This document shows, piece by piece, positions 1 through 64,000 of a stretch of 64,000 nt of DNA (its first letter is position 1; each line of letters begins with the position of its first letter). The notes beneath the pieces are model-generated. The model was given only the letters and a program-made list of their open reading frames with translations. It had not been told where the DNA came from and searched no databases. The DNA is from Mobula hypostoma. Its lineage: Eukaryota. The DNA lies in contig NC_086108.1 of the NCBI RefSeq assembly GCF_963921235.1, positions 37,264,001 through 37,328,000 on the forward strand. Direction: 5' to 3'. The position numbers and the translations under genes were made by a program.

Positions 1-594
1 TGATTTTGAAATTCTGCAGTGAGCACTGTGAAACCCAGCACCAATGCAGCTATGTACTCTGCACTGAAAACTCAGCTTGACAAAAGCAGATAAAATCACA
101 GTAATGTCTCATTCAGGACCCTTTAGTGGACATCTCCTAGATGTGAGGTTTGCTACTTGCTTTACTGGGAGGGAAAAACAAAAATTGTTGGTTGCACAGT
201 ATTCTTCAGTTTCCCTCAGTAAAATGGTGATGATGATGTCATCAAGTGTATGATTGACACAATGAAAAAGTAAGGCATACAGATTTGAACAGTGTTCAAA
301 CATTTCCCAAGGGGCAGGTCTTCCACCAGATATGGTCGCTTTCATATTAAAACTTCCTAAATGCAGCATCTGTAAGTGAGCTGATTGGTACATTAGACAT
401 AAATGGATTAAATTTCCAGGCTTAGTCATTGCAGTAGCTAAGCCCTTGTTCAGGGTTTCCTTGATAATGTGAAAATACCTCACAGATTGCCTCTTGATGA
501 AACTTATTGAAGATGAGATGCTCTCCTAAAAAGCTAACTATAAATATGGCGGCCCTTATTTTTTTTTCTCTCTTCTTCTCTGCACCCTCTCCAG

Positions 595-678
595 TTGCGG
601 AGCTGCCTATCCACTCATGATTGTAATGGAATTGCCCAGCATCATCAAGAATCCATTTTAAGTTTTTGGAATCTGACG
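595..678 (+). CDS. Candidate 84-nt symmetric (phase 0) exon of an unidentified host gene, LRSCLSTHDCNGIAQHHQESILSFWNLT
   Basis: Long polypyrimidine tract ending ccctctccAG (594), 28 open codons, donor ACG|gttaga; non-repetitive context. Protein not recognised. Confidence 0.4.
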
Positions 679-2712
679 GTTAGAAGCAGAAGTAAGGCAA
701 AAAAAAAGGAGTGCATTTACATAATGAACTTTTCATCTATTCCATGTTCTGGCATGGAATAGCAACACAATGAAGTCATTTTGAAATAGGCATGATTGAA
801 ATATGGGAAAAACTGTGGTCATAAGTTGCAGAGTGATCATGACCAAAATATATTGAATGAGGGTTAAATATTACTCAATGCAAGAGACATAAAAGTTAAG
901 CATTAAAAGGATAATTGAGCAGCTGTCTTTAGAATGCAGAAAAACCATTTGGCTAACACTTTTGCAGGTTCTTTGCTACCTGATAGAACTAAATTACAAG
1001 TGAAATTAGCACATAGCAAGTTAAATTCTGAAGTAGAACAAATTCACAGAAACTTTTGTCAAGCATAGGGATATAATTTATAATTTTCTTTTCATTTATT
1101 TTAACCTTCTTCAGGATGGCTGCAGCAACATTCAGAAATCAAGTTCACTGCTTATAAACCACAGAGTTGTACTTCCAGAGGGCAAGTTAAAGATAGCTCT
1201 ATGAAGTTTGTATGTAGACCAGGATTTCATGATGATGATGAGGTTCATGACTTGGTTCAGATTACTGAATTCCGAAGCGGAGGATTCATCACTTACTTGT
1301 TACAGTGCCTGATCACCTACATCTGGTTTGATCCATGCCCTTCAAGACTAATAAACCTTGCCATTCTTCTAGAGCAACATGCATATGTTTACAAAGAAGC
1401 CTCAGCCAATTCTGGTGTGGAATGAATATTCAGCTGTCGCATTTGACCTTGCAACAATTAATTTATATTTAAAAGTGCGCACAGATTAACTTTTAAGCAT
1501 CCTCTTACAGATGCCAAGCAATGCCCCTCCTATCAGTCTTTGGGAATCCTCTTGTCTGGAACATTTCCAGTTTTTTAAATATTGGATAGGTTAAAAAAAT
1601 CTTTAAAATTTATGTTTTTCTGCAAAACTGCTCTTGCTATTAAAATAGCTCAAGCTTCAAACTAAATTCTAGAAAGAGCTTTGAAAGTTTAGTGTTCCTT
1701 GAATATTATTATAAGGCAGGGAAACATAAAAAAGTCATGCTGTGCAAGTTGGTCTGAATGTTGTTGTGATGTTGAAATCATCTTTATTACCCAAAACAAT
1801 ATATATTGTTTTCTTTTCAACAACTTTCAAGATTTTCCCTGTTATATTCAAGCACATTACCGCAAACTACCACAAAGAATATTTTACCCTCAAGGGATTT
1901 CATTACTGGCATAGTATCTACAAATGCAGTTAAATACAAAATGTAGTTAAAGACGTGGGAAAGAAGCAGATGGGGAGAGTGTGATGTGGTGAAGCCCGAC
2001 ACCAGTTTTACCACTGAAACTGATGGGAATGAGCAGCTATATTCCACCGGGCTCAAGTCAAGCGAGTTTGGTGCAATCTTCATGCTGTTCCAAATGACCA
2101 TAAACTCTAAGAACAATGAACTCCATGATTCTATGCAAGTATGAGAAATAATCAATTTGCCCTTATATGGCATCCTTCATGAACTCTGGACATCTCAATT
2201 GTTTTAAATTCTTTTTTTAACAACATTAATTCTCTCACAATGTTTGTATAAAAGATTTCTACCAGAACAGGCAATGTTTTACTTTTTCTACTCAATGCAT
2301 TCTTCTTTGTACATAGAACATGTATATTTTCATTAAACAGCAAAGCAATAGCTATGTCCACAGTCGTATTCAGCACACAGGAGGTTAGTTGGGGATGCAG
2401 CAAGAAAAACTTGCACACATTGAGATTGCCATAAAGATGACTCACTAAAGATAGTACTGCTGCAAAAATAGACCCAAAAGAACATGTGACTTGCTAGTAA
2501 AATCTACAGCCATCTAACATTTCCATGCTCTACACTTCAGAAGCAATATTGGAGCTAGAATATGCCCAAGCAGAGTATGCAAAGGTCGTAGCATCAGATA
2601 GGTCCTTCGAATGCTTACCTGTGTTGTGGCACCTTGCAGGCAGTGATTTTACAAGATCTGTTTGACTATCTATTGGACCTCAAAATACTACTGCCTGAAC
2701 ATTTGTAATACA

Positions 2713-3999
2713 TAGAAACATAGAAAATAGGTTCAGGAGTAGGCCGTTCGGCCCTTCAAGCCTGCACCGCCATTTAATATGATCATGGCTGATCATCCAA
2801 CTCAGAACCCTGCCCCAGCCTTCCCTCCATACCCCCTGATCCCTGTAGCCACAAGGGCCATATCTAACTCCCTCTTAAATATAGCCAATGAACTGGCCTC
2901 AACTGTTTCCTGTGGCAGAGAATTCCACAGATTCACCACTCTCTGTGTGAAGAAGTTTTTCCTAATCTCGGTCCTAAAAGGCTTCCCCTTTATCCTCAAA
3001 CTGTGACCCCTCGTTCTGGACTTCTCCAACATCGGGAACAATCTTCCTGCATCTAGGCTGTCCAATCCCTTTAGGATTTTATACGTTTCAATCAGATCCC
3101 CCCTCAATCTTCTAAATTCCAACGAGTACAAGCCCAGTTCATCCAGTCTTTCTTCATATGAAAGTCCTGCCATCCCAGGAATCAATCTGGTGAACCTTCT
3201 TTGTACTCCCTCTATGGCAAGGATGTCTTTCCTCAGATTAGGGGACCAAAACTGCACACAATACTCCAGGTGTGGTCTCACCAAGGCCTTATAGAACTGC
3301 AGTAGTACCTCCCTGCTCCTGTACTCGAATCCTCTCGCTATAAATGCCAGCATACCATTCGCCTTTTTCACCGCCTGCTGTACCTACATGCCCACTTTCA
3401 ATGACTGGTGTATAATGACACTCAGATCTCGTTGCACCTCCCCTTTTCCTAATTGGCCACCATTCAGATAATAATCTGTTTTCTTATTTTTGCCACCAAA
3501 GTGGATAACTTCACACTTATCCACATTAAATTGCATCTGCCATGAATTTGCCCACTCACTCAACCTATCCAAGTCACCCTGCATCCTCTTAGCATCCTCC
3601 TCACAGTTAACACTGCCACCCAGCTTCGTGTCATCCGCAAACTTGGAGATGCTGCATTTAATTCCCTCATCCAAGACATTAATATATATTGTAAACAACT
3701 GGGGTCCCAGCACTGAGCCTTGCGGTACCCCACTAGTCACTGCCAGCCATTCTGAAAAGGTCCTGTTTATTCCCACTCTTTGCTTCCTGTCTGCTAACCA
3801 ATTCTCTATCCACATCAATACCTTACCCCCAATACCGTGTGCTTTAAGTTTGCACACTAATCTCCTGTGTGGGACCTTGTCAAAAGCCTTTTGAAAATCC
3901 AAATATGCCACATCCACTGGTTCTCCCCTATCCACTCTACTAGTTACATCCTCAAAAAATTCTATGAGATTCGTCAGACACGATTTTCCTTTCACAAAT
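2713..3999 (-). mobile_element. Young CR1 LINE, 5'-truncated (RT C-terminal part of ORF2 plus 3' UTR)
   Basis: ORFs 3384..3995 and 2802..3371 carry YLDFQKAFDKVPH, GVPQGSVLGP, KFADDTKL and RPHLEYCVQFWSP, separated by one in-frame TAG; (TTTCTATG)n tail at ~2710-2730; possible TSD AATACA (2707-2712 / 3997-4002). Confidence 0.95.
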
Positions 4000-5029
4000 A
4001 CAGTACACCATACAATGTAATTTCAGTAAATCAAACAATGGTAAAATTAGCAAGTTTCTGTGAGTTCCCTGGCATTGTTTGGAACAACAGTGAATCAAAA
4101 GTCATACCATATAGTTTACCCAGTTATCTGATGTACACTTACACTCTGCAGAACTTGTTGAATGGGCAGGATGTGGGAAATTAAAAGTAGCTGGGAAGGA
4201 GGATCACCACCAAGAGAGGAGTAAATCACCAGCAAAAAGAAGGATTATAAACTGTGAGGGAGATATAAGCAACCAAAATGCCGGCAGTTTTTCCAGGTTA
4301 ATATTTAGCATCATTGGACAGCAATGTTACTTGCCATCTGCTTCCAAAATTAATAATGACATGCAAAAAATAAGAGAGCTGCAACCCTACTGTCGAGGAG
4401 GCTAATGAATCATTGGGTTGTAAGATGGTCTTCCTGCTTCAATGGAGTAAAACGGTTTTGTTTGATCTGATGTGGGGACAAATACAACCAGAGAAGTGTT
4501 CAGAGTTTGGAAGTGTACCTTGGCCAAATGATTTTGGACGAGTGAAAGTTCAATCTGAGGCAAAATGTAGATTGGAAACATTTTCAGAATGTCATATTGA
4601 GTCTGCATCATCTGCCAAAGTCATTAGCCAGCCGAATGTGCTGATTCGTAATGGAAATACACAAAAGTATCAGGAAATACCTGGATATGATCTAAAAAGA
4701 AGCAGTAATTGCCTTTAACCTGACCTACTGGAGTTTATTTATTGGCTCAATTCAGCTACAATTTTGACTGCTCTCTGAGTTAGTCATGCAGACAGATACT
4801 CTGACAACATTTAAGGATCTAGGCAAACTCTGAGTCACCAAGGCACAGAAGGCTAGTGTTTGTAAATGGTAAGCGGGATTAGTGTAGCTGGTTACTTGAA
4901 GGTCAGCACGGATATGGTAGGCAGATAGGCCTTTATCTGTACAGTGTAATTCCATGATTCTATTTGCTAGCTAGGCACCAGACACTGGAAATACTTTTTC
5001 CACTACTTATATTTAAAATAGCTAAAGGC

Positions 5030-6170
5030 AAACTGTATATGTGAGTTTATTTCAGGGAATCTGAAATAATAAAGCAAATAAGTCTCATTGCTATAATATT
5101 GGACTTTGGTGCGATCAGACTTAGAACATTGTGTGCAGTTTTGGTCCCCTAATCTGAGGAAAGACATCTTTGCCATAGAGGGAGTACAAAGAAGGTTCAC
5201 CAGATTGATTCCTGGGATGGCAGGACTTTCATATGAAGAAAGACTGGATGAACTGGGCTTGTACTCATTGGAATTTAGAAGATTGAGGGGGGATGTGATT
5301 GAAACGTATAAAATCCTGAAGGGATTGGACAGGCTAGATGCAGGAAGATTGTTCCCGATGTTGGGGAAGTCCAGAACGAGGGGTCACAGTTTGAGGATAA
5401 AGGGGAAGCCTTTTAGGACCGAGATTAGGAAAAACTTCTTCACACAGAGAGTGGTGAATCTGTGGAATTCTCTGCCACAGGAAACTGTTGAGGCCAGTTC
5501 ATTGGCTATGTTTAAGAGGGAGTTGGATATGGCCCTTGTGGCTACAGGGGTCAGGGGGTATGGAGGGAAGGCTGAGGCAGGGTTCTGAGTTGGATGATCA
5601 GCCATGATCATAATAAATGGCGGTGCAGGCTCGAAGGGCCGAATGGCCTACTCCTGCACCTGTTTTCTATGTTTCTATGTTTCTATTATAAATAGTTTTC
5701 TTCTCCCCATCTAAGAAAAGAGAGGCTTGCCTGTTTTAGAGATAAAGCCAACAAAGTTTTACTCGAACCATACTTGAGACAGGGGAACTGTCTCAAGAAA
5801 AATCGTGTGGAGTAGAAATGTATTCGCCATTGGTTAGAAGGCAGAATATCTTCAAAGATTCTCAGAAGGTTTGACAGAGAAGATGCTGAAAAAATTATTT
5901 CCTCAGGTTGGCATGTTGAAAATCAAGGGTTATGGCTTTGAGAACAGATCTGGTCATTCAGTAGTAAGATGTAGAAGCATTTGGCTTTTGCACATTGTTG
6001 GAATTTTCTGCAGCAGAAAGGTATGGATGCTCATATGACGAGGATAAAAAGCAGATTTTTGGATACAAATGGAATCCAATGAGGAAAAAGTATTGAGAGA
6101 AAATAGAGAAGATCACTTCACATCTTATTGAAAGACAAATCTGACTTAATGGACAAAATAACATTCTCCT
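5030..6170 (+). mobile_element. Old decayed CR1 LINE interrupted by the young CR1 at 5128-5686
   Basis: 5' flank reads ..LVRSDLEH; 3' flank resumes with FSSPHLRKE and later FDREDAE..LFPQVGMLKIKGYG, matching CR1 GLDRLDAGRLFPMLGKSRTRGHS. Confidence 0.75.
5128..5686 (+). mobile_element. Young CR1 LINE 3' fragment (same family as 2713-3999)
   Basis: ORF 5106..5588 is nearly identical in protein to the C-terminal part of ORF 2802..3371; ends in (TTTCTATG)n tail. Confidence 0.95.
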
Positions 6171-6177
6171 AATTCCC

Positions 6178-7362
6178 TTAGGACGAGGGAGATGTCTTCC
6201 TTTTTTAAAGAAAGGGGTTTCCCTTCCTCCACTATCAACTCTGCTCTTAAACGCATCTTCCCCACTTCACGTACATCTGCTCTCACTCCATCCTCCCGCC
6301 ACCCCTCTAGGAATAGGGTTCCCCTGGTCCTCACCTACCACCCCACCAGCCTCCGGGTTCAACATGTTATTCTCCGTAACTTCCGCCACCCCCAACGGGA
6401 TCCCACCACTAAGCACATCTTTCCCTCCCCACCTCTCTCTGCATTCTGCAGGGATCACTCCCTATGCGACTCCCTTGTCCATTTGTCCCCCCCATCCCTC
6501 CCCACTGATCTCCCTCCTGGCACTTATCCGTGTAAGCAGAACAAGTGCAACACGTGCCCTTACACTTCCTCCCTTACCACCATTCAGGGCCCCAAACAGT
6601 CCTTCCAGGTGAGGCAACACTTCACCTGTGAGTTGGCTAGGGTGATATACTGCGTCCGGTGCTCCCAATGTGGCCTTTTATATATTGGCGAGACCCGATG
6701 CAGACTGAGAGACCGCTTTGCTGAACACCTACGCTCTGTCCGCCAGAGAAAGCAGGATCTCCCAGTGGCCACACATTTTAATTCCACATCCCATTCCCAT
6801 TCTGACATGTCTATCCACGGCCTCCTCTACTGTAAAGATGAAGCCACACTCAGGTTGGAGGAACAACATCTTATATTCCATCTGGGTAGCCTCCAACCTG
6901 ATGGCGTGAACATCGACTTCTCTAACTTCCGCTAATGCCCCACCTCCCCCTCGTACCCCATCTGTTACTTATTTTTATACACACATTCTTTCTCTCACTC
7001 TGCTTTTTCTCCCTCTGTCCCTCTGAATATACCCCTTGCCCATCCTCTGGGTACCCCCTCTTGTCTTTCTTCCCGGACCTCCTGTCCCATGATCCTCTCA
7101 TATCCCTTTTGCCTATCACCTGTCCAGCTCTTGGCTCCATCCCTCCCCCTCCTGTCTTCTCCTATCATTTTGGATCTCCCCCTCCCCCTCCAACTTTCAA
7201 ATCCCTTACTCACTCTTCCTTCAGTTAGTCCTGACGAAGGGTCTCGGCCTGAAACGTCGACTGTACCTCTTCCTAGAGATGCTGCCTGGCCTGCTGCGTT
7301 CACCAGCAACTTTGATGTTTGTTGCTTGAATTTCCAGCATCTGCAGAATTCCTGTTGTTTGC
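6178..7362 (+). mobile_element. Penelope-like element (PLE), 5'-truncated, with GIY-YIG endonuclease
   Basis: ORF 6192..6935 has CKQNKCNTC, VIYCVRCSQCGLLYIGET..RLRDRFAEH and RLEEQHLIF..LGSLQPDG; pyrimidine-rich 3' region with hammerhead motif. Confidence 0.93.
7227..7262 (+). ncRNA. Minimal type I hammerhead ribozyme motif in PLE 3' region
   Basis: AGTC-CTGACGA-AGG(GTCTCGG)CCT-GAAA-C-GTC-GACT: stem I AGTC/GACT, CUGAnGA and GAAA cores, stem II AGG/CCT, palindromic ACGT stem III, GUC cleavage triplet. Confidence 0.85.
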
Positions 7363-7747
7363 ATTCTCTTAATCTCATTTCTTTTATTTGTGTATTAAAT
7401 TTCTTTGTTACAGTGTCCAGCAACATAATGGGGATGGATTTCTGTGTCATTTTCAATGAATTTTTAGTTCTTCAATGATGTATAAATAGCAAAGGAAATT
7501 TTCTGCAATTTGCTCTGCCCTCATTGACAAGCTTCACAGCCAACCTGGAAGAAAATGGCAAATGTAGGATAAAAGACAATAAGGGATGAATGACTGCAAT
7601 TAAGAGAAAGAGGGTGCAATTGAATACACCTTTTTTTTAAATGTATGGTTGGATGTATGACAATGCCAGAAAAGGGCAGTTGATCACATTGGAATCTCCT
7701 GTGTTTGTAAATATGCTGGAATTCTTCAGCAACATACAGAAAATGCC

Positions 7748-7930
7748 AGCCAGTGGTGTAGTGGTGAGCGGCCCCAGGTTCGAATCTGGCTAGCTTCTTG
7801 CACGCTTTTCATCCATGCTGGTCTGAGCGTCTGGCTAGCAACTCAGCCTCATAAAAACAGAAAAATGCTAAAGAAAGGGCAAGCTTGCTGGCTGATGTTC
7901 TAAAGGCACAGAAAGGAACAACAACAACAA
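7748..7930 (+). mobile_element. tRNA-derived SINE with (CAA)n tail
   Basis: A-box TGGTGTAGTGG, B-box GGTTCGAATCT, 3' ACAACAACAACAA tail. Confidence 0.65.
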
Positions 7931-8835
7931 CACACAAAATGCTGGAGGAACTCAGCAGATCAGGCAATATTTATGGTGGGAATAAATAAATGATGTTTTA
8001 GGCTGAGATCCTTCATTAGGACTTGAAAGGAAAGCAGCAGAAGCCAACTAAGAAGGTGAGAGGAGGGAAGGAATACAAACTGGCAGGAGATAGGTGAAGC
8101 CAGTTGAGGGGGAAGGTAGCTATGTGGAGGAGGGGATGAAGTAAGATGGGATAGATGTAAGAAATAGGTGAGTGATCCTACCTTTTACCTGGGATCCTCG
8201 CTGGGCCCAAACTAGGAGTCCTGAAAACAGAGATGGCAATCTATGTGGTGCAAGGTGGCAGCAGAGATGAAGGCAGGATCTCTCGGTGACTTCTCATTTC
8301 AGTTAGATGTTCCATTCTCAATGTCTGATCATGGCCTCCTGTACTGCCACGAAGAGGCAAAGCTCAGAATGGAGGAGCAACACCTCATATTCTGTCTGTG
8401 TAGCCTCAAGCCTGATGGTATGTGCATTGATTTCTCCAACTTCTGATAATTTCTCCCTCTTCCTCTTTTTTTCATTCACCATTCTGGTTAGCCTCTTATC
8501 CCTTCTTGTCTCTTCACCCTACTCATCACCTGACTGTTTACCCTCCACCTTCTCCTTATTCCATGATCTTATCAGATTCCTTCTTCAGCTCTTTACTCCT
8601 TTCACCCATCACCCCCACACTTCTCATATCAAACCCCCCACCTCTCGTCCATCTACCCACTTCTCTCCTCACATAGTTTCACCCATTACCTGTCAGCATG
8701 TACTCTTCCCCCTCCCCCCATCGTATTCTGACTTCTGCCCCCTTCTTTTCCAGTCCTGATGAAGGGTCTTGGCCAAAAATGTTGACTGTTTATATCCCTC
8801 CATAGCTGTTCCTCCAGCATTTTATGTGCGTTGTT
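7930..8835. mobile_element. Older PLE: inverted 3'-end segment (7930-8170, minus) plus plus-strand GIY-YIG C-terminus and 3' end (8310-8835)
   Basis: ORF 8243..8446 HGLLYCHEEAKLRMEEQHLIFCLCSLKPDGMCIDFSNF; decayed hammerheads at ~7990-8023 (-) and 8752-8788 (+). Confidence 0.8.
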
Positions 8836-9222
8836 CCGCACTTCGTCACTGTTGTCAGCAACCAAATGAGTTCTTTTTTTTCATTCATTTACAGGATGTG
8901 GTCAGTATTTATTGCCCATCCCTAGCTGCCCTTGAGAAGGTGGTGATGAGCTGCCTTCTTGAACCTGAGGTGCAGGTACACCCACAGTGCTGTTCGGTTT
9001 AAAGAGTTTGAAGGAAGGGATATGTACCGACCAGATTCTACCTCCATAGTTGCCTAGCTTGTTTGAACTTTTGTGAAGGAAGTTGATAAACGTTGGCGTT
9101 CAGAAGAGGGGAGTGATATGAGAGATACAGCACTGCGAAAATAGATTAAATAAGAAATACAATTGTTAACACTCAGCATTTATAGAGAGAAGCAGAATCA
9201 ATATTTTGGCAAACGCAAAATG

Positions 9223-12200
9223 TGTCAGGAAATGTGGAGGAGGCTTGATCCAAAAGCAGAGCATCAGAGACGTTTCAGCAATGAATTACAACTTTAATAA
9301 TAGATTGCAAAACTTAAAAGCTATGTGCAGCTACAAAGCGCGAGAAAACAGATATTAAGCACCACGGGGAGCAAAGTAACTGGAGGCAGGGAGCAACTGG
9401 TTGAGGCTGGCTGGTCCAATGGGTGAACAAGGACTGTGGCTGAGAGCTGGGTTTAAAAGGGCTGTTGGTCATTATTTGGGAACAAGTAGCAGGTGATTCT
9501 TGCTCATTGGGAATAGCCCGGGAGAATCTGGACAGGTCTGGTGGAACTCCTGAATGAGCGATGGATCCAGGATGAAACCGAACAGCACCAAGACCTCTCC
9601 TCCAGTCTGTAGCCTTCCAAGTCAACCAGGTATAGCACACCCTGCCCATTATGACATGAATCTATCAATCAGTGAACTGTGCATACAGGACTAGCTCACT
9701 ATCCTAGGTTCCGGAGCTGTAGGCTAGGGTGAGTGGAGTGGTCCATGGACAACTGGCTTGAGGTAAGACATGTGGAAGGTAGATGTGATTCCGAGAGTCG
9801 GTGGCAGCTGGAGATGGTACGTGACTTGTTTGATGTGATGGATAGTTTTTAAGGGACCAGTGCACCAGGACAAGAGCATGTGGGAGTCAGTGCACAGGGG
9901 CAAATCTCAGGTGGATAGCCAAATACAGTCCCAGGCTGGAAAAGTCTGGATGTGCACCACCAGTGGTTGGGTTAGCAGGAGTAAGCATGGTTGTCAGCTA
10001 GAGTGCCCTCTGTGCCCGCTTCCAAGCATTCCAGTAACAACAAACGGTGGACGGGACCTTCGCAGTTCGCTCCTCCATGGGGGTCAATGGGTTTCGTAGC
10101 CATAAGGCACTTTTAGCAGAGAAGATGTGCAGACTGTGGGACAGTTTGGTCAACAGCAGATACTTCTTCCATGTGGAAGAGTTAGAGGCAGTAAAGCACT
10201 TTTCGGCTTGCTTATTGATATCTTCTGACTGAAGGTTGGTCAGCGAATAATAGCCAGAGAACAAACCCACTGAGGTGCAGAGGAGGGAACAGAAGGCTTG
10301 CCAGAAGCAAGTGAAGAATCGCAGGCTCCAGTCCAACATAATATCCTGAGGGATACTGTGGAGGCAAGTTAAATGTTTTAGAACCAGGTCTGCTATCACA
10401 GCAGCTGACGGAAGTTTGGAGAGCGCAAAGAAGTGGGCTGCTTTGGAGAACCGGTCCACCACTGTCATGATCAGTGGCCCCATCGCAAGGGAGCAAACCC
10501 GTGATGAAATCCATGGATTGTGGGACAATGGGTATTGGGGTGCCAGCAAGGACAGTGGGAGAACAGAAGGCTACTTCTTTTCTTTTGAGGAATTGGACTG
10601 GTGCTGAGGACAGGCAGCAACAAACTGACATACATCTGTGCTCATGGTGGCCCACCAGAGCTGGCATAATGGAAAATCCAGAGCCTGCCGTGCACACTGG
10701 GTGGCCAGTGAGGGCTGAAGTGGTGAGGAGTGGGCCCACTGGAGTGCCTGAGAGTGCACAGCCACTGAGGTGTAGATGCTGTTGTCAGGTGTTGGCAAGT
10801 GCAAGCATGTACTGTAGGGCCTGGCAGATCTTGTTCTCAAGATCCCAGATGATTGGCTGAGAATCTGTGAGGATGGAATGATGGGCTGAGGGTCGACTGG
10901 TTGTGACTGGGCCTTCACCTTAGTGTACTTGGAGCTAAGTCGGTAGGATATGGTGAAATTGAATTGCTCAAAGAAGAGGGCCCAGATTAATTTGGTGGGT
11001 TAATTAATGGGTTAATTTGGTGGGTTTGTTCTATGGATATGGTGGTCAGCCCAGATTAGGAAGGGCTTAGTGTTTCCCATCAGCCAGTGACTCCATTCTT
11101 CAAAGGACCATTTAATGGTCGGTGTCTCGCTGTCTTCTACTTCAAAACAGCACTATGTAGAGTTGAACTTGTGAGAGAAGAAGGCACAAGGGCATGTCTT
11201 CCCATCTGGTTCTCACTGGGAGAAGATGGCCCTGCTGCCCACCTCAAATGCATCCACCTCTGCCACAAAAGGTAAAGGATTTCAAATGGTGGAGAATGGG
11301 AGCAGAGGTTAAGTATCTCTTGAGCTCCTTGAAAGCATGGTCTGCCACAATAGACTAGATTACTTGTGAGGTAGGTGATTTGGTGAAAGAGGTGAGGAGC
11401 AGTGACTTGTTTATAGTTCCCGATGAAATGGTGGTAGAAGTTGGAGAAACTCAAATCACGCTGTAGCTGTTTGAGGGGGCACGGCTGAGGTTATACAATG
11501 ATGTTGCACACTTTCTCTGGGCCCATGGTTGTGCCTTGGGGTGAAAGGATATAACCCAGGAAGGAAATGACTGGGATGTGGAACTGACATTTCTCTAACT
11601 TGCAGTACAGTTGGTTTTTGAGGAGACGATGAACAACTGAACAGAAGTGACAGGTGTGATCTTGGGGGTTCTTGGAGAAGATGAGGAGGTCATCAAAGTA
11701 GATGAACACATACCTGTGTAGCATATCTCGGAGGATCTAATTAAGGTGGCTTGGAAAATGGCTGGACTGTTGCAAAGTCCAAAAGGCATCACCAAGTATT
11801 CATAGTGGCCAACTGTGTTATGAATGCCATCTTCCAATCATCCCCCTGGCGGATGCAGATCAGGTTGCATGAATACCTGGGTCTTGTGGAGTGTTTTGAA
11901 CGCACGTTCCATCAAAGGGAGAGGGTCATGGTTCTCAATGGTGAATTTATTGAGTCTACAGTAGTCGATGCTTGGATGGAGACCCCCCTCCCCCCACCCC
12001 AATCTTTCTTTTTGGAAAAGAAAAGCCTTGCGCCAGCTGGGAATGAGATAATGAAATGAAGCTGCGCTGTAGAGCTTTTGCAATGTAATCATTTATGGCT
12101 TGGGTCTCAGGAGGGGAGGGGGAGAGCAGACGATGTTGGAAGGCCTGGTGTCCGGTAGTAGGTCGATCAAGCAGTTGTGTCATCTGTGAGGTGGCAGGGA

Positions 12201-13932
12201 GCTGCCTTCCCTTTGACTGAAGGAAATCACCAAGTCACTGTACGTTATTTCTGTGTGAGTTCGTGAGCTTGAAGGTTTCCTCCATCTCCACAGACTTACA
12301 GGGTGAAATTGATTGATGTTGCAGGCAGGTGGGTCCCTATCTCAGCAGTGATCTGGAAGACCAGGTGAAGTGAGGGTCCTAAGTGGAGAGCCAGTGGTAA
12401 CCCAAGGTGAGAGAAGTGTTGGGTTAGTCAAAGAGGAATTGAATGGACTCGCGGTGCTCTCCAATGCTCGTGTGCAAAGGTTATCCGCACGCTCTGACCA
12501 ATCCAAGCCCCAAAGGATGTCTGCCAATGGCCGTAATGCAGACGGGCTGAGAAATAGAGTTGGTAGGGAGTCCAAGCACACAGAAAGTTCAGTCCAGAAA
12601 GTTGCCTCCTGTGCTGGAATCCACTAGAACCTCGCCTGTGCGTAGAACCGTCGGGGTGTGGATGAGGCCAGAGAGAGTGAGTTGAACTATGGTGCAGGAA
12701 TGAGGAACTAGGGGGAGACTACTAGATAGAAGGCCACTCGTCTCTACCTGGTGGTCCCTTTTCCTGGATGCAGTGGGCATTTGATGCATGGGAGACTCGT
12801 TGCTCCACAGTAAATGAACAAGTACTTTCTCCACTGACGCTCACAGTCCGGGACTCTGGGGGTCAGGGGGGGAGTATTTTTAACTGCCTGGCTTTGGAGG
12901 CACTGCTGATAAGGGTCCCGCAGCCTGAAATGGTTCTGGGATTGGAACTTTGGTTCTGCATAGTCATTCCATTAGACTCTTGTCAATACGAAAGGCCAAA
13001 GTGATGAGGCCTTTGGGGTCAGTGGGCATCTCCCAGGTAGATAGGTCATCTTTCAAGTGCTCCCAGATGCTGTGATAGTAATGAGCTAGTAGTGGTCCCA
13101 GAGTCCTGCTGCACTACGGGACCCAAATTCTGTGGCGTAATCCAGCACAGAATGTGGGCCTCGGTGCAAGTGAAGTATCTGATCTGCAGCCTCTCTTCCA
13201 CTTCCTGGATGGTTGAAAGCCTGGCACATCTCAGCAGTGAATTCTTCATATTTGTTGCATATGGTGGCGTTAATGTCTCAGTGGTAGCCCAGGTCAGAGA
13301 TCACCCAGCAAGGAAGAGATGCTGATTTTGACTTGGTCTGTAGAATACATAAATGGCTGGAGTTCAAAGCACACGATGCAGTGGGACAGAAAGTCACAGC
13401 ATTGGTTTGGGATTTATCAAAACATACGGGTTCTGAAATCAAGGTTTCTCAGGGAGAAGGTTGACTGATGAGGGGTTTCTGTAATGAGAAAGAGTTGGTT
13501 GTAAGTGGCAAGCAGATGGTCAATAGTTTGCTTCTGCATCTGGATAATGTACTTGTGTCAGCAGATGACTTTCTTTAGCCAAGCAAACTATGCTGGGTCA
13601 ATCACCATTACACCCATCTTGTCAGGAAATGTAGAAGAGGCTTGACTCAAAAGCAGAGCTAACAGAGATGATTCAGGATGAATGACAAGCTTAATAATAG
13701 ACTGCAAAGATAACAAACCACAAAATGAGAGAGAACAGATACTACAGACTACAGGCAACAAGGTAACTGAAGGCCAGAAGCAAATGGTTGAGGTTGGCTG
13801 GTTTGATGGGTGAACAAGACTGTGGATGAAAACTGGGTTTAAATAGGCTGCCGGTGATAAGTTGGAAATGAGTGGCAGGTGATTCCTGTTAGTTGGGTGG
13901 AGACTAGGAGGTGCCTACCTGTGCAGGCTTGA
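9223..13932 (-). mobile_element. Decayed full-length Gypsy LTR retrotransposon, Sushi-like
   Basis: Diverged direct LTRs starting TGTCAGGAAATGT at 9223 and 13620; RT fragments [20 protein letters not shown] and [13 protein letters not shown]; integrase MDFITGL..VVDRFSKAAHF; gag remnant LKDDL..PTDPKGLITLAFRID; many stops and frameshifts. Confidence 0.88.
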
Positions 13933-14079
13933 TGGAATGATCTCTCAACAGATGTGGGATTAGTTAGCAGCAGGCAATATAATTCTGCTGAGAGAGGAAG
14001 AGGAGAGAGAACCAAAGAGAAGGTCTGTGATCGTTGGAAGGCAGAAAGATCAAATGGTAAAGGAATTGATAGTGCATGG

Positions 14080-14951
14080 TGTTACGTAAACGGCAACAAT
14101 GAATACCAATTGAGACAGGTTATATAAAAACAAACAAACATTTATTAAACACGTATAAACGATAAGGGAAAAAAACAAACAAAAACTTTAACCGGAAGTT
14201 AACAGATATGCAGCCGTTCACCAACTCGCCACATGACTCTGGTTCTTAAAGCGTTAAATGCGAAATCAGTTCTTAAAGCGATACAGTCAGATATAGTTCT
14301 TAAAGCAATAATTTCGAAAGTCCAACAGTTTTACACATTCAATTGGGAGAGACTTCTCTGGTGAAAGATTTCATCACAGACGCACCTTTACTGCTGGTTC
14401 TGTCCACAGGATTCACGATGCCGAAAATAAACAGTTTAAGTCAACTGACCTTAAATTCCTTTAGAGAAAGAGAGCACCTTTTTGCATGAACTCCTTGCTC
14501 TTTCTGGCAAGAGTTATCTCGATGCAAGTACTCCTCCGACGAAGACTCAATAAGTCGATTCTTTATTAAACTGCCAAACGATGCCAACTTCTTTCGATCC
14601 TTCGATAAATTCTTCACTCTCCCTTCAACTGTTGGAATTGAGTAAATTGGCACATCCAGCCACAAATTTCCAGTCCAAATAATATGGAATCTTTCAACAG
14701 AACACACAACTGTTTTAAAAATGAAACTGCGTTACAAAAACAAACGCAACAGAAATGGAGGCTCAGCACGTTCTACCTGGAAATCTACAAACTTAAAAAC
14801 CCAACTGCGTCACCTGAGTCAACCCTTCTATAGTCACAGGGCACATGCCATCACGTGACCTCACATCAGCGGGAATATCACATCAGATGACCTCCAAAAA
14901 ACCATTACATCATTCTCACTAAAAAGAACAGATCTCCTTGAGCATGTAACA
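14080..14951. mobile_element. Solo LTR (872 bp)
   Basis: Termini TGTTAC...GTAACA; 4-bp TSD ATGG at 14076-14079 and 14952-14955; no coding domain. Confidence 0.85.
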
Positions 14952-15029
14952 ATGGAAAAAAAATCTCCATATGGGTGGAAAATGCAGAATGGCAGTGTAA
15001 AGTTTGGAGGAAATGCTGGAAATCAGTAG

Positions 15030-15860
15030 CTGGATTGGAAAATATCCTAACTGGTTGCATCACAGACTGGTATGGAAACACCTGTGCTCAGGAATGTGAA
15101 GACCACATAAAGTTGTGGGGTCCATTACAGTCAAAACCCTCCCCACCATTGAGTACATTTACATGGAAGAGCTGCCACAAGGAAACAGCATCATGAAGAT
15201 CTCCACCATCCAGGGCATGCACTCTTCTCACTACTACCATCAGGCAGGAGGTACAGAAGCCTTAGATCTCGCTCCAAGGTAGCATGTCAGAGCGACTGGC
15301 ATCCTGTCACACTCATCTCAATCATAAGCAAATGCTTTGAGAGGCTGGCAAAGGCCTACATCTGCAGTATGCTACCACCCACACTGGAACTGCTACAATT
15401 CAGCTACTGACATAACTGATCAATAGACAATGTCATAGCCACAGCACTACACACCATTCTCACACACCTGGAGAAGAGGGATGCTTATGTTACAATGCTG
15501 TTCTTGGACAGCATTCAACACCATAATTCCACTCCCCCGTGCCCCCCCCCCCCGATCAACAAGAAGCTCAGAGACCTTGACCTGCTCCCCACATTGTGCA
15601 GCTGGATCCTGGACTTCCTGTTGGATCGTGGGCCGATGGTAAGGATGGGCACCCTCACCTCTGCCCCCCCAACACAGGAGCCCCCAAGGCTCTATTTTAT
15701 TTCTCCTTTTGCACATTGGTTGTTCTTCTGTCTTCATTTATGCACGGTTTTCATAGATTCTATTGTATTTCTTTATTTTTCCTGTAAATGCCTACAAGAA
15801 AATGAATCTCAAGGTATTAATGGTAACATATGAACTTTGGGAATAAATTTCCTTTGAATG
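15030..15860 (+). mobile_element. Rex1/Babar-type LINE fragments
   Basis: ENILTGCITDWYGN; IISKCFERL..; TALHTILTHLEKRDAYVTMLFLD; LCSWILDFL. Confidence 0.75.
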
Positions 15861-16829
15861 TGAACTTTAGGCTTCAAAATCTTGGGGAGAAAATTGCTGG
15901 AATTCTGATCAACTGAAATCGTTAAATTCAGAAACCGAAACATGAAAGATGTGATTTGCCTAGACTGAAGATTAGTTTTATTGGAGTAATGAGGACATTG
16001 TAAAATTGGGCATGACACAGGATTAAAGTGAAAGCTATTTGCAAGTTTTGTATCATTGGTTGCACTATGATGAGAAGCTGTGGCATACAGTATGCAATGA
16101 ATTAGGGCCACCATAATCCAACAAAAACTGAGTCAGTTGCTTTCCTTGGATATAGAGTTTGTTGGTGCCCAATGTGGGTAAATAATAAAAAAGGCAGACA
16201 GGATCAGTGGATCTTTACTCTGTGGGTGATCTTCCTAGACTTTGAAAACTTGATGGTCCTGGGGACTAATGACGTCGCCTTTGAAGGGATTGTAGATACG
16301 TCAACATAAACTTGGTTGGACCTGCATCCAGAAGCCACGTGCCTGCCACCTTCAACCTCTTTCAAGGGGGCTTGAGGTTTGTTCCTATATCAGTCTCCAA
16401 CTTCTCTTTGGATGACATCACACTATTTTAGGTACAATGAGGGTGTGAATGGCCATCAGTCTGTGCAAGCACAACAGAAATATCAATAGTCTAACAATAA
16501 AATTATATCCGTGTGATGTGAAAGAGCCAGACACTTTCTCCCTTAACTGCTCATCCCAGGGAGCCTATAATGGCTGTAGACTGTATATTCAAGACCAAAA
16601 CAAACGTTTTGAAATACAATTTAAAATAAAGCTGAAACAATTATCCTTTGCGACCAACATTCTTTATCAAGACGCCTTAGTTTCTTAAAAGCTTGGTGTT
16701 GATTTGATAACTTTCCCATAGATATTCCTTTGTCATTCTTACTCATCCCTGAAGTTGCCCAAATTCTACATAGCAAGTAGTGTAGAATGAAACTAAAACA
16801 GCAAACAACACAAAGTGGGTTACCTTTAT

Positions 16830-17335
16830 TCATAGAGTCACAGAGCATGACAGCACAGAAACAAGCCACTTGGCCCACATAGTTCATGATGAACTATTAA
16901 TCTACCAACTCCCATTGATTTGCATCCAGACCATTATCCTCCATACCCCTCCTATCCATGTACTTATCCAAACTGATGTTAAATGTTGAAATTGAACCCA
17001 CATCCACCATTTATACTGGCAGCTTGTTCCACACTCTCACTAGCCTCTGATATGAGGTTCCTCCTCATATTCTCCTTAACTATTTCACCTTTTTCCCTTA
17101 ACCAATGAGCTCTAGTTTGATTCTCACCCAACCCAAGTAGAAAGAGCCTACTGGCATTTACCCTATCTATGCCCCTCAATTTTGTATACCTCCATCAAAT
17201 TTCCCCTCATTATCCAAGGCTTCCAAGAATAAAATCCTAACCTATTTAATATTTTCCTACAACTCAGATCCTCAAATCCCAGCAGTAATCTTATAAATGT
17301 TGCCTGTTTTCCTTCCATTTTATTGATATTTTTCT
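16830..17335 (-). mobile_element. Decayed CR1 3' fragment (host of the Gypsy insertion that follows)
   Basis: ORF 16979..17179 MRGIDRVNASRLF..QTRAHWLR; tail catagagtcacagagcatg; sequence resumes as aggtgaccag after 22590. Confidence 0.8.
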
Positions 17336-17704
17336 TGTAGGGTAACGTAATTCAGAGAATTACATACAGTACATACAGAGGTACATACAGTAATTCACAA
17401 CCTCCGACATTGAGTTGAGGTTTCACTTTAAGAGGCTGGTCTGATGTGACAATGTTATTACATAAAAGCTTTTCGGCACTCCTTTAGGGTCAGGAGTTCA
17501 ATAAAATGTGTTACATGTTTCATTAAACATAAATCGCCTCACTTTGCTTTATTTGCAAAAACCTACATTGGTGACCCCGATTCTCTAGGACAATTACAGA
17601 GTTATTGAACATCTTGGACAACACTGTCGCTTTGAAACTGCTGGAGTTTGGGGTGCAAAATGCCATTGCTTGGTTTATACAAGTTGAGGCCCAATTCACT
17701 CTAC

Positions 17705-18819
17705 TGTCATAAGGGCGGTGGCTGGGAACGGACCCAAGTGCAAGACACAGACACTGAAGTACCAGGGACAGGACTAGGATACAGGGTGAGAACTAGGACA
17801 TGGACATGAAAACCCGAAACCTGGAACAGGACTGGACAAGAGAGCTAGGGGCCCGGGCTTGGACTCTGAGCCAGAGACTGGACAAGGACCCAGAACCTGG
17901 GTCTTGCCTCTGGCTCGGACCCCGGAACTAGACAAGGACGTGACTTGGCTGGCAGGCTGGACGAGGCTGGAGTCTTCAAACTTGAGGTGAGGCTGGAGAC
18001 AAGAGACTTGAGGCTAGGCTTGAGACCAGAGGCTTGAGGCGAGGCTTGAGACCAGAGGCTCGAGGCAAGGCTGGAGACCAGAGACTTGAGGTGAGGCTTG
18101 AGACCAGAGACTTGAAGCTTGGCTTGGGGCTCGGCTCGGCTTGAGACTTGAGGCGAGGCTTGGGGGCTTGAAGCTCCTCCTGGGTCCTGGGCAGGGCGCA
18201 GTACTCCTGGGCAGGGCACGGATCTCCACCCGACGGAGGCAAGGGACAGGAAGGGACAGAACCCACCTCAGGGTAACGGCAATCTAGCCTGGCTTACCCG
18301 ATTGAGGCAAGGGACAGGAAGGGACAGGACCCACCTCAGGATAACGGCAATCTGGCCTGGCTTACCTGACGGAGGCAAGGGACAGGAAGGGAGCTAGGTA
18401 CAGGGTGGCTCCAACGCAAGACTTCAGGCGAGATGAGGCGAGAGTTACCAGCAAGACAAGGCAAGGCTTCAGGCAATGCAAGGCGAGGCGAGAGCTACCG
18501 GCAAGACAAGGCAAGGCTTCAGGTAATGCAAGGCGCGGCAAGAACTTCAAGGTGACGCGAGAGTTACCGGCAAGAGAAAGTAAGGCTTCAGGTGAGGAAA
18601 CAGAAGGCAGGGGAAGGGATACGAGGAGTAAGGACAAGAACAATCCAGCACCCTGCCCTGGTCTCTGGAGGTATTTATGCAGCCAGCGCCAATGAGAATC
18701 AGCTGCCTCAATTAGTGCTCAAACAGGAACAGAAACAGGGTAGACAGGAAAACCTGGAGCAAGGGTCGATGGACCGGACCGTGAACCGGAATGCGGACCT
18801 CACGGATCGGACCATGACT
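17705..18819. mobile_element. Solo LTR nested in Gypsy gag, containing internal tandem repeats
   Basis: Termini TGTCAT...ATGACT; degenerate 5-bp TSD TCTAC/TCTGT; the gag frame FTL|REIST rejoins across it. Confidence 0.8.
17960..18595. repeat. Tandem repeats inside the solo LTR: ~26-nt GAGACTTGAGGCGAGGCTTGAGACCA units, 68-nt unit x2.3 (starts 18236, 18304, 18372), GAGTTACCGGCAAGACAAGGCAAGGCTTCAGG units
   Basis: Directly visible periodicity. Confidence 0.85.
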
Positions 18820-21800
18820 TCTGTGTGAAATCTCCACCAACAAGACCAAATTCTGCTACATGGTAAAGTTGCTCAGGAATTCCATGACAGCGTGGGTGTT
18901 GATTCTGCTGGAACACCCACCTGACAGGATAAATGCTGATCACTGTAAACTCACTTTTTACAGATTTTTGGACAATTGGAGTCTGAGTGCACCAAACAGT
19001 TCCTCTCCTTGCCCAACCTCGGTGATGGTAAACCTTTGGAGCTAATGGACCACATGCTGTCTTTGCTGGGGAAATCACCATCCTCGTTTTATTCTTTAAG
19101 AACTCTTCAGTGAACAAATATCTGTTCAAGTTCGCATAGCCCTTGCTAATGCACATGGGAAGGACTATAGGGAGCTTGCTAAAAAGGCTGATAGTCTACA
19201 CTCAGCTATGCAATGGTTCATCGTTCCACCTCCTTTCTCTACTTCAATAAGCCCGATCAGCAAGGACCCCCAACATAAGAATGCCTGCAGTTGTGCAACA
19301 GACTATGCTAGGTCTGTGTTTTTACCACACTTATTTTGGCAGAAATGTTAGGAAGTGCCGACCACCTTACAGGTTCAATTGTGCCAGTGCACTGGGACAT
19401 CGGAGGTCTGTGAATACCATGGGCTGCAGCTGCCAAGGTCATCTACTGCTCATTATGGACACTCTTTCACAGAAGCGCTTCCTGTATAACAAGGGTGATA
19501 AGCGAGTGTGCTGCCAGTATCGCCTATTGATGAGAAGGCAATGAGCAATGAAAACTCACTGGAGGCTGCCAATGGCAGCAGGATCCAGACTTACGGGATA
19601 AGACTGTGACACTCTGCTCCAGTGGGTGATATTACACGTAGGACTTCATCCTGGCTAAGGTGGCTCGACCTCTATTTAGTGCAGATTTTTTGTGTGCCCA
19701 AGACTGTTAGTTGATCTTAAGAACTGGTGACTAGTGGATGTCAAGGAATTTGGGTTGATACCCGATTCCCCAGAAATTTCCCCACGGCAACTCTGTCAAG
19801 CATATGCACCGCCACATGTGAGTTCACTCGAATGCTGGGTGAATTTCTAAACCTCACCAAGCCCACAAACTCCACTCCAGTCACAAAACGTGGGTTTGAG
19901 CACTACATTCGCACAACTGGCCTATCAGTACATGCCCATGTGCATAGACTGGACTCAGAAAAGTCCACCATGAAGGATGAATTTTCCAACATGCATTGCC
20001 ACCATCCTGAACATTATCCAGTCCCAGACATTTAAGACATTTTGGCATGTTTAGGTGGAAAGTTAATTTTTTTTTCCAAACTCGATCTAGTTAAGGGCTA
20101 CCATCAGGTGCCTGTTGGCTTGGAGTACATTCCCACAATAGCTGTGATAACCATGTTTGGCCTTTGAGTTTCTGTGCATGCCATCTGGACTGAAAGATGC
20201 AGCACAGACTTTCCAGTGGCTGATGGATTCTGTATTAAAAGACAGATTTTCTTTTTGTTCACTTGGATAACATATTTGTTGCCACTGCATCCGAAGCTGA
20301 ATATACATCTCATCTCCATACATTTTGAAGGCTTAAGCCAACATGGGATGATTACTAACCCTGCTAAATGCCATTTTGAGGTGTCAACCATTGACTTTCT
20401 TCAGCCATCGCATCTCCACAGAAGATGCAAAACCCTTCCCTTCAAAAGTAGCTGCTATTACGGATTTCCCACTGCCCTGCACCACTAAAAAACTTCAGGA
20501 GTTTTTAGGCATTGTAAATTTCTATCACCACTTCATTCTGCAAGCTGCTGAACTTGTGCTCTCTCTGTATAGTGCGCTTACAGGTAAAACCCCTGATCGA
20601 ATGCTTGACTGGTCAGTGGACATGACCAGGGCATTTGATAATACCGAATGAGCTCTTTTTAACGCAGCCCCACTGACACTCCTGATCCCCAACGCACCTA
20701 TAGCCAGTACTACTGACACCTCAGACTATGCTGCGGGTGCTCTGCATGAGCAGTTGGTCAGAGGTGCGTGGCAGCCACTTGGCTTCTTCAACTGGTAGCT
20801 CTGTCCCTCTGAAAGGAAGTAAAACACATTTGACTTCTCAGTCTCAATCTAGCTGTCTGCATTTTCATTTTCTTCTACCCGGTTGCCATTTTACAGTGTT
20901 TGTTGACCACAAACCCTCCGTGTACGCAATGGCCAAAATATCAGAACCTTGGTCTGCACAACAGCAACACCATCTGGGCAATATATCCAAGTTTACAACT
21001 CATTTAAACATAACAAGGGGAAAACTATAGCCATGGCTGATTTCCTCTCACAGCCAGCTGTTGAAGCTGTACAAATAGGGATTGACTATGCTCACATGGC
21101 AGCCAGCCAAGTTACTGACCCAGAGGTCCAGGCTTACTGAACAGCAGCCACGAGCCTGCGGTTGAATGACACTAAGTTTGGGGAAGCTGGGGTTTCTCCA
21201 CTGTGTGATGTCTCAACTAGTCGTGCTCGTCCCATAGTGTCCACGAACTGGAGGCAGACTGTTTTTGACTCCACACATAGCCTCTTGCCTCCGGGCTGGT
21301 AGGCCTCACAGAAACTGGTTGCACTAGAGTTTGTTTGACACAGTCTCAGAAAGGGCCACATCCTGTGTGGAGTACCAGCAGGCAAAAATCAACCGTCATT
21401 TTCAGGCGCCATTGATGCTCTTTGAGGTCCCTGAGTGACAGTTGGACCATGTTAATATGGACCTCGTTTGTCTTCTTCCTCTCTTCCGCAGTTTCATGCA
21501 TCATCTAACCATGGTGTACTGTACCAACGCCGCAGGTGTGGCTCGATTGTTCATCAGCACTTGAGTTGCTCAGTTTGGCACTCCATCTGATATTTCCTCA
21601 GACCGTGGTCACCACTTCATTTCAGACCGCTGGGCTGTGATGGCCAGAACCTTGGTGTTAGGCTACATCACACCACGGCGTATCACCCACAATCCAATGG
21701 CCTAAGTGATTGCTTTCACTGCTCCTTAGGGGCTGCTCTGAGGGTTTCACTGACCAATAAGTGTTGTCATGATCATCTCCGACAGGTCCTGCTAGGACTG

Positions 21801-22749
21801 AGAACTTTAAAAAGGATTTTAAAAAAACCTTGAGTTGTCTGTGGCAGAGTTGGTATACAAGCCACCAGTACAACTGCCAGGTGATTTCATTCCTGAAACC
21901 ACGACCACTTGGTCAGCCTGTCAACGGCATTCCACCTGCCTTGGTAAATGCAATTCCTTTTCACCTATTCCTATCTTCCATCATGGAATACAGCACTGCT
22001 GGGTTCCTGCTGACCTACATTCACCTAGTTTGTTTACTTCAGCCATGATGCACAACCTCCCAAACGATGGTCCATTCCATGGTTTCGAGCAGGGAGAAAA
22101 GACTTTTTATCATAGATAAGAGGGCAAACCTGAATCTATATTTCAATAGATCTCCTTAAACGGGCCCACCAAGATTTGACGTATTCCACTGCCATGCCCC
22201 TGGCTTCACAACATGACCATGAGCATGTCAATGCATCTCTGGATGAGCCCGAGGCACCTGCGGTTCCTCCACCCATGGAACACAAGACCCGAGCCGGGTG
22301 GCTCATCCAAGCCCCAGACAGGCTCACAATCCCGGTTTTAGTGAATTCTGGTGAGGGGGCTGCGGGCAGGGTTGCTGTGTGATGTAACATGGTAACATTA
22401 TTGGGAAAAATGTACACAGTTCATAACCACTGACATCGAGTTGGGGTTTCACTAAGAAGCTGGTCTGTCGTGATAAATTTATTACGTAAAGATTTTTAGC
22501 ACGTGTTTACGTTTAGGAGTTCAATAAAAGGTGTTGCGGTTTTCAGTAAACATAAAGCGCCTCACTTCATTTCATTTGAAAGAACCTACAAGGTGACCAG
22601 ATTCATTGCCATTTATGGTATGTTCAAGGACTAGAAATTTCATCAGGTTGTACACTGCTTTCCACTACAACTTTCCATCCTAAAATCAATCATTAAAAGC
22701 AGAGTATCAAAATGTTCTGCAGCCCAAAGGGGTATCTGGTTAGGCACTG

Positions 22750-25255
22750 AATACTTGTGCCAACCGACTGATGGGAGTGATCAAGGACACCTTCAATCTC
22801 ACAATGCTGCAGTCGGAGGTTCTCACCTGCTTCAGAAGGGCAACAGTTATATCAGTGCCCAGGAAGAGCAGGGTGAGCTGCCTCAATGACTGTCCCCAGT
22901 CGCACTCAACTACTGTGATGAAGTACTGAGAGACTGGGCACGGCCAGGATCAATCCCTGCCGAAGCAAACACTTGGACAAATTGCTGCAGTTTCATCACT
23001 GCAATAGGTCTACAATGGATGCAATCTCAATGGCTCTCCGCTCAGCCGTGGGTCACCCGGACAATAGTAGTACAGTACTTACATCAGGCTGCTATTTATT
23101 GGCTACTGCTCAGTGTTCAACCCAATTATACCCTGTTCTAATCAACAAGTCCAAAACCTGGGCATCAGTACCTCCCTCTTCAACTGAATCCGTGACTTCC
23201 TGACCTGGAGACCACAGTCAGTGCTGATCAGAAATAAAATCTCCTCGCTGACAACCTACACTAGCGCACCCCAAGGCTGAGTGCTTAACTTATCGCTCCA
23301 CTCTCTGCACCCACAACTGTCTGGCTAGGCAGAGCTCAAACACCATCCATGAATTTGCCTATGACGCACTGTCGTTGGAAGAATGTCAGATGGTGAGAAG
23401 GAAGCATACAGAAGCGAGGAAGATCATCTGGATAAGTGGTGTCACAGCAACAATCTTGCACTCATCAGTAAGACCAAGGAATTGATTGTGGACTTCAGGA
23501 GCCAGGAATCAAGGGAATGCACACAATCTTCATCGACAGATCAGTAGTGGAGTGGGTGAGCAGTTTCAAGTTTTTGGTCGTCAACATCTTTGAAGATCTA
23601 GCATTCTGGGCTCAACATCTTGATGTAGTTACAAAGAAGGCATGACAGTGGCTATAAATAAGAGTTTCAGGAGGCGTAAGTCAAAGACTGTCAAATTTCT
23701 ACAAATATTTGATGGAGAGCATTCTAACGGGTCGCTGATCACTCTCTGATATGAAGGGGCCACTGGACAGGATGGGAAGAAGTTGCAGGAAGTTGTAAAC
23801 TCAGCCAGCTCCATCATGGGCACTAACTACTCCAGCATCGAGAACACCTCCAAAAGATGATGCCTCCAGAAGGCCACTTCCATCATTAAGGACACCTATC
23901 ACACAGGACATGCCCTCTTGTCATTGCTATCACCAGGGAGGAGGGATAGGAACCTGAAGACACACACTCAATGTTTCAGAACAGCTTCTTCCCCTCTGCC
24001 ATCAGATTTCTGAATCATCAATGAACCAAAGTAATAGACAATAGACAATAGGTGCAGGAGTTGGCCATTCTGCCCTTCGAGCCAGCACCGCCATTCACTG
24101 TGATCATGGCTGATCATCCACAATCAGTACTCCGTTCCTGCCTTCTCCCCATATCCCTTGATTCCACTGTCTTTAAGAGCTCTATCTAACTCTTTCTTGA
24201 AAGCATCCAGAGATTTGGCCTCCACTGCCTTCTGAGGCTGAGTATTCCACAGATCCTCAACCCTCTGGGTGAAAAAGTTTTTCCTCAGCTTCGTTCTAAA
24301 TGGCCTACCCCTTATTCTTAAACTGTGGCCTCTGGTTCTGGACTCCCCCAACATCAGGAACATGTCTCCTGCTTCTAGCGCGTCCAATCCCTTAATAACC
24401 TTATATGTTTCAATCAGATCCCTTCTCATCCTTTTAAATTCCAGTGTATACAAGCCCAGTTGCTCCAATCTTTCAACATATGACAGTCCCGCCATCCCGG
24501 GAATTAGCTTCGTGAACCTACACTGCACTCCCTCATTAGCAAGAATGTCCTTCCTCAAATTTGGAGACCAAAACTGCACACAATACTCCAGGTGTGGTCT
24601 CACCAGGGCCCTGTACAGCTGCAGAAGGACCTCTTTGCTCCTATACTCAACTCCCCTTGTTATGAAGGCCAACATGCCATTAGCTTTCTTCACTGCCTGC
24701 TGTACCTGCATGCTTACTTTCAGTGACTGATGAACAAGGACACCTAGATCTCGTTGTACTTCCCCTTTTCCTAACTTGACTCCATTCAGATAGTAATCTG
24801 CCTTCCTGTTCTTGCCACCAAAGTGGATAACCTCACGTTTGTCCACATTAAACTGCATCTGCCATGCATCTGCCCACTCACCCAATCCGTCCAAGTCACC
24901 CTGCATTCTCATAACATCCTCCTCACATTTCACACTGCCACCCAGCTTCGTGTCATCTGCAAATTTGCTAATGTTACTTTTAATCCCTTCATCTAAATCA
25001 TTAATGTATATTGTAAATAGCTGCGGTCCCAGCACCAAGCCTTGCGGTGCCCCACTAGTCACTGCCTGCCATTCTGAAAGTACACTACCTCATGCTTTTT
25101 TGCTGTCTTTTTCTACAACTATTTAATTTATTGATATACATTTCTTATTGTAATTTTTAGTTTTTATTATAATGTATTGGTCTGTACTGCTGCCATAAAG
25201 CAACAAATTTTAATGACACAAGCTAATGATATTAAACCTGATTCCGATTCTGAGA
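22750..25255 (+). mobile_element. Decayed Rex1/Babar-type LINE interrupted by CR1 at 24034-25076
   Basis: HCNRSTMDAISMALRS; AAGACCAAGGAATTGATTGTGGACTTCAGG (KTKELIVDFR); 3' tail AAACCTGATTCCGATTCTGA at ~25235-25253. Confidence 0.8.
24034..25076 (-). mobile_element. Young CR1 LINE, 5'-truncated, uninterrupted 312-aa RT C-terminal ORF
   Basis: ORF 24124..25062 (GAPQGLVLGP, KFADDTKL, RPHLEYCVQFWSP); (CTATTGT)n tail; TSD AAAGTA at 24028-24033 and 25077-25082. Confidence 0.95.
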
Positions 25256-25653
25256 TTTTGGTTTTTTTTTGATACAGTATTGGTAGACAGCATCTTGCAG
25301 CACAGCAGTAGCTTCAACTGATGGATGTTCTTAACAGGATTGAAGTTGCTGTTCTAGCATTCTGTCACAAAAATCCATGCAGGTAATAACATGGCACTTG
25401 AAACCAGGAATAGGCCCTAATTGGAGAGAGATGACCTGCTTTACTACAAGAGACTGTTTCTGCCTGAGCCACTGTTGTAGAAAGAGCTTCTGAAAGACTT
25501 GAATCTGTAAGGATGTTTTTACTGTTCACCACCTCAAAACCAAGCCCTACCTCTTGGGATATTCCCTGTCAGTGATAGTTGCCCTGTATGCATGTCTCCA
25601 ACACCCAAAGTCCTATCAGCCATTGGAAATGTGTAGTGCCTGCTCCCATTACT

Positions 25654-26212
25654 GGTTTTTCGTCCATCGTTGACGTCGATGAGGACCTCGACACCATTAT
25701 GATGGTGTTGAGACTAGCGCGTGATTTGGATTTAAGTGAGGGAGAGTTGCGCAGCGTCAGCCTCACTCTCTCTTCCCAATTCCCATCTGGATCCAGTGGC
25801 AAGACAGAGTCTAGATGGCTGGAGATGGGACTAGGCGCAGTGGATGACCAGGACGTCTTCTGTGTCTTGTCCTGCTCTACATGTTCCACGATGCTTGCAG
25901 AGACCGCCTTCTTGACCGTTGGACCTTCCGTAGGTCTCGTCCGCTCAATCCGCCGGAGTCTGTCTTCACATGCTGGGATAGACAACTCCCTATCACACCG
26001 AGGGTTTGAGACCCGTCGGCTTCCCTCACCTGGTTTAGCCGGCTTGTCGAAGCCGTTGCCCGGGGTGTGGCCGCTGTCGCATGCAAACAGCTACGGGGAG
26101 CCACAGGTAAGAGCTGAGTGCCAGGTGGGGACCAAAGGTGGACTAACCGCCCTGAAAAGGACACGACGTGTTCCCCCACCAGAGGTGATACCCCTCCCTG
26201 ACACCCCTCTCT
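25654..26212 (-). mobile_element. Full-length non-autonomous RTE-type retroelement (~560 bp)
   Basis: Perfect 11-bp TSD CTCCCATTACT (25643-25653, 26213-26223); CpG-rich (young); RTE-like 5' and 3' ends; no RT ORF. Confidence 0.85.
26025..26207 (-). ncRNA. HDV-like self-cleaving ribozyme at the 5' end of the RTE-type element
   Basis: Minus strand: P1 GGGGUGU/ACACCCC, P2 CUUACCUG/CAGGUGAG, P3 GGC/GCC, L3 UCCCCGU, P1.1 CC/GG, P4 CGGCUU-CGAC-AAGCCG, J4/2 GCUAA with the putative catalytic C. Confidence 0.8.
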
Positions 26213-26809
26213 CTCCCATTACTACATACCATTCAAAGTCAAGTCTTACACACAGCACCTTTATTATTTAAAGTGGCTTTTAGAGTTTCCACCATGGTTT
26301 GAGATTAGGCTGTAAAATTTATATCTCTCACATAGCATCACAGCAAAGAGTTTCTATGCGTAATTCTGCAGAAATTATTTCATTGGATAAGGAGCATCAA
26401 GTACCCCACGCAGGGTTATCCATGCAGTGCTGCATCAGAGTTTTACTTAAATTGTAGCGTATTTACCAAGTTTTTTTTTCAAAATTGGAGAGGGAATTTT
26501 GGAAACTTTATGCTTGCAGGAAAATTCATTTCTTTCAGAAGACAAAGCAGGCAAATTTTTGTTTACATGGAGATTTTAATCCAATTATTATTTATATTAA
26601 ATATATTTACCAAGTTAAGGTGGTTAAGACAATTAGTATTCCTAGAAACCAATTATAAAATATCAAGTTAATCTCTCTGAACAGAAATCTAGGAATGTCT
26701 TTTCAAATTCTTTAACCATTTGTGTATTACCAAAGTTTTTACTCCCATCGCATTTTACACTTGCAACAGTACAGTCATTGACTGTCATCAATAGGTTTGA
26801 TGGTGTGGT

Positions 26810-27530
26810 GTTCACTGAGCTTGGCAAGTAGTTTACTGATGTTTTATCACCAGTCAAGGTGACATCCTCAGTGTTCAGTTGTTGGTGTTTCTCTGTGGCA
26901 GTGCTTGCATTTATATAGCGCGCCTCGCCACCCCCGTTTTCATGCCTTGGTCCTGATTGGCTACTCCTTCACTTGACCTTTGAATTCTATTGGCTTGTGT
27001 TTTATGGCACCTAGGGTTCATAGATGATGTCTATTTCCATATATTTGTTTACGGAGTTATCAGAAGAGGACCATGCTTCTAGGAATTCCTGTGCCTGCCT
27101 ACTGTTGCATCAGAACATCCGTGTATCCCAGTTAAAGTGGTGTCAACCAACAAAAGCAATGTGATATACAGATCACCTGTAGAGACTACAACATGAACTA
27201 TGTAGGCCAGGCAGGACGTAAACTCTCAACTCGTTTACAGGAACACCAACTGGCGGTACGGAGACACGATCCATTGTTGCTGATCTCAGTACTTGAAAAC
27301 CAAGAAGGACACCACTTAAAATGGGACACGGCAGAGGTTCTGGCACAGGTAAACATGAGGGAGGTACAAGGGTTTTTAGAAGCGTGGTTCTCTTCTGATA
27401 ACTCCATAAACAAAGAACTGAGGCTGTCACTCAACTGGTGATGATGAAACATCTGGAAGCTAATGGCCAAGCTCATCGAACACTACAACATCAAAGGGCT
27501 CAACCTGAGCTACCAATATTCACCACCGTC
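26810..27530. mobile_element. Second Penelope family: inverted segment (26810-27145, minus) joined to plus-strand GIY-YIG remnant (27145-27530)
   Basis: ORF 27193..27441 NYVGQAGRKLSTRLQEH..EGHHLKWD..FLEAWFS..SINK; the same region is present on the minus strand immediately upstream; hammerhead-like remnants at 26838-26871 (-) and 27418-27453 (+). Confidence 0.8.
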
Positions 27531-27899
27531 CCAAGGAATAGGAGCAGGAGTTGGTCATCCTGTCCTTTGAGCCTGCCCGATCATTCATAGCTGATTTTTC
27601 TTAGGATAACCTGCTTCTATACAATGACTACCTAAACACAAATGTTTCACTTGTTTCTTATGTAACATATACTTATTCACCTTTAGTGTATTTTGTGCCA
27701 TGGAGTATTTTCATTACTTTTTTTTACTCAGAAAGTCCTGCTCTGTGAAAACGCATCTCAAAAAATAACATCCAGTCTCCAAGTTATCTGTCATCAAATT
27801 AATTGTTCTTAGTTTGAACATCCAATTATCTTATAAAAACTTCAAAACAATAATCTACAAATAAAATCTAGATGAATATGTGGCTGAACAGTTGGTGTA

Positions 27900-28625
27900 G
27901 AGGGGCAGGGGCAGTTTGTAGAACATGTTCTACTTGGAGTTCGGTGACCATTGGTGTTTTGCAGGGATCTGTTCTGGAACCCCTGCTCTTTGTGATTTTC
28001 ATTAAAGAACTGAAATGAAGAAATGGAAGGGTGGTTTAGTATGTTTGCAGATGATACAAAGGTTGGTGGTGCTGTGGATAGTGTAGAATGTTGTCAAAGG
28101 TTACATTGGAATATTGATAGGATCCAGAACTGGACTGGGTGGCAGATGGAGTTCAATCTAAAAAGTGTGAGTGATTCAATTTGGAAGGTTGATCTTGAAG
28201 GCAAAGTACAGGGTTAATGGCAAGATTCTTAGCAGTTCAGAGTAACAGAAGGATCTCAGGGCCAACACCTACAGATCCCTGAAAGTTGCTGTGAAAGGTG
28301 ATAGAAGGTTAAGAAGGTATAGGATGTATTGTTTTTTATTAGTTGGGGGATTGAGTTCAAAAGCCACAAAGTAATGTTGCAGCTCTACAGGTCTGGTTTG
28401 ATCATAGTTTGAGCATTGACAGACACATGGAATGCAGTCCCAAGTGGTGGCAGAGGCAAATACGTTAGGGACATTTAAGAGAATTTTAGATAGATACTTG
28501 GATGAAAGAAAAATGGCAGGTTATGTAGGAGGGAAACATTAGATTAATCTTGGAGTAGGTTAAAAGGTCAGCACATCATCATGTGCCAAAGGACCTGTAC
28601 TATGCTTCCTGTTCTATATTTTATG
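27900..28625 (+). mobile_element. Decayed CR1 fragment
   Basis: QGSVLEPLLFVIF; SMFADDTKVGG; CR1-type 3' end. Confidence 0.8.
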
Positions 28626-28653
28626 TAAATAATCAGAACTGAACTTTTGAATC

Positions 28654-29585
28654 TGCTACCGGGTTTGGTTTTCATAGGGCAAGTTGGAGTACCACAGGCC
28701 AAGCCATTTACATCCAGTGTAAAATATGAGAGGGACTGTGTGACGCCAAACCAAGCTATCGGACGATTGATGCTAATTGGAGAGATAAGAGAGACAATGG
28801 AGGAACATTCAAAATGCTAATAAGAGAGGAGAGAGGGATTAACAGAAAAAAAAACACAATTCAGAATATTGACAGACCAGTTGCTTTGAACCTGAACTGT
28901 TTGAAGTTTGATGGACAGGCGATACCCCAGCAGGCGGATAAAAAGAATAGGTTCGTTAAGGCACGGGACACACCACGAGACCACGAGATAACGAGCCCCT
29001 GGAAAGAGCAGTGTACCCCCACAAGTTGGTTGGAGTTTGGAGGTCCGGTTCGCGGGAACTGACCATAGGCTCACAGGGTGTAAAGGTACGATCGGTGGGA
29101 ACCTGGTGTGTGTGTCCGCCCTTGCCTGGGTGCCGGGTTCGCCGCAGGAGAATGATCGTATCCGGAACGGAGCGGTCACAGTCGGTGACCACAGCAGAAT
29201 AGAAGACATCAAAAACTGTCTGTCCGAAACCAACTGTGAAGACATTAAATGTCTGCCTGAATCAAATTGCATCCCCTTCCCTCTCTCTCTCTCCAACGGC
29301 ACAACAGCGATTACTGTGAACTGTACTAAGCTGAACTGAACTCTGCGTCACTTAAGACTGATCATTTTACCCCTAGACTGCGATGGAGCTTGGTTGATCC
29401 CTATTACCCTAGTTCTGTGTACATGTATGTAGTATCATTGCTAACCTGTTGCATTTATATCCTTACGATTAAGAGTACTGTGTTACTTATTTCTTTAATA
29501 AAACTTTATTAGTTCCTAGTAATCCAGACTCCAATGAGTGGTCCATTTCTGCTGGTTGGGCAACCCAGTTACGGGGTACGTAACA
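28654..29585 (+). mobile_element. Probable solo LTR
   Basis: Ends in GTAACA with a degenerate TGCTAC start; AATAAA near the 3' end; CpG-rich; TSD not resolved, so the left boundary is uncertain. Confidence 0.65.
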
Positions 29586-29896
29586 ACTGAAACAAATGGC
29601 AAATCTATTAGTAATTCTAAATTACAGTAAGCAGTCACATTTTCATTTTGCCTATTACTAAAACCTATGGAATTTATTCCTGCAGCTGCTGGAACCTATT
29701 GTTGAGTCATTACCTGCTATACCAAAAACACTGTTAAACATGTTCAGCATATTGATCACATCACATTCAAATGAAAAAAATCAGTCTGTATACTATTTGC
29801 TAATTTCATGCATTGCACTTGTGCTGTGGAATATTTCAAGGAAATTACATGGTTCCAGTTTAATCTGAGGCAACAGAAAGAATACAAATGAAATAC

Positions 29897-30680
29897 TAGC
29901 AACACACATCAAAGTTGCTGGTGAACGCAGCAGGCCAGGCAGCATCTGTAGGAAGAGGTGCAGTCGACGTTTCAGGCCGAGACCCTTCGTCAGGACTAAC
30001 TGAAGGAAGAGTGAGTAAGGGATTTGAAAGTTGGAGGGGGAGGGGGAGATCCAAAATGATAGGAGAAGACAGGAGGGGGAGGGATAGAGCCAAGAGCGGG
30101 ACAGGTGATAGGCAAAAGGGGATACGAGAGGATCATGGGACAGGAGGTCCGGGAAGAAAGACAAAGGAGGGGGGGACCCAGAGGATGGGCAAGAGGTATA
30201 TTCAGAGGGACAGAGGAAGAAAAAGGAGAGTGAGAGAAAGAATGTGTGCATAAAAATAAGTAACAGATGGGGTACGAGGGGAAGGTGGGGCCTTAGCGGA
30301 AGTTAGAGAAGTCGATGTTCATGTCATCAGGTTGGAGGCTACCCAGACGAAATATAAGGTGTTGTTCCTCCAACCTGAGTGTGGCTTCATCTTTACAGTA
30401 GAGGAGGCCGTGGATAGACATGTCAGAATGGGAATGGGATGTGGAATTAAAATGTGTGGCCACTGGGAGATCCTGCTTTCTCTGATGGACAGAGTGTAGA
30501 TGTTCAGCAAAGCGGTCTCCCAGTCTGCGTCGGGTCTCGCCAATATATAAAAGGCCACATCGGGAGCACCGGACGCAGTATATCACCCCAGTCGACTCAC
30601 AGGTGAAGTGTTGCCTCACCTGGAAGGACTGTTTGGGGCCCTGAATGGTGGTAAGGGAGGAAATGTAAGGGCATGTGTAA
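29897..30680 (-). mobile_element. Young PLE copy, nearly identical to 6550-7330
   Basis: GVIYCVRCSRCGLLYIGETRRRLGDRFAEH..RLEEQHLIFRLGSLQPD; same 3' region. Confidence 0.93.
29962..29997 (-). ncRNA. Minimal type I hammerhead ribozyme motif (identical to 7227-7262)
   Basis: Reverse complement AGTCCTGACGAAGGGTCTCGGCCTGAAACGTCGACT. Confidence 0.85.
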
Positions 30681-31094
30681 GGCCACAAATGAAATACTGT
30701 AGGCTTGGCTTCCAAAGGTTGGAAGCATAATTTTGAATTTTCTACCAGTAAGGCTAACAATACAACCACAAATAAAGCAAAGAGAATGGAAAAGCAGAAT
30801 ATTTTGTGAGGCAAGTGAATCCTGGTTTTCAGAGAGATCAAAATGACCATGCACAAGAAGCAAATAGGGTACTGCTGCCCAGTAGACCACGTGTTTTAGG
30901 CTGTGCTGATATATTACACTCAGTGGCCACTTTATTCAGGACCTCCTGTACCTGATAAAGTATCTACTGAGTGTGTGTCCGTGATCTTCTTGTGTAGCCT
31001 ATCCACTTCAAGGTTAGACATGTTGTGCATTCAGAGATACTTTTCTGCACACCACTGTTGTAACATGTGGTTATTTGATTAAGGTATCTTCCTG

Positions 31095-34000
31095 TTAGAA
31101 GGAAGGACAGGAATAGAAAGATAAGAGAACCCTGGATGTCCAGAGAGGTGATGAATTTAGTCAAGAGAAAAAAGGAAAAGTACTTAAAGCTACAGAAGTT
31201 AGGATCAAATGGAGCACATGAGGATTATAAAGAAACCAGAAAATAACTAAAGAAGGGAATTCGGAAAATCAGAAGGGGCCATGAAAAGTCCTTGGCAAGT
31301 AGGATTAAGGTGAATCCCAAGGCATTCTCTACATACATCGGGAGTAAGAGGATAACTAGGGAGAGAGAAGGACCACTCAAAAATAAAGGAGGGGAACATT
31401 TGCTTGGATGCAGAGATTGTGAGTGAGGTACTTAATGAATTCTTTGCTTCAATATTTACCAAGAAAAATGACATGGAGGACCAGGAGATCAGTGCTGAGT
31501 GTATAAATACAGTATGTTAGGGTGTTTAGAGGTCAAGGAGGAGGAAGTGTTGGGCCTCATAATGAGAATTAAATGCCATCTTAGTCCATTACTTTTTGAT
31601 ATTGCCTTGGAACCTTCAGCTATTGGTATTCGAGACTCACCTAATATATTTGGCATTACCCGTGGGAATAAGACACACAAGTTATCTCTATATGCAGATG
31701 ATTTATTACTATATATCTCTAACCCTGAGAAATCCATTCCGGCAGTAATATGCCTGCTTGCTCAGTTTAGTAGCTTTTCTGGCTATAAATTGAATCTTAG
31801 TAAGAGTGACCTTGTTCCATTAAATATGCAGGTTCCCATTTATAGGCGTTCACCATTCAGATTCACTACTGATTATTTTACCTATTTGGGTAGTAAAATT
31901 ACTAAAAAGCATAAAGACTTATTTAAGTTTAATTTTTTACCACTAATTAATCAGGTTAAACAAGTGTTTACTAAATGGTCTCCATTATCTTTATCACTGA
32001 TCGGCCAAATCAATGCTATCAAAATGATTATTCTACCTGAATGTTTATATCTATTTCAAGCGATACCAATTTTCATTCCTAAATCCTTTTTTGATACTGT
32101 TGATTCTAAAATTTCCTCTTATATATGGCAGAATAAAAATCCCAGATTAAGTAAAAAATACTAACAAAAGTCCAAAAAAGACGGTGGTTTGGTACTGCAG
32201 AATTTAAGATTTTATTATTGGGTAATTAATATTTGATATTTAATATTTTGGACACAAGATTGGGATATAATTCCAAGTCCACACTGGGTTAACCTTGAAC
32301 GTAATTCTGTACAAGGGTTCTCATTGGTTTCTATTTTAGGAATTTTGCTTCCCTTTGCTCTCTCTAAATTGAATAAACAAATGACTAACCCAATAATTAA
32401 ATACACTGTACAAATATGGTTTCAATTTCATAAATTTTTTGGTTTGAACAAATTTATTTTATCAAGTCCTATTATGTCTAATTTTTTTCCAACCCTCTGT
32501 AATGGATCAAGCCTTTTTGATATGGAAAATGAAGGGTATAGTATGTTTACGTGATTTATTCTCTGATAACTGTTTCATGTCTTTTGAACAGTTGTCAAAT
32601 AAATATAATTTGACCAGATCCCAGTTTTTTATATAAGACACTTTTTAAATACTATGCTTCCTACCTTTCCGACTTCACACTCAACCCTTATCCGAAGGGT
32701 TTAATAGCAATATTTATGACATAATTATGAAAATGCAACCAGGCATATCCAATAAAATTAAGAATGAATGGGAAAGGGTACTTCAACTTCAATTATCTAT
32801 AGAGAAATGGGAGAAAATTTTTCAATTAGTTAGTTTTTCTTCCGTGTGTGCTAAACATACGTTGATACAATTGAAGGTGGTGCATAGGGCCTACATTTCT
32901 AAAGATAAACTAGCTCGCTTTTACTCTCATATAAATCCTGTTTGTGACAGATGTCATTCTGAAGTAGCTTCTTTCACTCATATATTCTGGTCTTGCCCTC
33001 TTTTGAAAAAATGTTGGAAAGATATTTTTGATATCATTTCAACAGTGTTGCATATTGATTTGCAACCTCATCCTATTACTGCAATTTTTGGTTTACCAAT
33101 GATGGAACATAGTTCTCTATCCTCTTCAGCCCATTCGATGATTGCATTCGTTACATTAATGGCTAGAAGATCCATTCTATTGAATTGGAAAGAAAAAAAT
33201 CCCCCTACTACATTTCAACGATTTTCCCAAACTATATCATGTTTGAATGTAGAAAAAATCAGAAGTGCTACTTTTGATCCTTCAGTTAAATTCGAGGAAA
33301 CTTCGAGGCCATTTATTCAATATTTTCATATGATGTAGTCTGACCTTTTCCAAATCCTTTTAATTAACCTAGGATATATGGATGGAGGAGCGGAGTTAAC
33401 GACATTAATGACGTATTCGATGCAACATATCAGCCTAGCCTTGATTTGTTTTGTTTAGATTAGTTCTTTTTTTTTGGTTCAGTTTAGTTTTTTTTAAATT
33501 TGGGTTTTTTTTGATATTTTTTCTTTTTTTTCTCTGCCATGTTCAATCATACTAAGAGTTTGGGAGGTCGAATAAACTGGTATTATCTGTAGTTTTTAAT
33601 TGCGTATGTCAATTATTAACAATGGAATCACAATCTCTCTGTATTAATACTGTTGTTATGTCAGTATGTTTGAAAATCGATAAAAAGATTATAAAAGAGA
33701 ATTAAAGTGGATGTCCCCAGGGCCTGATGGTATTTTCCCCAAGTTATTGAAGGTGGCAAAAGACAAAATTTCTGGGGTCTTTCTGTCCTCTCTAGGCACA
33801 GTGAGATCCTAAGAACTGGCAAGGGGATAATGTTGTACCTCTACTTAAGAAGGCAACAACAGGAAATCCTGGGAATTTTAGACTGATGAGCCTCACGTCA
33901 GTTGTAGGGAAATAGCTGGAAAACATTCTTAGGGATTGGCTAGATGAACATTTTGAAACCCATGGCCTTATTAGGGAGAGCCAGCATGGCTGTGTGCAGG

Positions 34001-34735
34001 GCAGTTTGTGTCTTACCAACTTGATTGAGTTTTTTGACAGGGTGACGGGTAAGATTGATGAGGGTAGGGCAGTGATGTTGCCTACATGGATTTCAGAAAG
34101 GCTTTTGACAAACTTCATCATGAGAGGCAAATCCAGAAGATCAAGATGCATAGGGTCAACAGTGAACTGGCTGTTTGGATTCAGAACTGCCTTGCACATA
34201 GAAAATGGAGGGTAGTGGTTGAACGGACTTATTCGAGCTGGAGGTCTGTAATTAGAGGTGTTTCACGGGGATCTGTGCTGGGACATTTGCTGTTTGTGAT
34301 GTATATAAATGACCTTGGTGACAATGTAGATGGGTGGGTTAGTACGTTTGCAGATGGTACCAAAATTGGTGGAGTTGTGGACAGTGTTGAAGACTGGCAA
34401 AGAATACAGTGTAATATAGATCAGTTGCAGATATAAGCAGAGAAATGGCAGATGGAGTTTAACCCAAATAAATGTAGTGTTGAACCTTGGTAAGTCAAAT
34501 GCAAGGAGACAGTACACTGTTAAAGGCAAGATCCTTAATAGTGTTGCTGAGCAGAGAGATCTTGGTGTCCTAGTTCAGAGCTCCTTGAAAGTGGCTATAG
34601 AGGATGGTTAACCACCCTATACACAGAGTATAGGGTGGTTAAGAAAGCTTATGGAATGTTTGCTTTTATTGGTTGAGGCACTGAGTTCAAAAGTCAAGAG
34701 GCCCTGTTTCTGCGCTGTGCTGTTCTATGTTCCAT
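31095..34735 (+). mobile_element. Decayed CR1 ORF2 (31095-31573 and 33697-34735) interrupted by L1
   Basis: KVNPKAFSTY; SEVLNEFFASIFT; CLTNLIEFF; MDFRKAFDK; GSVLGHLLFVMYINDL..TFADGTK; tail GTTCTATGTTCCATGTTCC. Confidence 0.88.
31574..33696 (+). mobile_element. 5'-truncated L1-clade LINE (ORF2 RT C-terminus, CCHC domain, 3' UTR)
   Basis: LSPLLFDIALEP, LSLYADDLLLY, SGYKLNLSKS, CDRC..HIFWSC; T-rich 3' UTR with A-rich end; 10-bp TSD GAGAATTAAA (31564-31573, 33697-33706). Confidence 0.93.
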
Positions 34736-35428
34736 GTTCCTTTCAGCTTTAACCACTCTGGCCATTCCCCTCTGACCTCCCCATTAGCAAGGCACTTTTG
34801 CCCACAGAACTGCTGCTCACCGGATGCTTTTGTTTTTCACACCATTCTCTGTAATCTCAAGAGATCGTTGCACATGAAATTTCCAGATGATCTGCAGTTT
34901 CTGAGATACTCAAACCATCCTCTCTGTCACTAACAATCATTCCACAGTCAAAGTCACTTAGATCACATTTCTTCCCTATTCTGATGTTTGGTCTGAATGT
35001 TTATATATATAAAAACACATACAGATCACACATACACAAACACAAAGTGACCTTGGGAGTTTAGAGGCTACCCGCTACCCCCAGGGTAAATGGCTCTGAA
35101 ATGCCAACTCCTTCTTGCTAGCTGAAAGTAATTGCATTACTGCACACCTGGGAGCAGGTAAAGCACCAGAACTGGATCTATGATGATGGGGCAAGAACTG
35201 GATGCGCTAGGCAGCATGTCTACATCACTGCTCTCCTATTCCATGACTTCCCTGAGGATTTCAAGTATGTTATTTGCATAAATATTGAATAGAGTTCTCA
35301 AAGATTTAGTGGCTGGCTTGAACCACTCCTGCACTTTGGCAATTCACACAAAGGGAAAATGACGGATATTTCCTCCTGCTTTGCCTCCGCTCGGCTGATC
35401 TTTGCATCTCCATCTCCGTCTCACACAG

Positions 35429-35487
35429 ATCCTTTCTGTCCGTCTTCCTAATGCTGAACAAAGATATTCTCAAGCAAACTGCAGATT
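35429..35487 (+). other. Candidate short exon (or 3' part of a first exon encoding MLNKDILKQTAD) of an unidentified gene
   Basis: Pyrimidine-rich run ending CACACAG, strong donor ATT|GTAAGT, repeat-free context. Confidence 0.35.
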
Positions 35488-38459
35488 GTAAGTCTGCTGT
35501 TTCTCCTATGATAGCTGTGCATTGACAAGATATTTGCATTACTACCCTGCTGCTGTCATTGTGAAACTTGCTGGACAATGAACATACTTTAACCTTGGAC
35601 TTTATGGTGGATAGAGTAGGCATTAGCTCTGCTGAATGACCACAAAATAATGAACATTAATTTCTACTGGAGGAGCTTCATTGAGGGAAAGAAATGCATA
35701 AGCACTTTAATATTATTGTTGGAAGGCACTGGGACTTAATTACATGAATCAATTAGGAAAGACAAATTACAATTATTATGAAGAGTATTTATGATTCTAC
35801 ATCCATCTTTAGCAACTGCATCTTCTATTGCGTTGCAATGGGGAGGGAATCATAATGTCTCCAGCCCGCGACAAAGGTTACAGCAGGAGTATTGAGCTGT
35901 CACACAACTCATCTGATCAAAGCTACAGCTATTCTATATTAACTGACAAAGAATAACCAAGGATGCATTGTTTTCTTGAAAAAAAGAATGATCAGCTTAT
36001 TGAGATCTGAGCTTCTCTTCATCATTTTTTTTTTGATTCCTGATAAAGATTCTGTGCTTTTTAATTTGGTCTTCTGGGTTTTCTTTTCCTTATGTGAAAT
36101 TCTGGTTCCAAACACTACCAGTGAACGTCAAAGCAATTAAAGCCGTAATTGTTTGCTATATCATGGCTCAAATTCAATACTAACGGTGCTTTGGGACCCT
36201 GTTAATCTGTGTGTCATAAGTGTTTGCTATAATAAAGTTTGTCAACTGAATTAAGCCTTGAAAGGAATTTCAGAAAGCATGATGAAATCATTGTTTGTTA
36301 AAAGATTTGGAAGAGCACTGTGATGATTTTGAAGTATGGTTTCAAGTTTCAAGATTTAAGTTTATTTATCATGAGTACATTAAAACATACAGTGAAGTGC
36401 ATTGTTTACATTAACAACCAACTCATCTGAGGGTGTGCTGGGGGCAGCCTGCAAGTCTCACTTCACATTCTGACACTAAAGCAGCATGCCCACAATACTT
36501 GGCAGAACAACACAGAACACAACAAGCAACAAAACAACAGCAGACAAGTTGTGTTCCTTCCAACCATGCACATGCTCAGTTCTCTAACCACAGGACAAGG
36601 CCGTTTTCTTCGACCTCCAGGGGACTTGAACCTGGGTGGGCAAACATTGAGCCTTGACCTCCCCAGCAGACTCGCAGAGATCCGCAGACTCAGCTCCATC
36701 CAACAGTTTGTGGAAGCATTTTACTTAGAACTCTTTTATCAATTTGTAAAAAATTATTGACATCATGTGTTGAAGCCCAGTGCATTCGTGGTAAATCCAT
36801 TGAAAGTCAGAAAAGAGAACACTTTCACGTACACTTCCCCCTTCCACCCACAATTGGCCTATGAATATGGTGTTGATTAGCTGATAACCACATGAACAAG
36901 AAATAATGCAATATCCTTGGAAGAAACTGATGTGCTGCTCGGAGTTGAGAAGAGAAAGCCATGCAAAGCAAATTCTGCTAGGGAAAGGGAAACATTTGAG
37001 AGGGCACTTGGGAAATAAGAACTCTCTCTGCAACACATAAATTCATCTGTGCTTAAAGAAGTGCTGGAAGAGGGTGAAAAGCAAGATCACCATAATTTCC
37101 CATGGCACTGAATTTGAATGGATGAAGTCCCCCATAAACCTATTTACTGGACCTGTCTTATTTATATTGTGAAGAAATTTCTGCAGTAGTTTCTGGAGAG
37201 CAGAAGAATTGCAAGATGAAGTTGATAGTCAGAATATTAAGGTCCCAACATGGTAGTGCAAAACCATCTATCCTCAACTGCACTTGATGGCACATTGGAT
37301 AATGATATCTGGAGAGACTCAGACCTTACTAACATGCAGTGGTCCCACATTGACATAAAAACTGGCATGTCAAATTGATTGGTTTCTCCCAAGGTTTCTC
37401 TCCATCAAAACTTAATATACATGGATTAATATCCCAGCAGTTTGAACATCAATTATGTTGCAGGCTCTGATTCCTTTAGCAAAGGACGAGCAATGATTTA
37501 CAGAAGGCAGCCTAAATTGCTTCAGTAGTTCAGCCAACCTATAACCATACTTCATAGGCAGTTTCAATAAGCCAATTTGTTTTTATCTAGCCATGCAAGG
37601 CATGAATGGAAGTATTCACATTTTGGCAGAACCCCAGGCTTCCTGTCACATCACTATCCAGTTTAAGATCTCGTGCAAGACCTTAAAGCTGTCCAGATTT
37701 GGAAGGGTATAGTACACATTCATTCACCTGTATGGGCATGAGCACTTAAAATGCCTAAAAGTAATTGGGAAGTTTATAACTTTGTTCACCTTCATTCTGC
37801 GTAAATCCCCAATGCAGTGTTCGTATTATAAAATATCAGTTCCTTCCCTAAACTATTATGTCATTCCTCCTTTGAAATGTTCTGTAAACACATCTCATTA
37901 GCCTTGATTCTGGCCAATGTGAATGTTCTTTTTTTATATTCTATTTTCCTATTAAAGAGTATTTTACCATACTAAATGCATCATATGCAAGTAGTTGCCA
38001 AAGTAAAGAATTCCAATTTTCCACTAACTTTCATGGGGAAAAAATTGCTTCTTTATTTCTTTGATTGGTCTAGCTCAAATCTTAGAATGTTGGTCTTTTT
38101 TGTGCGCCTGCCCATCAGAAGGAAGAGTTTTACCGTATCTATCTTAGCAAATTCACTTCGCAAGGCTTGTCCATTTTGAGAAGGTGAGCAAGTTGAATAG
38201 CCTCCTACAATCAGGCAGAATTTTGATACTTATGTTTGATGGGTTATGACCGAAGAAAAGATGGCTGGAGTTGCTTAGCACCTTCGTGCAAGGGTGTTAA
38301 TCGATGCGTTAGAGATCAAGCTTCCAAAAATATTAACAAAAATATTGAAAACTGCCAATATTTATAAAAAAAAATCTACCATAACACAACAACAGCTTCA
38401 TTCTTCGTTCAGTGTGAGCACCTGGCACTCTGTTTGGTTGAGTGAACCCGGCCTTTTGT

Positions 38460-38856
38460 TCTTGCAGCGAAGGAGGATGGGAGGTAACCTGACAGAGGTG
38501 TATAAGATGATGAGAGGCATTGATAGTGTGGATAGTCAGAGGCTTTTTCCCAGGGCTGAAATGACTAACACTAGGGGGCATAGTTTTAAGGTGCTTGGAA
38601 GTAGGTACAGGGGGAATGTCAGAGTTAAGTTTTTCACACAGACAGTGGTGGGTGCGTGGAATGTATCGGCAATGGTGGTAAAGGTGGATACCTTTTAAGA
38701 GACTCTTAGATAGGTACATGGAGCTTAGAAAAATAGAGGGCTATGCAGTAGGGAAATTCTAGGCACTTTTGAGAGTAAATTACATAGTCAGCACAACACT
38801 GTGGGCCAAAAGGCTTGTAATGTGCTGCAGATTTCTATGTTCTATATTCTATGTTC
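38460..38856 (+). mobile_element. CR1 3' fragment
   Basis: RRMGGNLTEVYKMMRGID..TRGHSFKV; tail TTCTATGTTCTATATTCTATG. Confidence 0.85.
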
Positions 38857-39319
38857 CTGGGAGTTCATTCTCTGTCTCCCTTACTGAAAGTGAACCTCCC
38901 CTTTATTTTTAGGCACCAGGACATGCCATTTTAAATTACCCACAAAGTTAATATAAGACTACATGCAAATTAGAATATGATGCACCCCACAAAAATCATA
39001 TTACAAAATAAATAGAAACATCTACTTTAAGTACAGTATACAAACAACATAGACACATCCCCATTACTAAAGAAATGGAAGATCTTGAAGTGTATGGTGG
39101 GAAAGGCATGATAAAACCAAACCCTTTAGAACCTGTTATTCAAATATACTGGGGCAGACATTGAAGTGTGCACACTCAATGCAACCACAGCAGAATGACA
39201 ATGCAATTCCTGTTTGTTTGTTTGTGTGTGTGTGTATATAAATGCACATGTATACGGAGTGTGTTTACCAAGTGCTCTCCGTCGCAGCTATGTATGCCAG
39301 TACGTTTAGGGAGATAAGT

Positions 39320-39775
39320 GTCTACAGATTTACAGTGGAGAGCATTCTGACTGGTTGCATCACAGCTTAGTATGGAGGTTCTAATGCACAAGAACACAAG
39401 AGGCTGCCAAGGTTCTAGACTCAGCCAGTCCCATCACAGGCACAATGTTTCCCACCATCGAGGACAGCAGTGCCTTAAGAAGGTGACAACTACCACTAAG
39501 GACCTTGCCATCTGGAACGTGCTTCTTCTTGTCACTACCATCAGCAAGGAGGTACAGGAGCATCAAGACTCACATTTAACAGTTCAGAAATGGCTTCTTT
39601 CCCTCAGCCATCAGATTTCTGAACACCATCTCATGTTTCCTTTCTTTTGTTCCATTTATATATTTCTGTAATTTATTGTTACTTTATGTCTTTGCACTGT
39701 ACTTCTGCCACAGAACAAAAATTATCATGTCATATAACACAATGATAATAAATTTGATTGTGATTTTGATTTGAT
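39320..39775 (+). mobile_element. Rex1/Babar-type LINE 3' fragment
   Basis: TVESILTGCIT motif; ATAAATTTGATTGTGATT tail. Confidence 0.7.
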
Positions 39776-40146
39776 AGTCTTGAATATGAGAATGATTAAC
39801 ATGTACCTGTTGATGATAAAATAGTTTGATGATGCCAGCTAGTGGACATGGTTGTGAGATGTATTCGGTGGTGTTAGTCCACTCAGTCACACCTGCAAAT
39901 GTGATTGATCACCTCCAAAGTAATTTAGATTGTCTCACTTTATTTATAACATTACTAGTTCTTATTCGACAGTAATGGAAATTGCCACCTCTACCATGGA
40001 CAGGTTCATTTTACCTTATTGCGTTGTTGCAGCAATAATAATGTAGAATGTGTGGGTTTCTTTTATAGAAGACTAGGTTGTTTGGAATTGGAGCCACCAT
40101 ACATGCTTTTAGCAAACTGTTGAATTAACATCTCAAATTACTATGG

Positions 40147-40961
40147 TTTCAATGGTACTTTTAATGTCAGAGAAATGTATACAATGTACATCCTGAAATT
40201 CTTTTTCTTCGCAACCATCCGCAAAAACAGAGGAGTGCCCCAAAGAATGAATGACAGTTAAAAATTAGAACTCCAAAGCCCCCCCGTTCCCCCCTCCCAT
40301 GCATAAGCAGCAGCAAAGGAACAATCCCCCCTCCCCCACCAGCAAAAAAGCATCAGCGCCCCCCACCAAGCACTCAAGCGTGCAACAAAGCATCAATAAA
40401 GACACAGACTTGCAGTACCCCAAAGACTACTCATTTACCCAGTAATTCAACATACCACAGGCTCTCTCTCTCTCTCCCTAATAAGAGAAAAAGAGTTGTC
40501 CTGTTTCACAGCAAGAGAGGAGACATTACAAACAACTCGCCGGCTTATGCTGTTAAAAGTCTGTTGTATCGCTTTTCCGAGCTCTGTACCCAAAGAACTC
40601 AGGTCTCTGGGCACACAGCCAGCAGCCAACTTGCTGCTTTCGATCTTCCATCTCCCATGACACACCGATTTCCTGTGGAGGCACTGACCTCGAGTCCGCC
40701 CGCCTCCAGAGCCACAAAATCCCAGAACCCTGAAGGTGTTCTAGTCTTTTAGGCTAATCCTTGGTATATCAAGTACCAGCCAGTCATGAGACCCCAAGAG
40801 CAGGTCCCATTCCCACAAAGAACCAAGTGTAACTCAAGGTCAGGGTCTACAAAAGAACCCTGAAAGGGAAAAATAGAGATAGTAAAGATAGAAATAGAGC
40901 TGTTTCCGAAGATACAAGCAAAGGAGTCACCATTAGGCACCATCGTCCTCCTAAGCTCCAC
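40147..40961 (-). mobile_element. Non-coding, probably non-autonomous non-LTR element
   Basis: TSD CTATGG (40141-40146, 40962-40967); 3' end resembles the element at 55325-56055. Confidence 0.55.
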
Positions 40962-41589
40962 CTATGGAGGGTCTATTCAGACCAAAAAGCAGTTTGTAAT
41001 TTCACTGCCCTTTAACAAGGCCATTGGAACTATTTTGGTGCTTATGGTATACGTGTTCCTGTATATCTCTGCTTGAATAAGTAAGAAACAGATGTAGAAT
41101 TGTCAATAGAATACATTTTCTGAGTGACAGTGTCACAAGGCCAGTTCATATGGGATACTATGTATAAAGTGTGTCTTCTTTCTGTGTCCTCCAAGCTGCT
41201 TTGTGTTTGTACAATCAGCTGAATTCTAAAACATGTCAATAGCGAGGCCTTGATTTAGCATTCATGCCAGGTTGTACATTAAATTCCATAAGGTGGAATC
41301 AGGATCAAAAGATCTCTTTTGGCTGGCCTTCTTCTGTGCTGTAGAATTTCTCTGATTCTGTGTGCCAGAATGTTTTGGGGAGAGATTTGATAATCCCTGG
41401 GCATGAACATGAGAATGGCTTTGCATGATTAACGTGTACCTGTTGATTATAAAGCAGTTTCATATTGCCAGCTGACTGACATGATGGCACGTTGTCAAGA
41501 GTGTTGATTGGTTGCTTAGTCTAGCAGGGGACCCTTGAGCAGCAGTGCCACCTAAAAGAGAGTGTAAACACAGTCCACAGTAGCACACT

Positions 41590-42050
41590 CCTGTGATGCT
41601 GGAGGAACTCAGCAGGTCAGGCAGCATCTATAGAAAAGAATAAAGAGTCGACATTTCAGGCTGAGACTCTTCATCATTACTCAAGATTTCCAGCATCTGC
41701 AGAATCTTTTGTGCCTACTATTTTCTAGTTTGTCTTAAGGCAGAGCTTGGGCTACATCATCTAATATTTGCTTGGCTGAAAATATGTTAGTGTATGCATA
41801 GTGATTGTGCACTGTACTGTATATTGGAAAGTACGAAATTCCCTGTATCCATATAAGTATAGATAACTGTGTATATTTAATTGAGCGCATTCCTAAGCAA
41901 GTTGCATGTTCACCTTACTGATGCCCTGGTGAAGGGTCTTGGCCAAAAAATGTTGACTGTTTATTTCCCTCCATAGATGCTGCCTGACCTGTTGAGTTCC
42001 TCCAGCATTTCACATGTGCAGCTCAGGATCTCCAACATCTGCACAATCTC
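41590..42050. mobile_element. Two short PLE 3'-end fragments in opposite orientation (41590-41710 minus; 41920-42050 plus)
   Basis: GATGCTGCCTGACCTG..GAGTTCCTCCAGCA motif with decayed hammerhead cores. Confidence 0.75.
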
Positions 42051-42197
42051 TTCTATGCATGTACACATTAGGTTGAATTATGTAAAGAGGCCGTCCAACA
42101 GTGAAATAAACACAGTCCATCCTACTCCTACAGCATCCACCCCGCACCCCCCCCCCCAACTCAGTCTTATACTGGTGCCCTTTTCCTGTCAAATATC

Positions 42198-42841
42198 ATA
42201 GAACATAGAACAGAGAAAAGTACAGCACAGTACAGGTCCTTCGGCTCACAATGTTGTGCCGACCCTTAAACCCTGCCTCCTATATAAGTCCCCACCTTAA
42301 ATTCCTCCATATACCTGTCTAGTAGTCTCTTAAACTTTACTAGTGTATCTGCCTCCACCACTGACTCAGGCAGTGCATTCCACGCACCAACCACTCTCTT
42401 CCTCTAATATCCCCCTTGAACTTCCCACCCCTTAACTTAAAGCCATGTCCTCTTGTATTGAGCAGTGGTGACATGGGGAAGAGGCGCTGGCTATCCACTC
42501 TATCTATTCCTCTTATTATCTTGTACACCTCTATCATGTGTCTCTCATCCTCCTTCTCTCCAAAAAGTAAAGCTCTAGCTCCTTTAGTCTCTGATCACAA
42601 TGAATACTCTCTAAACCAGGCAGCATCCTGGTAAATCTCCTCTGTACCCTTTCCAATGCTTCCACATCCTTCTTATAGTGAGGCAACTAGAACTTGACAC
42701 AGTACTCTAAGTGTGGCCTAACTAGAGTTTTACAGAGCCGCATCATTACATTGCGACTCTTAAACTCTATCCCTCAACTTATGAAAGCTAACACTCCATA
42801 AGCTTTCTTAACTACCCTATCCACCTGTGAGGCAACTTTCA
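42198..42841 (-). mobile_element. CR1 3' fragment
   Basis: MIEVYKIIRGIDRVDSQRLFP..TRGHGFKL; (ATAGAAC)n tail on plus strand. Confidence 0.88.
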
Positions 42842-43062
42842 AAAATTACAGCCCAGTGCTAGAAGAATGAGTTAACAGGGATGATGAAAAATCATTGTTG
42901 CTTAAGTTCTCGCTCCCTGCTACCAGCTCAGACATTGAACCTGTACATAAAGTGAATCAAGGGTCTGCATGTATTGATTCTGGACAGAAAAGATTATGCC
43001 CTTCTCCTACCAGTTGAAGTCAATTATGAGCTCCATACCAGGAGCCTCATATTACTCCTGCT

Positions 43063-44225
43063 TAAGAATCAGAATCAGAAACAGGTTGATTATCACCAGC
43101 ATGTGTTGTGAAATTTGTTATTTAGGCATCAACAGTTCAATACAATACATCATATTGAAGAAGAAGAAGAAAAAGAAAAATGAAATAATAATAATAAATA
43201 AGTAAATCAATTTATAGATATGTATTTTGAATAAATTAAAAACGTGGAAAAAGCAGAAATAGTTGTATTTTTAAAAGGTGAGGTAGTGCTCATGGGTTCA
43301 ATGTTAGGAATCAGATGGCAGGGGGGAAGAAGCTGTTCCTGAATTGCTGAGTGTGTCTTCAGGCTTCTGTACCTCCTACCTGATGGTAACAGTGAAGAAA
43401 GGGCATGCCCTGGGTGCTGGATGTCCTTAATAATGTAGGCTGCCTTTCTGAGACACCGCACCTTGAAGATGCCCTGGGTACTTTGTAGGTTAGTACCCAA
43501 GATGGAGCCGACTAAATTTACAACTGTCTGCAGCTTCTTTCGGTCCTGTGTAGTAGCGCCATCCACCCCCCCCCCCCGCCACCAGACAGTGATGCAGCCT
43601 GTCAGAATGCTCTCCACAGCACATCTGTAGAAGTTTTTGAGTGTATTTGTTGACATACCAAATCTCTTCAAACTCCTAATGAAGTATAGCCGCTGTCTTG
43701 CCTTCTTTATAACTGCGGCGATACGTTGGGACCAGATTAGGTCCTCTGGGATCTCGACAGCCAGGAACCTGAAACTGCTCACTCTGTATTTCAATATGTA
43801 CTATTATAAGCCAATCAAAGCACTTCATGATGATTGGTGTCACTGTCAATGAGTGGTAGTCATTTAGTTCAGAAGGTTTAGAATTCTATGGTGCAGGAAT
43901 GACGGTTGCTGATTTGAAGCATTTGGGGACAGCAGTCTGGATCAGTGATGTCCATGAAGATGTCAGTAAGCTGATGTGCACACTCCCTGAATACGCGGCT
44001 TGGGATGATGTCTGGCCCGGATGCCTCACGGGGTTGAATTGCTACAGACTCCCTCTCACACCTGCTGCTGTTACAGACAGCGGCTGTTCACCTGGAAGTG
44101 GGGTAGCTGTCATGGCCGGCGTTGTGTTGCATGCCTCGAAGCATGATAAAAATTGTATAGAGCATCAAGAAGGGAGGCGTCACTGGTACAGTTAACACTG
44201 TTTTTCCTTGTGTAGTCAGTAATGA
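43063..44225 (-). mobile_element. Rex1/Babar-type LINE fragments
   Basis: ORF 43207..43794 KKARQRLYFIRSLKRF..ESILTGCITVWW..LLPSGRRYRS; (AATCAG)n tail. Confidence 0.85.
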
Positions 44226-45228
44226 GGACAAAGCAGCCTATTATTCAGTGAAGGATCCATAATCCCCAGATAACAAATGTAATTAACTTGCTGTGGCTGT
44301 GTACAATACAATGTAGGAAGCAATTTAGCTGAGCAAAGCTTGAGACATCTAAGCAATGCAGACACACACACATCATTCAATATGATTAAAGATATGCTTT
44401 ATAATTTTAAAAAACACAGCAGGCGAAAAGCTCGAGGTAATAAAATGTTCAAACCACATTCGACATTTACATTCCACAATCAAAAATTCCAAAAAAAAAT
44501 CCCTTTTTGCAGCAGCCAGAAACTGCTGACAAAATCATAGTTCCATTCTACTCCCCAGCTACAGCATAGTCCTAAAAAGTTAAAATCAAAATGGAAAGAC
44601 AAGACGTCCCCAGCTACCAGCATTTCCCTTCACCATGTATCAATGCCATCCTTGAGCAATCAATTGGACAAGCAAGTTTAATGCCAAGAAATCAAAAGAA
44701 AAATTATTTCAGCATCCGCAAATGATTTTTCCAATATTTAGATCTACAGAAATGTTGCAATGAATAGAATGATAAATGAACAAGGAAAAAAAATCTGTTA
44801 TACAGAGCAGAGCAGGTGAAATGATAGAAGATCTGAACAAATGATTGGAGCAAAGGTGCAAGAACAATGGGTCTGGTGGGAATACTTAGCATCCCTTATA
44901 AATAGTGCATGTTTTAGAGTCTTACTCGATGGCATTCAGCACCCTGTTATAAATGTGGCTCTAGCTGCTCTGTGCTAAAGTGCAGATCTGGGAAAAGGTA
45001 CAGCCCAAAGGTGGAATTGCTACAGAACACAGCCAGGGAAATGTGGAAATATAGATCAGGAAAGCAATATAAAGCATATTAAGATAAACACAGCAATTGG
45101 GATGAGTCAAATGGCGCAATACATTCAGTGAGAAGTTCAGATATCAGTATAAAGCCACCACAGAGATCAGGGAAGTGGTAAAATAGAGATCAGTAAAATT
45201 CTATAATACAGAGAAGGGGAAGGAGAAA

Positions 45229-45510
45229 GGTGACATAATGTAGCGGTTATCATAACACAGTTACAGCGTCAACAACCTGATATCAATTCCTCCTCTGTCT
45301 GTAAGGAGCTTCTACATTTTCAACACGACAGCGAAGGTTTCCTTCGGCTGGTCGGGTTCCCTCTCACAGTCCAAAGGCATACCGGTTAGTAGGTTAATTG
45401 AAGATTACAAATTCTTCCGTGATTAGACTGGGGTTAGGTGGGCTTCTGGGAGGCACAGCTTGCTGGACTGCAAGAGCCCGTTCCACGATGTATCTCTGAA
45501 TAAATAAGTA
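45229..45510 (+). mobile_element. tRNA-derived V-SINE (HE1-like)
   Basis: tRNA-like head followed by V-domain GGTTTCCTTCGGCTGGTCGGGTTCCCTCTCACAGTCCAAAG. Confidence 0.7.
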
Positions 45511-46527
45511 AATTAGTTACATGAGTGTAACTGGGTGGTGTAGGCTTGTTGAGCCGGAAGGTCCTGTTACCAGGCTGTGTCTCTAAATAAGAATTACGAA
45601 TAAGAAATATGTTGGTGAAGTCTGCACTACAGATCAGTGAACTGACATAATATAGATCTGCAGACTCTGCAACACAGATCTGTGCCATGCAGCAGGTCAG
45701 CTCAGAGAAATGGCATGGCACAGATCAGCAAAATCCTTTGAAACCAAACAAGGGAAATACTGCAATGCAGAGCCAGGAAAATGCTGCAGTATCGATCAGA
45801 GAAATGTTGCAATGCAGAACAGAAATCTGTAATGCAGTCAATAAAATCTTGCATTTCCGAACAAGGGAAATGCTGATACACAGTAAGCGAAACGTAGCAA
45901 AGCTGTCAGTGACATGTATCAATACAGAATGTTAGGTACTGCAATGCAGTCAATGAAATGTCACTGTAGCTAGTGAAATGCAGTAATGGAAATACTGTAA
46001 GTCAGTGAAATGCTACAGAGGAATGAATTGTGGCAAACCAGCCAAGGGAAATGCAATGAATTCAGTGAAATGCCACCATGCAGAAGAAGGGAAATACTGC
46101 AGGGCAGATCATGGAAAATGCTGCAGTGTGCTTAATGTTACATAGCCACGCAGACCAAGGGAAGCACTGTAATACTGAGTAAGGAAAAATGCCACAAGAC
46201 AGAACAAGAGAAATACTGCAATGCAGCTCATGGATCAGTGAAATATAGCAATGTTGAAGAAGGGGGATGCTACATTTGGGATTAATGAAATGCTGCAATA
46301 GTCACAAAAGGAAATTCCGTCACTGTTTTTTGGAGGAAAGTGTGATCTGGCCACTGCCAGCCAGGTTAGCATTTATAGCCCATCACTAATTCCCCTTGAG
46401 AAGTTAGTATTGAGACATTTGTTTAAGCATTCCAGTTCTGGTGTTGTCCGCCAGAGACTTCTAAGATAAATGTCCTGTGATAATGAAGGACTGGTGATAT
46501 ATTTCCAAATTGGGTTAGTGCGTTGTT

Positions 46528-47090
46528 CAGAACCAGAATCAGGTTTAATATCATCGGCATATGTTGTGAAATTTGTTAACTTAGTGGTAGCAGTACAATG
46601 CAATACATAATAATTGAAAAAACTGTAAATTACACTAGGAATATATATAATGCTAAATAAGCATTGTAAAAATAGTAATAAAAAAGTAGTGAGGTAGTGG
46701 TCATATGTTCAATGCTCTTTCAGAAAACAGATAGGAGCTGTTACAGAATCATTGAGTGTGGTAGTAGTGAGAATAAGGCATGACCTGGGTGATGGGGGCC
46801 TTTAATGATAGATGCCACCTTTTTGAAACGTCACTGCCTGAAGATGCCCTGGATACTACAGAGGCTAGTGCCCATGATGAAGCTGATAAATTTTACAGCT
46901 CTCTGGAGCTTATTTTGGTACTCTGACTAGCCATACAGTTATGGGTGTACAGAGAGTAGAGCAGTGGGCTAAACGCACATCTCTGAGGTGCATCAGTGTA
47001 GATTGTCAGCAAGATGGAGATGTTATTTCGGATCCACACAGATTGGGGTCTTCCCAAGATTGGAAGATCAGGATCCAGTTGCAGAGCTGG
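46528..47090 (-). mobile_element. Rex1/Babar-type LINE fragments
   Basis: CAGAACCAGAATCAGG tail; GTGTACAGAGAGTAGAGCAGTGGGCTAAAC (LSPLLYSLYT on minus). Confidence 0.7.
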
Positions 47091-50000
47091 ACACGAGATA
47101 GCATGGTAAGCACTCTTGATGGTGGTGTAGCAGTGGTTCAGTGTGTTGCTTCCTCTGGTACTAGAGTAAAGTCTGTTCCCATATGCTAGTAGCCCTTGTA
47201 CCTCTTGGTGGCAGAGTCTACAGGTTTGGGAAATGCTAATTCATTCTATGGATGGTACACTCCTGCAGCTGCTGTGTGCCACTAGAGGAACACATGGATG
47301 TCTAAAGCAGTTGATGGCCTGCTAATCAAATAGTCAACTCAGTGGTGTTAAAATTCTTCAGTCCTGTTGGGTTGTACTCATCCAGACAAGAACAGAATAT
47401 TCCATCTCACTCCTGAAGTGTCTTATAAATGATTTAGGATAAAGGAGGTGTCTGGTCATGGGTCAGTTTTAGCAGGGTATACAGGCACGTCGCTGCTCTT
47501 GAGACTCTAGTACTTGTGCATCACGTCCAATTGAGTTTCCGATTGGATGTCGGATGCTGGGGACTTGATGATGCCATTTAATAACAAGGATAGGTAGTCA
47601 GTCCTCCTCTTTTTGGAGATGGTCACTGTATGGCATTTTTATAAATCGAACGTTATTTGCCATTTAGAAGGTAAGCGTAATTTGGGTTTTGCAGTGTGCA
47701 AGGATGGATTGCTAAGGAATTGAACATGGTGAACATCCCTCATTGTGACCGTAGTATGCAACTAATGGAAGCACCAGTTACACAGGTCAATGTAATGTTG
47801 CTTTACAGAACCAACAGAGATCCAGAGAAATGTCACAAAGCTGATCAATCAAAAATGCAAAATAAATCACGGGACTGCAGCAATACAGAATAAAGAAAAA
47901 GCTGTATCATAGATCAAGAAATACTACAATACAAGTCAAGGGAAATATGCATTATATAGATTTATGAAATATTGTGTAATACTCTGGTTTACGACAATGT
48001 TTTATTAACACAGTTCTGCTGTTGGGTATTTCATTTTCTGTAGATTTTCTCAAAATATAATAAGTGTTCCTTTAATTACATTATACAATGGAGTATATCA
48101 TTTTTGCTGTTTAAAATAAAAATTCAATTGATTAATATGTTAGGCTTGTTGAATTAGCCAGTAAGATTTGTCTTGGGAAAAAGAGAACAGGTCCATTTTT
48201 GAGAGAGAGCGTGGGATCAAGGAAGGAGAAAGGAAAATGGAAATAGACAATGAACATAGCAGAGGAACATGCTGAAATGCTCAGAGAACCCATTTGGAAG
48301 GACAGACACCACTGTGGGAGAATCGTCATGCAGACAATGGTCTCACAGAGAATGTGCAGATAACGTTTACTTCGTTAGTTAGCAAAATTTTGAAGAAAGT
48401 TTGACGTTTATTTTTCTTGGATGTTGTGTGAATATTTGTTTCCTGGAACAGAATCTTTAGTGCAAAACCATTTCAGTATTGTGAGTAAACAAAGTAAAGC
48501 AAACTGGATTGATTATGCCACAATGAGGTCCAACAATTACATGCATGTTATAGACTAAGATGTAATGGGCCCTGCTTCTTTATTTTGCTTGATATAGTTT
48601 AAAATATTTTGTCAATACAATTTCGATCTAATTTTACAGTAGCATGAGTTAAATGATAGTTTCCTGGTGAATGGTACATTTGTATGGGTGTGTCAGTCTT
48701 CGTACAGTAATTGCCTTCATTTTCCCTCAGAAGGAACATTCAAACTTTTATGGTCGTGTATACCTGAATCATATGTTTATTTAATGGAAGTGATCTTGCT
48801 CATTGTTACCATGCATTGTCGAGTTATGCTGCTGTTGGGTTGAATTCACAGCAATAGCTAACTCATTATGAGCCCACAGTGAGAGGGTTACAATTGCAAT
48901 GCTGTTCAAACCAATTGTCATAATGATGATGGGAAATGTTTCAAAGCAGGCTGGAAACATGACAATACAGCTTGTGAAATGCTGCGTGCAGATTAGTGAA
49001 ATATACAATACCTATCTGCAAAGGTCTCTGAAGCACATCAAGACTGTTGCAAATAAGATCAATGAAATGATGCAATGAAGACTGAAATGTTCAATGCAGG
49101 TTAATGAAGGTGCTGTATTACAGATCAAGGGAAATGTTGCAAAAAGGTGGGAAAATGGTAGAGCATTTGGGGGAACATGCGGGGAAGATGCGGTAAAGAT
49201 CCGGGGAATTGCTGTAGTACAGGGTGGAGGAAAGCATGCAGGAGCTTGGGAGGGCATCCAGCAGAAAAGTATAGGGAGCAGGGTTTTGACAGATGGTGTC
49301 AACCTCCCTGATTTTTAACAGTGCCAACCATCTGAACAGGTTGTTGTAAGGATCTACCCCTCAGTAATAATGACCAGAGAGGAACAGAGAGAACTGATAT
49401 TTTTGACAAGTAATCTTTATTGTCTCAACTAAAAAGCATGTGGGTTCACAAGCTAACTAGCTGTTTCTTTCACCCTCCATGAACAGTCAATGAAGAGAAA
49501 TGGTATTACCCAGGAGATGAGGCCTTGCTGGCCAGGCATTCCTTGAGATGCCGATCGCTGTGTGTCCATGGGGTCCTCCTCATCCACGATGTTGCTGGAG
49601 AATTATTGCTGCCTCGTATTTGAAGTTCTGATTCATATAGTGTTCCTCATCAGTTCAACTGTTGCATCTCCATCCAATTGGTTGAAGGTCACCTTCTACC
49701 TGGGTCACCTTCTTACTGGCTCTGGTCCAGGGCTACAACCAATATTGTTCTATGGTTTATGCACCCCCCGCACCCTGAAACCTCATGTCTTTGTTCTTTT
49801 CAACTCTGACTGGTTCAAACCAGTTAAACCAGGTGACTCAGACACAGAGTCTAACAAGATTACAGACTGCTTCTCAGGCAAGCCTGCTACTTTACATAGC
49901 ACTAGACTAACACAGGCTGGACAACAATTATACAACTAATTTGATTTTAATGAACCAATCGTGGATTATATAATCGGTAACCAATAGAAATGGCACATAC

Positions 50001-50889
50001 ACACACACACACAAACGGACTAATCACAGGACACATAAAAGACAAACTATGTAGATCACCAACATTTCACTCGAAGTTGCACTGATGATATTGCCTAGCC
50101 GGGTAACAAAACATCTTCAAACCAACACACCAGCTCGGCGAGCTACTCAACAGCAACACTTTACATAATAACTAGCTACTTGTCTAAGAATGGTCTCAGG
50201 TTTAGCAGGTCATTAACTGAAACTTCTTGTGTCCACATTCAGTTGTGCTGATTAGAGTATCCCAGAGCAAAAATCAGTTCAGGACTCCCAAAATGGGTGG
50301 GGGGGGGGCAGTGTGGTTGCAAGAACAGTCTCACAAAATGGCCACCTCCATCTCCTTCGAGCACATGACAAGAATAAAGGCAGTTAGTTTGTCTACTTCC
50401 ACTGCCCTTGATTCATTGGTTCATCCCAATTCACTGATTTGTAGACTGCCAACAAGGCAAAAAGCCATAGCATATTATATGGAAATACCACCAGTACAGA
50501 GTAATGATGGAAATGCTGAAAAACATATTAATAAAAATATATGGATCCAGGACATTTCTGCAATACAGATTAATGGAAATGGTAAAGTACAATCCAGCAA
50601 ATGTTACAATAAAGGGTAATGAAGTCTTGTAGAATATCTTCGCGAATACTTTAAAACACAATGTATTTACATGAATAAAACATTGATTTATTTGCAAGAC
50701 AAAACACTTAGATGCATGTTGCATGATCAAGCATCTACCCTAGTTAGCACATCTCATGGTCATTGTTTTAAAAAAAAACAAGCACACCATCTGTCTTTCC
50801 TGTACAAAAGTCTTGGATACATATATGTTGCTCTCGAAGCTAACAAATGAAGGTGTGGGGGGGGGAGCTTTTGAAAAGCATTAGGTTAT

Positions 50890-53025
50890 CCATATATCCA
50901 TCCCTGGGGCAGGACGGGATATACTCCAGGTTACTATGGGAAGTAAGGGATGAGATTGCTGCACCTTTGGTGATGATCTTTGCATCCTCACTGGCCACAG
51001 GAGTGGTACCAGATGATTGAAGGGAGGCAAATGTTAATCATTTTTTCTAGAAAGGGGGTAGGGATAACTCTGGGAATTATAGAACAGTGACCTTATTTCA
51101 GTGGTGGGCAAGTTATTGGAGAAGATTCTTAGAGACAGCATTTATGAATATTTGGAGAAGTACATTTTGATTAGGGACTGTCAGCATGACTTTGTGTAGA
51201 ACAGGTCATGCCTCACATGCCTGATTGAATTCTCTGAGGATGTGACAAAGCACATTGATGAAGGTAGAACAGTGAACATGGTGTAATATGGACTTTAGTA
51301 AGGCATTTGATAAGGTGCCCCATGATAGGCTCATTCAGAAAGCCAGGAGAAATGGGATCCAGGTAAACTTGGCTGTGTGGATCTAGAAGTGGCCTGCCCA
51401 TAGAAGGCAGAGGGTAGTTGTAAATGGAGCATATTCTACTTGAAGGTCTGTGATCAGTGGTGTTCTGCAAGGATCTGTTCTGGGACCGCTCCTTTTGCGA
51501 TTTTTATAAATGACTTGGATGAGGAAGTGAAAGGGTGGGTTAGTAAATTTGCAGGTGACATGAAGGTTGGTGGAGTTGTGGCTTGTGTAGAATTTTGTCA
51601 TAGGTGGCAAAGGGACTTTAACGGAATGATATCTGGGCTGAGAAGTGGCAGATGAAGTCCAACCTGGAAAAGTGTGAAGTGATTCACTTCGAAAAGTCAA
51701 ATTTGAAGACAGAATACAGGATAAGGGTACAATTCTTAGCAATATGGGGGAACAGGGGGGAATTGAGGTCCACTTCCATAAATCCCTCAAAGTTCCCATG
51801 CAATTTGATAGGGTTGTTAAGAAGGTGTATGGTGTGTTGCTTTCATTAGTAAGGGGATTGAGTTCAATCAATGTAATGATACAGCTCTATAAAACCCCAG
51901 TTAGACACCACTTGGAATACTGTGTTCAGTTCTGGTCTCTTCAAGCTAGTCATAGTCATAGTCATAGTCATAGTCATACTTTATTGATCCCAGGAGACAC
52001 TGACTTTCATTACAGTTGCACCATAAATAATAAATAGTAATAGAACCATAAATAGTTAAATAGTAATATGTAAATAATGCCAGTAAATTATGAAATAAGT
52101 CCAGGACCAGTCTATTGGCTCAGGGTGTCTGACCCTCCAAGGGAGGAGTTGTAAAGTTTGATGGCCAAAGGCAGGAATGAATTCCAGTGACGCTCTGTGC
52201 TACACCTCGGTGGAATGAGTCTCTGGCTGAATGTACTCCTGTGCCCACCCAGTACATTATGTAGTGGATGGGAGACATTAACCAAGAGGGCATGCAACTT
52301 AGACAGCATCCTCTTTTCAGACACCACCGTGAGAGAGTCCAGTTCCATCCCCACAACATCACTGGCCTTACGAATGAGTTTGTTGATTCTGTTGGTGTCT
52401 GCTACCCTCGGCCTGCTGCCCCAGCACACGGCAGCAAACATGATAGCACTGGCCACCACAGACTCATAGAACATCCTCAGCATCGTCCGGCAGATGTTAA
52501 AGGACCTCAGTCTCCTCAGGAAATAGAGACGACTCTGACCCTTCTTGTAGACAGTCTCAGTGTTCTTTGACCAGCTGTAGAAGAGATTTACCAGCATGCT
52601 GCCTGGATTGGAGAGCATGTCTTATGAGGATAGGTAGAGTGAACTAGGGCTTATCTCTTTGGACTGAGGGAGGATGCGAGATGACTTGATAGAGGTATAC
52701 AAGATAATAAGAGGTATAGATCAAGTGGACAGTCAGAGACTTTTTCTCAGCGTAGAAATAGGTAATATGATAGGGCATCATTTTAAGGTGAGCGGAGGAA
52801 TGTATGGGGGATATCTGTGGTAGGATTTTTACAGATAGTGTGGAGGGTGCATAGAATGCCCTGCAATCCGTGGTGATAGAAGCAGACACATTAAGGCGAA
52901 TAAAAGAAACTCTTAGATAGCCCCAGGGATAAAAGAAAAATGGAGGTAAGAGGGAAAGGTTAGACTGATCTAACATTCTGGGACGAAGGGCTTGTATTGT
53001 GCTGTAATGTTCTATGTTCAATGTT
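50890..53025 (+). mobile_element. Decayed CR1 ORF2 interrupted by a Rex1 insertion at ~51948-52576
   Basis: SCLTCLIEFS; FINDLDE..SKFAGDMKVGG; RHHLEYCVQFWS; CR1 3' end at ~53000-53020. Confidence 0.85.
51948..52576 (-). mobile_element. Young Rex1-type LINE 3' fragment
   Basis: ORF 52112..52618 KKGQSRLYFLRRLRSFNIC..FYESVVASAIMFAAVCWG; (TAGTCA)n tail. Confidence 0.88.
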
Positions 53026-53426
53026 ATAAATGGTACCATTTTTTCAAATGTCCATAATTCAATTTAGAAAATGCGCAGAAATCACTCAGTGTAGTACCAT
53101 TCCTCCACAGTACTATAATGAATGGCATCAAAAGCACATAAGGTGGATAGAAAGATCAATTCCTAAAAGTGGATAGAGAGAAAACTAGTTCTGCTATACT
53201 GAGAAAATGTTCAGCGTTTTGAATTTTAAAATATTATGAGATCTTCTTCGTATGTGCATGTGTTAATAAGCTGATCATTCTTAACCCGTATCTGTCTGTA
53301 AATCAGATCAAAAACAGTGCTTACTAAGGTTCAGAGAAATGCTGCAGTGAAGATTCTGTGAATTATTGCAATACAGAGCAGGGAAATTCATCACATAGTG
53401 TAGGAATATATTGCAATATTTGTCAA

Positions 53427-54208
53427 GGGGAATGCTGATGGATTATCCCATTTACTCTTGAAAAAGGAAATACTGGACAAAGTTGCAAAAGAGGACACAT
53501 CTCATGACATATTATCCATAATGCAAATTGAAAGTCTCCCTATTTTGGCAGAGACGATCCAAAGAGAAGCCAGTAAAGACCTGGAGATGACATATCAGTT
53601 AGTTGAGGAGAACAGAGTCAGTTTTTTAGAGCAGACTGATGTCCAGAGCTACCAGAACCACTTCCTGCAGTCCCAGAGGCTACCCACCATGGAGGAGGCC
53701 CCAGAACCTGAGGCTGTTTCGCAGCCACAAGTATTTCCTGCCAAGCAGAGTGACATTCCCCTCCCTCACAACCATCAGGAGAGACATTACCCCACAAATG
53801 TACAAAATCATCCACGGTAATTAAATCTTTAGGCCTGAGTGGGACAATTTAAAATTTACCATGCTGTGGATGTCTAAATAGTAATTTTATTCTAGAGTAT
53901 ACTGCATATATATTGTATATAAGTTGAGAAGTCTCCTAATTTGAGTTAGAGTTTATAGCTAAACAGGGAGGAGTGTTGTGTATTTAATACTTCAGTAACA
54001 TTTGAGTAATATTGTAAGTATTGCTTGATTAAGTGTTCTTTATTTACCTAACTCATTATGTAAAACTAAATGAATGGCATACATCATCATGCCACGGTAT
54101 CATATGTACGCACCTCACTAAAAGTAAAGAATGAAGCAGGCATGTTAATTCCAGGCTCCGTATTTTTCCTTTGATTAGTTTTGTGTTTTGGAGTTACAAA
54201 ACCTAACG
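53427..54208 (+). mobile_element. Deleted Gypsy 3' portion with PPT and LTR (53974-54208)
   Basis: GNADGLS (end of RNase H); PPT AGGGAGGAG; LTR TGTTGT..CCTAACG homologous to 58226-58478. Confidence 0.75.
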
Positions 54209-54214
54209 GCTAAG

Positions 54215-57200
54215 TGTTCTGGGACACCAGTTCCTGAGAACAGCCTTCTCAACAGTTCAACAGTGTGCAAGACTGTAATGGAGACACTTATGGCCACTAT
54301 GTATCTGCATCCACTACTACCAAAAAATAAATTGTGCTTATGAATGGTCTGGCAAAATCCTTTGCCAGGAAAATGCAGACCATTCATAGGGATGGAGAGG
54401 TACTGCTCTTGCAATCTTCTGGACATGTTGGCATCACAAACAGTGCATGGTAAACTGCTCAATCTGCTGACCTATTTCCAGACCACCAGGCCAAGTCAAG
54501 CCTATCATTTTGAACACATCTAGGTGACCAGCATGTAGCTCTTCCATCACTTTAACTCTCAACTTGGATGGTATAACTACTTTCAATCCCTACACAAGGC
54601 AACTCCCCATCAACGGCAAGTTCGTCTCAGCAGTGGTAAAAAATGGGGGAACTGGAAACTCTGCTGCACATTCCATCCATTTTGGGTAGCCATGTAGATC
54701 TGAGACCATGTGGGTTTTTTCTGGTTTCATTTCTGCCATAACAGGGAGACTTTTAATTTGAACTTGGTGGAATATGTCAAGAGGAATGTCCACTTTTATA
54801 AATCTTCCAGGTATTTCCTTTTCCAGGGGTAAAAGAGACAATTCATCACCATTTCCATGACTAGCTGTCCACTTGTATTCATTCTTGTATTTGTATCCAC
54901 CGAGAAACAGCCCAACTCTATATTTGTGCTGCTGCTGTTAGTGGAACACTCTTCAGTGGATTGAAAATGGACATCAGTGGTTAATGATCAGTAATGAATT
55001 AAGCTACTCCTTATGGATACTAGTTGAAATGTTTTACACTCCGAAACCAACTCAAGGTTTCCCTGTCAATCTGTATATAATTTTTCTCTTAGTGGTAAGG
55101 GAGCGTGATGCCAAGGCTATGGGACGTTCACTTCAGTCACTCACAGCATGTGACATGACTGCACCTATATTATAAGCTGAGGTACCACAAGCAAGCTTTA
55201 CTGGACGATATGGTTCATAATGTATTTGATTACAGTGTCCGACATCACCATTTCCTTTATCGTTTGGAAAGTTGCCTCACACTGCTTTGCCCATTGCCAT
55301 TTCTTCCCGATCTGTAGTAAGGGTTGAAAGGTTCAAAGGTTCAAAGGTTCATTTATTTTCAAAGGTATACAACTCTGAAATTCTTCTTCTCCCGATAGCC
55401 ATGGATCCAAGAAAGAAAAGAATATCATGATCGTCAACACCCCCCAATCCCTCCTCTCCGCTAAAAAGAACAAAAATGGAACAGGCACATCAACCCCCAA
55501 ATCCTCCTCTCCTGCACATAAAAACATGAGAAAGATTGGGCTAAAAATACAGAATATAAGACAATTGTAAGACTGAAAGAGTGTCTGTAGTCCAAGTCCA
55601 TACCAAAAGTGCAGAAAACCTATCTAGCATTCTCCAGGCACAGAGGCAGCCTCTCCTCTCTCCAATAGCAGAGTGATCCCCCAGCGATCAAAAGGCAGGT
55701 AGTTGGTGCCCATTTCCTGCATTCACATTGATGTTTCAATCTCTCTCGTCACTTTAATCAGTGAAAAATGGAAGCTTTAATTGGTGAAATGGAGTCGATC
55801 TTTGACTTGTGTCCTGCTCACCATGAGGTTCCCACTCATTGCCTCTGCCTCCCGGAACCCTCTCGGAGACTCCAGAGCTCTGAAACATCTCAGCGATCTC
55901 TAAACTGCAAATCACAGGTTCCAACAGTTCCAAAATCAAATTGAAGGTGAAAAACAAACATAAAAGACATAAAAGAAGTGAAGTATATGGTTTCATGATC
56001 TATCCAGATGATGTCTACCGAAGGAGCATTGTATGCAGGTACGATCTTAACTGGAATGAGTTCATGGAGTGGAGCACAGTAGCCTGGTTTGGCAGAAACC
56101 TGTTATAGTAATTGACAAATCCTACAAAGGACCATACTGTGACATACCCTTTGGCTTGGGATATCCACCACTCTTGAATTTTCTCAGTACACTTATGTAA
56201 TCCTTGTGTGTTACTGATGTGACCACAGAAAATGATGATTGGTTTAAAGTATTCACACTTGGCACATCATGCTCTGAACCCATAAATTTCTAATCCAGTT
56301 AACACTGTCTTGAGATCGTGGAGATATTCCTTGCCATCCTTACATCAAGATAGCATTGAGTACCTTGGTGTCTTTGCAGCACCTGATCCATAACTTTCTA
56401 TGCAGAGACAGATGCTACTCCAAAATAAACCTAATATAGTGATAATGCCCTTAGTGAGTGTTTATGTTGACAAAGAAACAGTTTGGACTCTTCTTCTGAC
56501 TCCATCTGTAGGTAGGCCTCGGCTAAGTCCACTTTGCTGAAGTGTATTCCTCCAGAAAGGTTTGCAAGGATATCCTCTATCCTGAGCAGAGGATATTGAT
56601 CTACTTTCAATACTGAGTTGATGGTGACTTTAAAATCACCACAGAACTTGAAAGACCCATCCTTCTTGGCTACTGGGACCATTGGTGTTATCCATGGGTC
56701 CCACTCAAACTTGGGAAGAATTCCTTTAGCCTCCATGCAACCTAGCTCACTGGCTACATTATCACAGATGGTATAAGGAACTGGATGGGCTTTGTAAAAC
56801 TTGGATGTAGCAATTTTACTTAATACTATTTTACCCTCAATATATTTAAGTTTTCCAATAGTTGATTCTATTGCAGGGGATGTGGCATGAAAAGTGGTGG
56901 CTCGGACTACAATCAAGTTGTAGTTGTCTCAGCCAATCACAGCCTCACAATGCTGGCTGTCCTGTTTTTAGCACATGCAAGTCCAATGTGGTTGTTAGCT
57001 GTATTTCTCTGTTAATAATGTCATTCCCACAGGAATTATCTTTTCTCTGGTATAAGTTCTTCGTTGCATATGTGCAGGCTTCAGTTCCGTATCTTTGAGT
57101 TGTTGTTCAAACTTGTTTTGTATTGTGACTGAAACAACTAAGTCAGTGTCCAATTCTATTTTAATTCATTTGCTGCTCATTTCTGGTGCAAGCCATTTTG

Positions 57201-58478
57201 CTTGTCTCAAGTTAGTTTTTACATTGTAAGTGCCAAGGTTACTCAGTCATGTGTCACTCTTATCATTGTCAGATTTTTCATCAGCAGTATGCAGATTAAT
57301 ACTCTTTTTGAAACTACAGCTTGACTTCTTATCTTTTTGTCTTCTCTGCGCAGTCCATTTATTTTTGACTGCTCAACATGCACTTTGTATGTGTCCTACT
57401 TTGTTGTATTTTCTGCAAGTTTCACCTTTAAACCTGCATTGGCCTGCTGTATGTGAGCCCCTGCCACAAGAGCAACACAATTTGTTTGGCCAGGCAGGTT
57501 TCTGTTTAGTCATTGCAATTTTGTTCACGCTCACATTAATTCCTGACTGCAACAAAATTGCATCTCTGGCTGCTATTTCCATTGATACAACTATTTCAAC
57601 TCTTTTTCAAAATGTGAGATATGCTTCAGTTATGAGTCAATTTTGAATGCTTCCTTTTATGATTCCACAAACTAAACAATCTCAGTAAGCCTTTCACTCA
57701 GCTGACAATGCCCAGACAATTTCTTCAACTCAGCCACGTATACTGAAGTGGACTCCCCTTCCTTTTGACTCCACTTATGAAACTTAAAGTGTTCTGCAAC
57801 CACAATGGTTTTGTTTCTAAATGTTTCTGTAAAGCTCATTTCCACTATTTTGATTAGAGCAGATAAACTTCTAAGCAAACTCTTTCACCCATTGTACTCA
57901 GCAACACTGGCACTCGTTTTTAATCAGCTCTTTTATTTGCTTCAAAATACTGATCATCTTGTTCAATATACATTATCCAGTTATCTCCTGTGCAGTTGAA
58001 TGGATCCACCTTTCTGATGTAGTCAGCCATTTCTGCTTTTTAAAGTTTATGATTTTTATCACCTAGTACGCACTAATTATGAACCCATGGCCATATTTGT
58101 TGCTTGTTACTTTTGTCTGTTTTCTGCCTTTTTTAAAAAACTCTAACGTCTTGCTCCCCTTCAGAGCTACACTTCAACAGGTGGGTAGTCATCTACGGTG
58201 TGTTTTAAAATGTTCTTGTTGCCACTGTTATGTTTTTTTAACTCCAGATCGTAATTGAGAGGAAAGCACAGGAGCTGTGATTCTTGCCTACTTAGTTTTT
58301 GTTCCCCCTTTTTTTTAATGAAGTGCTCAAATATGAAATGGTGGCCTAGTAACAGGTGCCATTCATGTACTTCTTACATATGACCCATAATGAATTATGC
58401 AAACAAATAAATAATGCTTAATCAAACAATATGTTTAAAATATTACTCAAATATTACTGCAAAATTAAATATCCTACA
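54215..58478 (-). mobile_element. Decayed Gypsy retrotransposon (5' LTR, gag, pol), 3' end missing
   Basis: LTR 58226-58478 with PBS-like TGGCAACAAG; gag 57672..57878; CCHC knuckles 57373..57582; RT PMVPVAKKDGS..CGDFKVTIN..FSKVDLAEAYLQ; integrase DFARPF..LVVVDA. Confidence 0.88.
55325..56055 (-). mobile_element. Non-coding non-LTR element inserted in Gypsy pol
   Basis: (GGTTCAAA)n tail next to TTTATT; interrupts Gypsy RT/RNase H sequence. Confidence 0.6.
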
Positions 58479-58659
58479 TATATCAAGTGAAGCATTTTAG
58501 TATTGTCATCTTGTGGCTTTACTATTCATCCAACATAATTAGGACTTTTTTGACCATTATTTTTCCCAACATGCATAAGATAATTGAGCCCCTTGTACTG
58601 TACTAATAACAAATATTATGCCATTAAGTATTTGGTTGAAACTGATAGTGTCCGAGGCA

Positions 58660-59670
58660 ACAGGCCTCAATGTAATATTTGATAGGGTGCCAACCAACTG
58701 ATGGGTGTGTTCAAAGATATTTTCAGTCTCTCATTGCTACAGTCAGAAGTTCCCACCTGCTTCAAAAAGGTAACAATCATGCCAGTATGCAAGAAGAGCA
58801 GGATGAGCTGCCTTAACAACTGTCATCTAGTAGCACTCACATCTATGGTGATAAAGTGCTTTGAGAGATTGGTTATGGCTAGAATCAACTCCTCTCTCGG
58901 CAAAGATCTGGACCTACTGAAACTTGCCTATAACCATAATAGGTCTACAGTGGAGCGATCTCATTGGCTCTTAATGCGGTTTTGTATCACCTGGACAATA
59001 CCAATGGTTATGTCAGGATGTTGTCTATTGACTACAGCTCAGCGCTGAACACAATCATTCTAACAGTTCTGATCAAAAAGCTCCAAAACCTGGGCCTTTG
59101 TATCTCCCTCTGCAACTGGATCCTTGACTTCCTCACCGGAAGACGTGTGTGGATCAGAAAAAACATCTCCACCTCGCAGACAATCAACACAGGTATACCT
59201 CAGTGATGTGTGCTTAGCCCACTGCTCTACTTTCTCTACACCCATGACTGTGTGGCTAGGCACAGTTCAAATGTCGTCTATAAATTTTCTGACGACACAA
59301 CTATTGCTGGAAGAATTTCAGACGGTGACAAGAAGGTATACGGAGAGAGATATATCAGTTAAGTGGTGTTGCAGCAACAACCTTGTAGTCAATGTCAGTA
59401 AGACCAAAGAACTGACTGTGGACTTCAGAAAGGGTAAGACAAGGGAATACAAACCAGTCCTCTTAGAGAGATCAGAAGTGGAAAGAGTGATCAATTTCAA
59501 GTTTTTGGGTGTCAACATCTGAGGATCTATCCTGGACCCAACATATTGGTGCAGTTACAAAGAAGGCACGATATTTCATTAAGAATTTGAGGAGATTTCA
59601 GGATCTCAATACCTGAAGGTGATGTGTGGGGTGCCTTCAGGAAGGTGAATCCTAGGAAAGCATCTGGTTT
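58660..59670 (+). mobile_element. Decayed Rex1/Babar-type LINE (RT)
   Basis: [61 protein letters not shown]. Confidence 0.88.
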
Positions 59671-59675
59671 GGACA

Positions 59676-60117
59676 GATGAAAGACTGGATTGACTAGGTT
59701 TATACTCTCTGGAATTTAGAAGATTGAGGGGGGATCTTATTGAAACGTATAAAATTCTAAAGGAATTGGACAGGCTGGATGAAGGAAGATTGTTCCTGAT
59801 GTTGGGGCAGTCCAGAACGAGGGGTCACAGTTTAAGGACAAAGGGGAAGCCTTTTAGGACCGAGATGAGGAAAAACTTCTTCACACAGAGAGTGGTGAAT
59901 CTGTGGAATTCTCTGCCACAGGAAACAGTTGAGGTCAGTTCATTGGCTGTATTTAAGAGGGAGTTAGATATGGCCCTTGTGGCTAAAGGGATCGGGGGTA
60001 TGGAGAGAAGGCAGGTACAGGGTTCTGAGTTGGATGATTAGCCATGATCATGCTGAATGGCGGTGCAGGCTCGAAGGGCCGAATAGCCTACTCCTGAACC
60101 TATTTTCTATGTTTCTA
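59676..60117 (+). mobile_element. Young CR1 3' fragment (family of 2713-3999)
   Basis: ORF 59724..60041; TTTTCTATGTTTCTA tail. Confidence 0.92.
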
Positions 60118-60229
60118 ATGTCTGCAACATCATCATAATACAACTCAACACAAGTTGCAGTTGATAATGAGCTGATGTAGAACACACCACTCATCAGAAT
60201 TTCTGCCATTACTCCTTTTCACTTTATAG

Positions 60230-60526
60230 GCATCCGTTAGTCTCATGAGACCATGGATTTGTGCCTTGGACGGTTTCCAGGGCGCAGGCCTGGGCAAGGT
60301 TGTATAGAAGACCAGCATTTGCCCATGCTGCAAGTCTCCCCTCTCCATGCCACCGATGTTGTCCAAGGGAAGGGCATTAGGACCCATACAGCTTGGCACT
60401 AGTGTCATCACAGAGCAATGTGTGGTTAAGTGCCTTGCTCAAGGACACACACACTGCCTCAGCCAAGGCTCGAACTAGCGACCTTCAAATCACTAGATGA
60501 ACGTCTTAACCACTTGGCCACACCCT
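60230..60526 (-). mobile_element. tRNA-derived SINE with CORE-like centre and RTE-like 3' tail
   Basis: A-box TGGCCAAGTGG, B-box AGTTCGAGCC, GTGTCCTTGAGCAAGGCACTTAACC; imperfect TSD TTTTCACTT(T)ATAG. Confidence 0.8.
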
Positions 60527-61365
60527 CTTTGTCTTTTTCACTTATAGTTGTGCATTTAACATGGGCAAAATTGACCACATTTAACAAACTATGTCCTTTA
60601 CGGAAGAGATTGTGTATGCTTAACTACATCCACATAAGGTTTTGAATTAATTATTTTAAGAAATATTATTTGCTTTCTTTCAGTTGGATATTGTTAATTA
60701 TTTTCCCAGAGAATGAGCACAATTTATTGGTCTTTCCTACATTTGGAGTTCATTGAACAGTAAGAAAAGGTTTGGTGAATGAAAATAATCTTATGCCAAT
60801 ATTGATGGATCATACAGTTGGATGGAGTGATAATGTTGAAATAAATCAGTTTTATTACCAATCACATTGCTATAGCTTTTCATTATCACTAACTATATAA
60901 AAAAATAAATGGCCATAATAAAGAAAGGCATCATTTAATATGTCTCTTCTGTGGATGCTCAGACTGCTTAAGGGAGTGGTTAGTTTGTTGACAGTTGTGC
61001 TGGTAAATTGTTTTCTTAGGTATAAATATTACAATTTCACATTGAACATTTATTTGAATTATGAAGTACATGATATGGTCAAAATTATATGTGTGCTGCA
61101 AGGAACAATGATAAATCAAATTAATGTAGCAGGTAGGTTGTATGTCATATCTAGTGATGGATTTTCAAAAGACTAGAAATGCCAAGGGGCTTTATTTGAC
61201 TCCCTTATAAATCAGAAACCAACCTTGATCTATTTTGAAATCTGCATCCTATTTTGAGAGAGTGTATTTATGTGCCTGCATTGACGGTTTATAAGAGATG
61301 AAGAGAGGAGTAGATAGGTAAGAATGCAAAATATTGCTCTTCCCAGTTTGCTATGTCTCACTTAC

Positions 61366-61410
61366 ATCTGCAATGTGGTGGGATAAAGTTGAAGCTTATT
61401 AACAAATGAT
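61366..61410 (-). other. Candidate 45-nt symmetric exon on the minus strand
   Basis: Minus strand TTTCTTTCTCTGACAG|...GCAGAT|GTAAGTGAG; two open frames; repeat-free context. Confidence 0.3.
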
Positions 61411-62574
61411 CTGTCAGAGAAAGAAACACGTTTCTGTGATAATACATTCATTCCAGAGCCACCTCATGTATTTCCCTTATTATCCTCATCCTGATGTTGT
61501 CCGGGAAGAAAGAGGTTTAACTATATGTCGGAGATAAGTTGACTTCTGTATTTCCGTGGTTTATCCTAGGACAATAATATTAATTCATGATATAAAATGC
61601 ACTCGCATCAGTTTTTTGAAAGGATGTTAACTTTGTCCTTTTGCAATCTTATTGCAAGCTTACTGGATTGGTATTCTTTGTGGATTGTCAAACACGCTTG
61701 CTTAAAAGTCAAGCTCCTGTAATTGCTACCACAAACTCGTTACAGAAGGAAGTTACTTCTATTTGGGCCAGCTATATATGCCACCACAGCTGAAATATAA
61801 TCTAACAGAGCCTGAGATACTGCCCTTATGGATTTGTGATCCACAATTGACTGACGTTCAAATATCGCTGCTAGATGTAGAATAAATTTGGCCAGTATTC
61901 AGACAAGCTGCCAGAGGAAAGATGCTTTACTTTACAAGGCTGCAGTGTTCCATCACAGTAGATCAAGTACTCCTGTCTCTTTTGTCATTCAGTAGTCACA
62001 TACCTCGTATCTTTAGCTGCCTCGTAGCATTAGAATTCACAGTGGAGTTGTCTGAGCTATAGGATGTGATGGGGAAAGAGCAAAATTAAGAACAAAACAA
62101 AACAATGTGCATCGTGCTTCCATATAAAGACAGAGCTGAGATACTCTGCCTATTTTTGTCACAGAATTGCATTAATGGGATAATCTGTAGCTCTGGTGCA
62201 CACAATCAGGCTTTGATCATTGGACAGATTTTTGTGTTACCTGCATAAATGGGAATTGGTGCAGATATGCCTAAACTTCCATCCAACAGGCCCCTGATCT
62301 CTTCTTGCCTGGATAAGTTCATCATAGTGTTCTGGCAAGCCCTTAGAAATGCTGAGAGAAACTTAAATTAATAGCCACGGGGTGAACTGAACATTAGGAT
62401 TTTAACCAGCTGGTCATGAAAAATAACTCATACAATATTGCACAGAGTTCTTTCTCCAAGTGATATGGCTGGAATGCTAATTCATGATTTCAGCTCTTTT
62501 TCAGCCTGAAACCATTTCAGCCATAGAATCCCTGCCAAAATGTTGAAATTAATGCACAATGCAATTGTTGTACA

Positions 62575-62928
62575 TAGCACAATGGTGTAGTAGCTGAGGT
62601 GCTGCCTTCACTGCTCCTGTGATCTAGATTCAATATTGACCTCCAGTGCTGTCAGTCTAGCATTTGCATCTTCCTTGTGACTGTGTTAGTTTTCCCAGCT
62701 GCTTCAACTTGAGTCCACATCCCAATGACGTTGGTGGAGGGGAGCAGGTATAGTTGGTTAATTAGTCATTAAATTGCTAAATTGCCCCTTGTGTATAAAT
62801 AAATACTAGAATTTGGGCTTGGGGGTGATTGAGATATTGAAAATGTGAGAAGAATTATTGGTATAATGAGATGTTTGGCACAGACTTAGTGGGCTGAAGT
62901 TATGTTTCTATGCTACAGAACTCTATGA
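62575..62928 (+). mobile_element. Decayed HE1-like V-SINE with CR1-derived tail
   Basis: tRNA-like head TGGTGTAGTAG..GATTCAATA; decayed V-domain; 3' GGGCTGAAG..TTTCTATGCT..CTCTATG. Confidence 0.7.
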
Positions 62929-63049
62929 TAGCACTGCTTTCCCTCAAAGCTTATTATTAAAAATGCTTTGTTTACAATGGACATCTTAAAGGGTTTGTAT
63001 GATATTTAATCAAATATTTACCACAGTCAGTGTGGAAGTAACATCTTTT

Positions 63050-63572
63050 CCTTGCTGACCATCAACACTGGCGTACCTCAAGGATGCGTACTTAGCCCAG
63101 TACTCTACTCTCTACACCTGTGACTGTGTGGCTAGGCACAGCTCAAACACCAACTATAAATTTGCCAATGACAGTGGTGTCACAACAACATCCTTGCATT
63201 CAACATCAGTAAGACCAATTAATTCATTCTGGACTTCAGGAAGGAGCAGTTGAGGGGGCCAGTCCTCACTGAGTGATTAGCAGTGGAAAGGGTGAGCAGC
63301 TTCAAGTTCCCAGGTGTCAACATCTCTGAAGATCTATCCTGGGTCCAACATACTGATACAATTACAAATAAAGTATGACAGCAGTTATGTTTCATTAAGA
63401 GTTTGAAGAGACTTTATATGTCACCGCAGACTCCAGCAAATTTCTACAGATGTGCTATGGAGAAAATACTGTCTGGTTTCATCACTGTCTGGAATGGTCT
63501 GAAAACTCAGCCAGCTCAGTCAAGGGCACTAGCCTTCCCAGCATTGAGGACAACTTCAAAAGGCAGTGCCCC
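63050..63572 (+). mobile_element. Decayed Rex1/Babar-type LINE fragment
   Basis: TINTGVPQGCVLSPVLYS motif and downstream conserved blocks. Confidence 0.82.
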
Positions 63573-64000
63573 TGAGAAATGACACCTGAGTTCCATATTT
63601 TTCATGTGAAAGAAAGTAGAAATAAAAAGTATTTTGTAAAATGTTAAGCGTAAATTCTATCTTCATTGTATTGTTTGCCTGAAAGACATCTGCTATTTTA
63701 ACAAGTATTTTGGGCAAACATCATGTGACCAATGATCACCAAATCCACTTCCTTACATCCCTTACCCTCCACGATTCACAGACCAAGCCAAATACCCTGG
63801 GGATAGCTAAGGTCCCACTTAGACAAAGTCTTCTCACCATCTAACCAGTCCAGTTGTACTAAACAACCTCAGTGGAACTGTATCAATGCATGGCATCACA
63901 AAGGCCAGAAGTATCCAGTCCCAGCTGTTAGGGACTGGCCTTGATGTCAAGTAGGTGGTCTTCAGGCAGTCAGCTCAGGGACCTACAAACCACTTCACTG

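Follow-up and report, generated by a model that had tools for sequence, protein, structure and literature searches.

A 554-nt insertion on the minus strand of a 64,000-nt stretch of Mobula hypostoma DNA (the window) raises two questions: what sets the 5' end of such an element, and from which autonomous element did it arise? The original prediction described a ~560-nt non-coding mobile element that carries an HDV-like fold at its head and depends on an RTE protein. This description is supported by the genomic copies and by the alignment to a parent. We consider it highly probable that a bipartite, non-autonomous RTE is present here in 5'-truncated form, that its first ~190 nt form an HDV-like ribozyme in which J1/2 is long and L3 contains a hairpin, and that the family spreads by the mechanism proposed below.

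Copies, anatomy and parent of the element

The locus belongs to a non-coding family of ~563 nt that is dispersed in the M. hypostoma genome. The search covers 3.48 Gb and yields 3,600 candidate matches; all 40 matches that were scored are 96-100% identical to the 554-nt insert. An exact core pattern is found 1,349 times, a 3'-end pattern with up to three mismatches 2,460 times and a 5'-end pattern including the conserved leader with up to one mismatch 1,992 times, with a control count of 0 in each case. The tails of the copies are CAA or AACC repeats, and their flanks are unrelated from copy to copy. Target site duplications (TSDs) of 7-13 nt are present at many of the 30 loci checked, the anchor having failed for several. 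The element aligns to UTR sequence only, and two stop-to-stop frames overlap it.

All features of the locus lie on the minus strand and are given in window coordinates. The 5' copy of the TSD, 11 nt in length, occupies 26213..26223 and is identical to the 3' copy at 25653-25643 (25643..25653), which confirms the predicted distance of 5 nt between TSD and G26207. The five bases in between (26208..26212) do not belong to the family and stand at the place of the family P1 5' strand. In the ribozyme region (26207-26025), every segment named in the original prediction is found at its position. The remaining body derived from an RTE 5' UTR (25713..26024) ends past a conserved GAGAGTG...CACT motif. 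It is followed by the junction hairpin (25687..25712), whose 5' arm corresponds to the parent 5' UTR and whose 3' arm corresponds to the parent 3' end, with the deletion breakpoint in the loop at about 25700. A 3'-terminal stem-loop derived from the RTE 3' end (25662..25686) and a short tail (25654..25661), which is (CAA)n or (AACC)n in other family copies, complete the insert.

Retroelement fragments are abundant elsewhere in the window (2710-5680, 6145-7334, 24041-25089, 29890-30895, 31499-33338, 9998-10570 and 56431-56928), and we take their frames to resemble CR1, Penelope, L1 and Gypsy proteins. The window also holds two CR1-like copies in inverted orientation with 1.8 kb between them, and a tandem array with a 26-nt period at 17936-18143.

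A DUF6451 search leads to three RTE-like families in the genome. The DUF6451 RTE with a GAA tail (L071) was rejected as a partner, as none of the 35 loci of this kind matches the element. The young family L076 has an intact 1129-aa frame with APE and RT assigned by Pfam, but its body is only 75% identical over 282 nt, which makes it a sister and not the parent. A 5'-UTR pattern gives 84 genome matches, and 16 of them, counted by eye, belong to a closer family, the parent. Seven copies of this family were examined: three match element positions 1-521 at 90.8-93.1% identity, hairpin included, and four are 5'-truncated. A full-length, decayed parent copy has its own 8-nt TSD and APE/RT homology, and its last 46 nt match element positions 518-563 at 39 of 46 positions. 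In both parent copies that were followed downstream, the ORF is either broken or reduced by an internal deletion, the second copy being the internally deleted one. The parent is 57-67% identical to the sister L076 in long pieces, and the RTE clade name rests on likeness by eye to RTE-1_PSi and RTE-3_AMi. Judged likewise by eye, the body and 3' end of RTE-1_PSi, RTE-3_AMi and WALLSI, as given in the S1 entries of PMC5786205, resemble those of the element. Since the 5' and 3' parts of the element match the two ends of one RTE, the element is, on the basis of these alignments, the first ~520 nt and the last ~46 nt of an RTE LINE from which ~3.5 kb including the ORF have been deleted.

A young RTE family of the genome (G000:C50:39670234-39673623 and others) has several open frames of >1,000 aa. 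Its protein is 82-84% identical to relatives in environmental assemblies, which may point to horizontal transfer.

The size, TSD and RTE-type tail of the element are like those of the RTE-mobilised SINEs described in PMC5786205, which brings up the possibility of a SINE transcribed by polymerase III from a head derived from tRNA, 5S or 7SL RNA. The probability of such an origin is close to nil, as ARAGORN detects no tRNA, Rfam returns no match and the entire head is collinear with the RTE 5' UTR.

The RTE-derived head is also found with other bodies. A full-length RTE on a public contig (L095) is 77.8% identical over 500 nt. Two older families, B and C (L183-L190; G000 C1, C2, C5), have the first ~380 nt in common with the element at 69-80% identity, and their RTE-type 3' bodies and tails differ from those of the element. 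In these comparisons, the ribozyme head appears to behave as an exchangeable module. Among 12 examined 5' ends of the sister LINE, 8 are GC-rich and foreign, 2 contain parts of the ribozyme and 2 are unrelated. Sister-LINE ribozyme copies without the P1 5' strand have a common C-rich upstream sequence in 5 of 7 cases (L085, L088, L091-L093), as if flank had been carried along after loss of cleavage. The GC-rich foreign ends (8/12; L076 1-360, L078-L081, L083, L086, L087) look host-like. The translation of L076 2-151 gives a weak Glyoxalase_4 match (E 4.8e-5, below the cut-off) and is presumably MCEE-like.

The head could combine an internal RNA polymerase II promoter with the ribozyme, as Pr77 of L1Tc/NARTc does, and excision from host transcripts would then be unneeded. 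We regard this as possible, but less likely than not. In L1Tc/NARTc, as described in the relevant part of PMC3185411, the same 5' sequence is promoter and ribozyme, so the promoterless state claimed originally does not follow from the presence of a ribozyme. This precedent is joined by the expectation, expressed in passages of Kojima 2018 (PMC5786205), that bipartite LINEs are transcribed by Pol II from 5' cis elements, and by the length of the head, which at ~380 nt is twice that of the ribozyme and is kept in three families with different 3' bodies. The foreign GC-rich 5' ends (8/12) and the shared upstream sequence (5/7) in the sister LINE argue indirectly in the other direction, as they fit transcription from upstream with a ribozyme that normally trims the product.

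Register of P1 and the 5' end of the family

The original prediction assigned GGGGUGU at 26207-26201 to the P1 5' strand and G26207 to the first nucleotide of the family. Both assignments have to be revised. The 5'-end set comprises 40 loci, of which 39 were extracted and 35 anchored. In the anchored copies, positions -9 to -1 before the G26207 equivalent read GGGGTGTAT, with the majority base in 25-33 of 35 copies per column, and conservation ends at -10 upstream. Of the 35 copies, 21 have T at -10, 11 have A, 3 have G and 0 have C. The family sequence begins with two copies of the 7-mer GGGGUGU, and the family 5' end lies 9 nt upstream of the G26207 position. The expected pile-up of 5' ends at a GGGGUGU is present and the family 5' end does coincide with a P1 5' strand, but the repeat concerned is the first, 9 nt upstream, and not the one that begins at G26207.

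The G26207 strand has another partner. In the lowest-energy fold, it pairs with 26125-26116 (26206-26197 on the 5' side) and closes the J1/2 domain at its base; this domain spans 26116..26207 as a long hairpin. In an intact copy, the first-repeat register is favoured by 10.9 kcal/mol (-63.2 versus -52.3 kcal/mol), because the second repeat closes the J1/2 hairpin. The relatives point to the same register. P1 of L095 is GUGGUGU/ACACCAC, a two-sided change in the first repeat by which pair 2 turns from G-C to U-A. L119 and the sister LINE have A1-U at P1 pair 1, and the P1 strand of the sister LINE stands 30 nt before a shared anchor, which is the spacing of the first repeat. Families B (3/4) and C (1/4) align from base 1 of the first repeat. 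Contig pieces from sequencing runs begin at the first repeat in 3 of 4 runs, and as contigs they are silent on RNA ends and on expression. From the compensatory change in L095, the fold energy, the A1-U relatives and the alignments of families B and C, we conclude that the first GGGGUGU is the P1 5' strand, which places the predicted cleavage site 9 nt upstream of G26207.

Could G26207 still be G1 of the family, with the upstream 9 nt representing a 5'-end duplication from insertion? R2 can cleave at either of two duplicated P1 strands according to a passage of PMC3774820, two of the 35 copies (L001, L026) start at the second repeat, and in the window copy a fallback P1 formed by the G26207 strand costs only 0.8 kcal/mol versus an open P1, a value in which pseudoknot terms are uncounted. 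We nevertheless regard this register as very improbable. The leader is present in 1,992 copies, the 30-nt anchor spacing fits the first repeat, and the second repeat pairs with the P1 3' strand at only 3-4 of 7 positions in L095 and imperfectly in the parent copy L178, in L119 and in the sister LINE. In addition, the lowest-energy fold of the window copy has the flank paired with the P2 5' strand, in competition for P2.

With the first repeat as P1 5' strand, the state of the window copy can be described. It matches the 9-nt family leader at 4 of 9 positions and carries a near-private U at 26109 in P2, where 37 of 39 copies have C. About 9 nt, with the P1 5' strand, are missing from the 5' end of this copy. 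The bases at 26208..26212 appear to be non-templated in origin; deletions and non-templated bases are described for R2 5' junctions in a section of PMC3774820. Folding suggests that the window copy is probably a poor or dead ribozyme, which may cut weakly at G26207 in the fallback register or not at all.

Predicted ribozyme core and the L3 hairpin

The family fold contains P1, P1.1, P2, P3 and P4 in nested double-pseudoknot order, with P1 of the window copy available in the fallback form only. The P2 5' strand (26104..26111) belongs to a helix of ~11 bp in intact copies. The P3 5' strand GGC (26100..26102) is invariant in 10/10 rows of the alignment and is followed by the L3 core heptamer UCCCCGU (26093..26099), which includes the P1.1 CC (26098-26097). 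The L3 insertion of 21 nt (26072..26092) forms a 6-bp hairpin of -6.6 kcal/mol and is followed by the P3 3' strand GCC (26069..26071). The P1 3' strand ACACCCC (26068-26062) and the P1.1 GG (26061-26060) together span 26060..26068. The P4 hairpin (26040..26055), J4/2 (26033..26039) and the P2 3' strand (26025..26032) complete the core. By analogy with C75 of HDV, C26038 in J4/2 is the putative catalytic cytosine.

An HDV-like descriptor in which the L3 insertion is allowed matches the window at 26016-26216 and 0 of 1000 dinucleotide shuffles. Rfam gives no HDV-type match at gathering score or at E<=10. The original prediction had proposed a search permitting the insertion and had held that standard descriptors might miss the ribozyme. 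A tiled scan of the window with the descriptor matches 0 of 850 tiles, none of which spanned the whole element. The folding energy of the region is not unusual (z = -1.7), which is what a pseudoknot would lead one to expect.

Ten related rows, among them L119 shifted by two columns at P1, were aligned for the analysis of covariation. Two-sided changes occur in 7 of 30 pairs. Five are located in P4, where they affect 5 of 6 pairs, and P1 and P2 contribute one each. Pairs are intact in 93.6% of cells versus 27-53% in slid controls, and the covariation score is reached by 0 of 500 shuffles, a test that is inflated by the kinship of the rows. The covariation foreseen for P1, P2 and P3 is thereby observed in P1 and P2 but not in P3; P1.1 and the L3 hairpin are also without two-sided change in these 10 rows. 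The sister LINE adds further P1 and P2 changes, and P2 of L095 (5 bp) contains an inserted G. The J4/2 C is kept in 9/10 aligned rows, and the motif of the catalytic-type C and the next A is kept in five lineages. L3 positions 4-5 vary between families and contigs of other organisms, while the P1.1 CC is kept.

HDV-like ribozymes are also detected in a sample of relatives, 80 RTE loci from metagenome contigs with 76 usable 5' regions. The strict descriptor matches 4 of 76 RTE 5' regions (reverse strand 0, shuffles 0), and the relaxed descriptor at a score of >=19 matches 6 of 62 (controls 0 and 0). Six loci (L107, L108, L114, L129, L133 and L143) have HDV-like ribozymes with a canonical L3 in the 5' UTRs of distant RTEs.

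L3 of the element has a length of 28 nt, made up of the canonical heptamer and the 21-nt hairpin at its 3' side, and exceeds the 7-8 nt given for HDV and CPEB3 in the relevant part of bioRxiv 10.1101/2022.09.22.508989. The sister LINE and the six distant loci have an L3 of 7-8 nt. The hairpin is present in the parent RTE, in L095, in L119 and in older families of the same genome; the latter give 612 matches (control 0) with the hairpin in 19- and 21-nt forms. Its stem is kept in 10/10 rows, where one A-to-G change leaves a U-G pair. Within the genome, covariation of the hairpin was not found: of the 15 family-type matches with the U-to-C change (19 matches in total), 1 carries a compensatory partner. 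The inserted hairpin is present as originally proposed, but it is not specific to the SINE and comes from autonomous RTEs. Going by its distribution among these sequences, it is a trait inherited within one RTE lineage. In the simplest view, it would be a peripheral helix whose presence at the 3' edge of L3 is tolerated. A 28-nt L3 could impair activity. A kissing-loop role of the self-complementary loop, an idea with a CPEB3 precedent in a passage of bioRxiv 10.1101/2022.09.22.508989, is weakened by the 19-nt variant of family B, which has a non-palindromic loop; the loop of L095 could be CpG decay.

A fold with this insertion might not cleave at all. It could be kept for 5'-end protection, protein binding or translation, with a core disturbed by L3 and a 5' end set by the transcription start site. 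The L3 insertion adjoins the active-site loop, and the lack of two-sided changes in P3, P1.1 and the hairpin is compatible with such a role. We judge this unlikely, because P1 position 1 is where the 5' end falls in the SINE and its parent, in family B, in L095 and L119, and in the sister LINE. Even where P1 base 1 and its partner change together, the 5' end is still there, and the P1.1 CC as well as the J4/2 C and A are kept. The known HDV-like ribozymes of RTEs (Ruminski et al. 2011, as cited in passages of PMC5786205 and PMC6765202) share clade, position and five-helix topology with that of the element. The difference is the 19-21 nt hairpin inside L3.

Junction helix and origin of the bipartite element

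The two parts of the element meet, at the deletion breakpoint, in the 4-nt loop of a hairpin with 12 bp. This hairpin is exact in 13 of 34 parsed copies and folds in most of the others. In the parent, the two arms of this helix are ~3.5 kb apart. An unrestricted search for 5'/3' helices beats shuffles in 3 of 30 cases, two of them microsatellite artefacts, which is chance level; it kept returning the same place. The anchored test pairs a 36-nt window past the conserved 5'-UTR motif with a 34-nt window around the stop codon. From 41 loci reaching the C-terminal part, 5 with <300 nt upstream, 5 with a short 3' end, 8 without the anchor and 2 with a weak anchor were removed, and two own-genome LINEs were added, giving 23 RTEs. 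Cognate pairs average -19.1 kcal/mol versus -12.3 kcal/mol for non-cognate pairs (0/50,000 permutations), and the values for 11 dereplicated elements are -20.0 and -13.5 kcal/mol. For 13 held-out elements that were unused in the choice of the windows, we observe -18.2 versus -13.0 kcal/mol (p = 2e-5). In 6 of these 13, no other 3' end pairs better than the own one, and 5 of 13 outperform shuffles of themselves at 3/200 or better. Five shifted windows are not significant (p = 0.94, 0.88, 0.45, 0.25 and 0.057), nor is a window in the ORF (p = 0.97), and L103, L105, L106, L119 and L139 give no 5'/3' helix signal.

Helices near the 3' ends are also found in families B and C. In the supplement S1 portion of PMC5786205, 8 of 13 bipartite SINEs have junction arms of >=5 bp, 3 have 4 bp and 2 have none, counted by eye, without a chance control and among families that are not independent. 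RTE-3_AMi and RTE-1_PSi, as presented there, have 9-10 bp of 5'/3' complementarity and are one compensated pair apart. A 3'-terminal hairpin is known for plant RTEs from part of PMC6007223. We infer from the sequence comparisons that the helix works in the autonomous RNA, where it would bring the arms together for a template jump.

The following mechanism would account for the family. Transcription would start upstream, either as read-through or from a promoter at or before the element 5' end. The ribozyme would cut 5' of the first GGGGUGU and create a fixed 5' end, so that full-length copies would regenerate the ribozyme. The RTE protein would recognise the 3' module, composed of the junction helix, the terminal stem-loop and the CAA tail, and insertion would proceed by target-primed reverse transcription with a TSD of 7-13 nt. 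The element itself would have originated when reverse transcriptase copied the 3' arm of the helix and jumped to the adjacent 5' arm, skipping the ORF. The window copy would have lost its P1 strand at insertion. Precedents for the mechanism are contained in passages of PMC3414825, PMC3185411, PMC6765202 and PMC5786205.

The principle that a non-autonomous derivative of a LINE has its 5' end set by a ribozyme is established. Similar to the element, the R2 SIDEs (Eickbush and Eickbush 2012, PMC3414825, in the sections on these elements) are ribozyme-headed, internally deleted and non-coding, and their ribozyme has been shown in vitro to free the element from a co-transcript. SIDEs derive from R2 and occur in 28S rDNA only with few copies, whereas the element derives from an RTE and is dispersed with thousands of copies. 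NARTc, with the Pr77 head of L1Tc, is likewise a non-autonomous partner with a common HDV-like head, and Pr77 cuts at +1 (PMC3185411, in part). In contrast to the head of the element, Pr77 is a compact 77-nt ribozyme of the Ingi clade in trypanosomes with proven promoter activity. Promoterless RTE ribozymes are treated in a section of the review PMC6765202, and predicted RTE ribozymes and bipartite non-autonomous RTEs in sections of PMC5786205.

The closest counterparts are the bipartite RTE LINEs of PMC5786205 (RTE-N1/N2_Lch, RTESINE1/2, MAR4/WALLSI3 and Bov-A), which according to its pertinent passages consist, like the element, of the 5' end and the last 40-70 nt of an RTE with the ORF deleted and a microsatellite tail. 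The element differs in that its head is an explicit ribozyme with covariation and a hairpin in L3, in a head that is common to three families with different bodies, and in a junction within a 5'/3' helix, which those passages of PMC5786205 leave unmentioned. Ribozyme-headed, internally deleted LINEs are already known, and the addition made here is a deletion junction inside a cognate-specific 5'/3' helix. In the literature covered, the family, the L3 hairpin and the RTE 5'/3' pairing are undescribed; Ruminski 2011, Webb and Luptak 2011, Gogolevsky 2008, Repbase and patents may anticipate them.

Taken together, conserved long-range pairing of mid-5'-UTR sequence with the stop-codon region of RTEs might form part of the signal that the RTE protein reads and might set the breakpoints of bipartite elements, and in this lineage the L3-hairpin ribozyme might act as an exchangeable head that replaces the Pol III promoter on at least three RTE bodies. 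We see the chances for and against this joint proposal as evenly balanced. RTE-1_MD already serves for gene insertion with two RNAs, the template having both UTRs, as described in part of PMC13708176. Tolerance of a hairpin in L3 of an HDV-like ribozyme broadens the descriptor of the class and implies that copy-rich vertebrate examples escape Rfam. If true, a conserved 5'/3' helix would explain why two-part SINEs arise frequently from RTEs, and it would offer a reason for how such short elements arise that is testable by paired mutations.
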